Virus record (IMG/VR): IMGVR_UViG_2651869782_000036
Coordinates: 1-12,726 of that record
DNA length: 12,726 nucleotides
Origin: a virus
Lineage: Duplodnaviria; Heunggongvirae; Uroviricota; Caudoviricetes
Reading direction: 5' to 3' (one strand)
Shown: positions 1-12,726 of the stretch, piece by piece
Position numbering within the stretch: the first letter of the stretch is position 1
How the letters are laid out: each line of letters begins with the position of its first letter
Notes under the pieces: model-generated
Database searches by the model: none
Seen by the model: the letters and a program-made list of their open reading frames with translations, nothing else
What the model was told of the DNA's origin: nothing
Program-made: the position numbers and the translations under genes

Positions 1-468
1 CCGTGGCCTTCCGCCACTCCGCCAACAGGCTGGCTGAAATGCAACGGTGCAGCATTTTCTGCTGAAGAATACCCGGAACTGGCAAAGGCTTATCCGACAA
101 ATAAATTGCCTGATTTACGTGGTGAGTTTATTCGTGGCTGGGATGACGGACGTGGTATGGATACGGGGAGGGCAATATTATCAGCTCAGGGCGATGCCAT
201 ACGTAATATCTATGGTGAGTTCAAGACTGTAAACACCGAAAATTATTCAATATGGGAAGTAGCAAGCTCGTTTAAGGGAGCAGTGGTGCCTTTGAGTCCC
301 TCTACAAACAATAGTTATTTCTCCTTAACCAGAAGTATGGTGACAGAAAGAGCAGACGGCGCTGTTTACCCAAAAGTGATAGGCCTTGATGCTTCAAGAA
401 TTGTTCCAACTGCAAACGAAAACCGTCCTCGTAACATTGCGTTTAATTACATCGTAAGGGCAGTATGA
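1..468 (+). CDS. Tail fibre C-terminal variable cassette 1 (5'-truncated by the window edge; presumably fused to the constant fibre N-terminus upstream, i.e. the expressed tip)
   Basis: Frame open from nt 1 (PWPSATPPTGWLKCNGAAF...LPDLRGEFIRGWDDGRG...) to TGA at 466-468. Tail-collar-like motif PDLRGxFxRGWDxGRG and conserved C-terminal RPRNIAFNYIVRAV. Confidence 0.8.
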   Translation, partial: PWPSATPPTGWLKCNGAAFSAEEYPELAKAYPTNKLPDLRGEFIRGWDDGRGMDTGRAILSAQGDAIRNIYGEFKTVNTENYSIWEVASSFKGAVVPLSPSTNNSYFSLTRSMVTERADGAVYPKVIGLDASRIVPTANENRPRNIAFNYIVRAV

Positions 469-487
469 AAACGTTGGTTTGGGGGAA
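462..487. other. Candidate Gin-family crossover site (gix/hix-like 26 bp: AGTATGAAAACG TT GGTTTGGGGGAA), + orientation
   Basis: Marks the exact left edge of the sequence shared by all cassette heads. Right half-site read as TTCCCCCAAACC matches the gix half-site TTCCTGTAAACC as I recall it in 9 of 12 positions; AAAAC/GTTTT dyad around a non-palindromic TT core. Overlaps the stop codon of cassette 1. Confidence 0.6.
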
Positions 488-937
488 GGCTCTGCGTTGC
501 CCGTTGGTGTACCTGTTCCGTGGCCCTCAGCCACACCGCCAGCAGGGTGGCTGAAATGTAACGGTGCAGCATTTTCTTCTAAAATGTACCCAAAACTGGC
601 AAAGGCCTACCCCACCAATAAATTACCAGACTTACGCGGTGAATTTATCCGTGGCTGGGATGATGGGCGCGGGGTGGATGCCGGAAGGGGCATCTTAAGC
701 ATGCAGGGGTGGTTAACAGGAAGTCATTATCATAATATTCGGTCATGGGATGCGTGGGATAACACGGTGTTGGTGCCAAATGACAAAGGAGGGGATAGTC
801 TGTTGTCGACAGATAACGCCGTCCGGCAAGGTGCAATTAACGGTAGATTTACCAGTCAATACAGAACGGAATCCTCAGAGGGGAATGAAACCCGCCCACG
901 CAATATTGCCTTCAATTATATTGTGAGAACCGCATAA
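479..937 (+). CDS. Tail fibre C-terminal variable cassette 2 (silent, promoter-less cassette; the TTG start in the ORF track is probably not used, the frame is open from 458 through the crossover site)
   Basis: 152-aa ORF with the same conserved head (GEGSALPVGVPVPWPSATPPAGWLKCNGAAF...PDLRGEFIRGWDDGRG) and tail (RPRNIAFNYIVRTA) but a different central region; stop TAA at 935-937 overlaps the tfa start. Confidence 0.8.
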   Translation: MGEGSALPVGVPVPWPSATPPAGWLKCNGAAFSSKMYPKLAKAYPTNKLPDLRGEFIRGWDDGRGVDAGRGILSMQGWLTGSHYHNIRSWDAWDNTVLVPNDKGGDSLLSTDNAVRQGAINGRFTSQYRTESSEGNETRPRNIAFNYIVRTA

Positions 938-1548
938 TGAATAACGCGATATTAAATGATGACCTTATTGCCGTACAGGCAGGAAACATCGTCGTTTATA
1001 ACTATGATGGTGAGACACGGGAATATATTTCCGAATCAACTGAATATCTTGCTGTGGGTGTCGGTATTCCGGCAAATTCCTGTTTAGATGCCCCGGGCGC
1101 ACATAAAGCGGGCTATGCTATCCGCCGTTCGGAGAATTTAAGCTCATGGGAGTATGCGCCAGACCATCGTGGTGAAACCGTCTATAGCACTGACACGGGA
1201 AACACCGAAGAAATCACGGCGCTGGGTGACTACCCGAAAAATACAACCACTATCGCCCCGTTAACACCATACGATAAATGGGATGGTGAAAAATGGGTGA
1301 CAGATACTGAGGCACAACATCGTGCCGCAGTAGAAGCGGCAGAAACCAAGCGCCAGTCACTGGCTGATGCGGCAATGGCTTCCATAAGTCTGATTCAGTT
1401 GAAGTTGCAGGCCGGGCGGAAGTTGACGCAGGCAGAAACCACCCGGCTTAATGCCGTGCTGGATTATATAGACGCGCTGAACGCAATGGATATAAACATG
1501 GCACCAGATATCAACTTGCCGGAAATACCACTGGCAGCAGCCAGTTGA
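937..1548 (+). CDS. Tail fibre assembly protein (Tfa; P2 G / Mu U family)
   Basis: 203 aa; the C-terminal region (EAAETKRQSLADAAMASISLIQ...LDYIDALNAMDINMAPDINLPEIP) has the character of the caudoviral tail-fibre-assembly domain; start ATG overlaps the cassette 2 stop (TAATG). Confidence 0.85.
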   Translation: MNNAILNDDLIAVQAGNIVVYNYDGETREYISESTEYLAVGVGIPANSCLDAPGAHKAGYAIRRSENLSSWEYAPDHRGETVYSTDTGNTEEITALGDYPKNTTTIAPLTPYDKWDGEKWVTDTEAQHRAAVEAAETKRQSLADAAMASISLIQLKLQAGRKLTQAETTRLNAVLDYIDALNAMDINMAPDINLPEIPLAAAS

Positions 1549-1554
1549 ATATAA

Positions 1555-2031
1555 CTAAGCCGCCCTCACGATATAGTTAAATGCAATATTGCGGGGGCGG
1601 GTTTCACTACCACCTGTGTTACCAATACTTCCTCGTGAATGAAGCGTTGGTGATGGAATCAAACTCCCTCCTGTATTTGTGGCATCAAGCCCCCTGCCTT
1701 GCGTATATGTTTTTTTGAAAATCGTGGCCAACTCCCATTCATCCTTTGTGTCATATCCATCGTTAGCTACAACAATATGGCGGTGTTTTTCCAACATCCC
1801 GTTTTGAATGCTCAATAAAGCGCGTGCCGCATCAATTCCTCGCCCATCATCCCAGCCACGGATAAATTCACCGCGTAAGTCTGGTAATTTATTGGTGGGG
1901 TAGGCCTTTGCCAGTTTTGGGTACTTTTCAGAAGAAAATGCTGCGCCGTTACATTTCAGCCATCCCGTTGGCGGCGTGGCTGAGGGCCATGGAACGGGCA
2001 CACCAACGGGCAGTGCAGAGCCTTCCCCCAA
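1555..2031 (-). CDS. Tail fibre C-terminal variable cassette 3 (inverted, silent)
   Basis: 158-aa minus-strand ORF with the conserved head and tail (…SETRPRNIAFNYIVRAA) and a unique centre; convergent with tfa. Confidence 0.8.
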   Translation of the reverse strand: MGEGSALPVGVPVPWPSATPPTGWLKCNGAAFSSEKYPKLAKAYPTNKLPDLRGEFIRGWDDGRGIDAARALLSIQNGMLEKHRHIVVANDGYDTKDEWELATIFKKTYTQGRGLDATNTGGSLIPSPTLHSRGSIGNTGGSETRPRNIAFNYIVRAA

Positions 2032-2048
2032 ACCAACGTTTTCATGCT
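2023..2048. other. Candidate Gin-family crossover site (inverted orientation; TTCCCCCAAACC AA CGTTTTCATGCT)
   Basis: Reverse complement differs from the site at 462-487 by one base; overlaps the cassette 4 stop codon and the cassette 3 head. Confidence 0.6.
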
Positions 2049-2470
2049 GCCCTTACGATGTAATTAAACGCAATATTACGAGGACGAATGGTTACATAAT
2101 TAACCCCATCACCTCGTGAAGGCCCTGCAAATGAAAAACGGGAAAAGCCTGGTTGGTTAGAAACAATTTGGTCATAGTTATTGATTGAATGACCAGACCC
2201 AATGTCGAAATTACCTCCGTAATGAGAAAAACTTGTACCATCCTGCCCTGAAAGCAGGGTACGTCCCGCATCAATCCCGCGCCCATCATCCCAGCCACGG
2301 ATAAATTCACCGCGTAAATCCGGTAATTTATTGGTGGGATAAGCCCTTGCCAGTCTGGGATACATTTCAGAAGAAAATGCTGCACCGTTACATTTCAGCC
2401 AGCCCGTTGGTGGTGTTGCTGAGGACCACGGAACGGGCACACCAACGGGCAGTGCAGAGCCTTCCCCCAA
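2042..2470 (-). CDS. Tail fibre C-terminal variable cassette 4 (inverted, silent)
   Basis: 142-aa minus-strand ORF, conserved head and tail (…IRPRNIAFNYIVRAA), Gly/Ser-rich unique centre. Confidence 0.8.
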   Translation of the reverse strand: MGEGSALPVGVPVPWSSATPPTGWLKCNGAAFSSEMYPRLARAYPTNKLPDLRGEFIRGWDDGRGIDAGRTLLSGQDGTSFSHYGGNFDIGSGHSINNYDQIVSNQPGFSRFSFAGPSRGDGVNYVTIRPRNIAFNYIVRAA

Positions 2471-2487
2471 ACCAACGTTTTCATGCT
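2462..2487. other. Candidate Gin-family crossover site (inverted orientation)
   Basis: Same 26-bp sequence as the site at 2023-2048 (TTCCCCCAAACCAACGTTTTCATGCT); overlaps the cassette 5 stop and the cassette 4 head. Confidence 0.6.
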
Positions 2488-2948
2488 GCCCTTACGATGT
2501 AATTAAACGCAATGTTATGGGGGCGTGTTTCAGATGCTGTGCGAACTGAGCGAGAGGCGTCGAATGTCCATACAGAAGCACCATATCCTTCAATGATCTC
2601 AGTTGGTTGTAAGCCTACTGATAATATAGAGTCAGTTTGACTAAATGGTCCTGAATTAAGCGCATCTTTAAAAAGCTGAGTACGCCCAAAAGTGCCAACT
2701 ATATTCTGAATAGCGTCAGACTGTGCAGACAGTAGGTTGCGCCCATTATCAACGCCCCGTCCGTCATCCCAGCCGCGAATAAATTCGCCCCGTAAATCCG
2801 GTAATTTATTGGTGGGGTAGGCCTTTGCCAGATTGGGGTACATTTCAGAAGAAAATGCTGCGCCGTTACATTTCAGCCACCCCGTTGGCAGCGTGGCTGA
2901 GGGCCATGGAACGGGCACGCCAACGGGCAACGCAGAGCCTTCCCCCAA
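2481..2948 (-). CDS. Tail fibre C-terminal variable cassette 5 (inverted, silent; the ORF-track extension to 3005 is probably fortuitous read-through into the invertase promoter region)
   Basis: Conserved head (GEGSALPVGVPVPWPSATLPTGWLKCNGAAF…) and tail (SETRPHNIAFNYIVRAA); the centre resembles cassette 1 (…SAQSDAIQNI…). Confidence 0.75.
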   Translation of the reverse strand: MGEGSALPVGVPVPWPSATLPTGWLKCNGAAFSSEMYPNLAKAYPTNKLPDLRGEFIRGWDDGRGVDNGRNLLSAQSDAIQNIVGTFGRTQLFKDALNSGPFSQTDSILSVGLQPTEIIEGYGASVWTFDASRSVRTASETRPHNIAFNYIVRAA

Positions 2949-2965
2949 ACCAACGTTTTCGTTTT
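2940..2965. other. Candidate Gin-family crossover site adjacent to the invertase gene (TTCCCCCAAACC AA CGTTTTCGTTTT)
   Basis: Same right half-site and core as the other three sites; the left arm differs because it is not preceded by a cassette 3' tail. Lies ~55 bp upstream of the invertase start, as for cix/gix next to cin/gin. Confidence 0.55.
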
Positions 2966-3019
2966 TATCCCTACCTATACCAACTCTGTATTTTTCACGA
3001 AACAAAGAGGATGTTTTTT

Positions 3020-3619
3020 ATGCAAATTGGCTATATTCGTGTGTCAACAAATGACCAGAACACGGATTTACAACGCAATGCACTGAACTGCGCAGGATGT
3101 GAACTGATTTTTGAAGATAAAATCAGCGGAACGAAATCAGCCAGACCGGGATTGAAAAAACTGCTCAGAACGCTATCAGAAGGAGATACGCTGGTTGTCT
3201 GGAAGCTGGACAGACTGGGCAGAAGTATGAAACACCTGATCACGCTTATTGAGGAATTGCGGGAAAAAGGTGTTAATTTCCGTAGTCTGACGGACAGCAT
3301 TGACACATCAACACCCATGGGGCGTTTCTTTTTTCACGTCATGGGGGCTTTAGCCGAAATGGAACGTGAATTAATTGTAGAGCGTACACTGGCCGGGCTG
3401 GCAGCAGCACGCGCACAAGGACGCATTGGCGGACGTCGCCCGAAGTTGACAAAAGAACAACACGAGCAAATAGCGAGGCTGATTAAAAACGGTCATGACA
3501 GGAAACAACTGGCGATCATTTACGACATCGGCATATCGACGATTTATCGTTATCACCCTGCAGGCGATATACAGGCTGAAGAAACAACCAGGCAGACTCA
3601 GGAAAATAAAAACCGCTAA
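3020..3619 (+). CDS. Site-specific DNA invertase, serine recombinase (Gin/Hin/Cin/Pin family)
   Basis: Start MQIGYIRVSTNDQNTDLQRNAL… is the hallmark invertase N-terminus with the catalytic Ser in GYIRVST; C-terminal HTH (GRRPKLTKEQHEQIARLIKNG…ISTIYRY). RBS AAAGAGG 9 nt upstream of ATG 3020. The ORF-track start at 2825 is rejected. Confidence 0.93.
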   Translation: MQIGYIRVSTNDQNTDLQRNALNCAGCELIFEDKISGTKSARPGLKKLLRTLSEGDTLVVWKLDRLGRSMKHLITLIEELREKGVNFRSLTDSIDTSTPMGRFFFHVMGALAEMERELIVERTLAGLAAARAQGRIGGRRPKLTKEQHEQIARLIKNGHDRKQLAIIYDIGISTIYRYHPAGDIQAEETTRQTQENKNR

Positions 3620-3641
3620 TCTGACCATTAGCGGTTTTGCG
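3608..3641. terminator. Bidirectional rho-independent terminator shared by the convergent invertase gene and tail operon
   Basis: Perfect 8-bp stem CCGCTAAT / ATTAGCGG (3613-3620, 3627-3634) with a 6-nt loop, flanked by an A-run on the left and TTTT on the right; the invertase stop codon lies inside the stem. Confidence 0.6.
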
Positions 3642-3645
3642 TTAA

Positions 3646-4134
3646 TCAAAACAGCCCTTTAACGGAGCTGGCCGCGCTGTTAAGGGATGATGTGACCTTA
3701 TCTTTGAAGCCGGACAGCATATCACTGAACGATGAGGATTGCAGGCGCTCCCGCAAATCCTCATCACAGCGTCCAAGAGTCAGTGAAAATTCTATCTTTT
3801 TCGCCTTACCGTAGCGATCAAACTCGGAACGGGTCGTATTCGTTTCAGTCAGTACATACATGCCGTAAATCTGCCCGACACCATCAATCAGAGGCCAGGG
3901 GCGTCCTGTATATGCCTGCGTGGTCAGCAACGAAAGCGACACTTCGCCACCTGTAATTTCAGGATAAAGCACGCCGGAAAGCACGATGCGATCATCACCT
4001 GCGCCGATATACTGCCAGCTTGCTGAACGATTAACGCGTTCATTTTTCACATGCCGCCAGCTTTTGTTTTGCTGTAACTGCTGATGCGGCAATGTGCGCA
4101 GCTCAAAAACAAACATGCCGTAGATCATCATCAT
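3646..4134 (-). CDS. U: Phage tail protein U (P2 gpU family)
   Basis: MMMIYGMFVFELRTLP…SASWQY…GGEVSLSLLTTQAYTGRPWPLIDG… resembles P2 gpU as I recall it; size and position after T fit. Start chosen at the second ATG (better SD spacing; the GAGGAG SD overlaps the T stop); ATG 4140 is the alternative. Confidence 0.85.
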   Translation of the reverse strand: MMMIYGMFVFELRTLPHQQLQQNKSWRHVKNERVNRSASWQYIGAGDDRIVLSGVLYPEITGGEVSLSLLTTQAYTGRPWPLIDGVGQIYGMYVLTETNTTRSEFDRYGKAKKIEFSLTLGRCDEDLRERLQSSSFSDMLSGFKDKVTSSLNSAASSVKGLF

Positions 4135-4146
4135 GGCCATGACTCC

Positions 4147-6963
4147 TCAATCTTTATCGTAAAAACTGCCACGTCCGGCACGGTCGCGTCGTTCCAATTC
4201 TGCCCTGACCATTTCACCGACCAGTTTCGCCAGTTCGCGGGGATTCTGCGTAACAACGTTATGCAGATGAACATGAATTTCACCGCCAAATCCGGAGACA
4301 ACAGGCTCCCGGTTACGGGAAGTTGCAGGAACTGATGCCACTGGCGATCGTATGGCCTCCGCCACCGGGCGGGAGCTGGCCGCAACAACAGGGACCAGCG
4401 CCGGAGGCAGAGGAGTCGGGACCACGGGTGTGATGTTGATTGCGGAAGCAGGCTTACTGACCTGCGCAATCTTCCGCTCCTGCCACTCCCCACGAACAGC
4501 AAGTGCGCGGGGCAGGTTCTTAAAGACAATATCGCCGGGGCCAATGCGTTTTTTCGTCTCATCAACCAGCTTACCTGTGTTATCAGCAATTTTGCTGAGT
4601 CTGCGTAGCGTACCGGTATTGCTGTCTGTGAGCGGTTTGTTGTCTTTGGGTTTATCACCTCCGGTGCCATTGCCATTTTCCACAGGCTTCGGCGGATTGA
4701 TTTTCGCCAGGTCCCCCTGAAGCAAGGCAACCTTGTCCTGAAGAATGGCCGCACGCTGTGCGTCTTCGATTTTCTTGCGCGCCCTTTCCGCTTCATCCGG
4801 AAGGACGCCAAGTTTTTCAAGTATCCACGCCAGCGTATCCAGTAGCATTTTTGCAGGCGTCAGAACAAGTTGTAACGCACCGCCAAGAACGTTACCGAAT
4901 ATCTCGCCAGCACTGGTACATTTTTCCAGCGTTTCCTTGCTGGACTCCATCGGTGACAGCAGCGATTTAAACCAGTTAAACACCTGGCTGATCCCGCTTC
5001 CGATTGCGTCAAAAACAGGACCAAACCGTTCAAAGGTTTCGCGCAACGGGGCCAGCCTTTCCATAATCCCGCTGAACACCCCGGCAAAAAATGCCCTGAT
5101 GGGATCCCAGTATTTCCAGATAAGAACGGCAGCTCCGGCAAGTGCAGCCACGATAAGACTAACCGGACTGAACAGCGCCCCGATAGCGCCTCCCAGTAAA
5201 GAAACGGAACCCGTCACCATTCCCCATAGTGCTGGCAGGACCCTGACAGCATTCATTGATCCGGTCAGGAGAGAAAAACCAAGACGCAGTTTTGCCAGCG
5301 GACCAGCAAGCATACCAATAGCCAGCGACAACGAGCCAACCGTTGCAGTCATTGCCAGCAACGCACCGCCTGCTATCAGTAGCTGGCGCGTCAGTGCCGG
5401 ATGGGCCTGCGCCAGCGCCGTCACCCTTGATACCACCCGCGTGAGCCACTGCGTGACAGAACGCAGCGGACCGTCAATCAGATCTGCAATGCGGATGCGC
5501 AACCCTTCCCATGCACTGCCGAGTGATTTCAGATCGCCGTCAAGGTTGTTGGCCATAACCTTTGCTGTGCGTTCAGCCTCACCGCGCGCGCCTTCAAGTT
5601 CTTTTCTCAGTTTGGGTAAGGAACCGTCACCCACTGCATCAACGAGCGCCATAAACGATGTGAAAGCCTCTTCTCCGGCAATGTCCTTAAAGAACGATAC
5701 CCGGTCAACTTCCCCGTATTTGCGGGTGGCTTTATAAAGGTCGGCCAGCACATCCTCCATCGGGCGCATTTTACCCCCGGCATCCGAGACGGACACGCCC
5801 AGCTCTTTCAGAGCTTCTGCCGCCGCCTTTGGCGGTGATGCCAGACGAGCCAGGCTGGCACGCATTGCCGTCCCGGCATCACTCCCTCTGATGCCCATAT
5901 TCGCCAGCACGCCAGCCATCGCTGCGGCCTGCTCCAGCGATATTCCCAGCTTACCCGCCACCGGACCTGCATATTTCATGGTTTCGCCCAGTGCGCGAAG
6001 GTCAGTGTTGGTACGGGTAAACGCTGCGGTGAGTGTGTCACCGACCCGGTCCATCTGGTCAGCAGAAAGGCCGAACTGCGTCAGGATATTTGAGCCAATA
6101 TCTGCCGTCTCGCCGAGATCCATACCGCCAGCCGTTGCCATGCTCAGCACTCCGGGAAGCGCAGCCTGAATGGCCTGCGGTGTGAAGCCTGCCATTGCAA
6201 GAAATGCCTGCCCACTGGCGGCATCGCCTGCAGTGAACTGCGTTTCAGAGCCAAGTTTTAACGCCTGTTCACGCAGCGCCTTAAACTGCGGGCTGTTCTG
6301 GTCGATTCGCGTCAGTGCCTGAACGCGGGACATCTCTTTCCCGAACCCGATCGCAGGCTGCAAAAAACGCCCGGCAGCATAGCTGCCAGCCGCTGCCGCA
6401 CCAATTGCCAGCGCACCACCTGTTTTCAGTTTTCCCGCGGTTTCCTGCGCGCGCGAATACCGCTCACGCGCACGTGTTACACGCGCAAGCGCCTGCCGTT
6501 CGCGTTCAAGCTGGTTGTTGTACTGTTCGGTGCGTCTGATGGCCTGCTGGATGGTGTTATCGCTGCCTGTCAGGGAAATGCCGTGGCGTTTCAGCTCTCC
6601 GCCAAGCTCCCGCATTTTCTGAATTTCCCGTGTGCGCGATTCATTCAGGCGTTCAAGCCGGGTGCTTAACTGCTGCATCAGCTTTTGTTGTTTTTCGCTG
6701 AGCACTGTACCCGTGCGTTGTAACTGATTAAGGGCGTTAAGCTGGCGTCGTGCTTTCAATATGCCAGCATCCGCTTTACCGACAGCGTCACGGGCGCGCT
6801 CAAATGAACGCGCCTGACGCTCGAGATTTTTGATCGCCCCCTGCGTTCGCTGGATGGAGTCACCAAACTGCCCCATCAGGCGGCGGGCGTTTTCGGCAGG
6901 CCGGGTCAGCCTGTCAACGGCGCTGAAAGCGACCCGGATGTCAAGAGTCTTCATTGTCTGCAT
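4147..6963 (-). CDS. T: Tail tape measure protein (P2 gpT family)
   Basis: ~940-aa Ala/Gly/Leu-rich ORF with a coiled-coil-like N-terminal half and hydrophobic Gly-rich segments, located between the E/E' chaperone and U. Start uncertain (ATG 6963 or 6954; the ORF track uses GTG 6990). Confidence 0.85.
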   Translation of the reverse strand: MQTMKTLDIRVAFSAVDRLTRPAENARRLMGQFGDSIQRTQGAIKNLERQARSFERARDAVGKADAGILKARRQLNALNQLQRTGTVLSEKQQKLMQQLSTRLERLNESRTREIQKMRELGGELKRHGISLTGSDNTIQQAIRRTEQYNNQLERERQALARVTRARERYSRAQETAGKLKTGGALAIGAAAAGSYAAGRFLQPAIGFGKEMSRVQALTRIDQNSPQFKALREQALKLGSETQFTAGDAASGQAFLAMAGFTPQAIQAALPGVLSMATAGGMDLGETADIGSNILTQFGLSADQMDRVGDTLTAAFTRTNTDLRALGETMKYAGPVAGKLGISLEQAAAMAGVLANMGIRGSDAGTAMRASLARLASPPKAAAEALKELGVSVSDAGGKMRPMEDVLADLYKATRKYGEVDRVSFFKDIAGEEAFTSFMALVDAVGDGSLPKLRKELEGARGEAERTAKVMANNLDGDLKSLGSAWEGLRIRIADLIDGPLRSVTQWLTRVVSRVTALAQAHPALTRQLLIAGGALLAMTATVGSLSLAIGMLAGPLAKLRLGFSLLTGSMNAVRVLPALWGMVTGSVSLLGGAIGALFSPVSLIVAALAGAAVLIWKYWDPIRAFFAGVFSGIMERLAPLRETFERFGPVFDAIGSGISQVFNWFKSLLSPMESSKETLEKCTSAGEIFGNVLGGALQLVLTPAKMLLDTLAWILEKLGVLPDEAERARKKIEDAQRAAILQDKVALLQGDLAKINPPKPVENGNGTGGDKPKDNKPLTDSNTGTLRRLSKIADNTGKLVDETKKRIGPGDIVFKNLPRALAVRGEWQERKIAQVSKPASAINITPVVPTPLPPALVPVVAASSRPVAEAIRSPVASVPATSRNREPVVSGFGGEIHVHLHNVVTQNPRELAKLVGEMVRAELERRDRAGRGSFYDKD

Positions 6964-7162
6964 TCCCGCTGCGAAGTGCCGCCCGCTCACGCCAGCTAAC
7001 CACTTCGCCGGGCGTCATCATGAAGATTTCGGCGGGCGACCAGTTAAAAATGGCGGCGATATCTGCCACCAGATCTTCGATGTGCTCAAAGCACACCAGG
7101 GTGATTACGCTGCCGTCTCCTGCACGCTCTTCGCGCCAGAGTCTGGCTCGCTCATAAAATTT
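6941..7162 (-). CDS. E' extension: -1 frame ORF giving the E+E' tail assembly chaperone by programmed frameshift
   Basis: An ORF in the -1 frame relative to E, with no independent SD, overlaps the 3' part of E and the start of T; a canonical slippery heptamer A AAT TTT sits in the E frame inside the overlap. Confidence 0.5.
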   Translation of the reverse strand, partial: KFYERARLWREERAGDGSVITLVCFEHIEDLVADIAAIFNWSPAEIFMMTPGEVVSWRERAALRSGNADNEDS

Positions 7163-7479
7163 ACAGCCACAGCGCACAACTGAATAAAATCGCGTGACGA
7201 CATTTTTTTAATCATCACTTCATCCAGTCGTGGCGAGGTCACGCGAGGCAACAGCGTGAACATGGTATCCGCTTTCAGATTCAGCACATCAGACAGCGAC
7301 AGACCACGCAGGGATCCAGCCTGTTCAATAGCCCCGGTGATCTCCACATACGTGATTTTTTCGCCACCACGCTCAATTGGTCGGGTCAGTTTTACGCCAC
7401 GTTCGACAGCCATATCCTCACCTGCCGTCACATCATCCGCCACGGTGTTATTCCGGGTTTCAGTATCGATGTCTTTCAT
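7105..7479 (-). CDS. E: Tail assembly chaperone E (P2 gpE family)
   Basis: 124-aa ORF between tube and tape measure genes with a strong SD (AAAGGAG, 7 nt spacing); the position and the overlapping -1 ORF match the conserved chaperone pair (lambda G/GT, P2 E/E+E'). Confidence 0.7.
   Translation of the reverse strand: MKDIDTETRNNTVADDVTAGEDMAVERGVKLTRPIERGGEKITYVEITGAIEQAGSLRGLSLSDVLNLKADTMFTLLPRVTSPRLDEVMIKKMSSRDFIQLCAVAVNFMSEPDSGAKSVQETAA
7156..7162 (-). other. Candidate -1 programmed frameshift slippery heptamer A AAT TTT (read on the minus strand)
   Basis: Zero-frame codons GTA AAT TTT ATG (…AVNFM…); a -1 re-pairing gives AAA TTT TAT GAG… = KFYE…, exactly the E' reading frame. Confidence 0.4.
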
Positions 7480-7534
7480 CAGTTGTCTCCTTTTCAGTCA
7501 GAGGCGACGCACTGCGCCGCCTGCATATTACTTA

Positions 7535-8047
7535 TCAGCCAAGCCCGAGCGCGGAACGGATGCGATCGGGCACAATGTCCTTGCCGTCCTTCCGGTAAAT
7601 GAAGTTCAGCAGGTCAATCTCCCACAACGGGCGATCGTTAACACTCAGCTTGTAGTAGGTGTTTTTAATGGCGTAAGTGTGTGATGTGGCTTCGCCCTGT
7701 TTGGCTTCCCCCATATCAATTTCCGTCACACGTCCGCGCATTTCGACTTCATACAGGTCGCTTTCTGCATCGGTGTAGTATTCACCCGCAAAACGCAGCA
7801 GCGTGCCGTCAATCGTGCCGCCATACTTAAGGAACAGCTCACGAACTGCGCCCCCCATGACAAAGCTCGCATCAAGCGCGGAGTCGTCCAGACCGAGATC
7901 AATACTTACCGCACCCATCATGCCACCACCCCGGTAGCTGTCGGTTTTGCGCGTCAGCTTAGGCAGAGTGACGGACGTCACCTTACCCACTTCGTTTTCA
8001 CCATCCACAAACAGCGTAAAAAAGCGAAGATGTTTTGGTACAGCCAT
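7535..8047 (-). CDS. FII: Tail tube protein (P2 gpFII family)
   Basis: 170 aa; MAVPKHLRFFTLFVDGENEVGKVTSVTLPKLTRKTDSYRGGGMMGAVSIDLGLDD… resembles P2 FII as I recall it (…VTLPKLTRK…YRGAGM…DLGLDD…). Start ATG overlaps the FI stop (TGATG); SD GGGAGG. Confidence 0.88.
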   Translation of the reverse strand: MAVPKHLRFFTLFVDGENEVGKVTSVTLPKLTRKTDSYRGGGMMGAVSIDLGLDDSALDASFVMGGAVRELFLKYGGTIDGTLLRFAGEYYTDAESDLYEVEMRGRVTEIDMGEAKQGEATSHTYAIKNTYYKLSVNDRPLWEIDLLNFIYRKDGKDIVPDRIRSALGLG

Positions 8048-9231
8048 CAGGCACCTCCCAGCACCGCAAATGCGGGACCAAAGAATTCATCAGTAAACGA
8101 CTGGTAAAGCTCCATGTCTTCCAGCGGGGGAACAGGCGTATATTTGTAGCGAATACGCACGCGCCCCTGACGTAAATTCGTGGTGCCGTTATCCACCACG
8201 TCATACCAGCACGACGCCCCAATCAGTTTCCCGGCAGTAACCAGTGAATCCAGTTTTGCCCTGATGGCACTGATAACATCTTTCACGTTCGCAGGCGTCA
8301 GTGGACTGTCGATGGTTTCAAACTGCGCTTCCGCAATTGAATCAGCCAGCACCTGTGCGGTTCGGGTATACACCTCAAAGATGTAGGCGTTCGTTTCCGG
8401 TGTGCGGTTGCCCCAGAAGCGGAACCCGTTGCGACGAATAATGGTCGTGATTTCTTTGTTGTTGAGGCTGTTGGCATCACTGTCTTCGGCCTGCAACGAC
8501 CAGAACACATGCCTAGACATCCCCAGCACATTTTTAACCGGAACGTTGGACAGCGATTTGTGCCAGCCCTGCTCATGGTCAATGTACGCACGAAGGCCGC
8601 ACGCATAGGCAGGCGCGGGGAACGTTTCGTTTTTGCCACTTTTCGGGTTGTAGGCGATGAAGTCCGGCCATAAGAGCATCACCTCACGTTCGTTGAATTT
8701 CTGGCGATAGGTAATCGCCTCAGCCATCGTGTTACAGCCGTGACATGAGGCATACACAAACGCGCGCAGTTTACCTGCAATCACGCACAGGGATTTTGTT
8801 ACCGCCTCCGTGTCCAGCTCCGGCGCGGCCAGAATACGCGGACGGTATCCGATGCTTTCATCCTGCTCTGCAACAAGCAGCGCATACATCCCCGTATAGC
8901 TGCCGTCAGATTCAGAACCACCGATAACCAGTTGATCCTGCGTTTTTCCGTCTTCTTCTTTGTGTTCAGCCACGCGAACGACGATCACCTTTGTGCTCAC
9001 CTGGTCTGCGATGGCCTTAAGCGCACGATAAAGCGTCCCCGTTGTTCCGCATTTTCCCAGCACGTCATTGACGCGGGTCAGCAGTGTGGGCTTGTTCAGC
9101 GGGAACAGCTCCGCATCCGCATCATCCGCCGTTGCCACGATACCGATAACACTGGAATCAACATCATTAATCGCTGTTACCAGGTCGGTACTTTCCGTAA
9201 CACGGGCACCATGAAAACGAGTTTCACTCAT
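8047..9231 (-). CDS. FI: Contractile tail sheath protein (P2 gpFI family)
   Basis: 394 aa; motifs shared with P2 FI as I recall it (ADDADAELFPLNKP, GFRFWGNRT, YTRTAQV, YTPVPPLE); SD AAGGGG upstream of ATG 9231. Confidence 0.9.
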   Translation of the reverse strand: MSETRFHGARVTESTDLVTAINDVDSSVIGIVATADDADAELFPLNKPTLLTRVNDVLGKCGTTGTLYRALKAIADQVSTKVIVVRVAEHKEEDGKTQDQLVIGGSESDGSYTGMYALLVAEQDESIGYRPRILAAPELDTEAVTKSLCVIAGKLRAFVYASCHGCNTMAEAITYRQKFNEREVMLLWPDFIAYNPKSGKNETFPAPAYACGLRAYIDHEQGWHKSLSNVPVKNVLGMSRHVFWSLQAEDSDANSLNNKEITTIIRRNGFRFWGNRTPETNAYIFEVYTRTAQVLADSIAEAQFETIDSPLTPANVKDVISAIRAKLDSLVTAGKLIGASCWYDVVDNGTTNLRQGRVRIRYKYTPVPPLEDMELYQSFTDEFFGPAFAVLGGA

Positions 9232-9388
9232 AGCTTCAGCCCCTTGTATCCGTTAAATGATTCAGCAACAATCATCACCCACCACGCGCGTAATCTCACC
9301 CCTGCGCTATTCTCCCGCCACGGCGACAACAAAAAGCAGTAACCCACTCCGCACGCACATGCGACCATGCCGCACAGGGAGGGAACAG

Positions 9389-10498
9389 ATGACCGACACC
9401 ACCATGCAATTGCTCAGTCAGGGCACAGACCCCGTGAAAATGCCGGATTTTGATATTCTCGCGGAGGGTAAAACGCTGTCCGGCGTGGCAGAGCGCCTGA
9501 TGAGCCTGTCGCTGACCGACAACCGGGGATTTGAGGCGGACCAGCTCACCATCACGCTGGATGATGCCGATGGCCAGTTGCAGCTACCGCCACGGGGCGC
9601 GCGTCTGACGGTTCTCATTGGCTGGAAAGGGGAACCGCTGACAGAAAAAGGCACTTACATTGTTGATGAAATCGCTCACGAAGGACCGCCGGACAGGCTG
9701 ACTGTTTCAGCCAGAAGCGCAGATTTTCGGGATGAATTTAACGTTAAACGTGAGGTGTCCTGGCATGATGTGACCGTTGAGCGTGTGGTATCCGCCATCG
9801 CTCATCGGTACGGTCTGAAACCGCAAATCAGCGAAATGCTGATGGATATCGAAATCGACCACGCCGACCAGACCGAAGAAAGCGACATGTCCTTTCTTAC
9901 GCGCATGGCGGAAATGCTGGGCGCAATCACCACGGTAAAAAGCGGCAATCTGTTATTCATCATGCCAGGTGGTGGCGTGAACGCACAGGGCCAGCCGTTG
10001 CCCTCGTTCGCCATTACACGCAGCAGCGGCGATCGCCATCAGTTCCGTATTGCTGACCGCGAGGCGTATACGGGGGTACGCGCCTACTGGCTTGATCTTA
10101 ATTACGGGAAAAAGAAAAAAGTCAGCGTGAAACGCCGTAAACCGCCAAAACCCAAAAAGGAGAAAAGCAGCAGCCGTGAAGGTGATTATATGGAAGGCGC
10201 GGAAGGCAATGTGTTTGTGTTACGCAAGACTTATCAGAACGAGCAGGCAGCAAGACGCGCAGCGGCGGCAAAGTGGCAGCAACTACAACGCGGAGCCGCA
10301 TCATTCTCCATCACACTGGCTCGTGGACGCGCAGAACTCTACCCCGAAATGCATGGCACGGTGACAGGCTTCAAAAGTGACATCGACAATCAGGACTGGA
10401 TTATTGCAAAAGCCGAGCACACCATTGATAACAGCGGCTTTACCACGCAGCTTGAGCTTGAAGCAAAAATCCCGGAATGGATAGCAGAAACAGAGTGA
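9389..10498 (+). CDS. D: Phage late control / tail protein D (P2 gpD family)
   Basis: ~369 aa from ATG 9389, preceded by SD GGGAGGGAA; contains LSLSLTDNRGFEADQLTITLDDADG, which matches the gpD family as I recall it. The ORF-track start at 9257 is rejected as having no SD. Adjacent to ogr as in P2. Confidence 0.75.
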   Translation: MTDTTMQLLSQGTDPVKMPDFDILAEGKTLSGVAERLMSLSLTDNRGFEADQLTITLDDADGQLQLPPRGARLTVLIGWKGEPLTEKGTYIVDEIAHEGPPDRLTVSARSADFRDEFNVKREVSWHDVTVERVVSAIAHRYGLKPQISEMLMDIEIDHADQTEESDMSFLTRMAEMLGAITTVKSGNLLFIMPGGGVNAQGQPLPSFAITRSSGDRHQFRIADREAYTGVRAYWLDLNYGKKKKVSVKRRKPPKPKKEKSSSREGDYMEGAEGNVFVLRKTYQNEQAARRAAAAKWQQLQRGAASFSITLARGRAELYPEMHGTVTGFKSDIDNQDWIIAKAEHTIDNSGFTTQLELEAKIPEWIAETE

Positions 10499-10540
10499 GC
10501 AACTTAGAATAGCGGCAGCACCACGTTAAGGGAGGTCGCT

Positions 10541-10801
10541 ATGTTCCGTTGTCCGCTTTGTGGCGCATCTGCCCGTATCCGCACCAGTCGTTCGGAAAAT
10601 GATTCAAACACCGTACGGAAAAAATATTACCAGTGTAACAACCTGGAATGCGGCATAAGTTTCTCAACACTGGAAGCTTTCCATAAATTCACATCGAAAC
10701 ACGCCCCCGGCGTTCACTCTTCAGAAGGTATCCCGTGGCATGAGTTGCCAGCTTCACACAGGGGAAACAATCAGATGAGTTTGCCTTTATCTCAGAATTA
10801 A
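10541..10801 (+). CDS. ogr: Ogr/Delta-family zinc-finger late transcription activator
   Basis: 86 aa; MFRCPLCG…(22 aa)…CNNLEC gives the C-X2-C-X22-C-X4-C spacing typical of Ogr; N-terminus resembles P2 Ogr (MFHCPLC…). SD TAAGGGAGG 5 nt upstream. Confidence 0.8.
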   Translation: MFRCPLCGASARIRTSRSENDSNTVRKKYYQCNNLECGISFSTLEAFHKFTSKHAPGVHSSEGIPWHELPASHRGNNQMSLPLSQN

Positions 10802-10810
10802 CAGGCAGAA

Positions 10811-10839
10811 TTGCCGGAGTAACAAAAAAGCGATAGATT
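10811..10839 (+). promoter_or_regulatory. Putative sigma70 promoter of the hok-like transcript (-35 TTGCCG, 17-bp spacer, -10 TAGATT)
   Basis: Hexamers are weak matches to consensus (4/6 each), with 17-bp spacing, placed so that a transcript would begin near 10846, at the 5' element that is complementary to the 3' end of the transcript. Sequence-only guess. Confidence 0.3.
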
Positions 10840-10992
10840 ACGCGCGGGTGCCTTTCGGCTGATGGTCGGAGGGAATACCCGAAGGCCGGATGTGGAAAGG
10901 CCCCGGAAAACATCTCTGTTTAACCGAGGCCCTAACATATCTACCTTAAGCAAGTGATAGGTTAGCGCCTCTCCAACAAAGGAGCAAGCGCT

Positions 10993-11133
10993 ATGTCGCA
11001 AAAATCGCTTACGGCCATCACGTTCTGCGTGACGGTAATCCTCATAATCTGGATGCTGCACGGTTCGCTGTGTGAAATACGGATGAGCTTCTGGGGAGCG
11101 GAGTTTGCGGCGTTCTTACAGTGTAAGCAGTAA
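10993..11133 (+). CDS. Hok/Gef-family type I toxin-like small membrane protein (46 aa)
   Basis: MSQKSLTAITFCVTVILIIWMLHGSLCEIRMSFWGAEFAAFLQCKQ: N-terminal hydrophobic helix followed by SLCEIR and E-x-AAF-x-x-C/Y, as in Hok (…[23 protein letters not shown]…). SD AAGGAG 8 nt upstream of the ATG. Below the 60-aa cutoff of the ORF track. Confidence 0.65.
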   Translation: MSQKSLTAITFCVTVILIIWMLHGSLCEIRMSFWGAEFAAFLQCKQ

Positions 11134-11220
11134 GGAAACCGCGACGGGGGAGCAATCCCCCGTCAATCGGTTGCCAGGGTAAGGTCGATAAGGCACCCTA
11201 TCTCACAGACATGAACAACA

Positions 11221-11253
11221 AACCCGCAGCGTAAAAACTGCGGGTTTTCTTTT
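11221..11253 (+). terminator. Rho-independent terminator (downstream of the hok-like gene)
   Basis: Stem CCCGCAG / CTGCGGG with an 8-nt loop, followed by TTTTCTTTTT. Confidence 0.65.
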
Positions 11254-11284
11254 TGGTTCCCTCACTCATGAGGACACCAAAAAC

Positions 11285-11317
11285 AAAGCCCATAGCATAG
11301 AATGCTGTGGGCTTTTT
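11285..11317. terminator. Hairpin with flanking T-runs on both strands (bidirectional terminator candidate)
   Basis: AAAGCCCATAGCA (loop tagaa) TGCTGTGGGCTTT then TTTTT on +; on the minus strand the same hairpin is followed by TTTGTTTTTGG. Confidence 0.5.
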
Positions 11318-11392
11318 GCATTCAAAGATGGACGTTATATGGACACTTAAAAATAAAATCCATTTATTTTCAAATAATTAAACTTCTACTTA

Positions 11393-11413
11393 AAGCGCCC
11401 GCAGGCGCTTTTT
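11393..11413. terminator. GC hairpin plus T-run immediately downstream of serS (terminator candidate, better formed for + strand transcription)
   Basis: AAGCGCC (loop CGCA) GGCGCTT followed by TTT on +; on the serS (minus) side the trailing run is only TTTAAG, so the assignment to serS is uncertain. Confidence 0.45.
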
Positions 11414-11433
11414 AGATTCAGAAAAATTGGGTA

Positions 11434-12726
<1,293 letters not shown>

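Follow-up and report, generated by a model that had tools for sequence, protein, structure and literature searches.

A probable Min-type multiple DNA inversion switch for the receptor-binding tail-fibre tip of a P2-like prophage

Results

We conclude with high confidence that a P2-like prophage beside serS carries a Min-type multiple DNA inversion switch for its receptor-binding tail-fibre tip. The window, which is the whole stretch of 12,726 nucleotides that was analysed, holds in positions 1-3619 five Collar-domain tail-fibre 3' cassettes, with a and b on the plus strand and c, d and e on the minus strand. The conclusion is based on the anatomy of the locus, the identity of its sites with mix sites, the family of its invertase, the alternative arrangements in near-identical prophages and the mapped crossovers. 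The principle has already been described for the Min system of plasmid p15B, and experimentally for the 98.8% identical prophage of E2348/69, and the mechanism is not new. In close relatives, isomers coexist in clonal cultures (PMC4272514) and deletion of gin abolishes switching (PMC13418256).

Five tail-fibre cassettes share a head and a tail

The preliminary description had placed five alternative fibre C-termini in this region, and all five proved to be open reading segments in the ORF list and the protein alignment. The cassettes and the assembly gene among them are as follows.

1..468, plus strand: cassette a, recognized by ORF, alignment and Collar domain; 5' end cut by the window start
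476..937 (open reading segment 479-937), plus strand: cassette b, left arm of the large M-like segment; always tfa-linked in relatives
937..1548, plus strand: tfa, tail-fibre assembly (chaperone) gene, sole copy (Pfam Caudo_TAP, E 2e-31; PHROG 105)
1555..2034 (open reading segment 1555-2031), minus strand: cassette c, right arm of the M-like segment, tail to tail with tfa
2042..2473 (open reading segment 2042-2470), minus strand: cassette d, small invertible segment, 439 bp core to core
2481..2951 (open reading segment 2481-2948), minus strand: cassette e, small invertible segment, 478 bp core to core

The proposal that the cassettes share a head and a tail around unrelated centres held, with revised sizes of 75-78 aa for the head, 14 aa for the tail and approximately 60-75 aa for the centres. 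The 58 invariant columns of the cassette protein alignment fall within the head (~75-78 aa; consensus GEGSALPVGVPVPW...LPDLRGEFIRGWDDGRG.D..R..LS.Q) and the 14-aa tail (consensus RP[RH]NIAFNYIVR..), and each cassette matches Pfam Collar (PF07484) with E values of 1e-14 to 1e-15. In the DNA, the heads are visible as direct and inverted repeats (179-283 nt, 76-91% identity), which is far above chance. The b-tfa-c' segment measures 1561 bp core to core, and the stop codon of cassette b overlaps the start of tfa (ATAATG). The layout is thus that of a Min-type array, with one large segment made of two tail-to-tail cassettes and a single tfa, plus small segments with a single cassette each. The tfa gene, which the preliminary description did not mention, is part of the largest invertible segment.

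The window begins within cassette a; the constant part of the fibre gene H, the fifth site and the fusion junction were read from sister prophages. In-frame fusions of H to each of the five cassettes occur among relatives, with the joint between ...VLDYL and GLGEGS. The sister prophages contain no cassettes other than a-e, and the window has the full set; cassette a is therefore probably the tip now fused to the constant part of H. The cassette a of the window is only about 92% identical to that of the sister prophages.

The cassettes are presented differently in RefSeq, namely as separate genes for independent small tail proteins ('phage tail protein', TTG starts). Every cassette is called as a CDS by PGAP, the Leu codon of GLGEGS being an in-frame TTG in all five. 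However, this TTG lies within the conserved crossover site and is preceded only by the stop codon of the neighbouring cassette, and relatives have these cassettes as in-frame extensions of a 380-aa constant H part. We therefore regard the existence of five independent genes as next to impossible.

Crossover sites match the mix sites of p15B

A 26-bp site had been proposed at the head of each cassette. Four such sites were found in the window, whereas the fifth, belonging to cassette a, lies beyond its left end.

462..487 (core 474-475), plus strand: crossover site B, AGTATGAAAACG-TT-GGTTTGGGGGAA, at the head of cassette b
2023..2048 (core 2035-2036), minus strand: crossover site C, TTCCCCCAAACC-AA-CGTTTTCATGCT
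2462..2487 (core 2474-2475), minus strand: crossover site D, same sequence as site C
2940..2965 (core 2952-2953), minus strand: crossover site E, TTCCCCCAAACC-AA-CGTTTTCGTTTT

As in other systems of the Din family, the sites are 26 bp long and consist of two imperfect 12-bp inverted half-sites around a common 2-bp core. Site B, whose outer half holds the stop codon of cassette a, is oriented opposite to C, D and E, and the array therefore has inverted sites in cis. Site E is the fixed right boundary, and its outer half is unchanged in every isomer. A fifth site is found at the H junction in sister prophages, so that the array has more than two sites, as a multiple-inversion array must.

An alignment with known sites, suggested in the preliminary description and here including published mix and pix sites, identified the left half and core as those of the p15B mix sites; the core of gix differs, being GA where it is AA here. 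The site pattern is TTCCCCCAAACC-AA-CGTTTT..., and the left half, core and first six bases of the right half match the mix sites (PMC3241671 Table 3). Over this length the sites are identical to mixMl''L' and mixN''O', and the H-junction site of the sister prophages is identical to mixQ''R' at 26 of 26 positions. The AA core was present in all 249 sites from 95 related loci.

Based on these features we propose the following mechanism. The constant 5' part of H would lie just to the left of the window and end in a crossover site, and the five 3' cassettes, promoterless and start-less, would each open with the same site. The invertase would recombine any rightward-pointing site with any leftward-pointing one at the 2-bp AA core, which would lie in the codon just before GLGEGS. 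The DNA between the recombined sites would thereby invert, and another cassette would be fused in frame to H.

Natural isomers are found in sister prophages

The closest relatives were found by exact-protein look-up. Records of the phage collection each span no more than half of the array region, and none of the complete RefSeq E. coli genomes matches the array at ≥99% over its full length. Matches to parts of the module occur in about half of the complete E. coli genomes; the complete module, with as many as seven tips, is present on P1-like plasmids in E. coli (86-89% DNA identity).

The sister set consists of seven loci, L084-L090, which sit at the same serS site and have an identical tape-measure protein of 935 aa; their fixed flank is 99.69-99.98% identical, with almost no gaps. 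The look-up also gave an eighth locus, L091, which has this flank but different tips. Six of the seven sisters (L084-L087, L089 and L090) span the whole array and hold cassettes a-e in five other orders or orientations; these loci are mostly draft or metagenome assemblies, in which repeat-rich arrays are possibly partly mis-joined. Each of these arrangements is one to three legal inversions away from the state of the window, and array length is constant. Thus the comparison across related prophages that had been suggested revealed the same cassettes in five other arrangements. With the mix-like sites, the shared architecture and these near-identical prophages rearranged by inversion rules, the earlier reading of the locus as a multiple-inversion system like Min of p15B is borne out.

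In every clearly resolved locus, rightward cassettes lie to the left of the b-tfa-c' core and leftward cassettes to its right, L004 and L026 being the odd cases. The b-tfa-c' unit is unbroken in the closest loci; in L020 the left arm is another one, and in L004 the unit is duplicated. Two assemblies of E2348/69 are one whole-array inversion apart (H~d c tfa' b' versus H~b tfa c' d').

A model based on site orientation gives 48 isomers and five tips from the four movable segments a, [b-tfa-c'], d and e. The preliminary description had spoken of at least five tips and many isomers; multiple isomers were indeed found, but this lineage has exactly five tips and, by the model, 48 isomers. For a five-segment array the model gives 240 isomers, and 240 is the number for p15B Min. 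The model also reproduces the four variants and three C-termini reported for E2348/69 (PMC4272514).

It could be argued that the array is a frozen relic in this genome, its cassettes being duplicated remnants in a decaying prophage that no longer switches. Relatives are often defective, with gpD disrupted in E2348/69, PE15, L085 and L089; cassette c has a 1-nt indel in L087 and L089, and PGAP labels some cassettes as pseudogenes. In the window, however, the five cassettes, tfa, the invertase (with Ser9), the four sites and gpD (369 aa) are all intact. Moreover, the gpD-defective prophage of E2348/69 still switches (PMC4272514), and sisters less than 0.3% diverged hold five other arrangements. 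We consider a relic highly improbable.

Most crossovers map to the 26-bp sites

Among the 34 cassettes of the six spanning sister loci and the window, 29 keep their whole head linked to their own centre while the outer half-site stays linked to position. The first diagnostic SNP of the head is at nt 20, and the outer half-site is fixed up to the base beside the core. From this linkage, the crossover must lie within 22 nt, made up of the core and 20 further nt.

The remaining 5 of 34, all in sister prophages, have mosaic heads: a reciprocal c/e swap in L089 (at head nt 176-179), an a-type head on c in L084, and three in L090. These indicate that some exchanges occur inside the ~234-bp heads, away from the site, by homologous recombination or conversion. 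They are also what would be expected if RecA were mainly responsible for rearrangement, by homologous recombination between the inverted repeats of the heads (180-280 bp, 76-90% identity), with the invertase incidental or inactive. In contrast, the crossover lies at the 26-bp site in 29 of 34 cassettes, and the sites match functional mix sites to the base, with one core throughout. Furthermore, isomers make up 10-50% of single-colony cultures in relatives (PMC4272514), and in a relative switching is lost when gin is deleted (PMC13418256). Taken together, these data make a mainly RecA-dependent origin highly improbable and argue for site-specific inversion by the invertase.

The invertase and its flanking elements

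The serine invertase gene reported at the right end of the array was confirmed as a member of the Gin family by Pfam and by its match to Mu Gin. The gene and its neighbouring elements are listed below.

2966..3019, plus strand: fixed spacer from array to invertase gene, read from the sequence
3020..3619, plus strand: serine DNA invertase of the Gin/Hin/Cin/Pin/Min (Din) family, 199 aa (Pfam, structures, PHROG 125)
3020..3125, plus strand: candidate recombinational enhancer, inferred, within invertase codons 1-35
3609..3638, no strand assigned: hairpin with a 12-bp stem, flanked on either side by runs of A and T, where the invertase gene and gpU converge

The protein matches Pfam Resolvase (E 1e-51) and HTH_7 (E 4e-13), and it matches the Mu Gin structures 4m6f and 3uj3 with an E value of 1e-91 over residues 1-187. 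It has the catalytic Ser9, the VSTNDQ motif and a wild-type Met114, in keeping with a Din serine recombinase. The wild-type Met114 suggests that the invertase is enhancer-dependent, and we infer dependence on Fis as well. By analogy with relatives, the invertase is likely to be active in this particular genome.

Across 38 distinct invertase genes, synonymous diversity is 0.29 in codons 1-35 versus 0.48 over the remaining codons (Mann-Whitney p 6e-6), and this block has the lowest value among 107 blocks of equal size. Such low diversity fits an embedded DNA element, at the position that the enhancer has in hin and gin. Degenerate Fis-site scans of the 5' region of the gene were too unspecific to be informative.

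The spacer presumably holds the promoter and ribosome-binding site (aaagagg, 3004-3010) of the invertase gene. A sigma-70 promoter scan of positions 1-4200 gave fewer matches than shuffled sequence, and no promoter can therefore be assigned from it. The hairpin looks like a bidirectional terminator, judging from its stem and flanking runs. An Rfam scan of the whole window gave no family at the gathering threshold and no Sok-type antisense RNA beside hok.

A single assembly gene within the large invertible segment

The tfa gene sits inside the large invertible segment and is 100% identical in L004-L006 and in the sister prophages L084, L086, L087, L089 and L090. Of the 48 isomers, 24 have tfa running antisense to the H operon, and sequenced genomes often show the gene in such a state. 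Scans for the Ogr/Delta box and for sigma-70 promoters found no promoter for tfa in its antisense state. P2 late promoters have a -55 geometry for the activator box. Ogr/Delta boxes (TGT-N12-ACA) were considered as a source of tfa expression in the inverted state, one in the spacer after site E (2987-3004) and one within cassette b (768-785). They were rejected, since these 2 matches in the window compare with 3.2 expected by chance, and since the spacing to any -10-like hexamer misfits the -55 geometry.

The FI-FII-E-T-U late operon points towards the array in this phage group, opposite to canonical P2. A recent inversion of the FI-U block (3646-9231) by this invertase was considered and rejected, since the orientation is the same in all relatives examined and is a fixed group feature. 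A relic secondary site at the FI 5' end (9204-9219, a 16-nt outer half-site match) was likewise discarded, as the match is at chance level all-against-all and 2 nt out of register.

Late transcription from the right might come from the FI-FII-E-T-U operon, or from a leftward promoter close to the invertase gene that has escaped recognition, a possibility that we consider unlikely. If this were true, the chaperone would be made in either orientation of the central segment. Otherwise, the fibres made by half of the progeny-producing cells would lack the chaperone, either as a hidden cost or as a second level of phase variation.

Discussion

The locus would let a temperate phage hedge its host range, as one lysogen clone could release virions with five different receptor-binding tips, which would be expected to differ in the hosts that they recognize. 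The array also accounts for assemblies that break or differ at this place, and for silent cassettes annotated as separate 'phage tail protein' genes. The principle dates from p15B Min (1990), and what the locus contributes is a further, well-resolved example together with its natural isomers.

The Min system of p15B has six mix sites (Sandmeier, Iida, Arber 1990-92). The present array resembles it in the sites, with left half TTCCCCCAAACC, core AA and a right half starting CGTTTT, and in the layout, in which two tail-to-tail tips and one tfa make up a large segment beside small single-tip segments, with the invertase gene at one end. In contrast, Min belongs to a P1-like plasmid prophage with six sites and 240 isomers, whereas the array here is in a chromosomal P2-like prophage with five sites and 48 isomers, and the tip centres differ.

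Mu Gin/G, P1 Cin/C and e14 Pin/P also recombine at 26-bp sites around a 2-bp core, joining one constant 5' part of the fibre gene to alternative 3' parts, and the invertase described here is a close homologue of Mu Gin (E 1e-91). Unlike the present array, with its five sites and a single assembly gene for five tips, these systems have two sites, one segment and two states, with an own assembly gene for each orientation (U/U'). The R64 shufflon (Rci) similarly selects one of several C-terminal segments of the PilV adhesin by multiple inversion. However, it uses a tyrosine recombinase and unrelated sfx sites and acts on a pilus adhesin rather than a phage fibre, and the likeness is one of analogy only.

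An experimental counterpart is the P2-like prophage of EPEC E2348/69, in which four isomers coexist in single-colony cultures, as determined by sequencing and PCR (Goldberg 2014, PMC4272514). Its tail and invertase genes are 98.8% identical to those in the window over 6.2 kb, and it has the same b, c, d, tfa and sites. It differs in having three tips and four isomers, a location near ihfA-pheT and a disrupted gpD, whereas the window array adds the small segments a and e and adjoins serS.

Finally, the Enterobacter prophage FRphi (Nat Microbiol 2026, PMC13418256), likened here by its published description, belongs to another host and phage and has three tips. A gin-type recombinase lies 3' of its fibre gene, which has alternative C-termini. 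When gin is deleted the shufflon is locked, and of the three tips only one infects the host that was tested (PMC13418256). The same paper mentions related loci with up to six paralogs, and the reported isoform shares of 50/25/25% (PMC13418256) equal the prediction of our four-state model.

Organization of the tip array

The window covers the rightmost part of a P2-like prophage that adjoins serS. On the serS side, matches include many E. coli genomes carrying a P2-like prophage here (e.g., UTI89, 97.8%).

Features of the window (coordinates, strand where assigned, feature)
1-2965, tip array
1-468, +, tail-fibre cassette a
479-937, +, cassette b
937-1548, between b and c, tail-fibre assembly (chaperone) gene tfa, Caudo_TAP
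1555-2031, -, cassette c
2042-2470, -, cassette d
2481-2948, -, cassette e
3020-3619, invertase gene
3646-9231, all -, gpU, tape measure, E, tube and sheath block
9389-10498, +, gpD, intact, 369 aa
10541-10801, +, ogr
10993-11133, +, hok/gef gene, 46 aa
11434-12726, -, serS

The preliminary description had read the array as five alternative fibre 3' cassettes, with a common head and tail around unrelated centres and a Gin-family invertase at the right end, and both readings were borne out. Alignment of the five segments yields 58 invariant columns, in a head of ~75-78 aa and the tail RP[RH]NIAFNYIVR.., and the centres do not align with one another. Every cassette matches the Pfam Collar domain and is similar to the ends of the T4 fibres gp37 and gp12 that bind the receptor. 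At the DNA level, the heads form direct and inverted repeats of 179-283 nt. The stop codon of b and the start of tfa overlap, and 6 nt separate the end of tfa from the stop of c. The invertase contains Resolvase and HTH_7 domains, can be aligned to Mu Gin across 187 residues (E 1e-91) and has an intact catalytic Ser9 motif.

Just past the head, the tips fall into two classes (window 700-760, 1760-1800 and 2200-2260 versus 170-230 and 2690-2740). The first carries an HxH-type motif (SHYH in b, KHRH in c, SHY in d; DHAH, SHTH and AHRH among many types in other loci), and the second, a and e, opens with DAI[RQ]NI. T4 gp12 and gp37 carry metal-binding histidines, of which the HxH-type motif is, by analogy, reminiscent.

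Cassette a of the window is ~91-92% identical to that of the sister prophages, as against mostly 100% for the other cassettes and at least 99.69% for the 9.8-kb flank. The window starts within the repeated head of this cassette, as if the contig broke at that point. In RefSeq (PGAP) annotation of related loci (L001-L003, L092-L095), silent cassettes appear as separate 'phage tail protein' CDSs with a TTG start within the crossover site, or alternatively as pseudogenes 'missing N-terminus'; they are promoterless 3' gene segments.

Crossover sites and the H junction

A 26-bp site had been proposed at the head of each cassette. Four such sites lie in the window, and none lies inside it at the head of cassette a.

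Crossover sites in the window
Site B, 462-487, TTCCCCCAAACC AA CGTTTTCATACT, opposite strand
Site C, 2023-2048, TTCCCCCAAACC AA CGTTTTCATGCT
Site D, 2462-2487, TTCCCCCAAACC AA CGTTTTCATGCT
Site E, 2940-2965, TTCCCCCAAACC AA CGTTTTCGTTTT

Aligned with the Din-family site table (PMC3241671), these sites equal the mix sites of plasmid p15B throughout the left half and the AA core and for six further bases into the right half; the gix sites of Mu differ, with a GA core (PMC3241671). The inner half-site codes for GLGE of the cassette head, and the outer half-site holds the neighbouring cassette's stop codon or, at site E, a fixed spacer. Because the core falls in the codon just before GLGEGS, the reading frame is kept on exchange.

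The constant part of H, the fibre gene, falls outside the window, past position 1, and is known here from relatives. Its 380 aa, ending ...VLDYL, are joined to d in ECA64, to b in E2348/69 and to e in PE15. The H-junction site of the sister prophages, TTCCCCCAAACC AA GGTAATCAAGAA, is identical to mixQ''R' at 26/26 positions.

Din invertases are known to depend on a Fis-bound enhancer that lies in the 5' part of the invertase gene itself. Among the 38 distinct invertase genes of the loci, synonymous diversity was 0.29 in codons 1-35 versus 0.48 in codons 36-175 (Mann-Whitney p 6e-6), and codons 1-35 were the lowest of 107 equal-size blocks. This low diversity fits an embedded DNA element, a candidate enhancer, and other constraints may act. 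Fis motif scans of the invertase 5' region were uninformative.

Arrangements in related prophages

Eight loci came from an exact look-up of the tape-measure protein. In seven of them, the sister prophages L084-L090, this array is present, either beside serS or at the end of a contig; the eighth, L091, has the flank in common with the window and has different tips. In the sister loci, the 9.8 kb that follow site E on its right match the window at 99.69-99.98% identity, essentially gap-free, and for cassettes b-e and tfa the identity to the window is mostly 100%.

Arrangement of the array (prime, as on the minus-strand cassettes c, d and e of the window; ~, fusion to H)
Window: a b tfa c' d' e'
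L084, L085: H~c tfa' b' e' a' d'
L086: H~a e b tfa c' d'
L087: H~d c tfa' b' a' e'
L089: H~e d b tfa c' a'
L090: H~a e c tfa' b' d'

In L088, a draft contig with head genes directly after the cassettes, only a', e' and d' are visible beside the invertase. The comparison across related prophages suggested earlier recovers the same five cassettes in five other arrangements, and the span between the H junction and the start of the invertase gene does not vary. We modelled the array as four segments with oriented bounding sites, allowing inversion between opposed sites only. The model reaches 48 isomers, and all observed arrangements are 1-3 inversions away from that of the window. For E2348/69 it gives 4 states and 3 tips, equal to the published counts, and for a five-segment array 240 isomers; the isomer number of p15B is 240. 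Independent assemblies of E2348/69 differ by one whole-array inversion.

A Tfa protein search of IMG/VR provided 80 loci for comparison of unit orientation. The central b-tfa-c' unit occurs in both orientations relative to H and the invertase. In every clearly resolved locus, cassettes to its left point rightward and those to its right leftward, as site-specific inversion predicts; L004 and L026 are odd cases. The unit is unsplit in the closest loci; L020 has another left arm, and in L004 the unit is duplicated. Many of the 80 contigs, like the window, end within the array, as short-read assemblies do under population heterogeneity.

Two rearrangements cannot be reached by inversion alone. In L004 (3793-7176) the central unit is duplicated as a palindrome (c tfa' b' b tfa c'), and in PE15 (L003; 11736, 14377) cassette e is present twice, once fused to H and once beside the invertase.

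Exchange within the repeated heads

Across the window, L084-L087, L089 and L090, the outer half-site tracks position as far as the base adjoining the core, and the head tracks its own centre in 29 of the 34 cassettes, starting at the first diagnostic SNP, which lies 20 nt inside. Those exchanges therefore fell within a 22-nt interval holding the core. Five heads are counted as mosaic beside these 29, and mosaic heads (window 476-710 and equivalents) are found on c and e of L089, c of L084, and b, c and d of L090, a metagenome scaffold that may be chimeric. In L089 the heads of c and e are reciprocally swapped with a breakpoint at head nt 176-179, a pattern that is the signature of inversion by crossing-over within the repeat; in L084 cassette c bears an a-type head. 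Together, the mosaic heads show homologous exchange or gene conversion within the repeats besides site-specific crossover, a minority route that probably keeps the heads alike.

A single assembly gene

One tfa serves five tips, in contrast to Mu and P1, where each orientation has its own assembly gene. Inversion of the central segment places tfa antisense to the H operon. This is the case in 24 of the 48 modelled isomers and in about ten of the ~two dozen loci with H and tfa both visible (including L008, L009, L011, L015, L018, L025, L084, L087, L090 and L092). No promoter for tfa in the antisense state was found; TGT-N12-ACA boxes, considered as a tfa promoter signal, were rejected, since their two matches are at chance level.

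Neighbouring genes

A strong hairpin stands between the array and the converging gpU operon, at 3609-3638 between the converging invertase and gpU genes; its perfect 12-bp stem is bordered by runs of A and of T, and it looks like a bidirectional terminator. Here the sheath-tube-E-tape measure-gpU block (3646-9231, -) is opposed to gpD and ogr (9389-10801, +) and to the fibre operon, whereas in canonical P2 all of these are co-oriented. FI and gpD are thus divergent here, and gpU and the invertase gene converge. ECA64, E2348/69, PE15 and L084-L091 share this order, which is therefore a fixed trait of the phage group. Invertases, and inversion of genes adjacent to them, are noted at the Z/fun hotspot of P2-like phages in a 2024 preprint.

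Truncated copies of gpD occur in PE15, in L085 and in E2348/69 as assembled in NC_011601, ECA64 has a frameshifted copy, L089 lacks a gpD call, and the gene is full-length in the CP059840 assembly of E2348/69 (L002). Many copies of this prophage lineage are thus defective, with the shuffling array still present. The hok/gef gene, located at the prophage end in the interval from ogr to serS, encodes a Hok/Gef-family toxin (Pfam E 4e-7); an Rfam scan of the entire window gave no Sok-type antisense RNA or other Rfam family at threshold.

Comparison with known systems

The mix-type sites, the natural isomers and the parallels in p15B and E2348/69 uphold the proposal of a Min-like multiple-inversion tip switch. 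The module is that of p15B Min, carried here on a P2 chassis, and P1-like plasmids in E. coli have the same array and invertase, 86-89% identical and with as many as seven tips. Over 6.2 kb, the window and the E2348/69 prophage share 98.8% identity, and the inversion sizes of that prophage match a b-tfa-c'-d array. For this P2-like prophage, three inverted repeats and four coexisting variants with three C-termini were confirmed by PCR (Goldberg 2014, PMC4272514). In an Enterobacter prophage, isoforms have shares of 50/25/25%, deletion of gin locks the state and one tip only infects; the same study mentions loci with up to six paralogs (2026, PMC13418256). Whether the arrangement had been described was left as a question in the preliminary description; switches of this type are already published. 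By this comparison, the earlier interpretation was right and the type of system already known: the tip array is real, correctly interpreted and ordinary for E. coli prophages.

Follow-up and report, generated by a model that had tools for sequence, protein, structure and literature searches.

Organization of the locus

The DNA analyzed here, a stretch of 12,726 nucleotides from a member of the Caudoviricetes (IMG/VR record IMGVR_UViG_2651869782_000036) and referred to below as the window, holds in its first part five tip cassettes, a single tail fibre assembly gene, four 26-bp crossover sites, and a serine DNA invertase gene (Table 1). Cassette A comes first, and cassette B and the chaperone gene follow on the same strand; cassettes C, D, and E are next, encoded on the other strand, and the invertase gene comes last. 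The same gene order is annotated in Escherichia coli P2-like prophages, where the counterparts of the chaperone gene are named tail fiber assembly protein. Cassette A is either silent or expressed, depending on the sequence upstream of the window. A scan of genome contigs with the first 47 nt of the window matched one element alone, of the e14/Pin type in Shigella flexneri, and the likeness is confined to this head segment.

Table 1. Positions of the cassettes, sites and genes of the array within the window.
Feature	Position	Strand	Description
Tip cassette A	1-468	+	Head cut by the window edge; stop TGA at 466-468; Collar domain (PF07484)
Crossover site 1, mix-like	462-487	+	AGTATGAAAACG TT GGTTTGGGGGAA; core 474-475
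Tip cassette B	473-937	+	154 codons from the codon holding the core; Collar domain
Tail fibre assembly (chaperone, tfa) gene	937-1548	+	PF02413, Caudo_TAP (E = 1.9e-31)
Tip cassette C	1555-2037	-	160 codons; Collar domain
Quasi-site inside cassette C	1630-1655	-	CATCACCAACGC TT CATTCACGAGGA
Crossover site 2	2023-2048	-	AGCATGAAAACG TT GGTTTGGGGGAA; core 2035-2036
Tip cassette D	2042-2476	-	144 codons; Collar domain
Crossover site 3	2462-2487	-	AGCATGAAAACG TT GGTTTGGGGGAA; core 2474-2475
Tip cassette E	2481-2954	-	157 codons; Collar domain
Crossover site 4, terminal	2940-2965	-	AAAACGAAAACG TT GGTTTGGGGGAA; core 2952-2953
Serine DNA invertase, Hin/Gin/Cin/Pin/Min group	3020-3619	+	199 amino acids
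Probable Fis-dependent recombinational enhancer	3038-3109	+	Placed by position and homology

The invertase has the build of a small serine recombinase, with an N-terminal resolvase catalytic domain (Resolvase, PF00239, E = 1.4e-51) and a C-terminal HTH domain (HTH_7, PF02796), and its motif MQIGYIRVSTNDQ contains serine 9. It matches the Gin structures 4m6f and 3uj3 (E = 1e-91) and is 99% identical to the invertase of the E2348/69 prophage, 94% to that of an IncY P1-like plasmid, 84% to Pin and 74% to Cin. The 5′ part of its gene probably includes a Fis-bound enhancer, since the putative element is 79% identical to the annotated enhancer of P1 cin (gene nucleotides 19-90), the top value among the 72-nt stretches compared along the gene. 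That this particular invertase catalyzes the inversions, and does so in dependence on Fis and the enhancer, is what we infer.

Crossover sites and the stop codons within them

An exact 23-mer, GAAAACGTTGGTTTGGGGGAAGG, occurs four times in the window, at 467-489 on the + strand and at 2021-2043, 2460-2482 and 2938-2960 on the - strand, and 200 shuffles gave an expectation of 0 copies by chance. The 26-bp sites that these copies mark lie where the original prediction had put them and in the orientations it had given, one + and three -, and its polar, non-palindromic TT/AA core is present in all four; the + strand of site 2, for instance, reads TTCCCCCAAACC AA CGTTTTCATGCT. In the reference consensus for the sites of Hin, Gin, Cin, Pin and Min (the Din family), two imperfectly inverted 12-bp halves surround a 2-bp core (TTC---AAAC- -A -GTTT---GAA). 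The right halves, whose reverse complement is TTCCCCCAAACC, fit this consensus in full, while the left halves keep from it the inner AAAAC(G) alone. A loose pattern match at 7719 (-), within the tail tube gene, reads GTGTGACGGAAA TT GATATGGGGGAA, lacks the dyad, and was rejected as a site.

The left halves also bear out the proposal that the stop codon of the preceding cassette forms part of the site. In sites 1 to 3 a TGA at -8 to -6 from the core, belonging to cassette A, cassette D (2042-2044) and cassette E (2481-2483), respectively, closes an open frame of at least 149 codons whose translated tail ends in ...IAFNYIVRA(V/A), whereas the left half of site 4, AAAACGAAAACG, is intergenic and faces the invertase gene. 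Site 1, preceded by a stop codon, forms a silent joint between cassettes A and B, and recombination there merely reorders silent cassettes. The shared sequence had been said to begin at one exact point, which holds for the four-way identity of the sites, starting at G467, but not for the sites at 462, 2023 and 2462, whose alignment reveals homology reaching 45-65 nt further left, through the conserved cassette tails; only at 2940 is the left flank unrelated to the others. Longer inverted repeats accordingly pair 424-705 with 1805-2086 (I1) and 403-685 with 2264-2546 (I2). The expectation that tips would be swapped without a change of linker or frame holds for the frame, which is kept across the core. 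The residues E-N-V, taken as the start of the linker, are absent from the expressed linker: their codons make up the left half-site, are read in a different frame from the stop that they overlap, and remain attached to the cassette upstream. The four repeats are real invertase crossover sites, located within coding sequence and given polarity by a TT core.

Related loci and the expression site

Eighteen loci with 80 sites were surveyed, at two to six sites per locus. Every site has the TT core (80/80), 40 are tail-type sites with TGA or TAA at -8 to -6, and all 17 expression-type sites are in + orientation. In 17 relatives out of 17, the constant tail-fibre region has the expression site at its end; this site reads TTCTTGATTACC TT GGTTTGGGGGAA, with TTCTTAATTACC in one, and the expressed fibre has the junction V-L-D-Y-L/G-L-G-E-G. 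By analogy, the constant region and expression site belonging to the window would lie upstream of it. The invertase gene is always adjacent to the array, and from strain to strain the cassettes vary widely in order and orientation.

Each cassette of the window is found elsewhere as an expressed tip or fused to the constant region. Cassette A (type T02) recurs in loci L001, L004, L012 and L013 and is joined to the constant region in L012; B is fused to it in the E2348/69 assembly CP059840.2 and in strain D72, and its head follows six different left contexts in other strains; C is joined to it in strain 266917_2 (L019). D is the expressed tip in ECA64, N31, EC9682 and the E2348/69 assembly NC_011601.1, and E that in PE15, CH4793, 20AR1039 and HCM-28C-2. 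For synthetic queries in which cassette C or B was fused to the constant region, single-piece matches of 600 nt were taken as true junctions, two-piece matches being those that span an intervening cassette. With an assumed upstream expression site, the window can be modeled to yield 48 isomers presenting five tips. It has more than two sites, in both orientations and delimiting overlapping invertible segments, as do Min-type systems, and we are highly confident that it represents the invertible tip-cassette array of a P2-like prophage tail fibre gene, a multiple-inversion switch of the Min type.

Location of the exchange point and rival explanations

In natural recombinants the exchange maps to the TT core. 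It does not fall at other points of the conserved heads of about 200 bp, where, by the original prediction, homologous exchange would have put it. Fifteen pairs in which the same cassette stands behind different left contexts are 100% identical from the core to the stop codon and diverge in the left flank from -1 or -8, and for PE15 and D72 the exchange interval narrows to the 7 nt from -1 to +6. When CP059840.2 is inverted in silico at two TT cores it becomes NC_011601.1, with 0 mismatches in 9,039 nt. In strain SCU-101 (L007), both reciprocal joints of an inversion between a tail-type site and the quasi-site inside cassette C are preserved, fused exactly at TT, and the quasi-site has no flanking homology. 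Identity of the core and exchange at the core are features of Din systems. Heads do vary, however: in L012 the head of cassette A, and in L008 that of cassette E, are mosaics that have not traveled with the cassette body, and the heads of B and C differ between strains, so that over evolutionary time some exchange or gene conversion has also taken place inside heads.

Such mosaic heads, present in several strains, could be taken to mean that RecA-dependent homologous recombination does most of the work, acting on the inverted repeats of 200-280 bp in heads and tails, and that the 26-bp motif is merely the conserved start of the collar domain. The repeats are indeed long and similar (213-283 nt, 88-90%), and the comparison within E2348/69, which leaves an exchange interval 37 nt wide, would by itself be compatible with an early homologous crossover. 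Yet the SCU-101 joints formed without flanking homology, the PE15/D72 joint is far more tightly bounded, and Hc-type and tail-type left halves share hardly any homology although junctions fall at -1 in the 15 identical-cassette pairs; with the core kept throughout the survey and a dedicated invertase gene always alongside, we consider predominantly homologous exchange very improbable. Site-specific inversion might instead be confined to the expression site and one or two partners, the stop-codon sites between cassettes, that at 462-487 included, being inactive relics of duplication. Their poor consensus match, with the outer TTC missing, speaks for this, but cassettes A, B, D and E each stand, in different strains, behind several tails, behind the constant region and next to the invertase spacer, always at tail-type joints, the SCU-101 event itself used a tail-type site, and tail-type halves that agree fully or nearly so are found among the published p15B mix sites, all of which makes inactivity of these sites extremely hard to credit. 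A shufflon driven by a tyrosine recombinase was rejected, as the sole recombinase in the locus is the serine invertase and the sites are 26-bp mix-type dyads.

Site-specific inversion at all four sites would then proceed as follows. All four sites lie at the 5′ end of a cassette. Their right half, GGTTTGGGGGAA, encodes the beginning of the conserved collar-domain head, and their left half is whatever precedes it, be it the last codons and stop of another cassette or the spacer by the invertase gene; at the expression site it is the stretch with which the constant region closes. The adjacent invertase, presumably with Fis bound to the enhancer in its own gene, would pair two oppositely oriented sites, make cuts staggered by 2 nt at the TT core of each, and rejoin them after a 180-degree rotation, thereby inverting the intervening DNA. 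The constant region and every head share one frame across the core, so any head brought to the expression site is fused in frame (...V-L-D-Y-L/G-L-G-E-G-S-A-L-P...), and the stop codon in each cassette tail ends translation ahead of the next silent cassette.

Comparison with known inversion systems

The closest parallel to the site design is the Min multiple-inversion system of plasmid p15B, whose mix sites were reportedly described by Sandmeier et al. in 1990 and 1991, together with its counterpart on P1-like IncY plasmids. The design, down to the stop codon in the outer half-site, is thus already known, as it matches the p15B sites published around 1990. Against the mix sequences listed in Table 3 of PMC3241671, sites 2 and 3 are identical to mixN''O' at 23 of 26 positions, site 4 to mixMI''L' at 24 of 26, and the expression site of the relatives to mixQ''R' at all 26. 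In both systems the 26-bp sites number more than two and share a TT/AA core, a terminal site adjoins the invertase gene, the cassettes have Collar domains and there is a single chaperone gene, and in both the inter-cassette sites have the same CGTTTT(T/C)ATG.. half carrying the stop of the previous cassette; moreover, the L012 prophage and the IncY plasmid L016 contain GGCATAAAAACG, the reverse complement of the outer half of mixMr''N', mixO''P' and mixP''Q'. They differ in that p15B is a P1-like plasmid prophage with six sites and stops that are mostly TAA, whereas the present locus, with four sites and five cassettes in the window and TGA stops, belongs to a chromosomal P2-like prophage with a constant region derived from the P2 H-type fibre.

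A near-identical prophage locus, that of enteropathogenic E. coli (EPEC) E2348/69, was already shown to isomerise in 2014. It is 99.45% identical over window positions 471-2482 and essentially the same locus, except that it is without cassettes A and E. The study described a shufflon-like arrangement of three sites and four isomers, the latter coexisting in cultures as validated by PCR, and it reported homologous inverted repeats, apparently leaving the 26-bp sites and their core undefined (Goldberg et al., 2014, PMC4272514). A gin-type tail-fibre shufflon has also been studied in an Enterobacter phage with the help of a delta-gin mutant (PMC13418256). The Cin/cix, Gin/gix and Pin/pix systems of P1, Mu and e14 share the invertase family, the 26-bp design, the site at the boundary between constant and variable parts of a tail-fibre gene, and probably also the enhancer near the 5′ end of the gene for the invertase, and the outer half of P1 cixL (CAATCCTAAACC TT GGTTTAAGAGAA) contains the stop codon of cin itself; they have, in contrast, just one invertible segment, with two sites, and two tips that each come with a chaperone gene of their own, and the gix core of Mu is GA. 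The R64 shufflon (Rci/sfx) follows the same logic, a single protein receiving alternative C-terminal segments through several sites in inverse orientation, but is an analogy only, Rci being a tyrosine recombinase that acts on 19-bp sfx sites in a pilus gene.

For strains with such arrays, the practical value of these observations lies in annotation. Genome assemblies freeze one arbitrary isomer, in which silent cassettes are annotated as "phage tail protein" or as pseudogenes, and a host range predicted from the annotated fibre is therefore one of several possibilities.

Orientation of the chaperone gene

The chaperone gene, present in a single copy, shares an invertible segment with cassettes B and C, and being locked between the two it is antisense to the fibre gene in half of the 48 modeled isomers, among them every one that expresses tip C. 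A promoter scan of 850-3700 found none for this gene (one promoter-like match against 4.5 expected). The switch might conceivably turn the assembly of fibres on and off as well, or else tip C, and perhaps other tips, might fold without this chaperone, a suggestion that we think unlikely; were it true, the switch would do more than choose the tip. Gating of a chaperone by inversion has, to our knowledge, not been described for Min-type systems. The antisense orientation in half of the modeled isomers is left unexplained by a simple inversion model, and isomers with the chaperone gene antisense are present in the real assemblies L018 and L019.

Organization of the tip array

This part of a P2-like prophage encodes its array of tail-fibre tips (see table), with a phage tail collar domain in the conserved heads of all five tips. 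On its 3′ side, minus-strand tail genes of the P2 type precede gpD, ogr and the host gene serS, and the prophage right end and attachment site probably lie within 10802-11433. Matches to parts of the region occur in 2,862 of 5,426 complete E. coli genomes and also in 270 plasmids. Most of these plasmids are non-mobilizable and from E. coli; the ones inspected are P1-like (IncY) and about 96 kb long.

Features of the array and its surroundings (window coordinates unless marked L007, the SCU-101 locus; half-sites flank the TT core)
Feature	Position	Strand	Sequence or remark
Cassette A	1-468	+	head truncated by window edge
Site 1	462-487	+	AGTATGAAAACG TT GGTTTGGGGGAA
Cassette B	473-937	+	
Tail fibre assembly (chaperone) gene	937-1548	+	
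Cassette C	1555-2037	-	
Quasi-site in cassette C	1630-1655	-	CATCACCAACGC TT CATTCACGAGGA
Site 2	2023-2048	-	AGCATGAAAACG TT GGTTTGGGGGAA
Cassette D	2042-2476	-	
Site 3	2462-2487	-	AGCATGAAAACG TT GGTTTGGGGGAA
Cassette E	2481-2954	-	
Site 4	2940-2965	-	AAAACGAAAACG TT GGTTTGGGGGAA
Serine invertase	3020-3619	+	199 aa
ogr/delta zinc-finger gene	10541-10801		
Host gene serS	11434-12726		strand opposite to ogr/delta gene, ~630 nt beyond
SCU-101 joint	L007 2494-2519 and about 3650-3685 (both joints)		CATCACCAACGC TT GGTTTGGGGGAA
SCU-101 joint	L007 (see row above)		AGCATGAAAACG TT CATTCACGAGGA

The window contains exactly four copies of the 23-mer GAAAACGTTGGTTTGGGGGAAGG, at 467-489 (+), 2021-2043 (-), 2460-2482 (-) and 2938-2960 (-), with no copies expected in shuffled sequence (200 shuffles), and these copies bear out both the coordinates and the orientations of the original prediction (462 +; 2023, 2462 and 2940 -). 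Its placement of the upstream cassette's stop codon within the left half-site at three sites is likewise correct, a TGA at -8 to -6 from the core of sites 1-3 terminating an open reading frame that spans at least 149 codons and has the tail ...IAFNYIVRA(V/A). That the shared sequence begins exactly at G467 holds across all four sites and fails among the three inter-cassette sites (1-3), where homology extends 45-65 nt further left through the conserved cassette tails.

Exchange at the TT core

Natural recombinants in public genomes provide the mapping of junctions proposed with the prediction, and they place the exchange at the TT core, which is present in 80 of 80 sites (18 loci). One cassette body occurs behind differing left contexts, be it the constant region, the tail of another cassette or the invertase spacer; among 145 same-cassette pairs with different left contexts, 15 show 100% identity over the 432-480 nt between core and stop codon and differ in the left flank from -1 or -8 onward. 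Since cassette B has the variant right half GGTTTAGGAGAA in PE15 and D72 alike, whichever of the two contexts it is in, the joint there is confined to -1 to +6. Two E2348/69 assemblies are different isomers, CP059840.2 reading constant region, B, chaperone gene, then C and D inverted, and NC_011601.1 constant region, D, C, then chaperone gene and B inverted; when CP059840.2 is inverted in silico between two TT cores it reproduces NC_011601.1 without a single mismatch in 9,039 nt, as against 1,206 differing positions without the inversion, the first 36 nt inside each head.

E. coli SCU-101 is a natural case of quasi-site recombination at the TT core. An inversion between the quasi-site inside cassette C and the head site of cassette B has left its two reciprocal joints in this strain, and because the parents share no flanking homology and the bases on both sides of TT are unlike, the exchange maps to the dinucleotide itself. 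The C-B fusion tip that arose by this reciprocal inversion measures 285 codons from core to stop.

Expression site and reading frame

In 17 related loci the fibre gene's constant portion stops at an expression site, + oriented in all 17, of sequence TTCTTGATTACC TT GGTTTGGGGGAA (variant TTCTTAATTACC in one), from which the expressed junction is V-L-D-Y-L|G-L-G-E-G. The E-N-V proposed as the start of the linker opening each head is not part of it: these codons belong to the left half-site, overlap the preceding cassette's stop codon in another frame and are not carried along in the exchange; the sole shared bases are the final two of the GTT codon, which form the core. Site 1, placed after a stop codon, is a silent joint between two cassettes and would be in direct orientation relative to a putative expression site upstream of the window. 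Apart from the E-N-V linker and the role of the site at 462, the reading of these as crossover sites within coding sequence that swap tips in frame is supported.

In the proposed mechanism, the invertase would bring together two oppositely oriented sites and cleave at the TT core, so inverting the intervening DNA; any head moved to the expression site would yield an in-frame fusion, and the cassette-tail stop codon would halt translation ahead of the next silent cassette.

Relation to known invertible systems

The system is already known: it belongs to the Min/Cin/Gin/Pin invertase family and represents the multiple-site (Min) form. Among the p15B mix sites (PMC3241671, Table 3), mixQ''R' (TTCCCCCAAACC AA GGTAATCAAGAA) is exactly reverse-complementary to the relatives' expression site, window sites 2 and 3 (+ strand TTCCCCCAAACC AA CGTTTTCATGCT) are 23/26 identical to mixN''O' and mixMr''N', and site 4 agrees with mixMI''L' at 24 of 26 positions. 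The outer half-site common to mixMr''N', mixO''P' and mixP''Q', CGTTTTTATGCC (PMC3241671), has as its reverse complement GGCATAAAAACG, which is present in related prophage L012 and IncY plasmid L016, where its TAA closes a cassette with the tail ...IAFNYIVRAA; the stop-codon-in-half-site design is therefore the published Min design. In two-site P1, the outer half of cixL contains the cin stop codon.

Goldberg et al. (PMC4272514) describe four coexisting, PCR-validated isomers and three inverted repeats in a P2-like E2348/69 prophage, almost certainly the same locus as the window's. A gin-type tail-fibre shufflon with three tips, in an Enterobacter phage, has been studied using locked-variant strains as well as a delta-gin mutant (PMC13418256). 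Window 1-47 (cassette A head) is identical to part of a tip cassette of an e14/Pin-type element (L015 5873-5919, Shigella flexneri CP182557.1) that carries the published pixL and pixR sites, so head modules are common to Pin-type and Min-type systems.

With its Resolvase and HTH_7 domains, the invertase matches crystal structures of Gin (E=1e-91); it is 99% identical to the invertase of an E2348/69 prophage, 94% to that of a P1-like IncY plasmid, 84% to Pin and 74% to Cin. A putative enhancer within its gene is assigned by position and 79% identity to the annotated P1 cin enhancer.

Head mosaicism and cassette turnover

Heads are not always faithful to their cassettes: A in L012 and E in L008 bear heads of another type, the heads of B and C differ among strains, and in ECA64 those of B and C match exactly across at least their leading 75 nt. 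Head haplotypes (first 200 nt past each core; window 476-680 and equivalents) are mosaic among cassettes and strains, a sign that over evolutionary time the 200-bp heads have undergone some homologous exchange or gene conversion, beside site-specific inversion.

Loci with fewer cassettes (L002, L011 and L010, compared with PE15, L003) have clean site joints, and the D72 locus holds only the constant region, B, the chaperone gene and an inverted C. The smaller D72 and E2348/69 arrays look like deletion products between directly oriented sites, and the shuffling enzyme may itself reduce cassette number. E. coli PE15 carries two cassette E copies, at L003 2078 (+) and 5035 (-), with 100% identity across 471 nt. 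One is joined to the constant region; the other lies inverted beside the invertase gene. Inversion by itself cannot duplicate a cassette.

The chaperone gene

The chaperone gene is present as a sole copy within the invertible segment between B and C, and a scan of 850-3700 found no promoter for it (1 promoter-like match against 4.5 expected). An inversion-only model, with the expression site assumed directly upstream of cassette A, gives 48 isomers and five alternative tips. In half of these isomers, including all those that express tip C, the chaperone gene runs antisense to the fibre gene. Two assemblies, E2348/69 NC_011601.1 and strain 266917_2 (L018 and L019), have the gene in this antisense arrangement.

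Follow-up and report, generated by a model that had tools for sequence, protein, structure and literature searches.

A single, inverting tail-fibre assembly gene among five alternative tips in a Min-type switch of a P2-like prophage

The 12,726-nt stretch of DNA analysed here (the window) carries a Min-type multiple-inversion host-range switch, which belongs to a P2-like prophage integrated beside serS in E. coli. Five alternative tail-fibre tips are encoded next to one tail-fibre assembly (tfa) gene, and this gene lies on an invertible module, such that it runs along the fibre gene H in some isomers of the array and against it in others. A single tfa that inverts with its array is already documented in relatives, namely the p15B Min system and the P2-like prophage of E2348/69. 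What is new is that obligate pairing with antisense tfa is limited to cassette 3, that isomers with antisense tfa are common in nature, and that the chaperone, as judged from sequence comparisons, is likely to be generic for collar-type tips.

Organization of the locus

The window covers the right end of the prophage and the adjoining serS gene (11434-12726, − strand), and both serS and ogr are 98-99% identical to E. coli chromosomal sequences; for the switch region, the best match in E. coli is at 96.7%. The features of the locus are as follows.

1-468, + strand: tip cassette 1 (type T2); Collar domain, E = 2.4e-14; 5′ end cut by the window
462-487, + strand: crossover site 2; 26 bp, core GAAAACG TT GGTTTGGGGGAA; 5′ edge of cassette 2
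479-937, + strand: tip cassette 2 (type T1); Collar domain, E = 1.8e-15; invariant upstream partner of tfa
937-1548, + strand: tfa, tail-fibre assembly (chaperone) gene; 203 aa; Pfam Caudo_TAP, E = 1.9e-31
1555-2031, − strand: tip cassette 3 (type T0); Collar domain; convergent with tfa
2023-2048, − strand: crossover site 3; 5′ edge of cassette 3
2042-2470, − strand: tip cassette 4 (type T9); Collar domain, E = 3.1e-14
2462-2487, − strand: crossover site 4; 5′ edge of cassette 4
2481-2948, − strand: tip cassette 5 (type T3); Collar domain
2940-2965, − strand: crossover site 5; 5′ edge of cassette 5; fixed right boundary beside the invertase gene
3020-3619, + strand: Din-family serine DNA invertase (Gin/Cin/Pin/Min type); Resolvase, E = 1.4e-51, and HTH_7, E = 3.8e-13
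3609-3638, no strand assigned: hairpin with a 12-bp stem, between the invertase gene and U
right of the invertase gene, − strand: tail genes U, T, E′, E, FII and FI
right of the tail genes, + strand: D and ogr

A Phage Tail Collar domain opens each of the five cassettes (E = 1.8e-15 to 3.9e-14), whose ORFs are 142-158 aa in length. Cassette 1, which terminates in the conserved RPRNIAFNYIVRAV, is very probably the tip that is now fused to the constant part of H. At the other end of the array, the mechanical ORF of cassette 5 extends to 3005 with a TTG start, and no ribosome-binding sequence is seen by eye upstream of this TTG. A second expression site at this right end was considered and rejected, as a stop codon lies just upstream and the flank is unlike the H junction.

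The invertase matches the Mu Gin structures 4M6F and 3UJ3 over its full length (residues 1-187, E = 1e-91). The hairpin that follows its gene scores as a terminator for the − strand, where the stem is succeeded by a T-run, and would end the FI-U operon; on the + strand, read by eye, just four T follow the stem.

The tfa product is a member of the Caudo_TAP family (PF02413), to which lambda Tfa, Mu U and P2 G belong, and scores 109 bits against a cut-off of 22. Caudo_TAP_N is also listed for the identical Tfa protein in public gene calls, and this identical protein is indexed in 1539 blocks of a public assembly collection. The ATG of tfa (937-939) overlaps the TAA of cassette 2 (935-937) to give TAATG (935-939), and a stop/start overlap likewise joins tip and tfa in relatives, where tfa lies immediately 3′ of the tip. 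No second Caudo_TAP ORF is present in the window. An earlier reading made from the sequence only had proposed that a single tfa stands among five tips and is coupled to cassette 2 through TAATG, and both points are borne out. The sequence-only reading had also named further tfa genes just upstream of the window as a finding that would overturn it. No tfa is located upstream of H in any relative with the upstream region available, the order being gpI, H and then cassettes alone, and an additional upstream copy is thereby ruled out. Furthermore, exactly the same five cassette types are found in five other genomes (L128, L129, L130, L134 and L135). Because the set of five recurs in this way, with gpI-H directly before the cassettes, the count of five is very probably complete.

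Crossover sites and modules

Four copies of an identical 21-nt core, TTCCCCCAAACCAACGTTTTC, are present, at 467-487, 2023-2043, 2462-2482 and 2940-2960. The copy at 467-487, within the site that also contains the stop codon of cassette 1, is opposite in orientation to the other three (one +, three −). The sites are of the Din type: they are imperfect dyads of about 26 bp with a common 2-bp core, and they are found in inverted orientation. The inverted arms, 179-283 nt in length with 76-90% complementarity, are far beyond chance. In relatives, the constant junction between H and the cassette has the same right half-site and TT core (...LDYLGLGEGSALPVG). Since the window begins about 46 nt into cassette 1, a fifth site (site 1) is predicted to lie just upstream, about 20-46 nt beyond the edge of the window.

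The stop codons of tfa and cassette 3 converge across a 6-nt spacer in which a crossover site is absent, and no crossover site occurs anywhere within the segment formed by cassette 2, tfa and cassette 3 (479-2031). These three genes therefore constitute one double-ended module, and the array is composed of four modules: cassette 1, cassette 2-tfa-cassette 3, cassette 4 and cassette 5. It thus has the properties of a Min-type array, with more than two sites, several alternative 3′ cassettes, overlapping invertible segments, and a double-ended module that carries the sole tfa and yields n! × 2 isomers.

Orientation of tfa in the isomers

The isomers were enumerated by simulating all inversions between oppositely oriented sites. 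There are 48 of them (4! × 2), and tfa is co-oriented with H in 24. In the simulation, cassette 2 is always expressed with tfa in the sense orientation and coupled to it, and cassette 3 is expressed solely with tfa antisense. Cassettes 1, 4 and 5 can each be expressed in six isomers with tfa sense and in six with tfa antisense.

It had been claimed that any inversion bringing cassettes 3, 4 or 5 to the expression site through adjacent sites turns tfa antisense. For single inversions this is correct and even applies more widely, as every single inversion from the present isomer leaves tfa antisense. It does not extend to longer routes, however: cassettes 4 and 5 are reached with tfa sense by two inversions, and only cassette 3 is obligately antisense.

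Under the n! × 2 rule, an array of three cassettes has four isomers and one of six sites has 240. Both values agree with published figures, namely the four coexisting variants detected by PCR in the E2348/69 P2-like prophage, according to the passages on inversion in PMC4272514, and the 240 isomers (5! × 2) quoted for p15B Min in the relevant passage of PMC2481393.

Relatives and natural isomers

For comparison, 42 genome loci, 80 IMG/VR loci and 10 loci encoding the identical Tfa were gathered. In each locus gpI, H, the cassettes, tfa, the invertase gene, gpU and the crossover sites were mapped, and the cassettes were typed by their variable parts; the P1-like phage vB_EcoM-673R5 was left out owing to its poor annotation. 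Multi-cassette arrays with a close Tfa (at least 83% identity) contain three to nine cassettes and one tfa. The one exception, L045, has two tfa copies together with a palindromic join (an inverted duplication) inside the collar repeat, and its second copy is probably an assembly artefact.

In nearly all of these arrays, T1, the type of cassette 2, is found in front of tfa. The convergent position is occupied by T0, the type of cassette 3, in most arrays of P2-like prophages, and by T4 or T5 in loci resembling P1-type phage-plasmids. P1-type-looking IMG/VR loci, which match a Punavirus genome, also carry T1-tfa, with a Tfa that is 83% identical and up to eight or nine cassettes. Among the isolated phage genomes of the phage collection, no close multi-cassette array was found. 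Since the relatives carry one flipping tfa, this is the normal state of the class of Min-type switches. The single-tfa arrangement is not confined to this locus; it is standard for Min-type arrays in both P2-like prophages and P1-like plasmids.

Both orientations of tfa occur in nature. It is sense in 20 and antisense in 15 of the 35 arrays in which orientation could be read, frequencies that come from lysogen assemblies and have no bearing on virion function. The five other genomes with the cassette types of the window (L128, L129, L130, L134 and L135) show five other permutations of them, all of which are allowed by the isomer model. The same five cassettes are thus found in six permutations across genomes, which is the pattern left by inversion in these relatives. 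In L056, L059, L128 and L136, H is fused directly to T0, with antisense tfa immediately behind. Furthermore, two assemblies of E2348/69 differ by inversion of a whole segment that includes tfa: NC_011601.1 has H-T9, T0, then antisense tfa and T1, and NZ_CP059840.2 has H-T1, tfa, then antisense T0 and T9.

A probable single chaperone for tips of one architecture

In the five cassettes, the first 63 or so aligned residues are mostly invariant, as is the final R-P-x-N-I-A-F-N-Y-I-V-R, and the middle is unalignable. A cassette aligns with the tip of T4 gp37 (PDB 2XGF) in two places, the collar (residues 5-68) and the C-terminal NIAFNYIVR. The collar would thus be formed by about 65 N-terminal residues and the C-terminal RPRNIAFNYIVRA strand, with a variable receptor-binding insert between them as in the gp37 tip. 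From the gp37 structure, we take the two conserved ends of each cassette to fold into one collar, and the insert to be distal to it.

The C-terminal NIAFNYIVR motif marks fibres that depend on gp38 or Tfa. In addition, lambda Tfa can replace T4 gp38, and this sets a precedent: one chaperone can handle tips that differ from each other by acting on the part that is conserved between them. The single Tfa of the window may similarly be a generic chaperone that recognizes the conserved part of its tips. In that case one copy would serve all five tips, and one Tfa probably suffices for them.

Several comparisons are in keeping with such a role. Over 20 tip types in relatives with a two-state switch or none are each followed directly by a tfa sharing 77-81% identity with the present one, with TAATG or TGATG overlaps. 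These types include T0, T2, T3, T4, T5, T8, T11-13, T15 and T17, the first three being the types of cassettes 3, 1 and 5, respectively. When Tfa proteins paired with the same tip type are compared with those paired with different types, the identities are 0.92 and 0.82 for residues 1-70, 0.92 and 0.88 for residues 71-140, and 0.88 and 0.88 from residue 141 to the end. The sequence of Tfa thus appears hardly to co-vary with tip type. The N-terminal domain of Tfa proteins binds the fibre and is usually the part of Tfa that varies, as stated in PMC9608196 in its summary of North et al. 2019. That this domain is conserved here fits binding to the conserved collar.

Tips of a different architecture come with a different chaperone. 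In a P1-like plasmid, a non-collar (gp53-like) tip in the double-ended module has its own, different tfa of 138 aa, and the six collar cassettes of the same plasmid share a single 200-aa tfa. Similarly, the two-state relatives L078 and L126, each with one collar and one non-collar tip, carry two different tfa genes, in line with the earlier statement that Mu and P1 have one tfa per alternative tip. The rule therefore appears to be one chaperone per tip architecture, rather than one per tip.

Possible supply of Tfa in the antisense isomers

The mechanism that we favour can be outlined as follows. A Gin-like invertase would act on five sites, each tip cassette having one at its 5′ edge, and any of the five C-terminal tips could thereby be joined in frame to the constant part of H. 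With the modules permutable and the double-ended module able to flip, the 4! × 2 = 48 isomers would arise. Carried by the double-ended module, the tfa gene inverts with it, which places tfa in line with the late operon of H in 24 isomers and opposed to it in the remaining 24; antisense tfa would still be supplied from an unmapped promoter on its own strand. We hold this full account, comprising a Min-type switch, a generic Tfa, and provision of Tfa when its gene is antisense, with moderate confidence. Taken by itself, the proposal that Tfa is supplied independently of orientation is a tentative one, for which we would put the chances at nearly even.

Evidence for such a supply comes indirectly from cassette 3. 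The pN/pS of the variable parts of the tips is 0.13-0.28, indicative of purifying selection on all types; the minimum, 0.13, belongs to the type of cassette 3, whose pS is 0.32. This type is intact everywhere, and its in-frame fusion to H is seen in natural isomers. Although cassette 3 can be expressed only with tfa antisense, natural arrays conserve it and join it to H, which suggests that fibres with this tip are in use and, by extension, that Tfa is available when antisense. The purifying selection on this type could, however, be kept up by other positions or by other phages, as it is a stand-alone cassette in L064 and L065 and is coupled to tfa in L007, L088, L107, L110, L112 and L126.

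Against a supply from the antisense gene stands the outcome of the promoter search. A scan for sigma-70-like promoters gave two hits overall where 5.7 were expected from shuffles, and none on the + strand of 1-4200 that could serve tfa. The only exact P2-late-type dyad, TGT-N12-ACA, upstream of tfa is at 768-785, inside cassette 2. It was considered as an Ogr-type late promoter and rejected, since such dyads occur at chance frequency (two exact against 3.2 expected, and 58 with one mismatch against 58.8 expected) and since the TGT arm is not conserved, being TAC or TAT in most relatives. In the window and its relatives together, a conserved promoter for tfa was not found. Codons 77-114 of T1, which lie upstream of tfa, do show a dip in pS to 0.06-0.11. 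The variable parts of T2 and T5 are similarly low in pS (0.13), which makes the dip ambiguous, and synonymous-site constraint was therefore discarded as a sign of a promoter.

Transcription reading in from the convergent FI-U late operon was also considered as an adaptation that supplies tfa. The strong terminator after U opposes it, and the same reversed FI-U block is present in the two-state relative L126, which has two tfa genes and sits at the same serS site; read-in as an adaptation is therefore rejected.

The foremost alternative is that tfa is transcribed only within the H late operon, such that the 24 antisense isomers, among them all those that express cassette 3, are defective in fibres. 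Inversion would then double as an on/off switch, or would merely impose a cost. The TAATG coupling to cassette 2 and the failure to detect a promoter belonging to tfa favour this reading, as do the terminator that blocks read-in from the other side and the usual lack of a resident backup, the family having a median of one copy per genome. In addition, T1 and tfa stay joined without change from array to array, suggesting that the two are expressed together. However, the cassette 3 type, which in these arrays is expressed with antisense tfa only, is intact everywhere and has the lowest pN/pS, and it holds the convergent position in most of the P2-like arrays examined. The loss of half of the isomers would, moreover, be a heavy cost, and the design nevertheless persists in both P2-like prophages and P1-like plasmids. 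We consider this alternative unlikely, albeit a serious contender. The suggestion of the sequence-only reading that only certain isomers produce functional fibres is weakly opposed by the purifying selection on cassette 3.

Two related possibilities are more speculative, and we are doubtful of them: the flip of tfa might itself be regulatory, with half of the isomers lacking the chaperone and antisense RNA arising from H read-through, or an unrecognized, orientation-independent late promoter might reside in the coding sequence of T1. Either one, if true, would add a new regulatory layer to Min-type switches; with a regulatory flip, one and the same inversion system would determine both the choice of tip and whether working fibres are made at all.

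That some tips, especially that of cassette 3, fold without Tfa, and that tfa matters for cassette 2 and for the tips expressed in sense, is improbable. Physical coupling to tfa is confined to cassette 2 in the array, which is the only direct point in favour of this view. However, T0 is found directly before a tfa of the same family in L007, L088, L107, L110, L112 and L126, and the types of cassettes 1 and 5 are also placed directly before such a tfa in other phages. Furthermore, the gp37-like collar and the C-terminal motif are common to all of the tips. These comparative data argue against tips that fold without a chaperone, which the sequence-only reading had offered as one of its options.

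It is very improbable that Tfa is provided in trans by another prophage of the host while the resident copy is antisense: although the family is common, with a copy at about 80% nucleotide identity or more in 1071 of 5426 complete E. coli genomes (about 20%), and its sequences are nearly interchangeable, the median of one copy per carrying genome makes a resident backup unlikely, and the other prophages would have to be co-induced.

Implications and comparison with known systems

Multi-cassette fibre switches are common, and P1-like phage-plasmids carry related arrays. Should a single generic Tfa fold every collar-type tip, it would become simpler to engineer the host range of P2- and P1-type phages and of tailocins, as the insert of about 70 residues could be exchanged while the single chaperone is kept. 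If, instead, the orientation of tfa gates fibre assembly, then half of the isomers would be silent, which would change how isomer frequencies are read.

The closest system in design is p15B Min with its P1-like relatives, which also combine a Din-type serine invertase with more than two sites at the 5′ edges of cassettes, alternative 3′ ends on a constant fibre gene, and one double-ended module that gives n! × 2 isomers. A plasmid region reported to be 99% identical to p15B min likewise has one 612-nt tfaE (203 aa) among cassette ORFs of about 150 aa, according to the section of PMC5786510 that describes it. The two differ in that p15B is a P1-like plasmid with six sites, whereas the present array lies in a P2-like chromosomal prophage with five sites (48 isomers), and in that tfa faces a convergent T4 or T5 cassette in the p15B type and a T0 cassette here.

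The P2-like prophage "shufflon" of the EPEC strain E2348/69 (Goldberg et al. 2014) is of the same lineage: its tfa, cassettes, invertase and tail genes are 98-99% identical to the present ones at the nucleotide level, its Tfa protein is identical, and it has the same T1-tfa-T0 module. It contains three cassettes and three sites and has four variants, as opposed to five, five and 48 here. The passages of PMC4272514 that deal with the tail fibre and its inversion do not mention a chaperone gene.

The Mu G segment (Gin), the P1 C segment (Cin) and two-state P2-like switches share with the present locus a Gin-like invertase, a constant part of the fibre joined to an invertible variable part, and a tfa that follows the tip with a stop/start overlap. 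Unlike the present array, in which five tips go with one tfa, each of them comprises two sites and two tips, and every tip has a tfa to itself (U and U′).

The R64 shufflon resembles the array in that multiple inversions permute the alternative C-termini of one adhesin gene. There, however, the tyrosine recombinase Rci acts on sfx repeats, the product is a pilus adhesin, and no chaperone gene lies within the array, whereas a serine invertase is encoded here. Finally, T4 gp37/gp38 and lambda Stf/Tfa are related through the cassette ends, which align to the gp37 tip; they have no invertible switch, and the tips of the present array, at 142-158 aa, are much shorter than theirs.

Loci with a real or apparent second chaperone gene

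The Tfa of L045, an IMG/VR contig, is identical to that of the window. In this contig the interval 5632-9107 is a palindromic duplication that reads T0-tfa-T1 followed by T1-tfa-T0, and the join of the palindrome falls within the collar repeat. This duplication is probably an artefact of short-read assembly from a mixed population of isomers, although L045 may instead represent a genuine two-tfa variant. In L139, a P1-like plasmid (NZ_CP069886.1), the second gene belongs to a double-ended module (3591-5473), in which T1-tfa (200 aa) faces a gp53-like tip and a tfa' (138 aa). Here a single chaperone is common to the collar cassettes, and the non-collar tip is provided with a separate one.

Structural sub-classes of the tips

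HxH motifs (HYH and HRH; 707-745 and 1770-1800) occur in the variable parts of both cassettes that flank tfa, 2 and 3, and resemble the metal-binding needle of T4 gp37. In place of HxH, cassettes 1 and 5 share GDAI(R/Q)NI with the short fibre of PDB 9CUY. As judged from this difference in motif (columns 75-90 of alignment A1), the tips are of at least two predicted structural sub-classes, with both neighbours of tfa in the HxH class.

A dyad beside the invertase gene

Between the start codon of the invertase and crossover site 5, one further element lies in the fixed spacer:

2987-3004, exact TGT-N12-ACA dyad

In neither direction does its spacing match that of a P2 late promoter, and a role as an operator or enhancer element of the invertase is possible.

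Organization of the tail operon, D and ogr

Two blocks lie between the invertase gene and serS:

3646-9231, minus strand, tail operon FI-FII-E-E'-T-U
9390-10801, plus strand, D and ogr

The operon runs opposite to H, D and ogr and, by comparison with the canonical P2 order, is reversed; U and D are therefore separated, and a divergent spacer of roughly 160 nt (9232-9389) lies between D and FI. Relatives keep this layout, among them L126, which lies at the same serS site and has a two-state switch with two tfa genes. The mechanical ORF for D begins at 9257 and so includes 9257-9389; a start at ATG 9390 (MTDTTMQLL...) would fit the 366-369 aa called for D in relatives.

In the window, D directly adjoins ogr (10498-10541), whereas relatives carry cargo at this position. 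APEC E12053 has a TIR-domain protein there, and ECA64 has a hypothetical gene; the intervals are:

19542-20456 of L126, D-ogr cargo
19337-20002 of the related locus L001, D-ogr cargo

Because of this difference, the interval resembles a hotspot for cargo or defence genes, with nothing inserted in the window. Between ogr and serS lies a small ORF:

10993-11133, plus strand, Hok/Gef-type toxin ORF, 46 aa

Its match to HokA is weak (E=6e-9, below the curated cut-off), and its counterpart in related E. coli prophages carries a Hok/Gef annotation.

Follow-up and report, generated by a model that had tools for sequence, protein, structure and literature searches.

The window analyzed here, the 12,726-nt stretch of the IMG/VR record IMGVR_UViG_2651869782_000036, is the right arm of a P88-like prophage (Xuanwuvirus, Peduoviridae) adjoining serS. 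We mapped its genes from open reading frames and Pfam matches, with protein identities taken against the P2 homologs (Table 1). The contractile-tail late set of Peduoviridae is present, comprising FI, FII, E/E′, T, U, and D together with an Ogr/Delta-type activator, at 33–49% identity to P2. Within the tail set, only the match of E to Phage_TAC_7 falls under the curated cut-off. Annotated relatives helped to place the start codons: with its ATG at 3020, the invertase gene is 600 nt long, the length annotated in P88_4B11 and UTI89, and the T frame can be extended to a GTG at 6990, with the ATG at 6954 giving the length annotated in P88. The D frame extends upstream as far as an ATG at 9257; the start chosen, at 9389, is preceded by the ribosome-binding site GGGAGGG and yields 1110 nt, the annotated D length in P88_4B11, and near the N-terminus the product aligns from residue 19 onward with P2 D from residue 15 onward. 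The cysteines of the Ogr homolog are spaced C4-X2-C7-X24-C32-X4-C37. Translational frameshifting between E and E′ would be expected by analogy with P2 and 186, and a heptamer at 7162–7156, AAATTTT, has the X XXY YYZ pattern when read in the E frame and is a possible slippery site. The hairpin next to U is probably a bidirectional terminator ending the leftward F operon. Rfam and tRNA scans across the window gave no matches.

Table 1. Genes and candidate control elements of the tail region, in window coordinates.
Feature	Position	Strand	Basis
DNA invertase (serine recombinase)	3020–3619	+	Pfam Resolvase (2.8e-51) and HTH_7
Hairpin, 12-bp stem, A-run and T-run flanks	3609–3638		Terminator scan; between the invertase and U stop codons
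gpU homolog, final gene of leftward F operon	3646–4140	−	Pfam Phage_P2_GpU (2.5e-38); 46% to P2 U
gpT tape-measure	4147–6954	−	Pfam PhageMin_Tail (3.7e-58); 33% to P2 T
E′ frame (−1 relative to E)	6941–7177	−	Pfam Phage_P2_GpE (2.1e-12); overlaps 3′ end of E and start of T
gpE tail assembly chaperone	7105–7479	−	Weak Pfam Phage_TAC_7 (4.7e-4); 35% to P2 E
gpFII tail tube	7535–8047	−	Pfam Phage_tube (7.5e-47); 42% to P2 FII
gpFI tail sheath, lead gene of leftward F operon	8047–9231	−	Pfam sheath domains; 46% to P2 FI
FI–D divergent control region, 157 bp	9232–9388		Gap between FI and D start codons
Candidate −10 GATGAT, leftward PF	9271–9276	−	43.5–48.5 bp from box center; predicted start ~9264
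Ogr-box-like dyad TCT-N12-ACA (candidate)	9311–9328		One mismatch to TGT-N12-ACA; center 9319.5
Candidate −10 GACCAT, rightward PD	9363–9368	+	43.5–48.5 bp from box center; predicted start ~9375
gpD baseplate hub, lead gene of rightward unit with ogr	9389–10498	+	Pfam Phage_GPD (3.4e-17); 49% to P2 D
Ogr/Delta-type zinc-finger late activator, 86 aa	10541–10801	+	Pfam Ogr_Delta (1e-15); 40% to P2 Ogr

The original prediction, that the tail block is inverted relative to D and ogr, was borne out by the open reading frames and Pfam matches: the minus strand carries U, T, E/E′, FII, and FI (3646–9231), and the plus strand D and ogr. The F block converges on the plus-strand invertase gene, which faces U, and the distance of 157 bp between FI and D is exact. 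The order given there for P2 is also correct: in the P2 reference record, one strand holds FI, FII, E, E′, T, U, D, and ogr. Compared with P2, the FI–U block alone is flipped, and D is uncoupled from U as proposed. The window therefore does not have the canonical F-operon layout of P2 and 186 (genera Peduovirus, Eganvirus, and Felsduovirus), with FI–U on the minus and D–ogr on the plus strand. One consequence of the inversion is that U and D are no longer overlapping, co-translated neighbors. The claim that the intergenic region must carry divergent promoters can be accepted, FI and D being divergent.

We compared the window with P88, P88_4B11, PhiR44_2, 500465-2, 520873, Chuche, Citrobacter Shae_phiSM, and the UTI89 prophage at serS. 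It is collinear with P88 and other Xuanwuvirus genomes at 92–96% identity; collinear megablast matches to 3026–11206 were found in eight named Xuanwuvirus-type phages, and this interval matched as a single piece, at 94–96%, in P88, P88_4B11, and Shae_phiSM. Being collinear with P88 and P88_4B11 at this level of nucleotide identity, the window can be assigned to Xuanwuvirus as far as the right arm, the part that it covers. Its FI is 100% identical to that of phage PhiR44_2. Gene order and strands in the Xuanwuvirus set are identical to those of the window, the FI–D gap is also 157 bp, and hok likewise follows ogr. The differences lie in the fiber and cassette region (1–3000) and at the extreme right end, and in some relatives IS elements disrupt D or tail genes. 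Among 5426 complete E. coli genomes, 294, with UTI89 as one of them, have the same end of the prophage at serS, which places the group in about 5% of them at this site alone.

The flipped block is real, and it is the fixed ancestral layout of a P2-like clade in Enterobacterales rather than a new rearrangement. D and FI were divergent in all 78 close IMG/VR loci; in 76 of these, the FI–D gap measured by tblastn was 157–158 bp, and in the other two D was split by an insertion. In a survey of one genome per species, the inverted order was found in 23/23 loci whose FI was 57–99% identical to that of the window, which span at least 13 enterobacterial genera, and the canonical order in 57/57 loci nearer P2, Burkholderia included. 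Annotated phages of at least five ICTV genera are inverted (Xuanwuvirus, Novemvirus, Reipivirus, Reginaelenavirus, and Senquatrovirus): P88 and P88_4B11 have the same strands as the window, and phiT5282H, SEN5, ST16-OXA48phi5.4, and 3LV2017 are also inverted, whereas P2, 186, phiMhaA1, and SopEPhi are canonical. The clade order is V-W-J-I-H-G rightward, U-T-E′-E-FII-FI leftward, and D-ogr rightward. The original prediction had offered two possibilities, a sublineage layout or a rearrangement, and had named a synteny comparison as the check; close relatives share the orientation uniformly, so that the layout is an ordinary feature of the lineage and not an anomaly of this genome. It is already known, from deposited genomes rather than from a published statement, and we found no explicit account of the inversion in the searchable papers on P88, SEN4/5, phiSM, and PP4. 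A gene order that looks odd beside textbook P2 is thus the norm in a common group of enterobacterial prophages and should not be flagged as a rearrangement.

The invertase gene abuts U, and one IMG/VR contig (L017) is rearranged through T beside a second invertase copy. These observations could be taken to mean that the adjacent enzyme switches the block back and forth, or that it reflects a recent private rearrangement or an assembly artifact. Such readings are hardly credible, because a single orientation was found in 101/101 loci nearer the FI of the window than that of P2 (78 IMG/VR loci and 23 species genomes), the invertase is missing from most inverted loci of other genera, and no inverted repeats flanking 3646–9231 were found. 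Near the junctions of the block, the only inverted-repeat pairs found were of 14–17 nt, 82–86% complementary, within coding sequence and at chance level. The invertase serves the tail-fiber cassettes to the left of its gene rather than the F block. All the 280-bp inverted repeats fall inside 1–3005, among the fiber cassettes. Inverted crossover sites at either end and the natural occurrence of both orientations, the features of Gin/Cin/Min-type switched segments, are found only in the fiber cassettes at 403–3005 and not in 3646–9231. How the fixed order arose can be approached through phylogeny. The inverted group was monophyletic for both FI (29/29) and D (26/26) in simple neighbor-joining trees with midpoint rooting and without support values, and this recovery of one clade suggests that the stretch between the FI promoter and the end of U was inverted in place once, long ago. 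Alternatively, the FI–U block could have come from a different phage lineage and entered in reverse orientation; phages do exchange tail modules, and tail genes of Peduoviridae have been shuffled elsewhere, with T relocated in phiMhaA1 and V/W moved in Smp131 (PMC3931495). We regard such a replacement as improbable, since the block is as far from P2 (FI 46%, FII 42%, and U 46% identity) as its neighbors are (D 49%, V 47%, and J 54%), an evenness that extends to the head and baseplate proteins (26–64%). The agreement of the FI and D trees and a spacing between the putative activator site and the FI start that matches P2 and 186 also argue against it.

We next consider the region between FI and D, in which the original prediction had noted the lack of an Ogr-type TGT-N12-ACA motif. 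The exact form is indeed absent from 9232–9388, and its two matches in the whole window, both elsewhere, are not above chance. The statement is nevertheless misleading, as a dyad with one mismatch, TCT-N12-ACA, occupies the site at which the exact motif is found in relatives (SEN5, 3LV2017, and loci L103 and L105/106). The exact motif was dropped as a test, as it also misses all three annotated activator sites of P2. The right half of the dyad extends as ACAACAAAAAG to position 9336, and its center is separated from the start codons of FI and D by 88.5 and 69.5 bp, respectively. The left half-site is weak (TCT in the window, CCT in loci L098 and L151). In an alignment of 10 diverse relatives (A2), which shows conserved blocks in the FI–D region, ACAA is invariant. 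T[CG]T-N12-ACA occurs exactly once in the FI/D region and once in the P/O region of each of five full genomes, where roughly 0.07–0.12 per region would be expected by chance, a figure that treats homologous regions as independent and applies to a motif defined post hoc, after inspection of these regions. Genome-wide counts of TST-N12-ACAAC were not significant by themselves, and only location, conservation, and cross-prediction give weight to the box.

Cross-prediction was based on a matrix trained on the FI/D sites only. Its best non-self match in four full genomes was the P/O late control site, and in SEN5 the top three matches were the S–V gap, FI/D, and P/O. The matrix misses the own sites of P2, so that the specificity differs from that of P2 Ogr. 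In annotated genomes, the distance from the box center to the FI start is 81–88 bp in five inverted genomes, compared with 83 bp for P2 and 82.5 bp for 186. An extra late promoter in the gap that precedes R in P88 (18979–19115) was considered and rejected: the gap contains no box, and UTI89 has lysC annotated over the corresponding stretch.

Late promoters that depend on Ogr, B, or Delta are characterized by a TGT-N12-ACA dyad with its center about 55 bp upstream of the start, by a −35 element that is poor or absent, and by a −10 that can be recognized. In the window, candidate −10 hexamers lie about 44–49 bp on either side of the box center, which is the geometry of the mapped late promoters of P2 and 186, although both are weak, with 3–4 of 6 consensus positions. 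On the PF side, alignment A2 shows a conserved column block, AT.AT, and its position fits a box-centered line-up with the annotated starts of P2 and 186. On the PD side, the hexamer aligns with GATCCT, AATCAT, AACCAT, and GACGAT of relatives and, in the same line-up, with the −10 regions of the annotated P2 and 186 starts. A CGCGCGCG block precedes the PD hexamer in most relatives and recurs on the P side of P/O. The block is shared by D-side and P-side promoters, yet it lies on opposite sides relative to the orientation of the box. With the predicted PD start, the leader of D would be short, about 14 nt.

Taken together with the P2 arrangement at PP/PO, these features suggest that a single Ogr box at 9311–9328 may serve two divergent late promoters, PF and PD, starting at ~9264 leftward and ~9375 rightward; each start would be about 55 bp from the box center, a distance predicted in the window from the −10-like hexamers. 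The inversion would have carried the Ogr-dependent FI promoter together with its dyad activator site and set them down beside D, which would then be read from a new promoter across the same site. The dyad symmetry of the Ogr box may have allowed this promoter to evolve on the far side after the one-way PF had landed by D. A different reading holds that D and ogr are transcribed independently of Ogr, by an early or constitutive promoter in 9329–9388, and that the conserved box belongs to the FI promoter only. The activator genes of P2 and 186 do have their own activator-independent promoter just upstream, the D–ogr gap in the window is merely 42 bp, so that ogr may need a promoter further upstream, and the D-side hexamer of the window is a weak one. 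However, a sigma-70 consensus scan of 9232–9388 returned no site, and promoter-like sites in the 3′ end of D (10361–10404) could serve ogr instead. Moreover, the D-side hexamer stands at +44 to +49, the offset of the −10 regions of P2 and 186 late promoters, and is preceded by the CGCGCGCG block as at the P-side promoter of P/O. We therefore consider an independent D promoter rather unlikely. We hold with considerable confidence that the inverted layout is the fixed order of the P88-like clade, that it goes back to one in-situ inversion, and that FI and D are kept under one putative shared Ogr box. The broader proposal, that the clade runs essentially all its late genes from two bidirectional activator sites (P/O and FI/D), the latter made by inversion, is one toward which we lean only slightly.

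If true, this would be a natural case of promoter capture by inversion and would offer a second, independent test bed for bidirectional Ogr-type activation. For P2 specialists, the bidirectional Ogr-box plan of PP/PO appears to be used again in this clade, at the junction of sheath and D. Lysogens of P88 and phiSM, and UTI89, make an easy system, with one small zinc-finger activator and two divergent promoters, and they also bear on how an operon survives being split by inversion.

At PP/PO, the P2 record gives one activator site (3057–3087) and starts at 3016 (leftward) and 3127 (rightward), so that, as proposed for the window, one dyad stands midway between divergent late units, with starts about 55 bp away and −10s at 44–49 bp. 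In P2, however, the shared-site arrangement exists only at P/O, and FI-FII-E-T-U-D is read from the one-way PF; the P/O and FI sites of P2 read TGT-N12-CCA, whereas that of the window reads TCT-N12-ACAACAAAAAG. The F operons of P2 and 186 have the same seven tail genes and activator gene (ogr/B), apparently the same E/E′ frameshift arrangement, and about the same distance from the box to the FI start, but in the window FI–U is inverted and D heads a unit with ogr. The inverted clade also lacks the S–V gap and PV promoter of P2, SEN5 excepted. Among other Peduoviridae, Stenotrophomonas Smp131 and Mannheimia phiMhaA1 are similar in that tail-gene order varies while the Ogr-type control logic is kept (PMC3931495 for Smp131), and one shared box has been described for the PP′ and PO′ promoters of Smp131 (PMC3931495). 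The genes that moved are different ones, V/W in Smp131 (PMC3931495) and T in phiMhaA1, and in phiMhaA1 U and D are still co-directional.

The window's gene map, built from the ORF list and Pfam matches, is given in the table; the coordinates in the original prediction, which had described FI to U as inverted relative to D-ogr, were all correct. FI and D are separated by 157 bp (9232-9388). The D reading frame is open upstream as far as 9257, and its start at 9389 is preceded by a strong ribosome-binding site, gives the length annotated in P88_4B11 and aligns with the N-terminus of P2 D. An AAATTTT heptamer (7156-7162, minus strand, E frame), located where the GpE-family -1 frame ORF overlaps E, is a candidate programmed-frameshift site, whereas the P2 site is annotated as a run of T.

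Features of the window and candidate -10 hexamers in the FI-D gap
Feature	Position	Strand	Sequence
Tail-fibre C-terminus and assembly gene	1-1548	+	
Three silent fibre cassettes	1555-3005	-	
Serine invertase	3020-3619	+	
U	3646-4140	-	
T	4147-6954	-	
E' (-1 frame)	6941-7177	-	
E	7105-7479	-	
FII	7535-8047	-	
FI	8047-9231	-	
D	9389-10498	+	
ogr	10541-10801	+	
hok-type toxin gene	10993-11133	+	
Host serS	11434-12726	-	
Candidate -10, FI side	9276-9271	-	GATGAT
Candidate -10, D side	9363-9368	+	GACCAT

In the P2 reference record, a single strand carries FI, FII, E/E', T, U, D and ogr, all transcribed from PF, and U abuts D; the P2 order given in the original prediction was right. The synteny comparison proposed with it found the canonical order in P2, 186 (Eganvirus) and SopEPhi (Felsduovirus) and the inverted one in P88-like relatives; Mannheimia phiMhaA1 is co-directional as in P2 for FI-FII-E-U-D. 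By megablast, P88, P88_4B11, PhiR44_2, 500465-2, 520873, Chuche, 503458 and Citrobacter Shae_phiSM were collinear with 3026-11206 at 92-96% identity, mostly as a single piece, and the annotated P88 and P88_4B11 records have the same strands as the window. Of the 80 IMG/VR loci at 98-100% FI identity, 78 contain both genes, and D and FI were divergent in every one of these, with a tblastn FI-D gap of 157-158 bp except in two where D is split by an insertion. The prophage end against serS was found in 294 of 5426 complete E. coli genomes (the best only 97.9% identical over 8800-12726), including NU14 and UTI89, the latter annotated with the same gene order. Between the two options originally left open, a sublineage norm or a rearrangement, the relatives are uniformly inverted: the layout is the norm and not private to this genome.

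Scanning an FI alignment against one genome per bacterial species yielded 80 survey loci, which separated cleanly in tblastn searches using proteins from the window, P88 and P2. In all 23 loci at 57-99% FI identity to the window, ogr-D is on the opposite strand to FI-FII-E-T-U, and I-J-W-V follows; their hosts include Salmonella, Citrobacter, Edwardsiella, Enterobacter, Kosakonia, Symbiopectobacterium, Mixta, Pantoea, Trabulsiella, Erwinia, Izhakiella, Klebsiella and Pectobacterium, among others. The loci nearer P2 (57/57; Burkholderia, Paraburkholderia and Trinickia among the hosts) read V-W-J-I-FI-FII-E-T-U-D-ogr on one strand. Besides Xuanwuvirus, the inverted order is annotated in phages of four ICTV genera: Novemvirus (phiT5282H), Senquatrovirus (SEN5), Reipivirus (ST16-OXA48phi5.4) and Reginaelenavirus (3LV2017). 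The prophage belongs to the P88-like group, and since the layout is common to that group and can already be seen in deposited, annotated records from five genera, the original prediction accurately described what is an ordinary feature of the lineage. We found no comment on the layout in the literature searched (P88, SEN4/5, phiSM, PP4); tail-gene shuffling is documented in other P2-like lineages (PMC3931495 and the phiMhaA1 record). Two Vagococcus sp. WN89Y contigs (L086 and L126; Firmicutes label) carry, besides a P2-type tail cluster, a P88-like prophage whose FI shows 98% identity to the window, which suggests enterobacterial DNA contamination or mislabelling of that assembly.

In neighbor-joining trees of FI (29/29) and of D (26/26), all inverted loci group together as one clade, and canonical loci are paraphyletic around it in the D tree. 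Foreign replacement of the FI-U block is very unlikely because the genes differ little in their identity to P2 (FI 46%, FII 42%, E 35%, T 33%, U 46%, D 49%); P88 head and baseplate proteins are 26-64% identical to P2. The invertase was likewise rejected as the cause, since most inverted loci lack its gene. A search for inverted repeats at the block junctions found none remaining. These results are most simply explained by a single ancient inversion that spanned everything between the FI promoter and the end of U and became fixed in the ancestor of the inverted genera.

As originally stated, 9232-9388 contains no exact TGT-N12-ACA by pattern search; a conserved T(C/G)T-N12 variant is there nonetheless. 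TGT-N12-ACA is the literature consensus (PMC3931495) and no strict rule: the exact motif was not found at any of P2's three annotated activator sites, of which the P/O and FI sites are TGT-N12-CCA. Aligned FI-D gaps of diverse relatives share the core T(C/G)T-N12-ACAAC(A)AAA, with ACAA invariant, which in the window is TCTCCCGCCACGGCGACAACAAAAAG (9311-9336). SEN5, 3LV2017 and the compared loci L103 and L105/106 have an exact TGT-N12-ACA at the orthologous position, and in L098 and L151 the left half-site has decayed to CCT. In each of five complete genomes, the FI/D and P/O gaps contain exactly one site apiece (chance expectation, ~0.07-0.12 per region); by homology with P2, the P/O gap is the bidirectional Ogr-responsive region. 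When a position matrix trained on FI/D sites alone was scanned over whole genomes on both strands, its best other match was the P/O site in P88, phiT5282H, ST16-OXA48phi5.4 and 3LV2017, and its three best matches in SEN5 were the S-V gap, FI/D and P/O. SEN5 retains a 157-bp S-V gap containing an exact TGT-N12-ACA (9263-9280) and a CGCGCGCG block, suggesting a PV-like third late control region; the gap is missing in the other four inverted genera, where S abuts or overlaps V.

The box centre (9319.5) lies 88.5 bp from the FI ATG; in P2 and 186 this distance is 83 and 82.5 bp, respectively, and across the five inverted genomes it ranges over 81-88 bp. With regions lined up on the box centre, weak -10-like hexamers occur 44-49 bp away on both sides, the same offset as the -10 regions upstream of annotated starts at P2 PO, PF and PV and 186 pJ, from which we predict starts near 9264 (leftward) and 9375 (rightward). 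A single P2 activator site (3057-3087) is annotated for two starts, 3016 and 3127, each 55-56 bp from the centre of the site. The CGCGCGCG block lies just upstream of the D-side hexamer in most relatives, and likewise at the P-side promoter of the P/O region. We propose that the 86-aa Ogr homologue binds 9311-9328 and may activate both the rightward D-ogr unit and the leftward FI-FII-E/E'-T-U operon, which would end at a hairpin (3609-3638); the inversion would have brought PF up to D, and the symmetry of the box would have let a second promoter form. The main rival, that an activator-independent promoter drives D-ogr, is less likely, though not negligible: a promoter scan found no consensus sigma-70 promoter in the FI-D gap, which fits activator-dependent promoters. 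The sole mildly new element is this proposed second bidirectional Ogr box.

Two close relatives (L023, 4150-5368; L036, 5246-6464) have an insertion of ~1.2 kb, presumably an IS element, that interrupts D at residue 89/90, and IS100-family elements are also annotated in phages 520873 and 503458. Another close relative (L017, IMGVR_UViG_2654587728_000014, 3499-10681) has a tape-measure gene broken at residue 455, and the distal half of the gene, U and an invertase are inverted and adjoin a second, 86%-identical invertase copy; unlike the lineage-wide layout, this reflects either a genuine rearrangement or chimeric assembly. The deposited Shae_phiSM genome (OR565851.1) has sheath and tube genes ~96% identical (DNA) to the window, at odds with the long non-contractile, siphovirus-type tail described for phiSM by electron microscopy (PMC6456863).

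At the prophage-host junction (11200-11434), just downstream of serS, no exact att core was located; P88 similarity ends near 11254, and terminator-like hairpins lie nearby (11142-11165 and 11220-11247). The Hok/Gef-family gene between ogr and the prophage end (Pfam 3.7e-07), also annotated in P88, P88_4B11 and UTI89, had no antisense RNA match in Rfam at gathering score. At the other end, a ~280 bp stretch (403-705, plus strand) recurs as three inverted copies (1805-2086, 2264-2546 and 2748-2960; 88-90% complementary), and the minus-strand ORFs 1555-2031, 2042-2470 and 2481-3005 each contain a phage tail collar domain. Judged from these repeats and domains, 403-3005 looks like a multi-cassette invertible tail-fibre system, in which the adjacent invertase would switch the fibre tip between several forms.

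Follow-up and report, generated by a model that had tools for sequence, protein, structure and literature searches.

A programmed −1 frameshift in phage P2 yields the tail proteins E and E+E' (Christie et al. 2002, as cited in PMC3091744), and the annotation of the E gene in the P2 record NC_001895 places the shift at the end of the heptamer T TTT TTG. In phage lambda, ribosomes shift to the −1 frame at low frequency close to the end of G, the gene ahead of the tape measure gene, and this fixes the ratio of the short chaperone G to the extended chaperone GT (PMC5009743). Lambda is likened to the P2 system by this logic, with no sequence similarity expected, and differs in being a siphovirus rather than a myovirus and in its heptamer (G GGA AAG) and slipping tRNAs (Gly and Lys). 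A site nearly identical to the heptamer considered below is that of Rous sarcoma virus gag-pol, A AAU UUA, which likewise holds tRNA-Asn in the P site but belongs to a eukaryotic system with unrelated genes, depends on a downstream structure, and places Leu (UUA) in the A site.

The window (the whole stretch of DNA analyzed, 12,726 nucleotides) carries on its minus strand the tail operon of a P88/Xuanwuvirus-type P2-like prophage, in which open reading frames and Pfam matches give the order FII-E-(E')-T-U, preceded by FI (i.e., FI-FII-E-(E')-T-U). As in P2, E sits between the tail tube gene FII (8047-7535) and the tape measure gene T (6954-4147), the E and E' parts are homologous to their P2 counterparts, and a −1-frame open reading frame extends from the last part of E into the start of T. 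We assign a probability of about 0.75 to the sequence-based reading that E and E+E' form a tail assembly chaperone pair, the longer member being made by a −1 slip at A AAT TTT. The features concerned are as follows.

7535..8047, minus strand: gene FII, tail tube protein and upstream neighbor of E (PF04985, 7.5e-47)
7105..7479, minus strand: gene E, zero-frame product of the tail assembly chaperone gene, 124 amino acids (open reading frame, translation, phrog_103, homology to P2 E)
6941..7207, minus strand: the entire open −1-frame stretch, bounded on its 5' side by TAA 7210-7208
7203..7209, minus strand: A7 run, rejected as an alternative slip site (out of heptamer register)
7156..7162, minus strand: predicted −1 slip site A AAT TTT (sole canonical heptamer in the overlap; homology of the Phe codon)
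7153..7155, minus strand: ATG codon at the place where the family heptamer T TTT TTG has TTG (P88 and 12 other P2-like phages; IMG/VR allele counts)
6941..7156, minus strand: E' part of E+E', 71 codons in the −1 frame (translation, PF06528, phrog_1756)
4147..6954, minus strand: gene T, tape measure protein, likely start ATG 6954 (PF10145, 4e-58; annotated start of relatives)

Gene E begins at ATG 7479, with the Shine-Dalgarno (SD) sequence GGAG at 7490-7487, 7 nt upstream of the start, and ends at TAA 7107-7105, giving a product of 124 amino acids that matches phrog_103 ("tail protein") at 1e-36. A BLASTP comparison of the predicted fusion with P2 E+E' covers the E part at 1e-28; the E protein scores 20.6 bits against Pfam PF10109 (Phage_TAC_7), under the 25-bit gathering cut-off, and a search of NCBIfam returned no match. 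A preliminary description of the locus had noted a −1-frame open reading frame with its stop at 6941-6943 that lacks an SD of its own and overlaps the last ~100 nt of E and the first ~50 nt of T. This frame is indeed open from 7207 to TGA 6943-6941 and overlaps E by 103 nt, and no SD-like sequence precedes any of its start codons, including the GTGs at 7177 and 7096; a promoter search found no promoter-like site. The overlap with T reaches ~50 nt only if T starts at the GTG of the longest open reading frame (6990); with T starting at ATG 6954, as it does in annotated relatives, the overlap is 14 nt, the more probable value. The −1-frame extension carries the domain PF06528 (Phage_P2_GpE; E = 7e-12, 45 bits against a cut-off of 23 bits), spanning residues 138-173 of the predicted fusion, and matches phrog_1756 at 8e-38 over the whole 71-amino-acid stretch from the slip site; it is not a chance open reading frame.

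The codons at the predicted site are GTA AAT TTT ATG, and, as originally proposed, the overlap holds a single canonical X XXY YYZ heptamer in the E frame, A AAT TTT (7162-7156). Across the ~33 in-frame positions there, an estimated ~0.13 canonical heptamers are expected by chance, so a single heptamer is not significant by itself, and the predicted site takes its significance from homology and conservation. In the BLASTP alignment (AVAVNF against GKVVGF), Phe108 of the window falls opposite P2 Phe84, the Phe of the annotated P2 slip site; slippage in both phages would thus involve one homologous Phe codon, located where the chaperone domain ends. P2 slips on T TTT TTG to give ...GFL-VAE..., whereas the window, with TTT ATG, contains no T TTT TTG and offers only A AAT TTT, one codon upstream, which would give ...NF-YER.... 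The two systems also differ in the lengths of E (124 amino acids in the window, 91 in P2), of E+E' (179 against 142), and of the zero-frame tail past the heptamer (16 codons against 6). This tail had been regarded as unusual in length but is ordinary, running from 6 to 22 codons in 12 diverse P2-like phages and from 14 to 17 in most close relatives. The overlap contains a second U_UUU tetramer, GAT TTT ATT (7189-7186), which we rejected as a slip site: its P-site codon is unable to re-pair (C GAT), its P88 counterpart GAC TTT is not slippery, and slippage there would remove the conserved end of the E domain from the product.

In the mechanism that we propose, most ribosomes would finish E (7479-7105) at its stop and release the 124-amino-acid chaperone, while on A AAT TTT a small fraction would move back by one nucleotide, the P site holding Asn and the A site Phe, with tRNA-Phe re-pairing perfectly (UUU to UUU) and tRNA-Asn shifting from AAU to AAA. 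The slipped ribosomes would read TAT GAG CGA... in the −1 frame until TGA 6943-6941, and the resulting fusion of 179 amino acids, with E' running from TAT 7156-7154 to that TGA, would join a C-terminal GpE domain to an intact chaperone domain. Because both Asn and Phe are already incorporated when the −1 slip occurs and the next codon is TAT (7156-7154), the predicted junction reads ...CAVAVNF-YERARLW... and not AVN-KFYE, which had been misderived. The predicted tryptic junction peptide for a slip on A AAT TTT is DFIQLCAVAVNFYER, its zero-frame counterpart is DFIQLCAVAVNFMSEPDSGAK, and a noncanonical slip on T TTT ATG would give DFIQLCAVAVNFMER. The analogy with P2 E/E+E' and lambda G/GT suggests that T, the tape measure protein, is a binding partner of both E and E+E', that the role of the extension is to recruit the assembly of tube and sheath, and that the ratio of E to E+E' is set by how often the frameshift occurs. 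We infer the slip itself, its frequency, and the functions of these proteins from sequence.

Of 12 diverse P2-like phages, 11 have T TTT TTG at the homologous x-Phe-Leu codons and the twelfth has T TTT TTC; against these, P88 (GTA AAT TTT TTG), and the IMG/VR alleles, the ATG of the window is a derived T-to-A change at 7155. This loss of the family's usual heptamer in the window's lineage went unmentioned in the preliminary description. Among 51 distinct, scorable IMG/VR sequences, which were retrieved through the E' domain only and are thus unbiased for the slip site, every one has a canonical heptamer on the homologous Phe codon: 32 in the P2 register only, 7 in both registers, and 12 in the upstream register only, the last comprising 9 CCCT_TTC_TTG and 3 AAAT_TTT_ATG alleles. 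Thus 39 of these 51 relatives, like P2 and P88, carry T TTT TTG. Two of the 80 IMG/VR loci (L163 and L165) at first appeared to have no heptamer but carry T7 and T8 runs, and E and E' are fused or misframed in these T7 and T8 relatives. A separate scan of genome contigs with the E protein returned two loci only, both P88-type.

P88 and its relatives among E. coli and Salmonella prophages are 88% identical to the window in DNA and share its gene order and A AAT TTT; they differ in having A AAT TTT TTG, hence the heptamers of both registers, and a −1-frame stop between the A run and the heptamer. The A AAT TTT heptamer is thus common to P88-type and window-type alleles, and A AAT TTT ATG leaves the window lineage with the upstream register only; the same T-to-A change also occurs on a P88-type background (L062). 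At the ancestral T TTT TTG site of the family the P site holds Phe and the A site Leu; once TTG had become ATG, slippage would have been limited to the heptamer that overlaps it one codon upstream, where Phe occupies the A site. Klebsiella prophages of the Reipivirus type (e.g., Kp4845-1) show a parallel change to C CCT TTC TTG: the T6 run is interrupted (CCT TTC TTG), only the upstream-register C CCT TTC is present, and Phe would again lie in the A site. In these phages the P-site codon specifies Pro rather than Asn, the interruption falls at a different place (TTT to TTC, not TTG to ATG), and identity in the E' part of the fusion is ~57%. The natural allele series comprises A AAT TTT TTG, A AAT TTT ATG, T AAT TTT TTG, and C CCT TTC TTG, with AAATTTTTTG in P88, TAATTTTTTG in L162, and CCCTTTCTTG in Klebsiella. 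Whether two lineages (Xuanwuvirus prophages of the window type, from E. coli and Citrobacter, and the Reipivirus type of Klebsiella) have each moved the frameshift by one codon, from T TTT TTG to X XXT TTY, by interrupting the T6 run is in our estimate evenly balanced.

The ATG allele is viable and not a defect, as judged from its occurrence. Complete E. coli records carrying the exact 50-mer of the window allele, with E' intact, number 526, and of 5426 complete genomes 598 match it at ≥95%. The identical sequence occurs in Citrobacter phage PhiSM, described as a fully functional, plaque-forming temperate phage (PMC6456863).

Reporter measurements in E. coli bear on both registers (PMC4066793 and its supplement). 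AAAUUUU gave −1 frameshifting of 0.070, 0.355, and 11.4% with no stimulator, the IS911 stimulator, and the IS3 pseudoknot, respectively, and UUUUUUG gave 0.118, 0.247, and 0.765% under the same three conditions. When stimulators are present, A_AAU_UUU thus performs at or above the level of U_UUU_UUG, and heptamers of the new register are far more responsive to stimulators; with none, AAAUUUU is near background (0.07 against 0.055%). The same study counts H_HHU_UUY as one of the best E. coli motifs. In the window, single-sequence folds of the region downstream of the slip site were no better than shuffles (z-scores of −0.9 and −0.1), and RNAalifold on 12 relatives found no consensus structure or covariation (consensus energy, −0.3 kcal/mol). 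No SD-like stimulator (GGAG/AGGA) was seen upstream of the heptamer, and the locus thus showed neither a conserved hairpin or pseudoknot 4-10 nt downstream nor an SD-like element 6-17 nt upstream, the marks of stimulated signals of the IS911/dnaX type. A local hairpin, GCCAG-ACT-CTGGC (~7146-7134, located by eye), was considered as a compensating stimulator and rejected, as it is missing in P88 and in L062, which has the ATG allele on a P88 background. With no stimulator found, the efficiency of frameshifting may be low; P2 itself is likewise reported to lack a stimulatory structure (PMC3091744).

Several other readings of the locus were weighed. The one that survives best, though we think it unlikely, keeps the same site and alters only the mechanics, such that tRNA-Phe alone slips on U_UUU, either in the P site awaiting Met-tRNA or in the A site, and re-pairing of tRNA-Asn is irrelevant. 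The Phe codon is the one element common to all slip-site variants of the family, and U_UU.U is among six tetramers that frameshift in E. coli with a stimulator, although tetramers alone barely exceeded background (PMC4066793). Single-tRNA and tandem slippage yield an identical protein, so the sequence of the product does not discriminate between them; all 12 distinct sequences without the P2 register, however, keep the full X XXT TTY (AAA T or CCC T), which is unexpected if the P-site codon is irrelevant.

Very improbable, by comparison, is that E' is a separate small gene of 51 amino acids, translated without any frameshift from its own start at GTG 7096, even though this is how the annotations of phages 503458 and P88 and of E. 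coli genomes present it ("GpE family phage tail protein"). GTG 7096 has no SD within 5-13 nt and is not conserved, the Klebsiella clade having GTT, and the phrog_1756 match extends over all 71 amino acids from the slip site. Over the 15 codons past the Phe codon, amino acid identity is 0.51 in the −1 frame against 0.41 in the zero frame, with FxxxGxxxxERxGDG as the −1-frame consensus. Nucleotides vary most at third positions of the −1 frame, i.e., the substitution pattern in the overlap tracks that frame. The −1 frame is thus conserved for ~20 codons upstream of GTG 7096, inside E, and selection therefore acts on it ahead of any start codon that it might use by itself. The P2 counterpart, moreover, is annotated as a −1 frameshift fusion and is an essential tail protein (NC_001895; PMC3091744). 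Gene order, homology to P2, conservation of the site, and these frame-specific substitutions together support a programmed −1 frameshift at the heptamer first proposed.

The A7 run (7209-7203), where tRNA-Lys might slip on the ribosome or RNA polymerase might insert an extra A, had been ranked second to the heptamer as the site of the shift; that ranking was right, and we now reject the run as highly improbable. It lies just inside the open −1 stretch of the window, and tRNA-Lys is known to be shifty (PMC4066793), but the run reads AAA AAA A in frame and so provides no X XXY YYZ heptamer for a tandem slip, and a −1-frame TAA (7210-7208) lies just 5' to it. Of 90 clade members, 52 (4 of them with the ATG allele) have a −1-frame stop between run and heptamer, and other members of the family lack such a run. 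Slippage at the run would also replace 16 conserved residues of the chaperone domain (SRDFIQLCAVAVNF) and the conserved DFxxL end of the E domain. Seven A's are also short for efficient transcriptional slippage. Equally remote is the reading that TTG to ATG destroyed a functional slip site, leaving no E+E' and defective tails: it is true that the P2 heptamer T TTT TTG, the one studied by experiment, is missing, but a canonical, experimentally slippery heptamer remains (PMC4066793), a second clade has the same kind of change, and the allele occurs with E' intact in the E. coli records and in plaque-forming PhiSM.

The mechanism favored here, a −1 slip at A AAT TTT, is already known, and the finding does not reveal a new one; its novelty is a minor variant of the slip site, one codon upstream of that of P2. 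Its practical value lies mostly in annotation. None of the clade records examined (RefSeq phage 503458, GenBank P88 and PhiSM, and PGAP-annotated E. coli genomes) annotates the frameshift; E' is entered as a separate 51-amino-acid gene, or left out altogether in PhiSM, and the 179-amino-acid E+E' is therefore missing from them, in a prophage family present in about one-quarter of complete E. coli genomes. For the family itself, the one-codon move in register, if true, could retune the ratio of E to E+E', and interruption of the T6 run could remove an indel-prone homopolymer. The natural allele series offers a ready-made test of the contribution of each register in vivo and of the constraint on the chaperone ratio.

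The window is a P2-like prophage whose best DNA matches are Escherichia phages 503458 and 520873, Citrobacter phage Shae_phiSM, and Xuanwuvirus P884B11 (98.4 to 98.6%); the Xuanwuvirus-type phage P88 matches at 88%, and the region is 100% identical in one E. coli ETEC chromosome. Its gene order differs from that of P2, in which D and ogr come after U: here, two ORFs without any Pfam match take the spot of D. Because the host gene serS follows ogr, the att site and with it the end of the prophage are expected at about 10800-11430.

Features of the window (coordinates, strand, content)
9231-8047, minus, FI (sheath)
8047-7535, minus, FII (tube)
7479-7105, minus, E (124 aa)
6954/6990-4147, minus, T (tape measure)
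4140-3646, minus, U
3649-3371, minus, ORF downstream of U (92 aa; stretch 3031-3649)
3318-3031, minus, second ORF downstream of U (95 aa; same stretch)
9257-10498, plus, gene D, divergent from FI
10541-10801, plus, ogr, divergent from FI
11434-12726, minus, host serS, beyond ogr
937-1548, tail fibre assembly gene
1805-2086, 2262-2546, and 2740-3003, repeat, three copies in one orientation
1-209 and 403-705, repeat, two inverted copies
6987-7018, minus, protospacer in E'; PAM at 7019-7021, ATG directly before it

The five copies of the repeat (about 210 to 280 nt) lie within positions 1-3005. Each of the four copies scanned (all but 1-209) covers the beginning of an ORF with a tail-collar domain (PF07484). 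The stretch resembles an invertible tail-fibre (host-range) segment with multiple cassettes.

We put the probability that E (the tail assembly chaperone) and E+E' (its predicted 179-aa fusion to a −1-frame extension, E') form a real frameshift pair at about 0.9. As the preliminary description had proposed, a −1-frame ORF runs over the end of E: this frame has many stops up to TAA 7210-7208, beyond which it is open for 88 codons to TGA 6943-6941, overlapping E by 103 nt. Its distal part is a GpE domain (PF06528, E = 7e-12), and the 71 residues downstream of the candidate slip site match phrog_1756 over their entire length (8e-38), so the ORF is real and not due to chance. The overlap with T, previously put at about 50 nt, is most likely 14 nt, since relatives annotate T at the ATG matching 6954.

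Two side observations concern E' itself. A terminator-like hairpin (7042-7071, minus strand; 7 bp, 5 of them G-C, then TTTTT) coincides exactly with the codons of the most conserved motif, DLVADIAAIFNW, and is thus probably a by-product of coding. Separately, a type I-E CRISPR array adjoining cas1e-cas2e in E. coli GmM066 (NZ_CM183652.1) has a 32-nt spacer identical to the E' protospacer; ATG is a functional type I-E PAM.

Annotation pipelines instead start a separate 51-aa "GpE family" gene at GTG 7096, which has no Shine-Dalgarno sequence within range, in line with the earlier reading of E' as lacking its own, and which is not conserved. Across 45 distinct sequences, the 15 codons past the Phe codon show a mean pairwise amino acid identity of 0.51 for the −1 frame and 0.41 for the zero frame. 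At 70%, the consensus reads FxxxGxxxxERxGDG and LxxxxxxxxxxAxTx, respectively, and nucleotide variability peaks at position 3 of −1-frame codons (position 2 of zero-frame codons). The −1 reading is therefore under selection at positions well before the E stop, and also before GTG 7096. In P88, phage 503458, and PGAP-annotated E. coli genomes, E' appears as the separate gene from GTG (window 7096-6941), named "tail fiber protein," "tail protein," or "GpE family phage tail protein"; in the record for PhiSM, E' is missing and the sheath gene is mislabelled "late control gene D protein." A frameshift annotation is absent from all of these records, the ones examined for the clade.

The slip itself probably, if somewhat less surely than the pair, occurs on A AAT TTT (7162-7156), confirmed as the sole canonical X XXY YYZ heptamer in the E frame within the overlap. 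With an estimated 0.13 such heptamers expected by chance in about 33 in-frame positions, a single one is not significant by itself, and its weight rests on comparison. The A7 run (7209-7203), already considered the poorer candidate, is rejected: read in frame as AAA AAA A, it is no tandem-slip heptamer, a −1-frame stop separates it from E' in 52 of 90 clade members, and its use would replace the conserved chaperone end, SRDFIQLCAVAVNF.

In P2, the frameshift is annotated where T TTT TTG ends (PMC3091744). The E/E' junction was compared across a diverse set of 12 P2-like phages (of Escherichia, Salmonella, Yersinia, Burkholderia, and Ralstonia): T TTT TTG stands in 11 of them and T TTT TTC in the other, in every case at x-Phe-Leu/Phe where the chaperone domain ends. 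The predicted window fusion aligns its ...AVAVNF with ...GKVVGF of P2 E+E' (BLASTP, 1e-28), so the Phe codons of the two heptamers are homologous. P88 reads GTA AAT TTT TTG, containing both heptamers, whereas the window reads GTA AAT TTT ATG and lacks T TTT TTG; in the window lineage, a T-to-A change at 7155 has destroyed the usual heptamer of the family, leaving only the overlapping one, one codon further upstream than in P2. The predicted junction is ...AVNF-YER..., not AVN-KFYE as first given, which would re-read four bases. The 16-codon zero-frame tail, once called unusual, is not so: most relatives have 12 to 17 codons here, P2 has 6, and SEN4 and RSA1 have 22.

An IMG/VR search whose query alignment was restricted to E' domains, hence unbiased for the slip site, gave 51 distinct sequences once the junction had been located per locus, none without a heptamer on the homologous Phe codon. 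The P2 register (T TTT TTG/A/C; Phe in the P site) occurs alone in 32, both registers (C CCT TTT TTG or A AAT TTT TTG) in 7, and the upstream register (X XXT TTY; Phe in the A site) alone in 12, comprising 3 A AAT TTT ATG and 9 C CCT TTC TTG, the Klebsiella Reipivirus type found also in phage Kp4845-1. The T6 run has therefore been interrupted, with an X XXT TTY heptamer kept, at least twice. Two loci that seemed at first to lack the heptamer have longer T runs, either real homopolymer indels or sequencing errors: T7 fuses E and E' in one frame (L163, position 679), and T8 puts E' in the +1 frame (L165, position 678); their close relative L164 has T6.

Four observations say that the ATG allele is functional. 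An IMG/VR pattern scan constrained solely on the flanks recovered intact E homologues carrying ATG (42) or TTG (48), but no CTG or GTG; ATG is also found in L062, whose sequence is P88-type in other respects, and in the more divergent L098. A total of 526 E. coli records contain the 50-mer spanning the slip site without mismatch, and 598 of 5426 complete genomes match it at 95% or more. Citrobacter phage PhiSM, identical to the window in E and the overlap, is described as a temperate, plaque-forming, fully functional phage (PMC6456863). Finally, among all 64 heptamers measured in E. coli by Sharma et al., −1 frameshifting without stimulator, with IS911 stimulators, and with the IS3 pseudoknot was 0.070, 0.355, and 11.4% for AAAUUUU, 0.118, 0.247, and 0.765% for UUUUUUG, and 0.193, 1.39, and 23.2% for CCCUUUC, and H_HHU_UUY was counted among the best motifs (PMC4066793).

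A stimulatory element was not detected: the 83 nt that begin with the heptamer do not fold better than shuffled sequences (z = −0.9 in the window, −0.1 in P88), and RNAalifold detected no structure across 12 relatives. Likewise, none is reported for P2 and Burkholderia P2-like phages (PMC3091744). These results suggest that frameshifting is unstimulated and infrequent, as in lambda G/GT. The system is the known P2-type E/E+E' programmed −1 frameshift, ordinary in mechanism, and its variant slip site has minor value, in annotation and in the comparison of heptamer registers.

Follow-up and report, generated by a model that had tools for sequence, protein, structure and literature searches.

A short hok-like gene lies near the right end of a P2-like prophage, and the question it raises is whether it belongs to a regulated toxin mRNA that is held shut by the pairing of its own two ends. 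In plasmid R1, the full-length hok mRNA is closed by pairing between its tac and fbi elements and is inert. Once trimming from the 3′ end has removed fbi, tac forms pairs with ucb and the leader opens up; the shortened RNA then has two fates, Sok binding followed by RNase III cleavage, or translation (PMC9841398). We analyzed the prophage-borne gene within a 12,726-nt stretch of viral DNA (IMG/VR record IMGVR_UViG_2651869782_000036, Caudoviricetes), hereafter the window, by RNA folding and by comparison with related loci. In our assessment, 10811-11257 is likely to be a complete hok/sok-type type I toxin–antitoxin module, carried as prophage cargo, with an end-to-end helix and R1-like activation. 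Hok is common in prophages (bioRxiv 10.1101/2025.08.07.668861). Our survey of the literature returned no paper on the RNA features of the window's hok subfamily and nothing specific on hok in P2-like phages.

Results

A hok-like gene between ogr and serS

The right arm of a P2-like prophage closes the window, and Escherichia coli serS lies beyond it (Table 1). Taken as a whole, the hok stretch (10811-11253) is 95-99% identical to the same site in many E. coli genomes, and among the 5426 complete E. coli genomes compared, 1006 contain 80% or more of this stretch; the copy at this site in the lysogen UTI89 is 97% identical. Its identity to phages P88, Chuche, and other Xuanwuvirus/P2-like phages is 95-97%. 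The module is located at the right end of this P88/Xuanwuvirus-like prophage, between ogr and the attachment site by serS, and its parts are arranged in the order promoter, leader of ~147 nt, predicted antisense Sok gene, 46-aa Hok, GC hairpin, fbi-like element, spacer, and terminator. In RefSeq relatives, the gene beside ogr is labeled "Hok/Gef family protein" and nothing more.

Table 1. Positions of the features of the hok-like locus and of its neighbors in the window
Feature	Positions	Strand	Details	Basis
gpD-like ORF	9257-10498
ogr	10541-10801		stop codon 10799-10801	Pfam Ogr_Delta
Predicted sigma-70 promoter of hok mRNA	10811-10839	+	-35 TTGCCG 10811-10816; 17-nt spacer; -10 TAGATT 10834-10839	read from sequence, conservation
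tac-like element, predicted 5′ end of hok mRNA	10846-10860	+	core 9-mer 10846-10854	RF01794 position 1, MFE pairing
Local alternative partner of the 5′ end	10864-10880	+	5′ hairpin, analogous to R1 metastable hairpin	folds
Predicted Sok-like antisense gene	10893-10987	-		read from sequence, conservation
ucb-like box, second alternative partner	10895-10903	+	AAAGGCCCC; tac/ucb stem, U10849 bulged	Rfam register
Sok-target hairpin region	10926-10971	+	GAGGC 10926-10930 with GCCUC 10967-10971 (dcb-like); CUAAC with GUUAG inside	RNAalifold, Rfam alignment
hok Shine–Dalgarno	10979-10984	+	AAGGAG; hairpin with anti-SD CUCC 10971-10974, flanking GCGC stems (10963-10992)	predicted folds
hok-like toxin gene	10993-11133	+	46 aa (MSQKSLTAITFCVTVILIIWMLHGSLCEIRMSFWGAEFAAFLQCKQ)	ORF list, Pfam
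GC-rich 3′UTR hairpin	11142-11165	+	GACGGGGGA GCAA UCCCCCGUC	folds, compensatory changes
fbi-like element, 3′ partner of the 5′ end	11183-11198	+	core 9-mer 11190-11198	folding, comparison
Intrinsic terminator of hok mRNA	11220-11257	+	stem 11220-11247, then UCUUUUUGG	terminator scan, fold
serS	from 11434	-

Residues 7-44 of the toxin match the Pfam family PF01848 (HOK_GEF) with 30.1 bits (cutoff 22; E 3.7e-7). The 46-aa protein reaches no NCBIfam equivalog and thus falls in no named subfamily; its best NCBIfam match is HokA (35.8 bits against a cutoff of 89), which is encoded on the E. coli chromosome and is also the closest named Hok protein, at 43% identity. The hokA-type loci that we obtained have IS150 in the leader, so that their comparison with the window is one of protein only. 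A tblastn search with the toxin gave matches confined to its own subfamily, and a narrower Hok alignment used as query gave only six genome loci. Three of these six lie on non-enterobacterial contigs (Planococcaceae, Vagococcus, Moraxella), which are probably contaminants. Three loci, L019 (Moraxella), L020 (E. coli), and L029, have an IS150 end in place of the leader and were left out of the comparison.

Predicted ends of the hok transcript

The earlier note on this DNA had proposed a promoter directly after the ogr stop codon. The hexamers TTGCCG and TAGATT are present there, separated by 17 nt, and relatives in unrelated contexts retain them at fixed spacing: the -35 box appears as TTGCCC, TTGCGC, TTGCGG, or TTGAAA and the -10 box as TAAATT, TACATT, or TAGAAT, 17-18 nt apart, while the sequence of the spacer diverges. 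A strict consensus promoter scan did not call the hok promoter, and strict consensus scans likewise did not call the promoter or terminator of the Sok-like gene described below, so that the promoter calls rest on conservation.

Position 10846 lies 7 nt past the -10 box, and it is also the point at which the Rfam model of the hok leader begins. RF01794 matches 10846-11003 over its full length (model 1-157) with 43.9 bits (E 3e-7), a score below the gathering score of 59; all members of the window's subfamily score 39-50 bits against this model. The match begins at model position 1, at the equivalent G, in all 16 of the matching hok loci, including those of R1 type, pnd, srnB, and a Vibrio plasmid. 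Despite its name, RF01794 models the sense strand of the hok leader.

A terminator of the gene's own had been placed near 11221-11253, and the terminator scan recovered it as a hairpin at 11220-11247 followed by TCTTTTTGG. The transcript is thereby predicted to span ~408 nt, from G10846 to the terminator at 11220-11257. P88 and Chuche share this terminator up to 11254-11261, and homology to the phages stops at that point, which places the end of the prophage about there. Among the other relatives, only some share the terminator of the window and the rest carry different ones.

Complementarity between the predicted transcript ends

The 9-mer at the predicted 5′ end, GGGTGCCTT (10846-10854), and the one noted previously in the 3′UTR, AAGGCACCC (11190-11198), are exact reverse complements when read directly from the sequence. 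The complementarity is longer than first noted. It comprises 15 bp between 10846-10860 and 11183-11198, with U11189 bulged, two G-U pairs, and a duplex energy of -25.7 kcal/mol. When 10846-11253 was folded, the two 9-mers were paired both in the MFE structure (-171.9 kcal/mol, z -7.7) and in the ensemble, in which the nine core pairs have probabilities of 0.83-1.0. Forcing the fbi-like element to remain unpaired costs 12.5 kcal/mol. In silico, the mean pairing probability is 0.98 for the wild type, 0 when either 9-mer is mutated singly, and 0.885 for the double compensatory mutant. A separate leader hairpin that had been suggested fares less well: its arms, GCCTTTCGG (10850-10858) and CCGAAGGC (10879-10886), are present, but the hairpin occurs in no optimal predicted fold.

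The probability of meeting a bare 9-mer match by chance had been estimated at a few percent, which proved too optimistic. Dinucleotide shuffles of 10811-11253 (443 nt) hold a mean of 0.26 inverted 9-mer pairs at least 50 nt apart, and 19% of shuffles contain at least one such pair, a frequency that lends some support to the idea that the match is structurally meaningless. A positional test is stronger; only 7 of 2000 shuffles reach -25.7 kcal/mol when the first 18 nt are set against a shuffled 90-nt segment of the 3′UTR. In addition, the match coincides exactly with the predicted transcript start and, in the 3′UTR, with the homologous position in every intact relative, and the two ends covary across hok subfamilies, as described below. 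We therefore consider a fortuitous match very improbable.

Conservation and covariation of the end helix

Relatives of the locus (74-97% DNA identity) occur in unrelated settings: other P2-like phages, Stx2 lambdoid phages (immediately downstream of lom), IncI1/IncF plasmids, and other chromosomal sites. Homology across these contexts starts at the -35 box. With the lambdoid Stx phages and some plasmids, it stops exactly at 11198, and with several P2-like phages it continues for 8-10 nt more. This distribution indicates that the mobile unit extends from the promoter through the fbi-like element.

Across 14 loci, the most stable duplex that the first 18 nt form with the 3′UTR always begins at nt 1 and has an energy of -17 to -31 kcal/mol. 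In 12 of these loci, the 3′ partner is located 45-59 nt past the stop codon; in the other two it is 34 and 24 nt past the stop, with a duplex call that spans a large loop. The end duplex is kept even where the toxin is only ~50% identical, and RNAalifold predicted the same end helix from 13 sequences with no structural input.

The tac-like element (10846-10860) is invariant in the 13 aligned subfamily sequences, and the seven core pairs, being invariant within the subfamily, are uninformative there. The distal part of the helix does vary within the subfamily, with G-U versus G-C at 10858 and U-G versus U-A at 10860, and at helix position 16 Stx phages have G:C where IncI1 plasmids have A:U. 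Across subfamilies, the 5′ end and its 3′ partner read GGGUGCC/GGCACCC in loci of this type, GGCGCUU/AAGCGCC in R1, GGGCGC/GCGCCC in pnd, GGGAGCUU/AAGCUCCC in Vibrio, and GGGUGUUUG/CAGACACCC in srnB. In a cross-subfamily mini-alignment of 10 sequences, four of nine pairs changed on both sides, and 86.7% of cells were paired compared with 33-57% in slid controls, in a register anchored by duplex prediction, a procedure that favors pairing. Matching each 5′ end to its own 3′ end, as opposed to crossing the ends, ranked first among 120 permutations. In the tac/ucb stem of RF01794, position 4 is bulged, yet it forms three Watson–Crick types with the 3′ element across subfamilies (U:A, C:G, and A:U), which points specifically to end pairing.

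As far as sequence comparison can speak to it, these data exclude chance as the source of the complementarity. The earlier note had proposed a hok-type mRNA in which pairing joins the 5′ end to a 3′ element immediately before the mRNA's own terminator, in the manner of tac/fbi; folding, the RF01794 start, RNAalifold, covariation, and promoter conservation all support this proposal, and end pairing in this hok-type RNA is a well-supported prediction. The elements exist, are conserved, and are positionally homologous to those of R1, and the end helix is backed both by folding and by covariation.

The GC-rich 3′UTR hairpin has four pairs with compensatory changes among relatives (RNAalifold columns 302-325). 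R1 has a corresponding 3′ hairpin, which protects trimmed hok mRNA and whose mutation abolishes toxicity (PMC9841398). By this analogy, 11142-11165 probably protects the 3′ end of the trimmed mRNA.

Conservation also bears on whether the locus is still in use. Most E. coli K-12 hok loci are inactive, and the window copy could be a similar relic, its complementarity inherited from an active ancestor and now idle. Many chromosomal hok loci are disrupted, as exemplified by L019, L020, and L029 with their IS150 ends, by L013, whose ORF is broken and which lacks a 3′ element, and by L005, which has a frameshifted ORF; moreover, folding predicts no tac/ucb switch for the window copy (see below). Its ORF, however, is intact and is identical or nearly so in hundreds of genomes. 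The promoter hexamers, Shine–Dalgarno sequence, Sok promoter, GC hairpin, and fbi-like element are kept where the toxin has diverged to ~50% identity, and compensatory changes as well as G-U to G-C replacements occur in the helices, a pattern that makes an idle relic decidedly unlikely.

A predicted antisense gene and the absence of mok

On the minus strand, a Sok-like antisense gene is predicted from the sequence and its conservation. The candidate promoter consists of a -35 box TTGCTC (complement of 10982-10987), a 17-nt spacer, and a -10 box TAACCT (complement of 10959-10964). The candidate RNA would start at ~10951 and end at ~10893, a length of ~59 nt, with the stem GGCCUCGG/CCGGGGCC followed by UUU. 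In our own comparison with L021, the -10 box is placed as is R1's TATCCT relative to the GAGGC...GCCUC hairpin. The sequence AGGTTAGCGCCTC is unchanged in 12 of 13 relatives and carries one substitution in the remaining one, L018; the -35 box of the relatives reads TTGCTC, or TTGACT in those with a 1-nt insertion. The predicted Sok RNA folds at -22.9 kcal/mol (z -3.1).

The Sok-target hairpin was recovered by RNAalifold (columns 83-93 with 119-129) with all pairs retained in the 13 sequences, and none of the ucb-like, GAGG, and dcb-like boxes varies within the subfamily. The GAGGC at 10926-10930 occupies the place of the mok Shine–Dalgarno sequence of R1. Where R1 has the AUG of mok, the window has AUA (10937-10939), and a stop follows six codons on (10955-10957). 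We searched for a mok frame beginning with ATG, GTG, or TTG and reaching the hok Shine–Dalgarno sequence, and found none in the window or in 8 of the 13 subfamily relatives tested; the frames present in the remaining relatives are sporadic and not conserved. The same search applied to R1 as a control found mok at nt 116, with 70 codons, in agreement with the mok start-codon mutations T117/G118 (PMC9841398). Thus, the locus is not a three-gene hok/mok/sok module of the R1 type, the translational coupling of R1 cannot apply to it, and the logic of R1 is not transferable unchanged. A leader ORF at 10862-10957 (31 aa) was considered as a substitute for mok and rejected: it has no Pfam match, relatives carry frame-shifting indels at ~10906, and it ends 22 nt before the Shine–Dalgarno sequence.

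Alternative folds after loss of the 3′ element

Nine subfamily loci, the window and eight relatives, were folded with and without fbi. In the full-length form, all nine form tac/fbi. After removal of fbi, the MFE structure switches in six of the nine to an R1-like tac/ucb pairing (nt 1-3 and 5-11 with 50-59), and five of the six switching loci then form the GAGGC/GCCUC target hairpin, with the Shine–Dalgarno hairpin of ~11 bp shrinking to 2-3 bp. R1 carried through the same procedure as a control gave the tac/fbi helix and, after fbi removal, reproduced the published pairs G4:C72, C5:G71, and U6:A70 (PMC9841398).

In the window and the IncI1 copy, the 5′ end instead pairs with 10864-10880 after fbi removal. 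In the window, 10846-10860 refolds on this segment to form a hairpin worth -17.9 kcal/mol by itself, and the tac/ucb fold lies 13.5-17.5 kcal/mol above the MFE structure with the local 5′ hairpin. The Rfam consensus pairs positions 1-3 and 5-8 with the ucb-like box, and all of these pairs are canonical in the window. An R1-like activation step in the window copy, drawn by analogy, is uncertain. We also compared the mean unpaired probability of the Shine–Dalgarno sequence between full-length and trimmed RNA. It showed no shift in the window or in the relatives, and because it barely moves in R1 as well, this metric is insensitive and was dropped.

The same folds bear on a different role for the end helix. 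The helix may be real and yet mainly prolong the life of the mRNA, guarding the 5′ end against RNase E entry and the 3′ end against exonucleases, with translation governed only by the local Shine–Dalgarno hairpin and Sok. Pairing of the Shine–Dalgarno sequence and the AUG is predicted to be alike in full-length and trimmed window RNA, and the tac/ucb refold is disfavored in this copy. Furthermore, the lack of mok leaves no obvious link by which the 5′ domain could act on the start of hok, and the closed full-length mRNA likewise serves R1 as its stable reservoir (PMC9841398). Set against these points is the behavior of five of the relatives folded, in which loss of the fbi-like element moves the MFE structure to tac/ucb and dismantles the long Shine–Dalgarno hairpin; the ucb-like, GAGG, and dcb-like boxes, invariant as they are, would also not be required for stability alone. 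On balance, a purely stabilizing role seems unlikely, and we favor the reading that the end helix is part of a regulatory switch.

Discussion

In the mechanism that we propose, a constitutive promoter at 10811-10839 would give rise to an mRNA of ~408 nt with G10846 at its 5′ end. As long as the RNA is full length, its first 15 nt (tac-like) would pair with 11183-11198 (fbi-like), shutting the molecule end to end. In this closed form, the ucb-like box would be paired with the GAGG segment, and the hok Shine–Dalgarno sequence would be held in an anti-SD hairpin of ~11 bp. By analogy with R1, slow 3′ exonucleolytic trimming would take away the terminator and the fbi-like element and halt at the GC hairpin 11142-11165. 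The freed 5′ end would then refold locally, on 10864-10880 or on the ucb-like box at 10895-10903, and the leader would rearrange to present the Sok-target hairpin. The trimmed RNA would be destroyed once bound by a short-lived Sok-like RNA (~10951 to 10893, minus strand) or, if Sok is gone, translated to yield the membrane toxin. We infer the transcript ends, the 3′ trimming, the silencing, and the expression of Sok; in particular, silencing until 3′ processing, as the earlier note had it, is drawn from plasmid R1 (PMC9841398).

The final activation step probably acts on the Shine–Dalgarno sequence of hok itself, because the dcb-like GCCUC overlaps the anti-SD. As a tentative extension, on which we would not insist, these loci may embody a structurally simpler, mok-independent hok switch in which the change from tac/fbi to tac/ucb, driven by 3′ trimming, opens the ribosome-binding site of hok directly, and in which Sok blocks this site either through renewed release of the anti-SD or through cleavage that it triggers, rather than by way of mok translation. 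A switch acting on hok's own Shine–Dalgarno sequence would explain the absence of mok.

If the module functions as proposed, the routine annotation "Hok/Gef family protein" on a common E. coli P2-like prophage conceals an RNA-controlled killer module whose transcript ends can be predicted.

Comparison with known systems

The hok/sok system of R1 (parB) and its F/IncF relatives have the same part order as the window, with a leader of ~150-175 nt, an antisense gene opposite the leader, and fbi just before the terminator. In R1-like loci, fbi is the partner of the 5′ end while the RNA is full length, and ucb takes over that role once fbi is gone (PMC9841398), whereas tac/ucb is not the predicted optimum in the window. 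The window toxin is only ~28% identical to R1 Hok, and its leader falls below the gathering threshold of RF01794. Beyond the lack of a mok frame, the window differs from R1 in that its tac-like element overlaps the arm of the next hairpin and in that its fbi-like element is set off from the terminator by a 21-nt single-stranded spacer, where R1 has the two nearly side by side.

The hok loci of Stx2 phages (933W and VT2-Sakai/Sp5; downstream of lom) and IncI1 plasmids belong to the same subfamily as the window locus: between promoter and fbi-like element their DNA is 81-85% identical to it, their toxins are 76-89% identical, and they share its 18 nt at the 5′ end. Their 3′ partner is unlike that of the window, being either AUGGCACCC plus a perfect UCAGCCGA distal stem or GUGGCACCC, and their terminators and genomic context also differ. 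In 933W and VT2-Sakai, the Stx2-phage relative has no annotation or is labeled "hypothetical"; a second hok locus is present in Stx2 phages without annotation.

The hokW-sokW pair of Sakai prophage 5 is a prophage-borne type I system that is toxic, is neutralized by its antisense RNA, and aids lysis after induction (PMC8621323). We considered whether the Stx-phage relative is hokW-sokW and rejected this identification: tblastn with R1 Hok puts hokW (51 aa, with 44% identity to R1 Hok) elsewhere in these phages, at AP000363.1 57504-57656 with an annotated mokW, and the relative of the window lies at 44532-44906 in the hokW-carrying phage. The window locus is not hokW but another locus of another subfamily, and the hokW study (PMC8621323) therefore serves as an analogy only. 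The term "MokW-like host killing" on window-type ORFs is the name of a PHROG family and does not denote orthology; as a label for such an ORF, it is misleading.

The aapA/IsoA mRNAs also link their 5′ and 3′ ends through a long-distance interaction, which is lost on 3′ trimming. In this system of Helicobacter pylori, successive transient and final mRNA structures sequester the toxin's own Shine–Dalgarno sequence, with no leader ORF (PMC9841398). Its toxin, RNA sequence, and host are unrelated to those of the window, and the likeness is one of analogy only.

The kind of system described here is already known from the fold-back helix of plasmid R1 hok/sok, and the established view of hok/sok regulation is unchanged by the present locus. 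The copy in the window is a member of an uncharacterized subfamily without mok, and this subfamily constitutes a natural test of the end-pairing switch in the absence of mok.

Leader and start-codon region of the hok mRNA

The Rfam model RF01794, though named "sok antitoxin," matches the hok-sense strand of the window over 157 nt (10846-11003); in practice, what it describes is the leader of the hok mRNA, tac/ucb stem included. The hok subfamily of the window (window 10846-10992; loci L001-L018) lacks a conserved mok reading frame. At 10937-10939, where plasmid R1 has the mok AUG, the window has AUA, followed by a stop codon at 10955-10957, and its 31-aa leader ORF (10862-10957) is disrupted by indels in relatives. 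Consensus folding with RNAalifold predicts a long-range helix in which the hok start codon region AUGUCGCAAA (10993-11002) pairs with UUUGCGGCGU (11104-11113) within the coding region. This helix is present in 13 of 13 relatives, the sole changes being U-G to C-G; its conservation is not distinguishable from constraint on the encoded residues (MSQK/MPQK and FAAF). In three further loci, comprising hokA-type loci and the hok of an IncHI2 plasmid (L019, L020, and L029), an identical IS150 end (AGGTCTGACTCCAATTGAATATC) stands in place of the leader start, a pattern already known for IS-inactivated hok loci.

Genomic setting of the hok module

Homology to phages P88 and Chuche ends at 11254-11261, directly 3′ of the hok terminator U-tract; therefore, the prophage/attR boundary abuts or overlaps the hok terminator. 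The same site is occupied in STEC1012 by three tandem hok modules adjoining serS, with a period of 467-473 nt (CP061270.1, 1197000-1202000), and the bacterial flank of the window (11308-11433) is also found beside the copy closest to serS. One possibility is that this array is an islet remaining from repeated integrations. The 1.2-Mb record that carries it is labeled a plasmid, yet has rarA and serS.

Coordinates of features beside the prophage end and of hok loci in Stx2 phages
Feature	Record	Position	Remark
Second terminator-like hairpin	window	11277-11316	bacterial side of prophage end
serS terminator	window	about 11397-11416	bacterial side of prophage end
lom-downstream hok locus	933W (L003)	45241-46115	relative of the window copy
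lom-downstream hok locus	VT2-Sakai (AP000363.1)	44532-44906	
hokW	VT2-Sakai (AP000363.1)	57504-57656	

Comparison with related hok loci

Contigs attributed to a MAG of the Planococcaceae, to a Vagococcus sp., and to Moraxella osloensis (L015, L016, and L019) also have hok loci of the E. coli type (100% in the first two; hokA-type and adjoining cspA in the third). Contamination of these assemblies with enterobacterial DNA is very likely the source of the loci. On window-type ORFs, the label "MokW-like host killing" denotes a family and does not imply orthology. Two loci of the hok family are present in Stx2 phages: one, close to the right end, is the named hokW/mokW, and the other lies immediately 3′ of lom. 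It is the latter, left without annotation or called "hypothetical" in 933W and VT2-Sakai, and not hokW/mokW, that is the relative of the window copy in these phages.

Follow-up and report, generated by a model that had tools for sequence, protein, structure and literature searches.

A short open reading frame (ORF) at the extreme end of a P2-type prophage raises two questions: whether it encodes a genuine toxin of the Hok/Gef family and, if so, how such a toxin could be produced and held in check where mok, the leader frame that accompanies hok in plasmid R1, is absent. The window analysed here, a stretch of 12,726 nucleotides from the virus record IMGVR_UViG_2651869782_000036, carries this frame at positions 10993–11133 of the plus strand. 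A preliminary description of the same DNA had taken it for an unannotated Hok/Gef-like toxin gene, acting as a moron or addiction module and lacking an intact mok.

The Hok/Gef-family gene and its place in the prophage

The frame starts with ATG and specifies 46 amino acids (MSQKSLTAITFCVTVILIIWMLHGSLCEIRMSFWGAEFAAFLQCKQ; first residues MSQKSL), exactly as had been described. The claimed strong Shine–Dalgarno (SD) sequence is present as AAGGAG at 10979–10984, 8 nt upstream of the ATG, and the layout of the peptide likewise agrees with the earlier reading of a hydrophobic N-terminus followed by two diagnostic motifs: residues 6–23 are devoid of charge and largely hydrophobic, and SLCEIR and EFAAFLQC come after them. 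A Hok/Gef profile match over the region from SLCEIR to AAF had been named as the decisive result, and such a match was obtained. The Pfam profile HOK_GEF (PF01848) aligns through its positions 5–42 of 42 with residues 7–44 of the peptide at 30.1 bits (E = 3.7e-7), above the gathering score of 22 bits. Moreover, PHROG 251 (‘MokW-like host killing’, moron category) matches the full length of the peptide with 82.8 bits (E = 2.5e-23), and every one of the 68 peptide homologs found is named Hok/Gef. Among the NCBIfam models, the top match is HokA (E = 6e-9) and the Hok family model comes next, both with scores far under their strict cut-offs. Seven residues are kept in >80% of Hok peptides (M1, C16, T18, L30, C31, E32 and E41 in the logo of 10.1101/2025.08.07.668861), and all seven are found at the aligned positions of the window Hok (M1, C12, T14, L26, C27, E28 and E37). 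Furthermore, the median dN/dS over nine homologous hok copies from E. coli, an Stx phage, Salmonella and Klebsiella is 0.27; the peptide is therefore under purifying selection and its ORF is not a chance one. Judged from its sequence, the ORF at 10993–11133 is a genuine gene of the Hok/Gef family, encoding a predicted membrane toxin. Shortened Hok variants of 25–29 aa also occur in databases.

The last third of the ORF (11098–11129, GCGGAGTTTGCGGCGTTCTTACAGTGTAA) is near-invariant in nucleotides across genera, third codon positions included, which suggests a constraint at the RNA level. In the RNAalifold consensus, and only there, the start region of hok (10993–11008) pairs with part of this invariant block (11098–11113). 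This helix was kept off the list of parts because it does not appear in the single-sequence minimum free energy (MFE) fold and offers no variation in which covariation could be seen.

The closest named paralog of the window Hok is HokA of E. coli K-12 (b4455), with 43% identity over 47 residues; in K-12, hokA is disrupted by IS150, and mokA and sokA are annotated as pseudogenes. The window gene was not accepted as a hokA ortholog, since the peptide scores 35.8 bits with the HokA equivalog model NF007290, whose cut-off is 89. Hok of plasmid R1 has 52 aa compared with the 46 aa of the window Hok, and the two are 39% identical over 31 residues. The window locus also resembles hokW/sokW of the Stx2 prophage Sp5, another prophage-borne hok/sok and the group after which PHROG 251 is named. 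hokW/sokW is an experimentally shown type I toxin–antitoxin system with its toxin located in the inner membrane (PMC8621323). The window locus is nevertheless not the published hokW/sokW, because HokW has 51 aa and starts with MKQQKAM (primer YO-357, PMC8621323), whereas the window peptide has 46 aa and starts with MSQKSL. Stx phages encode a 46-aa Hok as well, and this is a paralog distinct from the 51-aa HokW. Its gene is present in many Stx2 phages at ~82% DNA identity to the window locus, the DNA similarity spanning 10825–11198; the peptide of Stx phage Lyz12581Vzw (L003, 1670–1810; also in many Stx2a phages) is 76% identical to that of the window.

The preliminary description called the frame unannotated, which is correct for its own ORF track but not for public data. 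RefSeq WP_000078920.1 (‘Hok/Gef family protein’) is identical to the window peptide and is found in the layout ogr–hok–serS. The peptide of phage P88 gp52 (YP_009113095.1) is likewise 100% identical, and the cassette is present in other P88-like phages too. In addition, the exact window peptide is sequence 1628 in the supplementary alignment of Hok cluster 72 (Escalera-Maurer et al., bioRxiv 10.1101/2025.08.07.668861), so that neither this cluster entry nor the RefSeq protein nor P88 gp52 differs from the window Hok at the protein level. In the same survey, the constructs cloned and assayed include 72_1621, a variant with one residue changed, and 72_1589, the form from Stx phages; 42 of the 45 were toxic, and neither of these two is among the three named as non-toxic (10.1101/2025.08.07.668861). 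By the text of the preprint, 72_1621 is thus toxic, and toxicity is predicted for the window peptide, which differs from it by one residue. The survey treats cluster 72 without analysis of mok, Sok or mRNA structure (10.1101/2025.08.07.668861). Among 5426 complete E. coli genomes, the transcript unit (10846–11200) occurs in 1548 (28%), in up to 7 copies per genome, and Hok/Gef annotation accompanies it in all gene-covering rows among the matches listed; the arrangement ogr–hok–serS, at a query coverage of at least 80%, occurs in 279. Being annotated and catalogued already, and widespread in E. coli, the locus is in this respect ordinary rather than new.

The diversity of loci used below was drawn mainly from a search for contigs encoding the peptide. 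A scan of genome contigs yielded no more than 7 loci, and for three of these the assembly names suggest contamination. Indeed, hok genes of 100%, 100% and 74% identity lie on contigs labelled Planococcaceae MAG, Vagococcus sp. and Xanthomonas pisi (L014, L015 and L018), and these hits likely represent enterobacterial DNA contaminating the assemblies.

Upstream of hok lies ogr (10541–10801), which encodes an Ogr/Delta zinc-finger regulator (Pfam Ogr_Delta, 57.8 bits), and farther upstream are genes for a P2-type gpD, tail sheath, tail tube and tape-measure protein. Downstream lies serS (11434–12726, minus strand). Similarity to phage P88 stops at ~11265, just beyond the cassette's terminator, and from ~11393 onwards the sequence resembles the K-12 chromosome (serS–dmsA spacer); hok is therefore located between ogr and the chromosomal junction, where the earlier reading had put it. 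From these flanking sequences, hok occupies the extreme ogr-side end of a P88-like prophage (P2-type; Peduoviridae, Xuanwuvirus) that adjoins serS. The order ogr–hok–junction is also seen in Salmonella P2-like prophages at other integration sites, which fits a moron travelling with the P2-like phage lineage. Consistent with the suggested moron at the extreme prophage end, the cassette has its own terminator, conserved promoter-like boxes (with promoter activity predicted) and a location at the end of the phage genome. Among deposited phages, near-full DNA matches come from nine records that represent six phages only (P88, Chuche, P884B11, 500465-2, Shae_phiSM and PhiR44_2).

The ~125 bp between the P88 end and the serS terminator (11266–11392) match neither K-12 nor any deposited phage. 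They are present in 298 of the 5426 E. coli genomes, which is roughly the number with this prophage at serS, and may be the att-region arm of this prophage type or the remnant of another element. A terminator-like hairpin, AAAGCCCATAGCA-TAGA-ATGCTGTGGGCTTTTT, can be made out by eye within this stretch at ~11285–11317. In two Salmonella loci, the sRNA gene STnc540 follows the hok cassette at the prophage end (L006, 3295–3492; L019, 2809–2995). It is recognized there with Rfam scores of 172–186 bits, beside ihfA/pheT, and the P2-like prophage therefore adjoins a small-RNA gene at these sites.

Architecture of the predicted hok mRNA and its putative antisense RNA

A candidate hok promoter was located at 10811–10839 of the plus strand, with a –35 box TTGCCG (10811–10816), a 17-nt spacer and a –10 box TAGATT (10834–10839). 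Related loci share the –10 box (TAGATT or TAGAAT) as well as its spacing from GGGTGCC. In the window, this box ends six nt before GGGUGCC at 10846, which, by analogy with R1, would be the start of a full-length hok mRNA of ~410 nt (10846–11256, plus strand). The predicted mRNA extends to an intrinsic terminator found by a terminator scan at 11220–11256, where a stem (11220–11247) is followed by a T run. The hok promoter boxes match the consensus at 8 of 12 positions, and a sigma-70 scan with a threshold of 9/12 reported neither this promoter nor that of the antisense RNA described below; the promoter calls therefore derive from conservation and homology to R1 only. The Rfam model RF01794 (hok leader/sok) matches 10846–11003 over its full length with 43.9 bits (E = 3.3e-8). 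This is below the gathering score of 59, as are the scores of all members of the Hok cluster (38–57 bits). In an R1-type plasmid used as a control, RF01794 covers the hok strand from +1 to the hok ATG with 88.9 bits; the model therefore describes the hok leader.

The MFE fold of 10846–11262 has an energy of –172.6 kcal/mol (z = –7.2 versus shuffled sequences) and closes the 5′ and 3′ ends of the RNA together. For comparison, an alignment of ten loci was made that runs from the predicted start as far as the terminator, and a consensus was computed with RNAalifold. Two of the helices that emerge are long-range. In both the MFE and the consensus fold, a tac-like box at the 5′ end (GGGUGCCUUUCG, 10846–10857) pairs with 11186–11198, an fbi-like box (CGA-U-AAGGCACCC) complementary to the 5′ end. 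The tac/fbi duplex has an energy of –25.7 kcal/mol, and its 12 pairs are 97% paired in the 10 loci, 3 of them being altered on both sides. In the second long-range helix (helix 3), found by RNAalifold, the leader segment 10943–10958, which is the predicted target of the Sok tail, pairs with a 3′ arm at 11166–11180 (87.9% paired; 5 pairs altered on both sides). Within the leader, an ucb or anti-SD-like box (GGAAAGGCCCC, 10894–10904) has the GAGG region as its partner in the consensus fold (helix 2) and, alternatively, tac. The hok SD itself is hidden in the MFE folds by a hairpin at 10964–10992 (helix 4), in which the anti-SD CUCC (10971–10974) faces AAGGAG; its outer stem is 98% paired, with one-sided changes only. 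Beyond the hok stop codon, a GC-rich stem-loop at 11142–11165 (helix 5) is 96.7% paired with 5 pairs altered on both sides, and the terminator stem (helix 6) has 4 such pairs. Helix 5 occupies the position of the last stem-loop of the truncated R1 hok mRNA (R1 numbering of PMC9841398), and by this analogy it is likely the 3′ end of a processed, active mRNA.

Collectively, 93% of the alignment cells in the six helices are paired, compared with 30–50% when the partners are slid, and 19 pairs are altered on both sides, compared with at most 7 in the slid controls; none of 500 shuffles reaches the observed values. As one and the same alignment yielded the helices and served for counting them, this covariation support is good but not independent, and the compensatory changes represent few independent events, essentially the split between the E. 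coli group and the Salmonella group.

The 5′ box has more than one potential partner. The tac/ucb duplex, in which tac pairs with 10895–10904, has an energy of –21.8 kcal/mol, with 91.6% of its cells paired versus 29–65% when slid. Alignment columns 30 and 31, within tac, co-vary with both ucb and fbi, although the support is modest, as it comes from one clade split. A third partner is the segment immediately downstream (10864–10880), and the three tac duplexes are similar in energy. In the single-sequence fold of the trimmed RNA, tac/ucb is not the MFE pairing, and a local 5′ hairpin forms instead. The pairing pattern of tac is one of mutually exclusive partners, as known from R1 with its metastable hairpin, tac/fbi and tac/ucb (PMC9841398).

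On the opposite strand, a candidate Sok promoter was identified at 10959–10987 (–35 TTGCTC from 10987 to 10982, 17 nt, –10 TAACCT from 10964 to 10959). The same arrangement of a –35 box, 17 nt and a –10 box recurs in 11 of 11 cluster loci at the position of R1 Sok, with weak boxes that match 6–7 of 12 consensus positions; the R1-type reference has TTGCGC-17-TATCCT at the equivalent position. The predicted Sok-like RNA, ~57 nt long (10893–10951, minus strand), would consist of a variable 5′ tail, a conserved hairpin (reverse complement of 10899–10932) and then UUUCC, and its fold has z = –3.9. These features make a Sok-like antisense RNA probable. The window locus parallels hok/sok (parB) of plasmid R1 part by part and in order: promoter, tac, ucb, GAGG, a candidate Sok promoter on the opposite strand (17-nt spacing), then the SD of hok, hok itself, the 3′ stem-loop, fbi and hairpin. 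The pairing of the 5′ and 3′ ends and the alternative pairing of tac are also shared with R1.

Variation of this architecture was observed in Salmonella. One P2-like prophage carries three tandem hok cassettes right after ogr, with a period of 498 bp (L011, 2005–2145, 2503–2643 and 3001–3141; also L012 and L013). The tandem cassettes are 79–87% identical overall and only 52–70% identical in the predicted target of the Sok 5′ tail, which would fit a divergence of antisense specificity between the copies. Another Salmonella copy (L008, ~2850–3300; also L009 and L010) lies beside tail-fibre genes and fieF/pfkA, and its similarity to the other loci starts only at the GAAGGCC box. Since promoter and tac are absent from it and fbi is kept, this copy is probably 5′-truncated.

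The missing mok

Besides its location in a prophage rather than on a plasmid, the window locus differs from R1 in having no mok. A mok frame was sought in all three frames upstream of hok. They are closed at –46, –38/–35 and –30 from the hok ATG by the stops TAA 10947, TGA 10955, TAG 10958 and TAG 10963 (10947–10965, plus strand), and no start-like codon follows. What is left is a relic of the mok initiation region (10926–10939, plus strand), consisting of a conserved GAGG (10926–10929) and an AUA (10937–10939) aligned to the R1 mok AUG. None of the examined cluster members has a start codon at this position, and no leader ORF is conserved among them. The lack of an intact overlapping mok, first pointed out for this stretch of DNA, therefore extends to the whole examined cluster, and the accompanying suggestion that regulation may differ from that of plasmid hok/sok is borne out by the absence of mok and the AUA in place of its start codon.

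Several candidate substitutes were considered and rejected. A 31-codon leader ORF (10862–10957) has its AUG 17 nt from the predicted 5′ end and no SD, and it is missing in Salmonella and Klebsiella. An AUG at –103 opens a 79-codon overlapping ORF in E. albertii; the corresponding ORF has 19 codons in the window and is missing in Salmonella. Finally, the AUA at 10937 is unsuitable as a non-canonical mok start, since this codon is CAU, UUU, CUU or CGA in other members and the frame meets a UGA six codons on.

In R1, Hok synthesis requires translation of mok up to the hok SD, and stops in mok or mutations of its start codon abolish Hok (PMC9841398). Because R1 Hok needs mok and the window locus has none, its expression cannot follow the R1 scheme exactly and might be low or nil. 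By analogy with R1, the mok-less branch must either initiate translation directly at hok or be poorly expressed. A search of the accessible literature gave no account of hok loci without mok, which older subscription papers might contain.

Proposed mechanism and biological role

We regard it as very probable that the locus is a type I toxin–antitoxin module of the hok/sok type, forming a self-contained cassette on the ogr side, at the end of the P88-like prophage by serS. On the model of R1, a weak constitutive promoter would give rise to a stable, tightly folded hok mRNA of ~410 nt. The 5′ end of this mRNA (tac, 10846–10857) would be clamped to fbi (11186–11198), the second long-range helix would mask the antisense target and the local hairpin would bury the hok SD; with these three arrangements in place, the full-length RNA would escape both translation and binding by antisense RNA. 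Slow trimming of the 3′ end back to the stem-loop at 11142–11165 would free the 5′ end, which could then re-pair with the anti-SD box (10894–10904) and open the leader. At this stage, the short and unstable Sok-like RNA (from ~10951 to 10893 on the opposite strand) would inactivate the mRNA by binding to its leader. If the supply of Sok stopped, Hok would be made, enter the inner membrane by its N-terminal helix and kill or arrest the cell. As mok is absent, Sok presumably works through cleavage directed by the duplex, or else hinders refolding or the access of ribosomes, and does not block a leader ORF, although this is a conjecture.

What such a switch does for its carrier can be read in several ways, and the candidate roles, namely, lysogen addiction, help with lysis and release, and defence, are beyond what sequence can decide between. 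It is possible, if somewhat unlikely, that the same parts help the phage, in that Sok would be lost on induction and Hok would damage the membrane, advancing or enhancing lysis and release. In the hokW/sokW system, the one prophage-borne hok/sok examined by experiment, mitomycin C abolished sokW RNA, HokW accumulation was RecA-dependent and phage yield was halved without the locus (PMC8621323). The presence of the close copy in Stx2 phages and the proximity of the window locus to ogr, a late-gene activator, point in the same direction. However, hokW is a different paralog, from which the result may not transfer, and no sequence feature ties the window locus to induction; moreover, P2-type phages are classically not regarded as SOS-inducible.

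An unlikely role for the same parts is defence by abortive infection, whereby a lytic phage would halt host transcription, Sok would decay and Hok would kill the cell before progeny are formed. The ends of prophages are typical sites for defence cargo. As cited in PMC8621323, R1 hok/sok on a high-copy plasmid lowered the plating of T4 by 42% and shrank its plaques by ~85% in size. Furthermore, hok genes are over-represented in prophages (23% observed versus 5% expected; 10.1101/2025.08.07.668861). By contrast, none of the PADLOC models recognizes the peptide, and the same survey reports that hok is not enriched near defence systems (10.1101/2025.08.07.668861).

We consider it improbable that the locus is a silent, decaying hok relic, in which Hok is untranslated and the cassette hitch-hikes on the prophage. 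Decay would account for the absence of mok and the closure of all upstream frames; indeed, in R1, lesions of this kind in mok abolish Hok synthesis (PMC9841398). Several chromosomal hok loci of K-12, hokA with its IS150 insertion and pseudogene partners among them, are inactivated in a similar manner, and the shortened variants in databases could be viewed in the same light. Yet the ORF is intact and has a dN/dS of ~0.27 over the E. coli, Salmonella and Klebsiella copies, and conservation extends to the promoter boxes, to tac/fbi and the anti-SD and to the antisense promoter, with compensatory changes. In addition, the unit is retained in 28% of E. coli genomes as well as in free phage genomes, and the whole cluster lacks mok, suggesting a stable mok-independent design rather than recent decay. 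Finally, a chance open frame in an intergenic region with a superficial likeness to Hok, for which one could cite the mere 46 codons and the NCBIfam scores far under the equivalog cut-offs, is refuted by the Pfam and PHROG profile hits, the 68 Hok/Gef-named homologs, the purifying selection and the conserved hok-mRNA architecture around the ORF, and its probability is negligible.

As a discovery, the locus is modest: the gene has a RefSeq annotation and a place in a named family of phage proteins, is present in more than a quarter of complete E. coli genomes and is included in a recent survey of Hok. For annotation, the cassette is of value as a mark of the ogr-side end of P88-like prophages, and the locus could be used to study the function of a type I toxin in a P2-type prophage. 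What is of some, rather mild, interest to specialists is only that mok is lacking where the R1-type switch is otherwise complete. We tentatively propose that a naturally mok-less Hok cluster keeps the whole R1-style switch, with translation of Hok and its repression by Sok proceeding without the leader peptide, a reading that we hold to be plausible though somewhat short of probable. If it is true, translation could, for example, begin directly at hok, from its strong SD, after opening of the local hairpin, and Sok could act via cleavage of the duplex, or by blocking either refolding or a ribosome standby site at the GAGG hairpin. As a natural case of the R1 switch without mok, the locus could thus be used to probe whether leader-peptide coupling is obligatory in hok/sok systems, and the leader ORF deemed essential in R1 would, on the same condition, be dispensable in a natural branch of the family.
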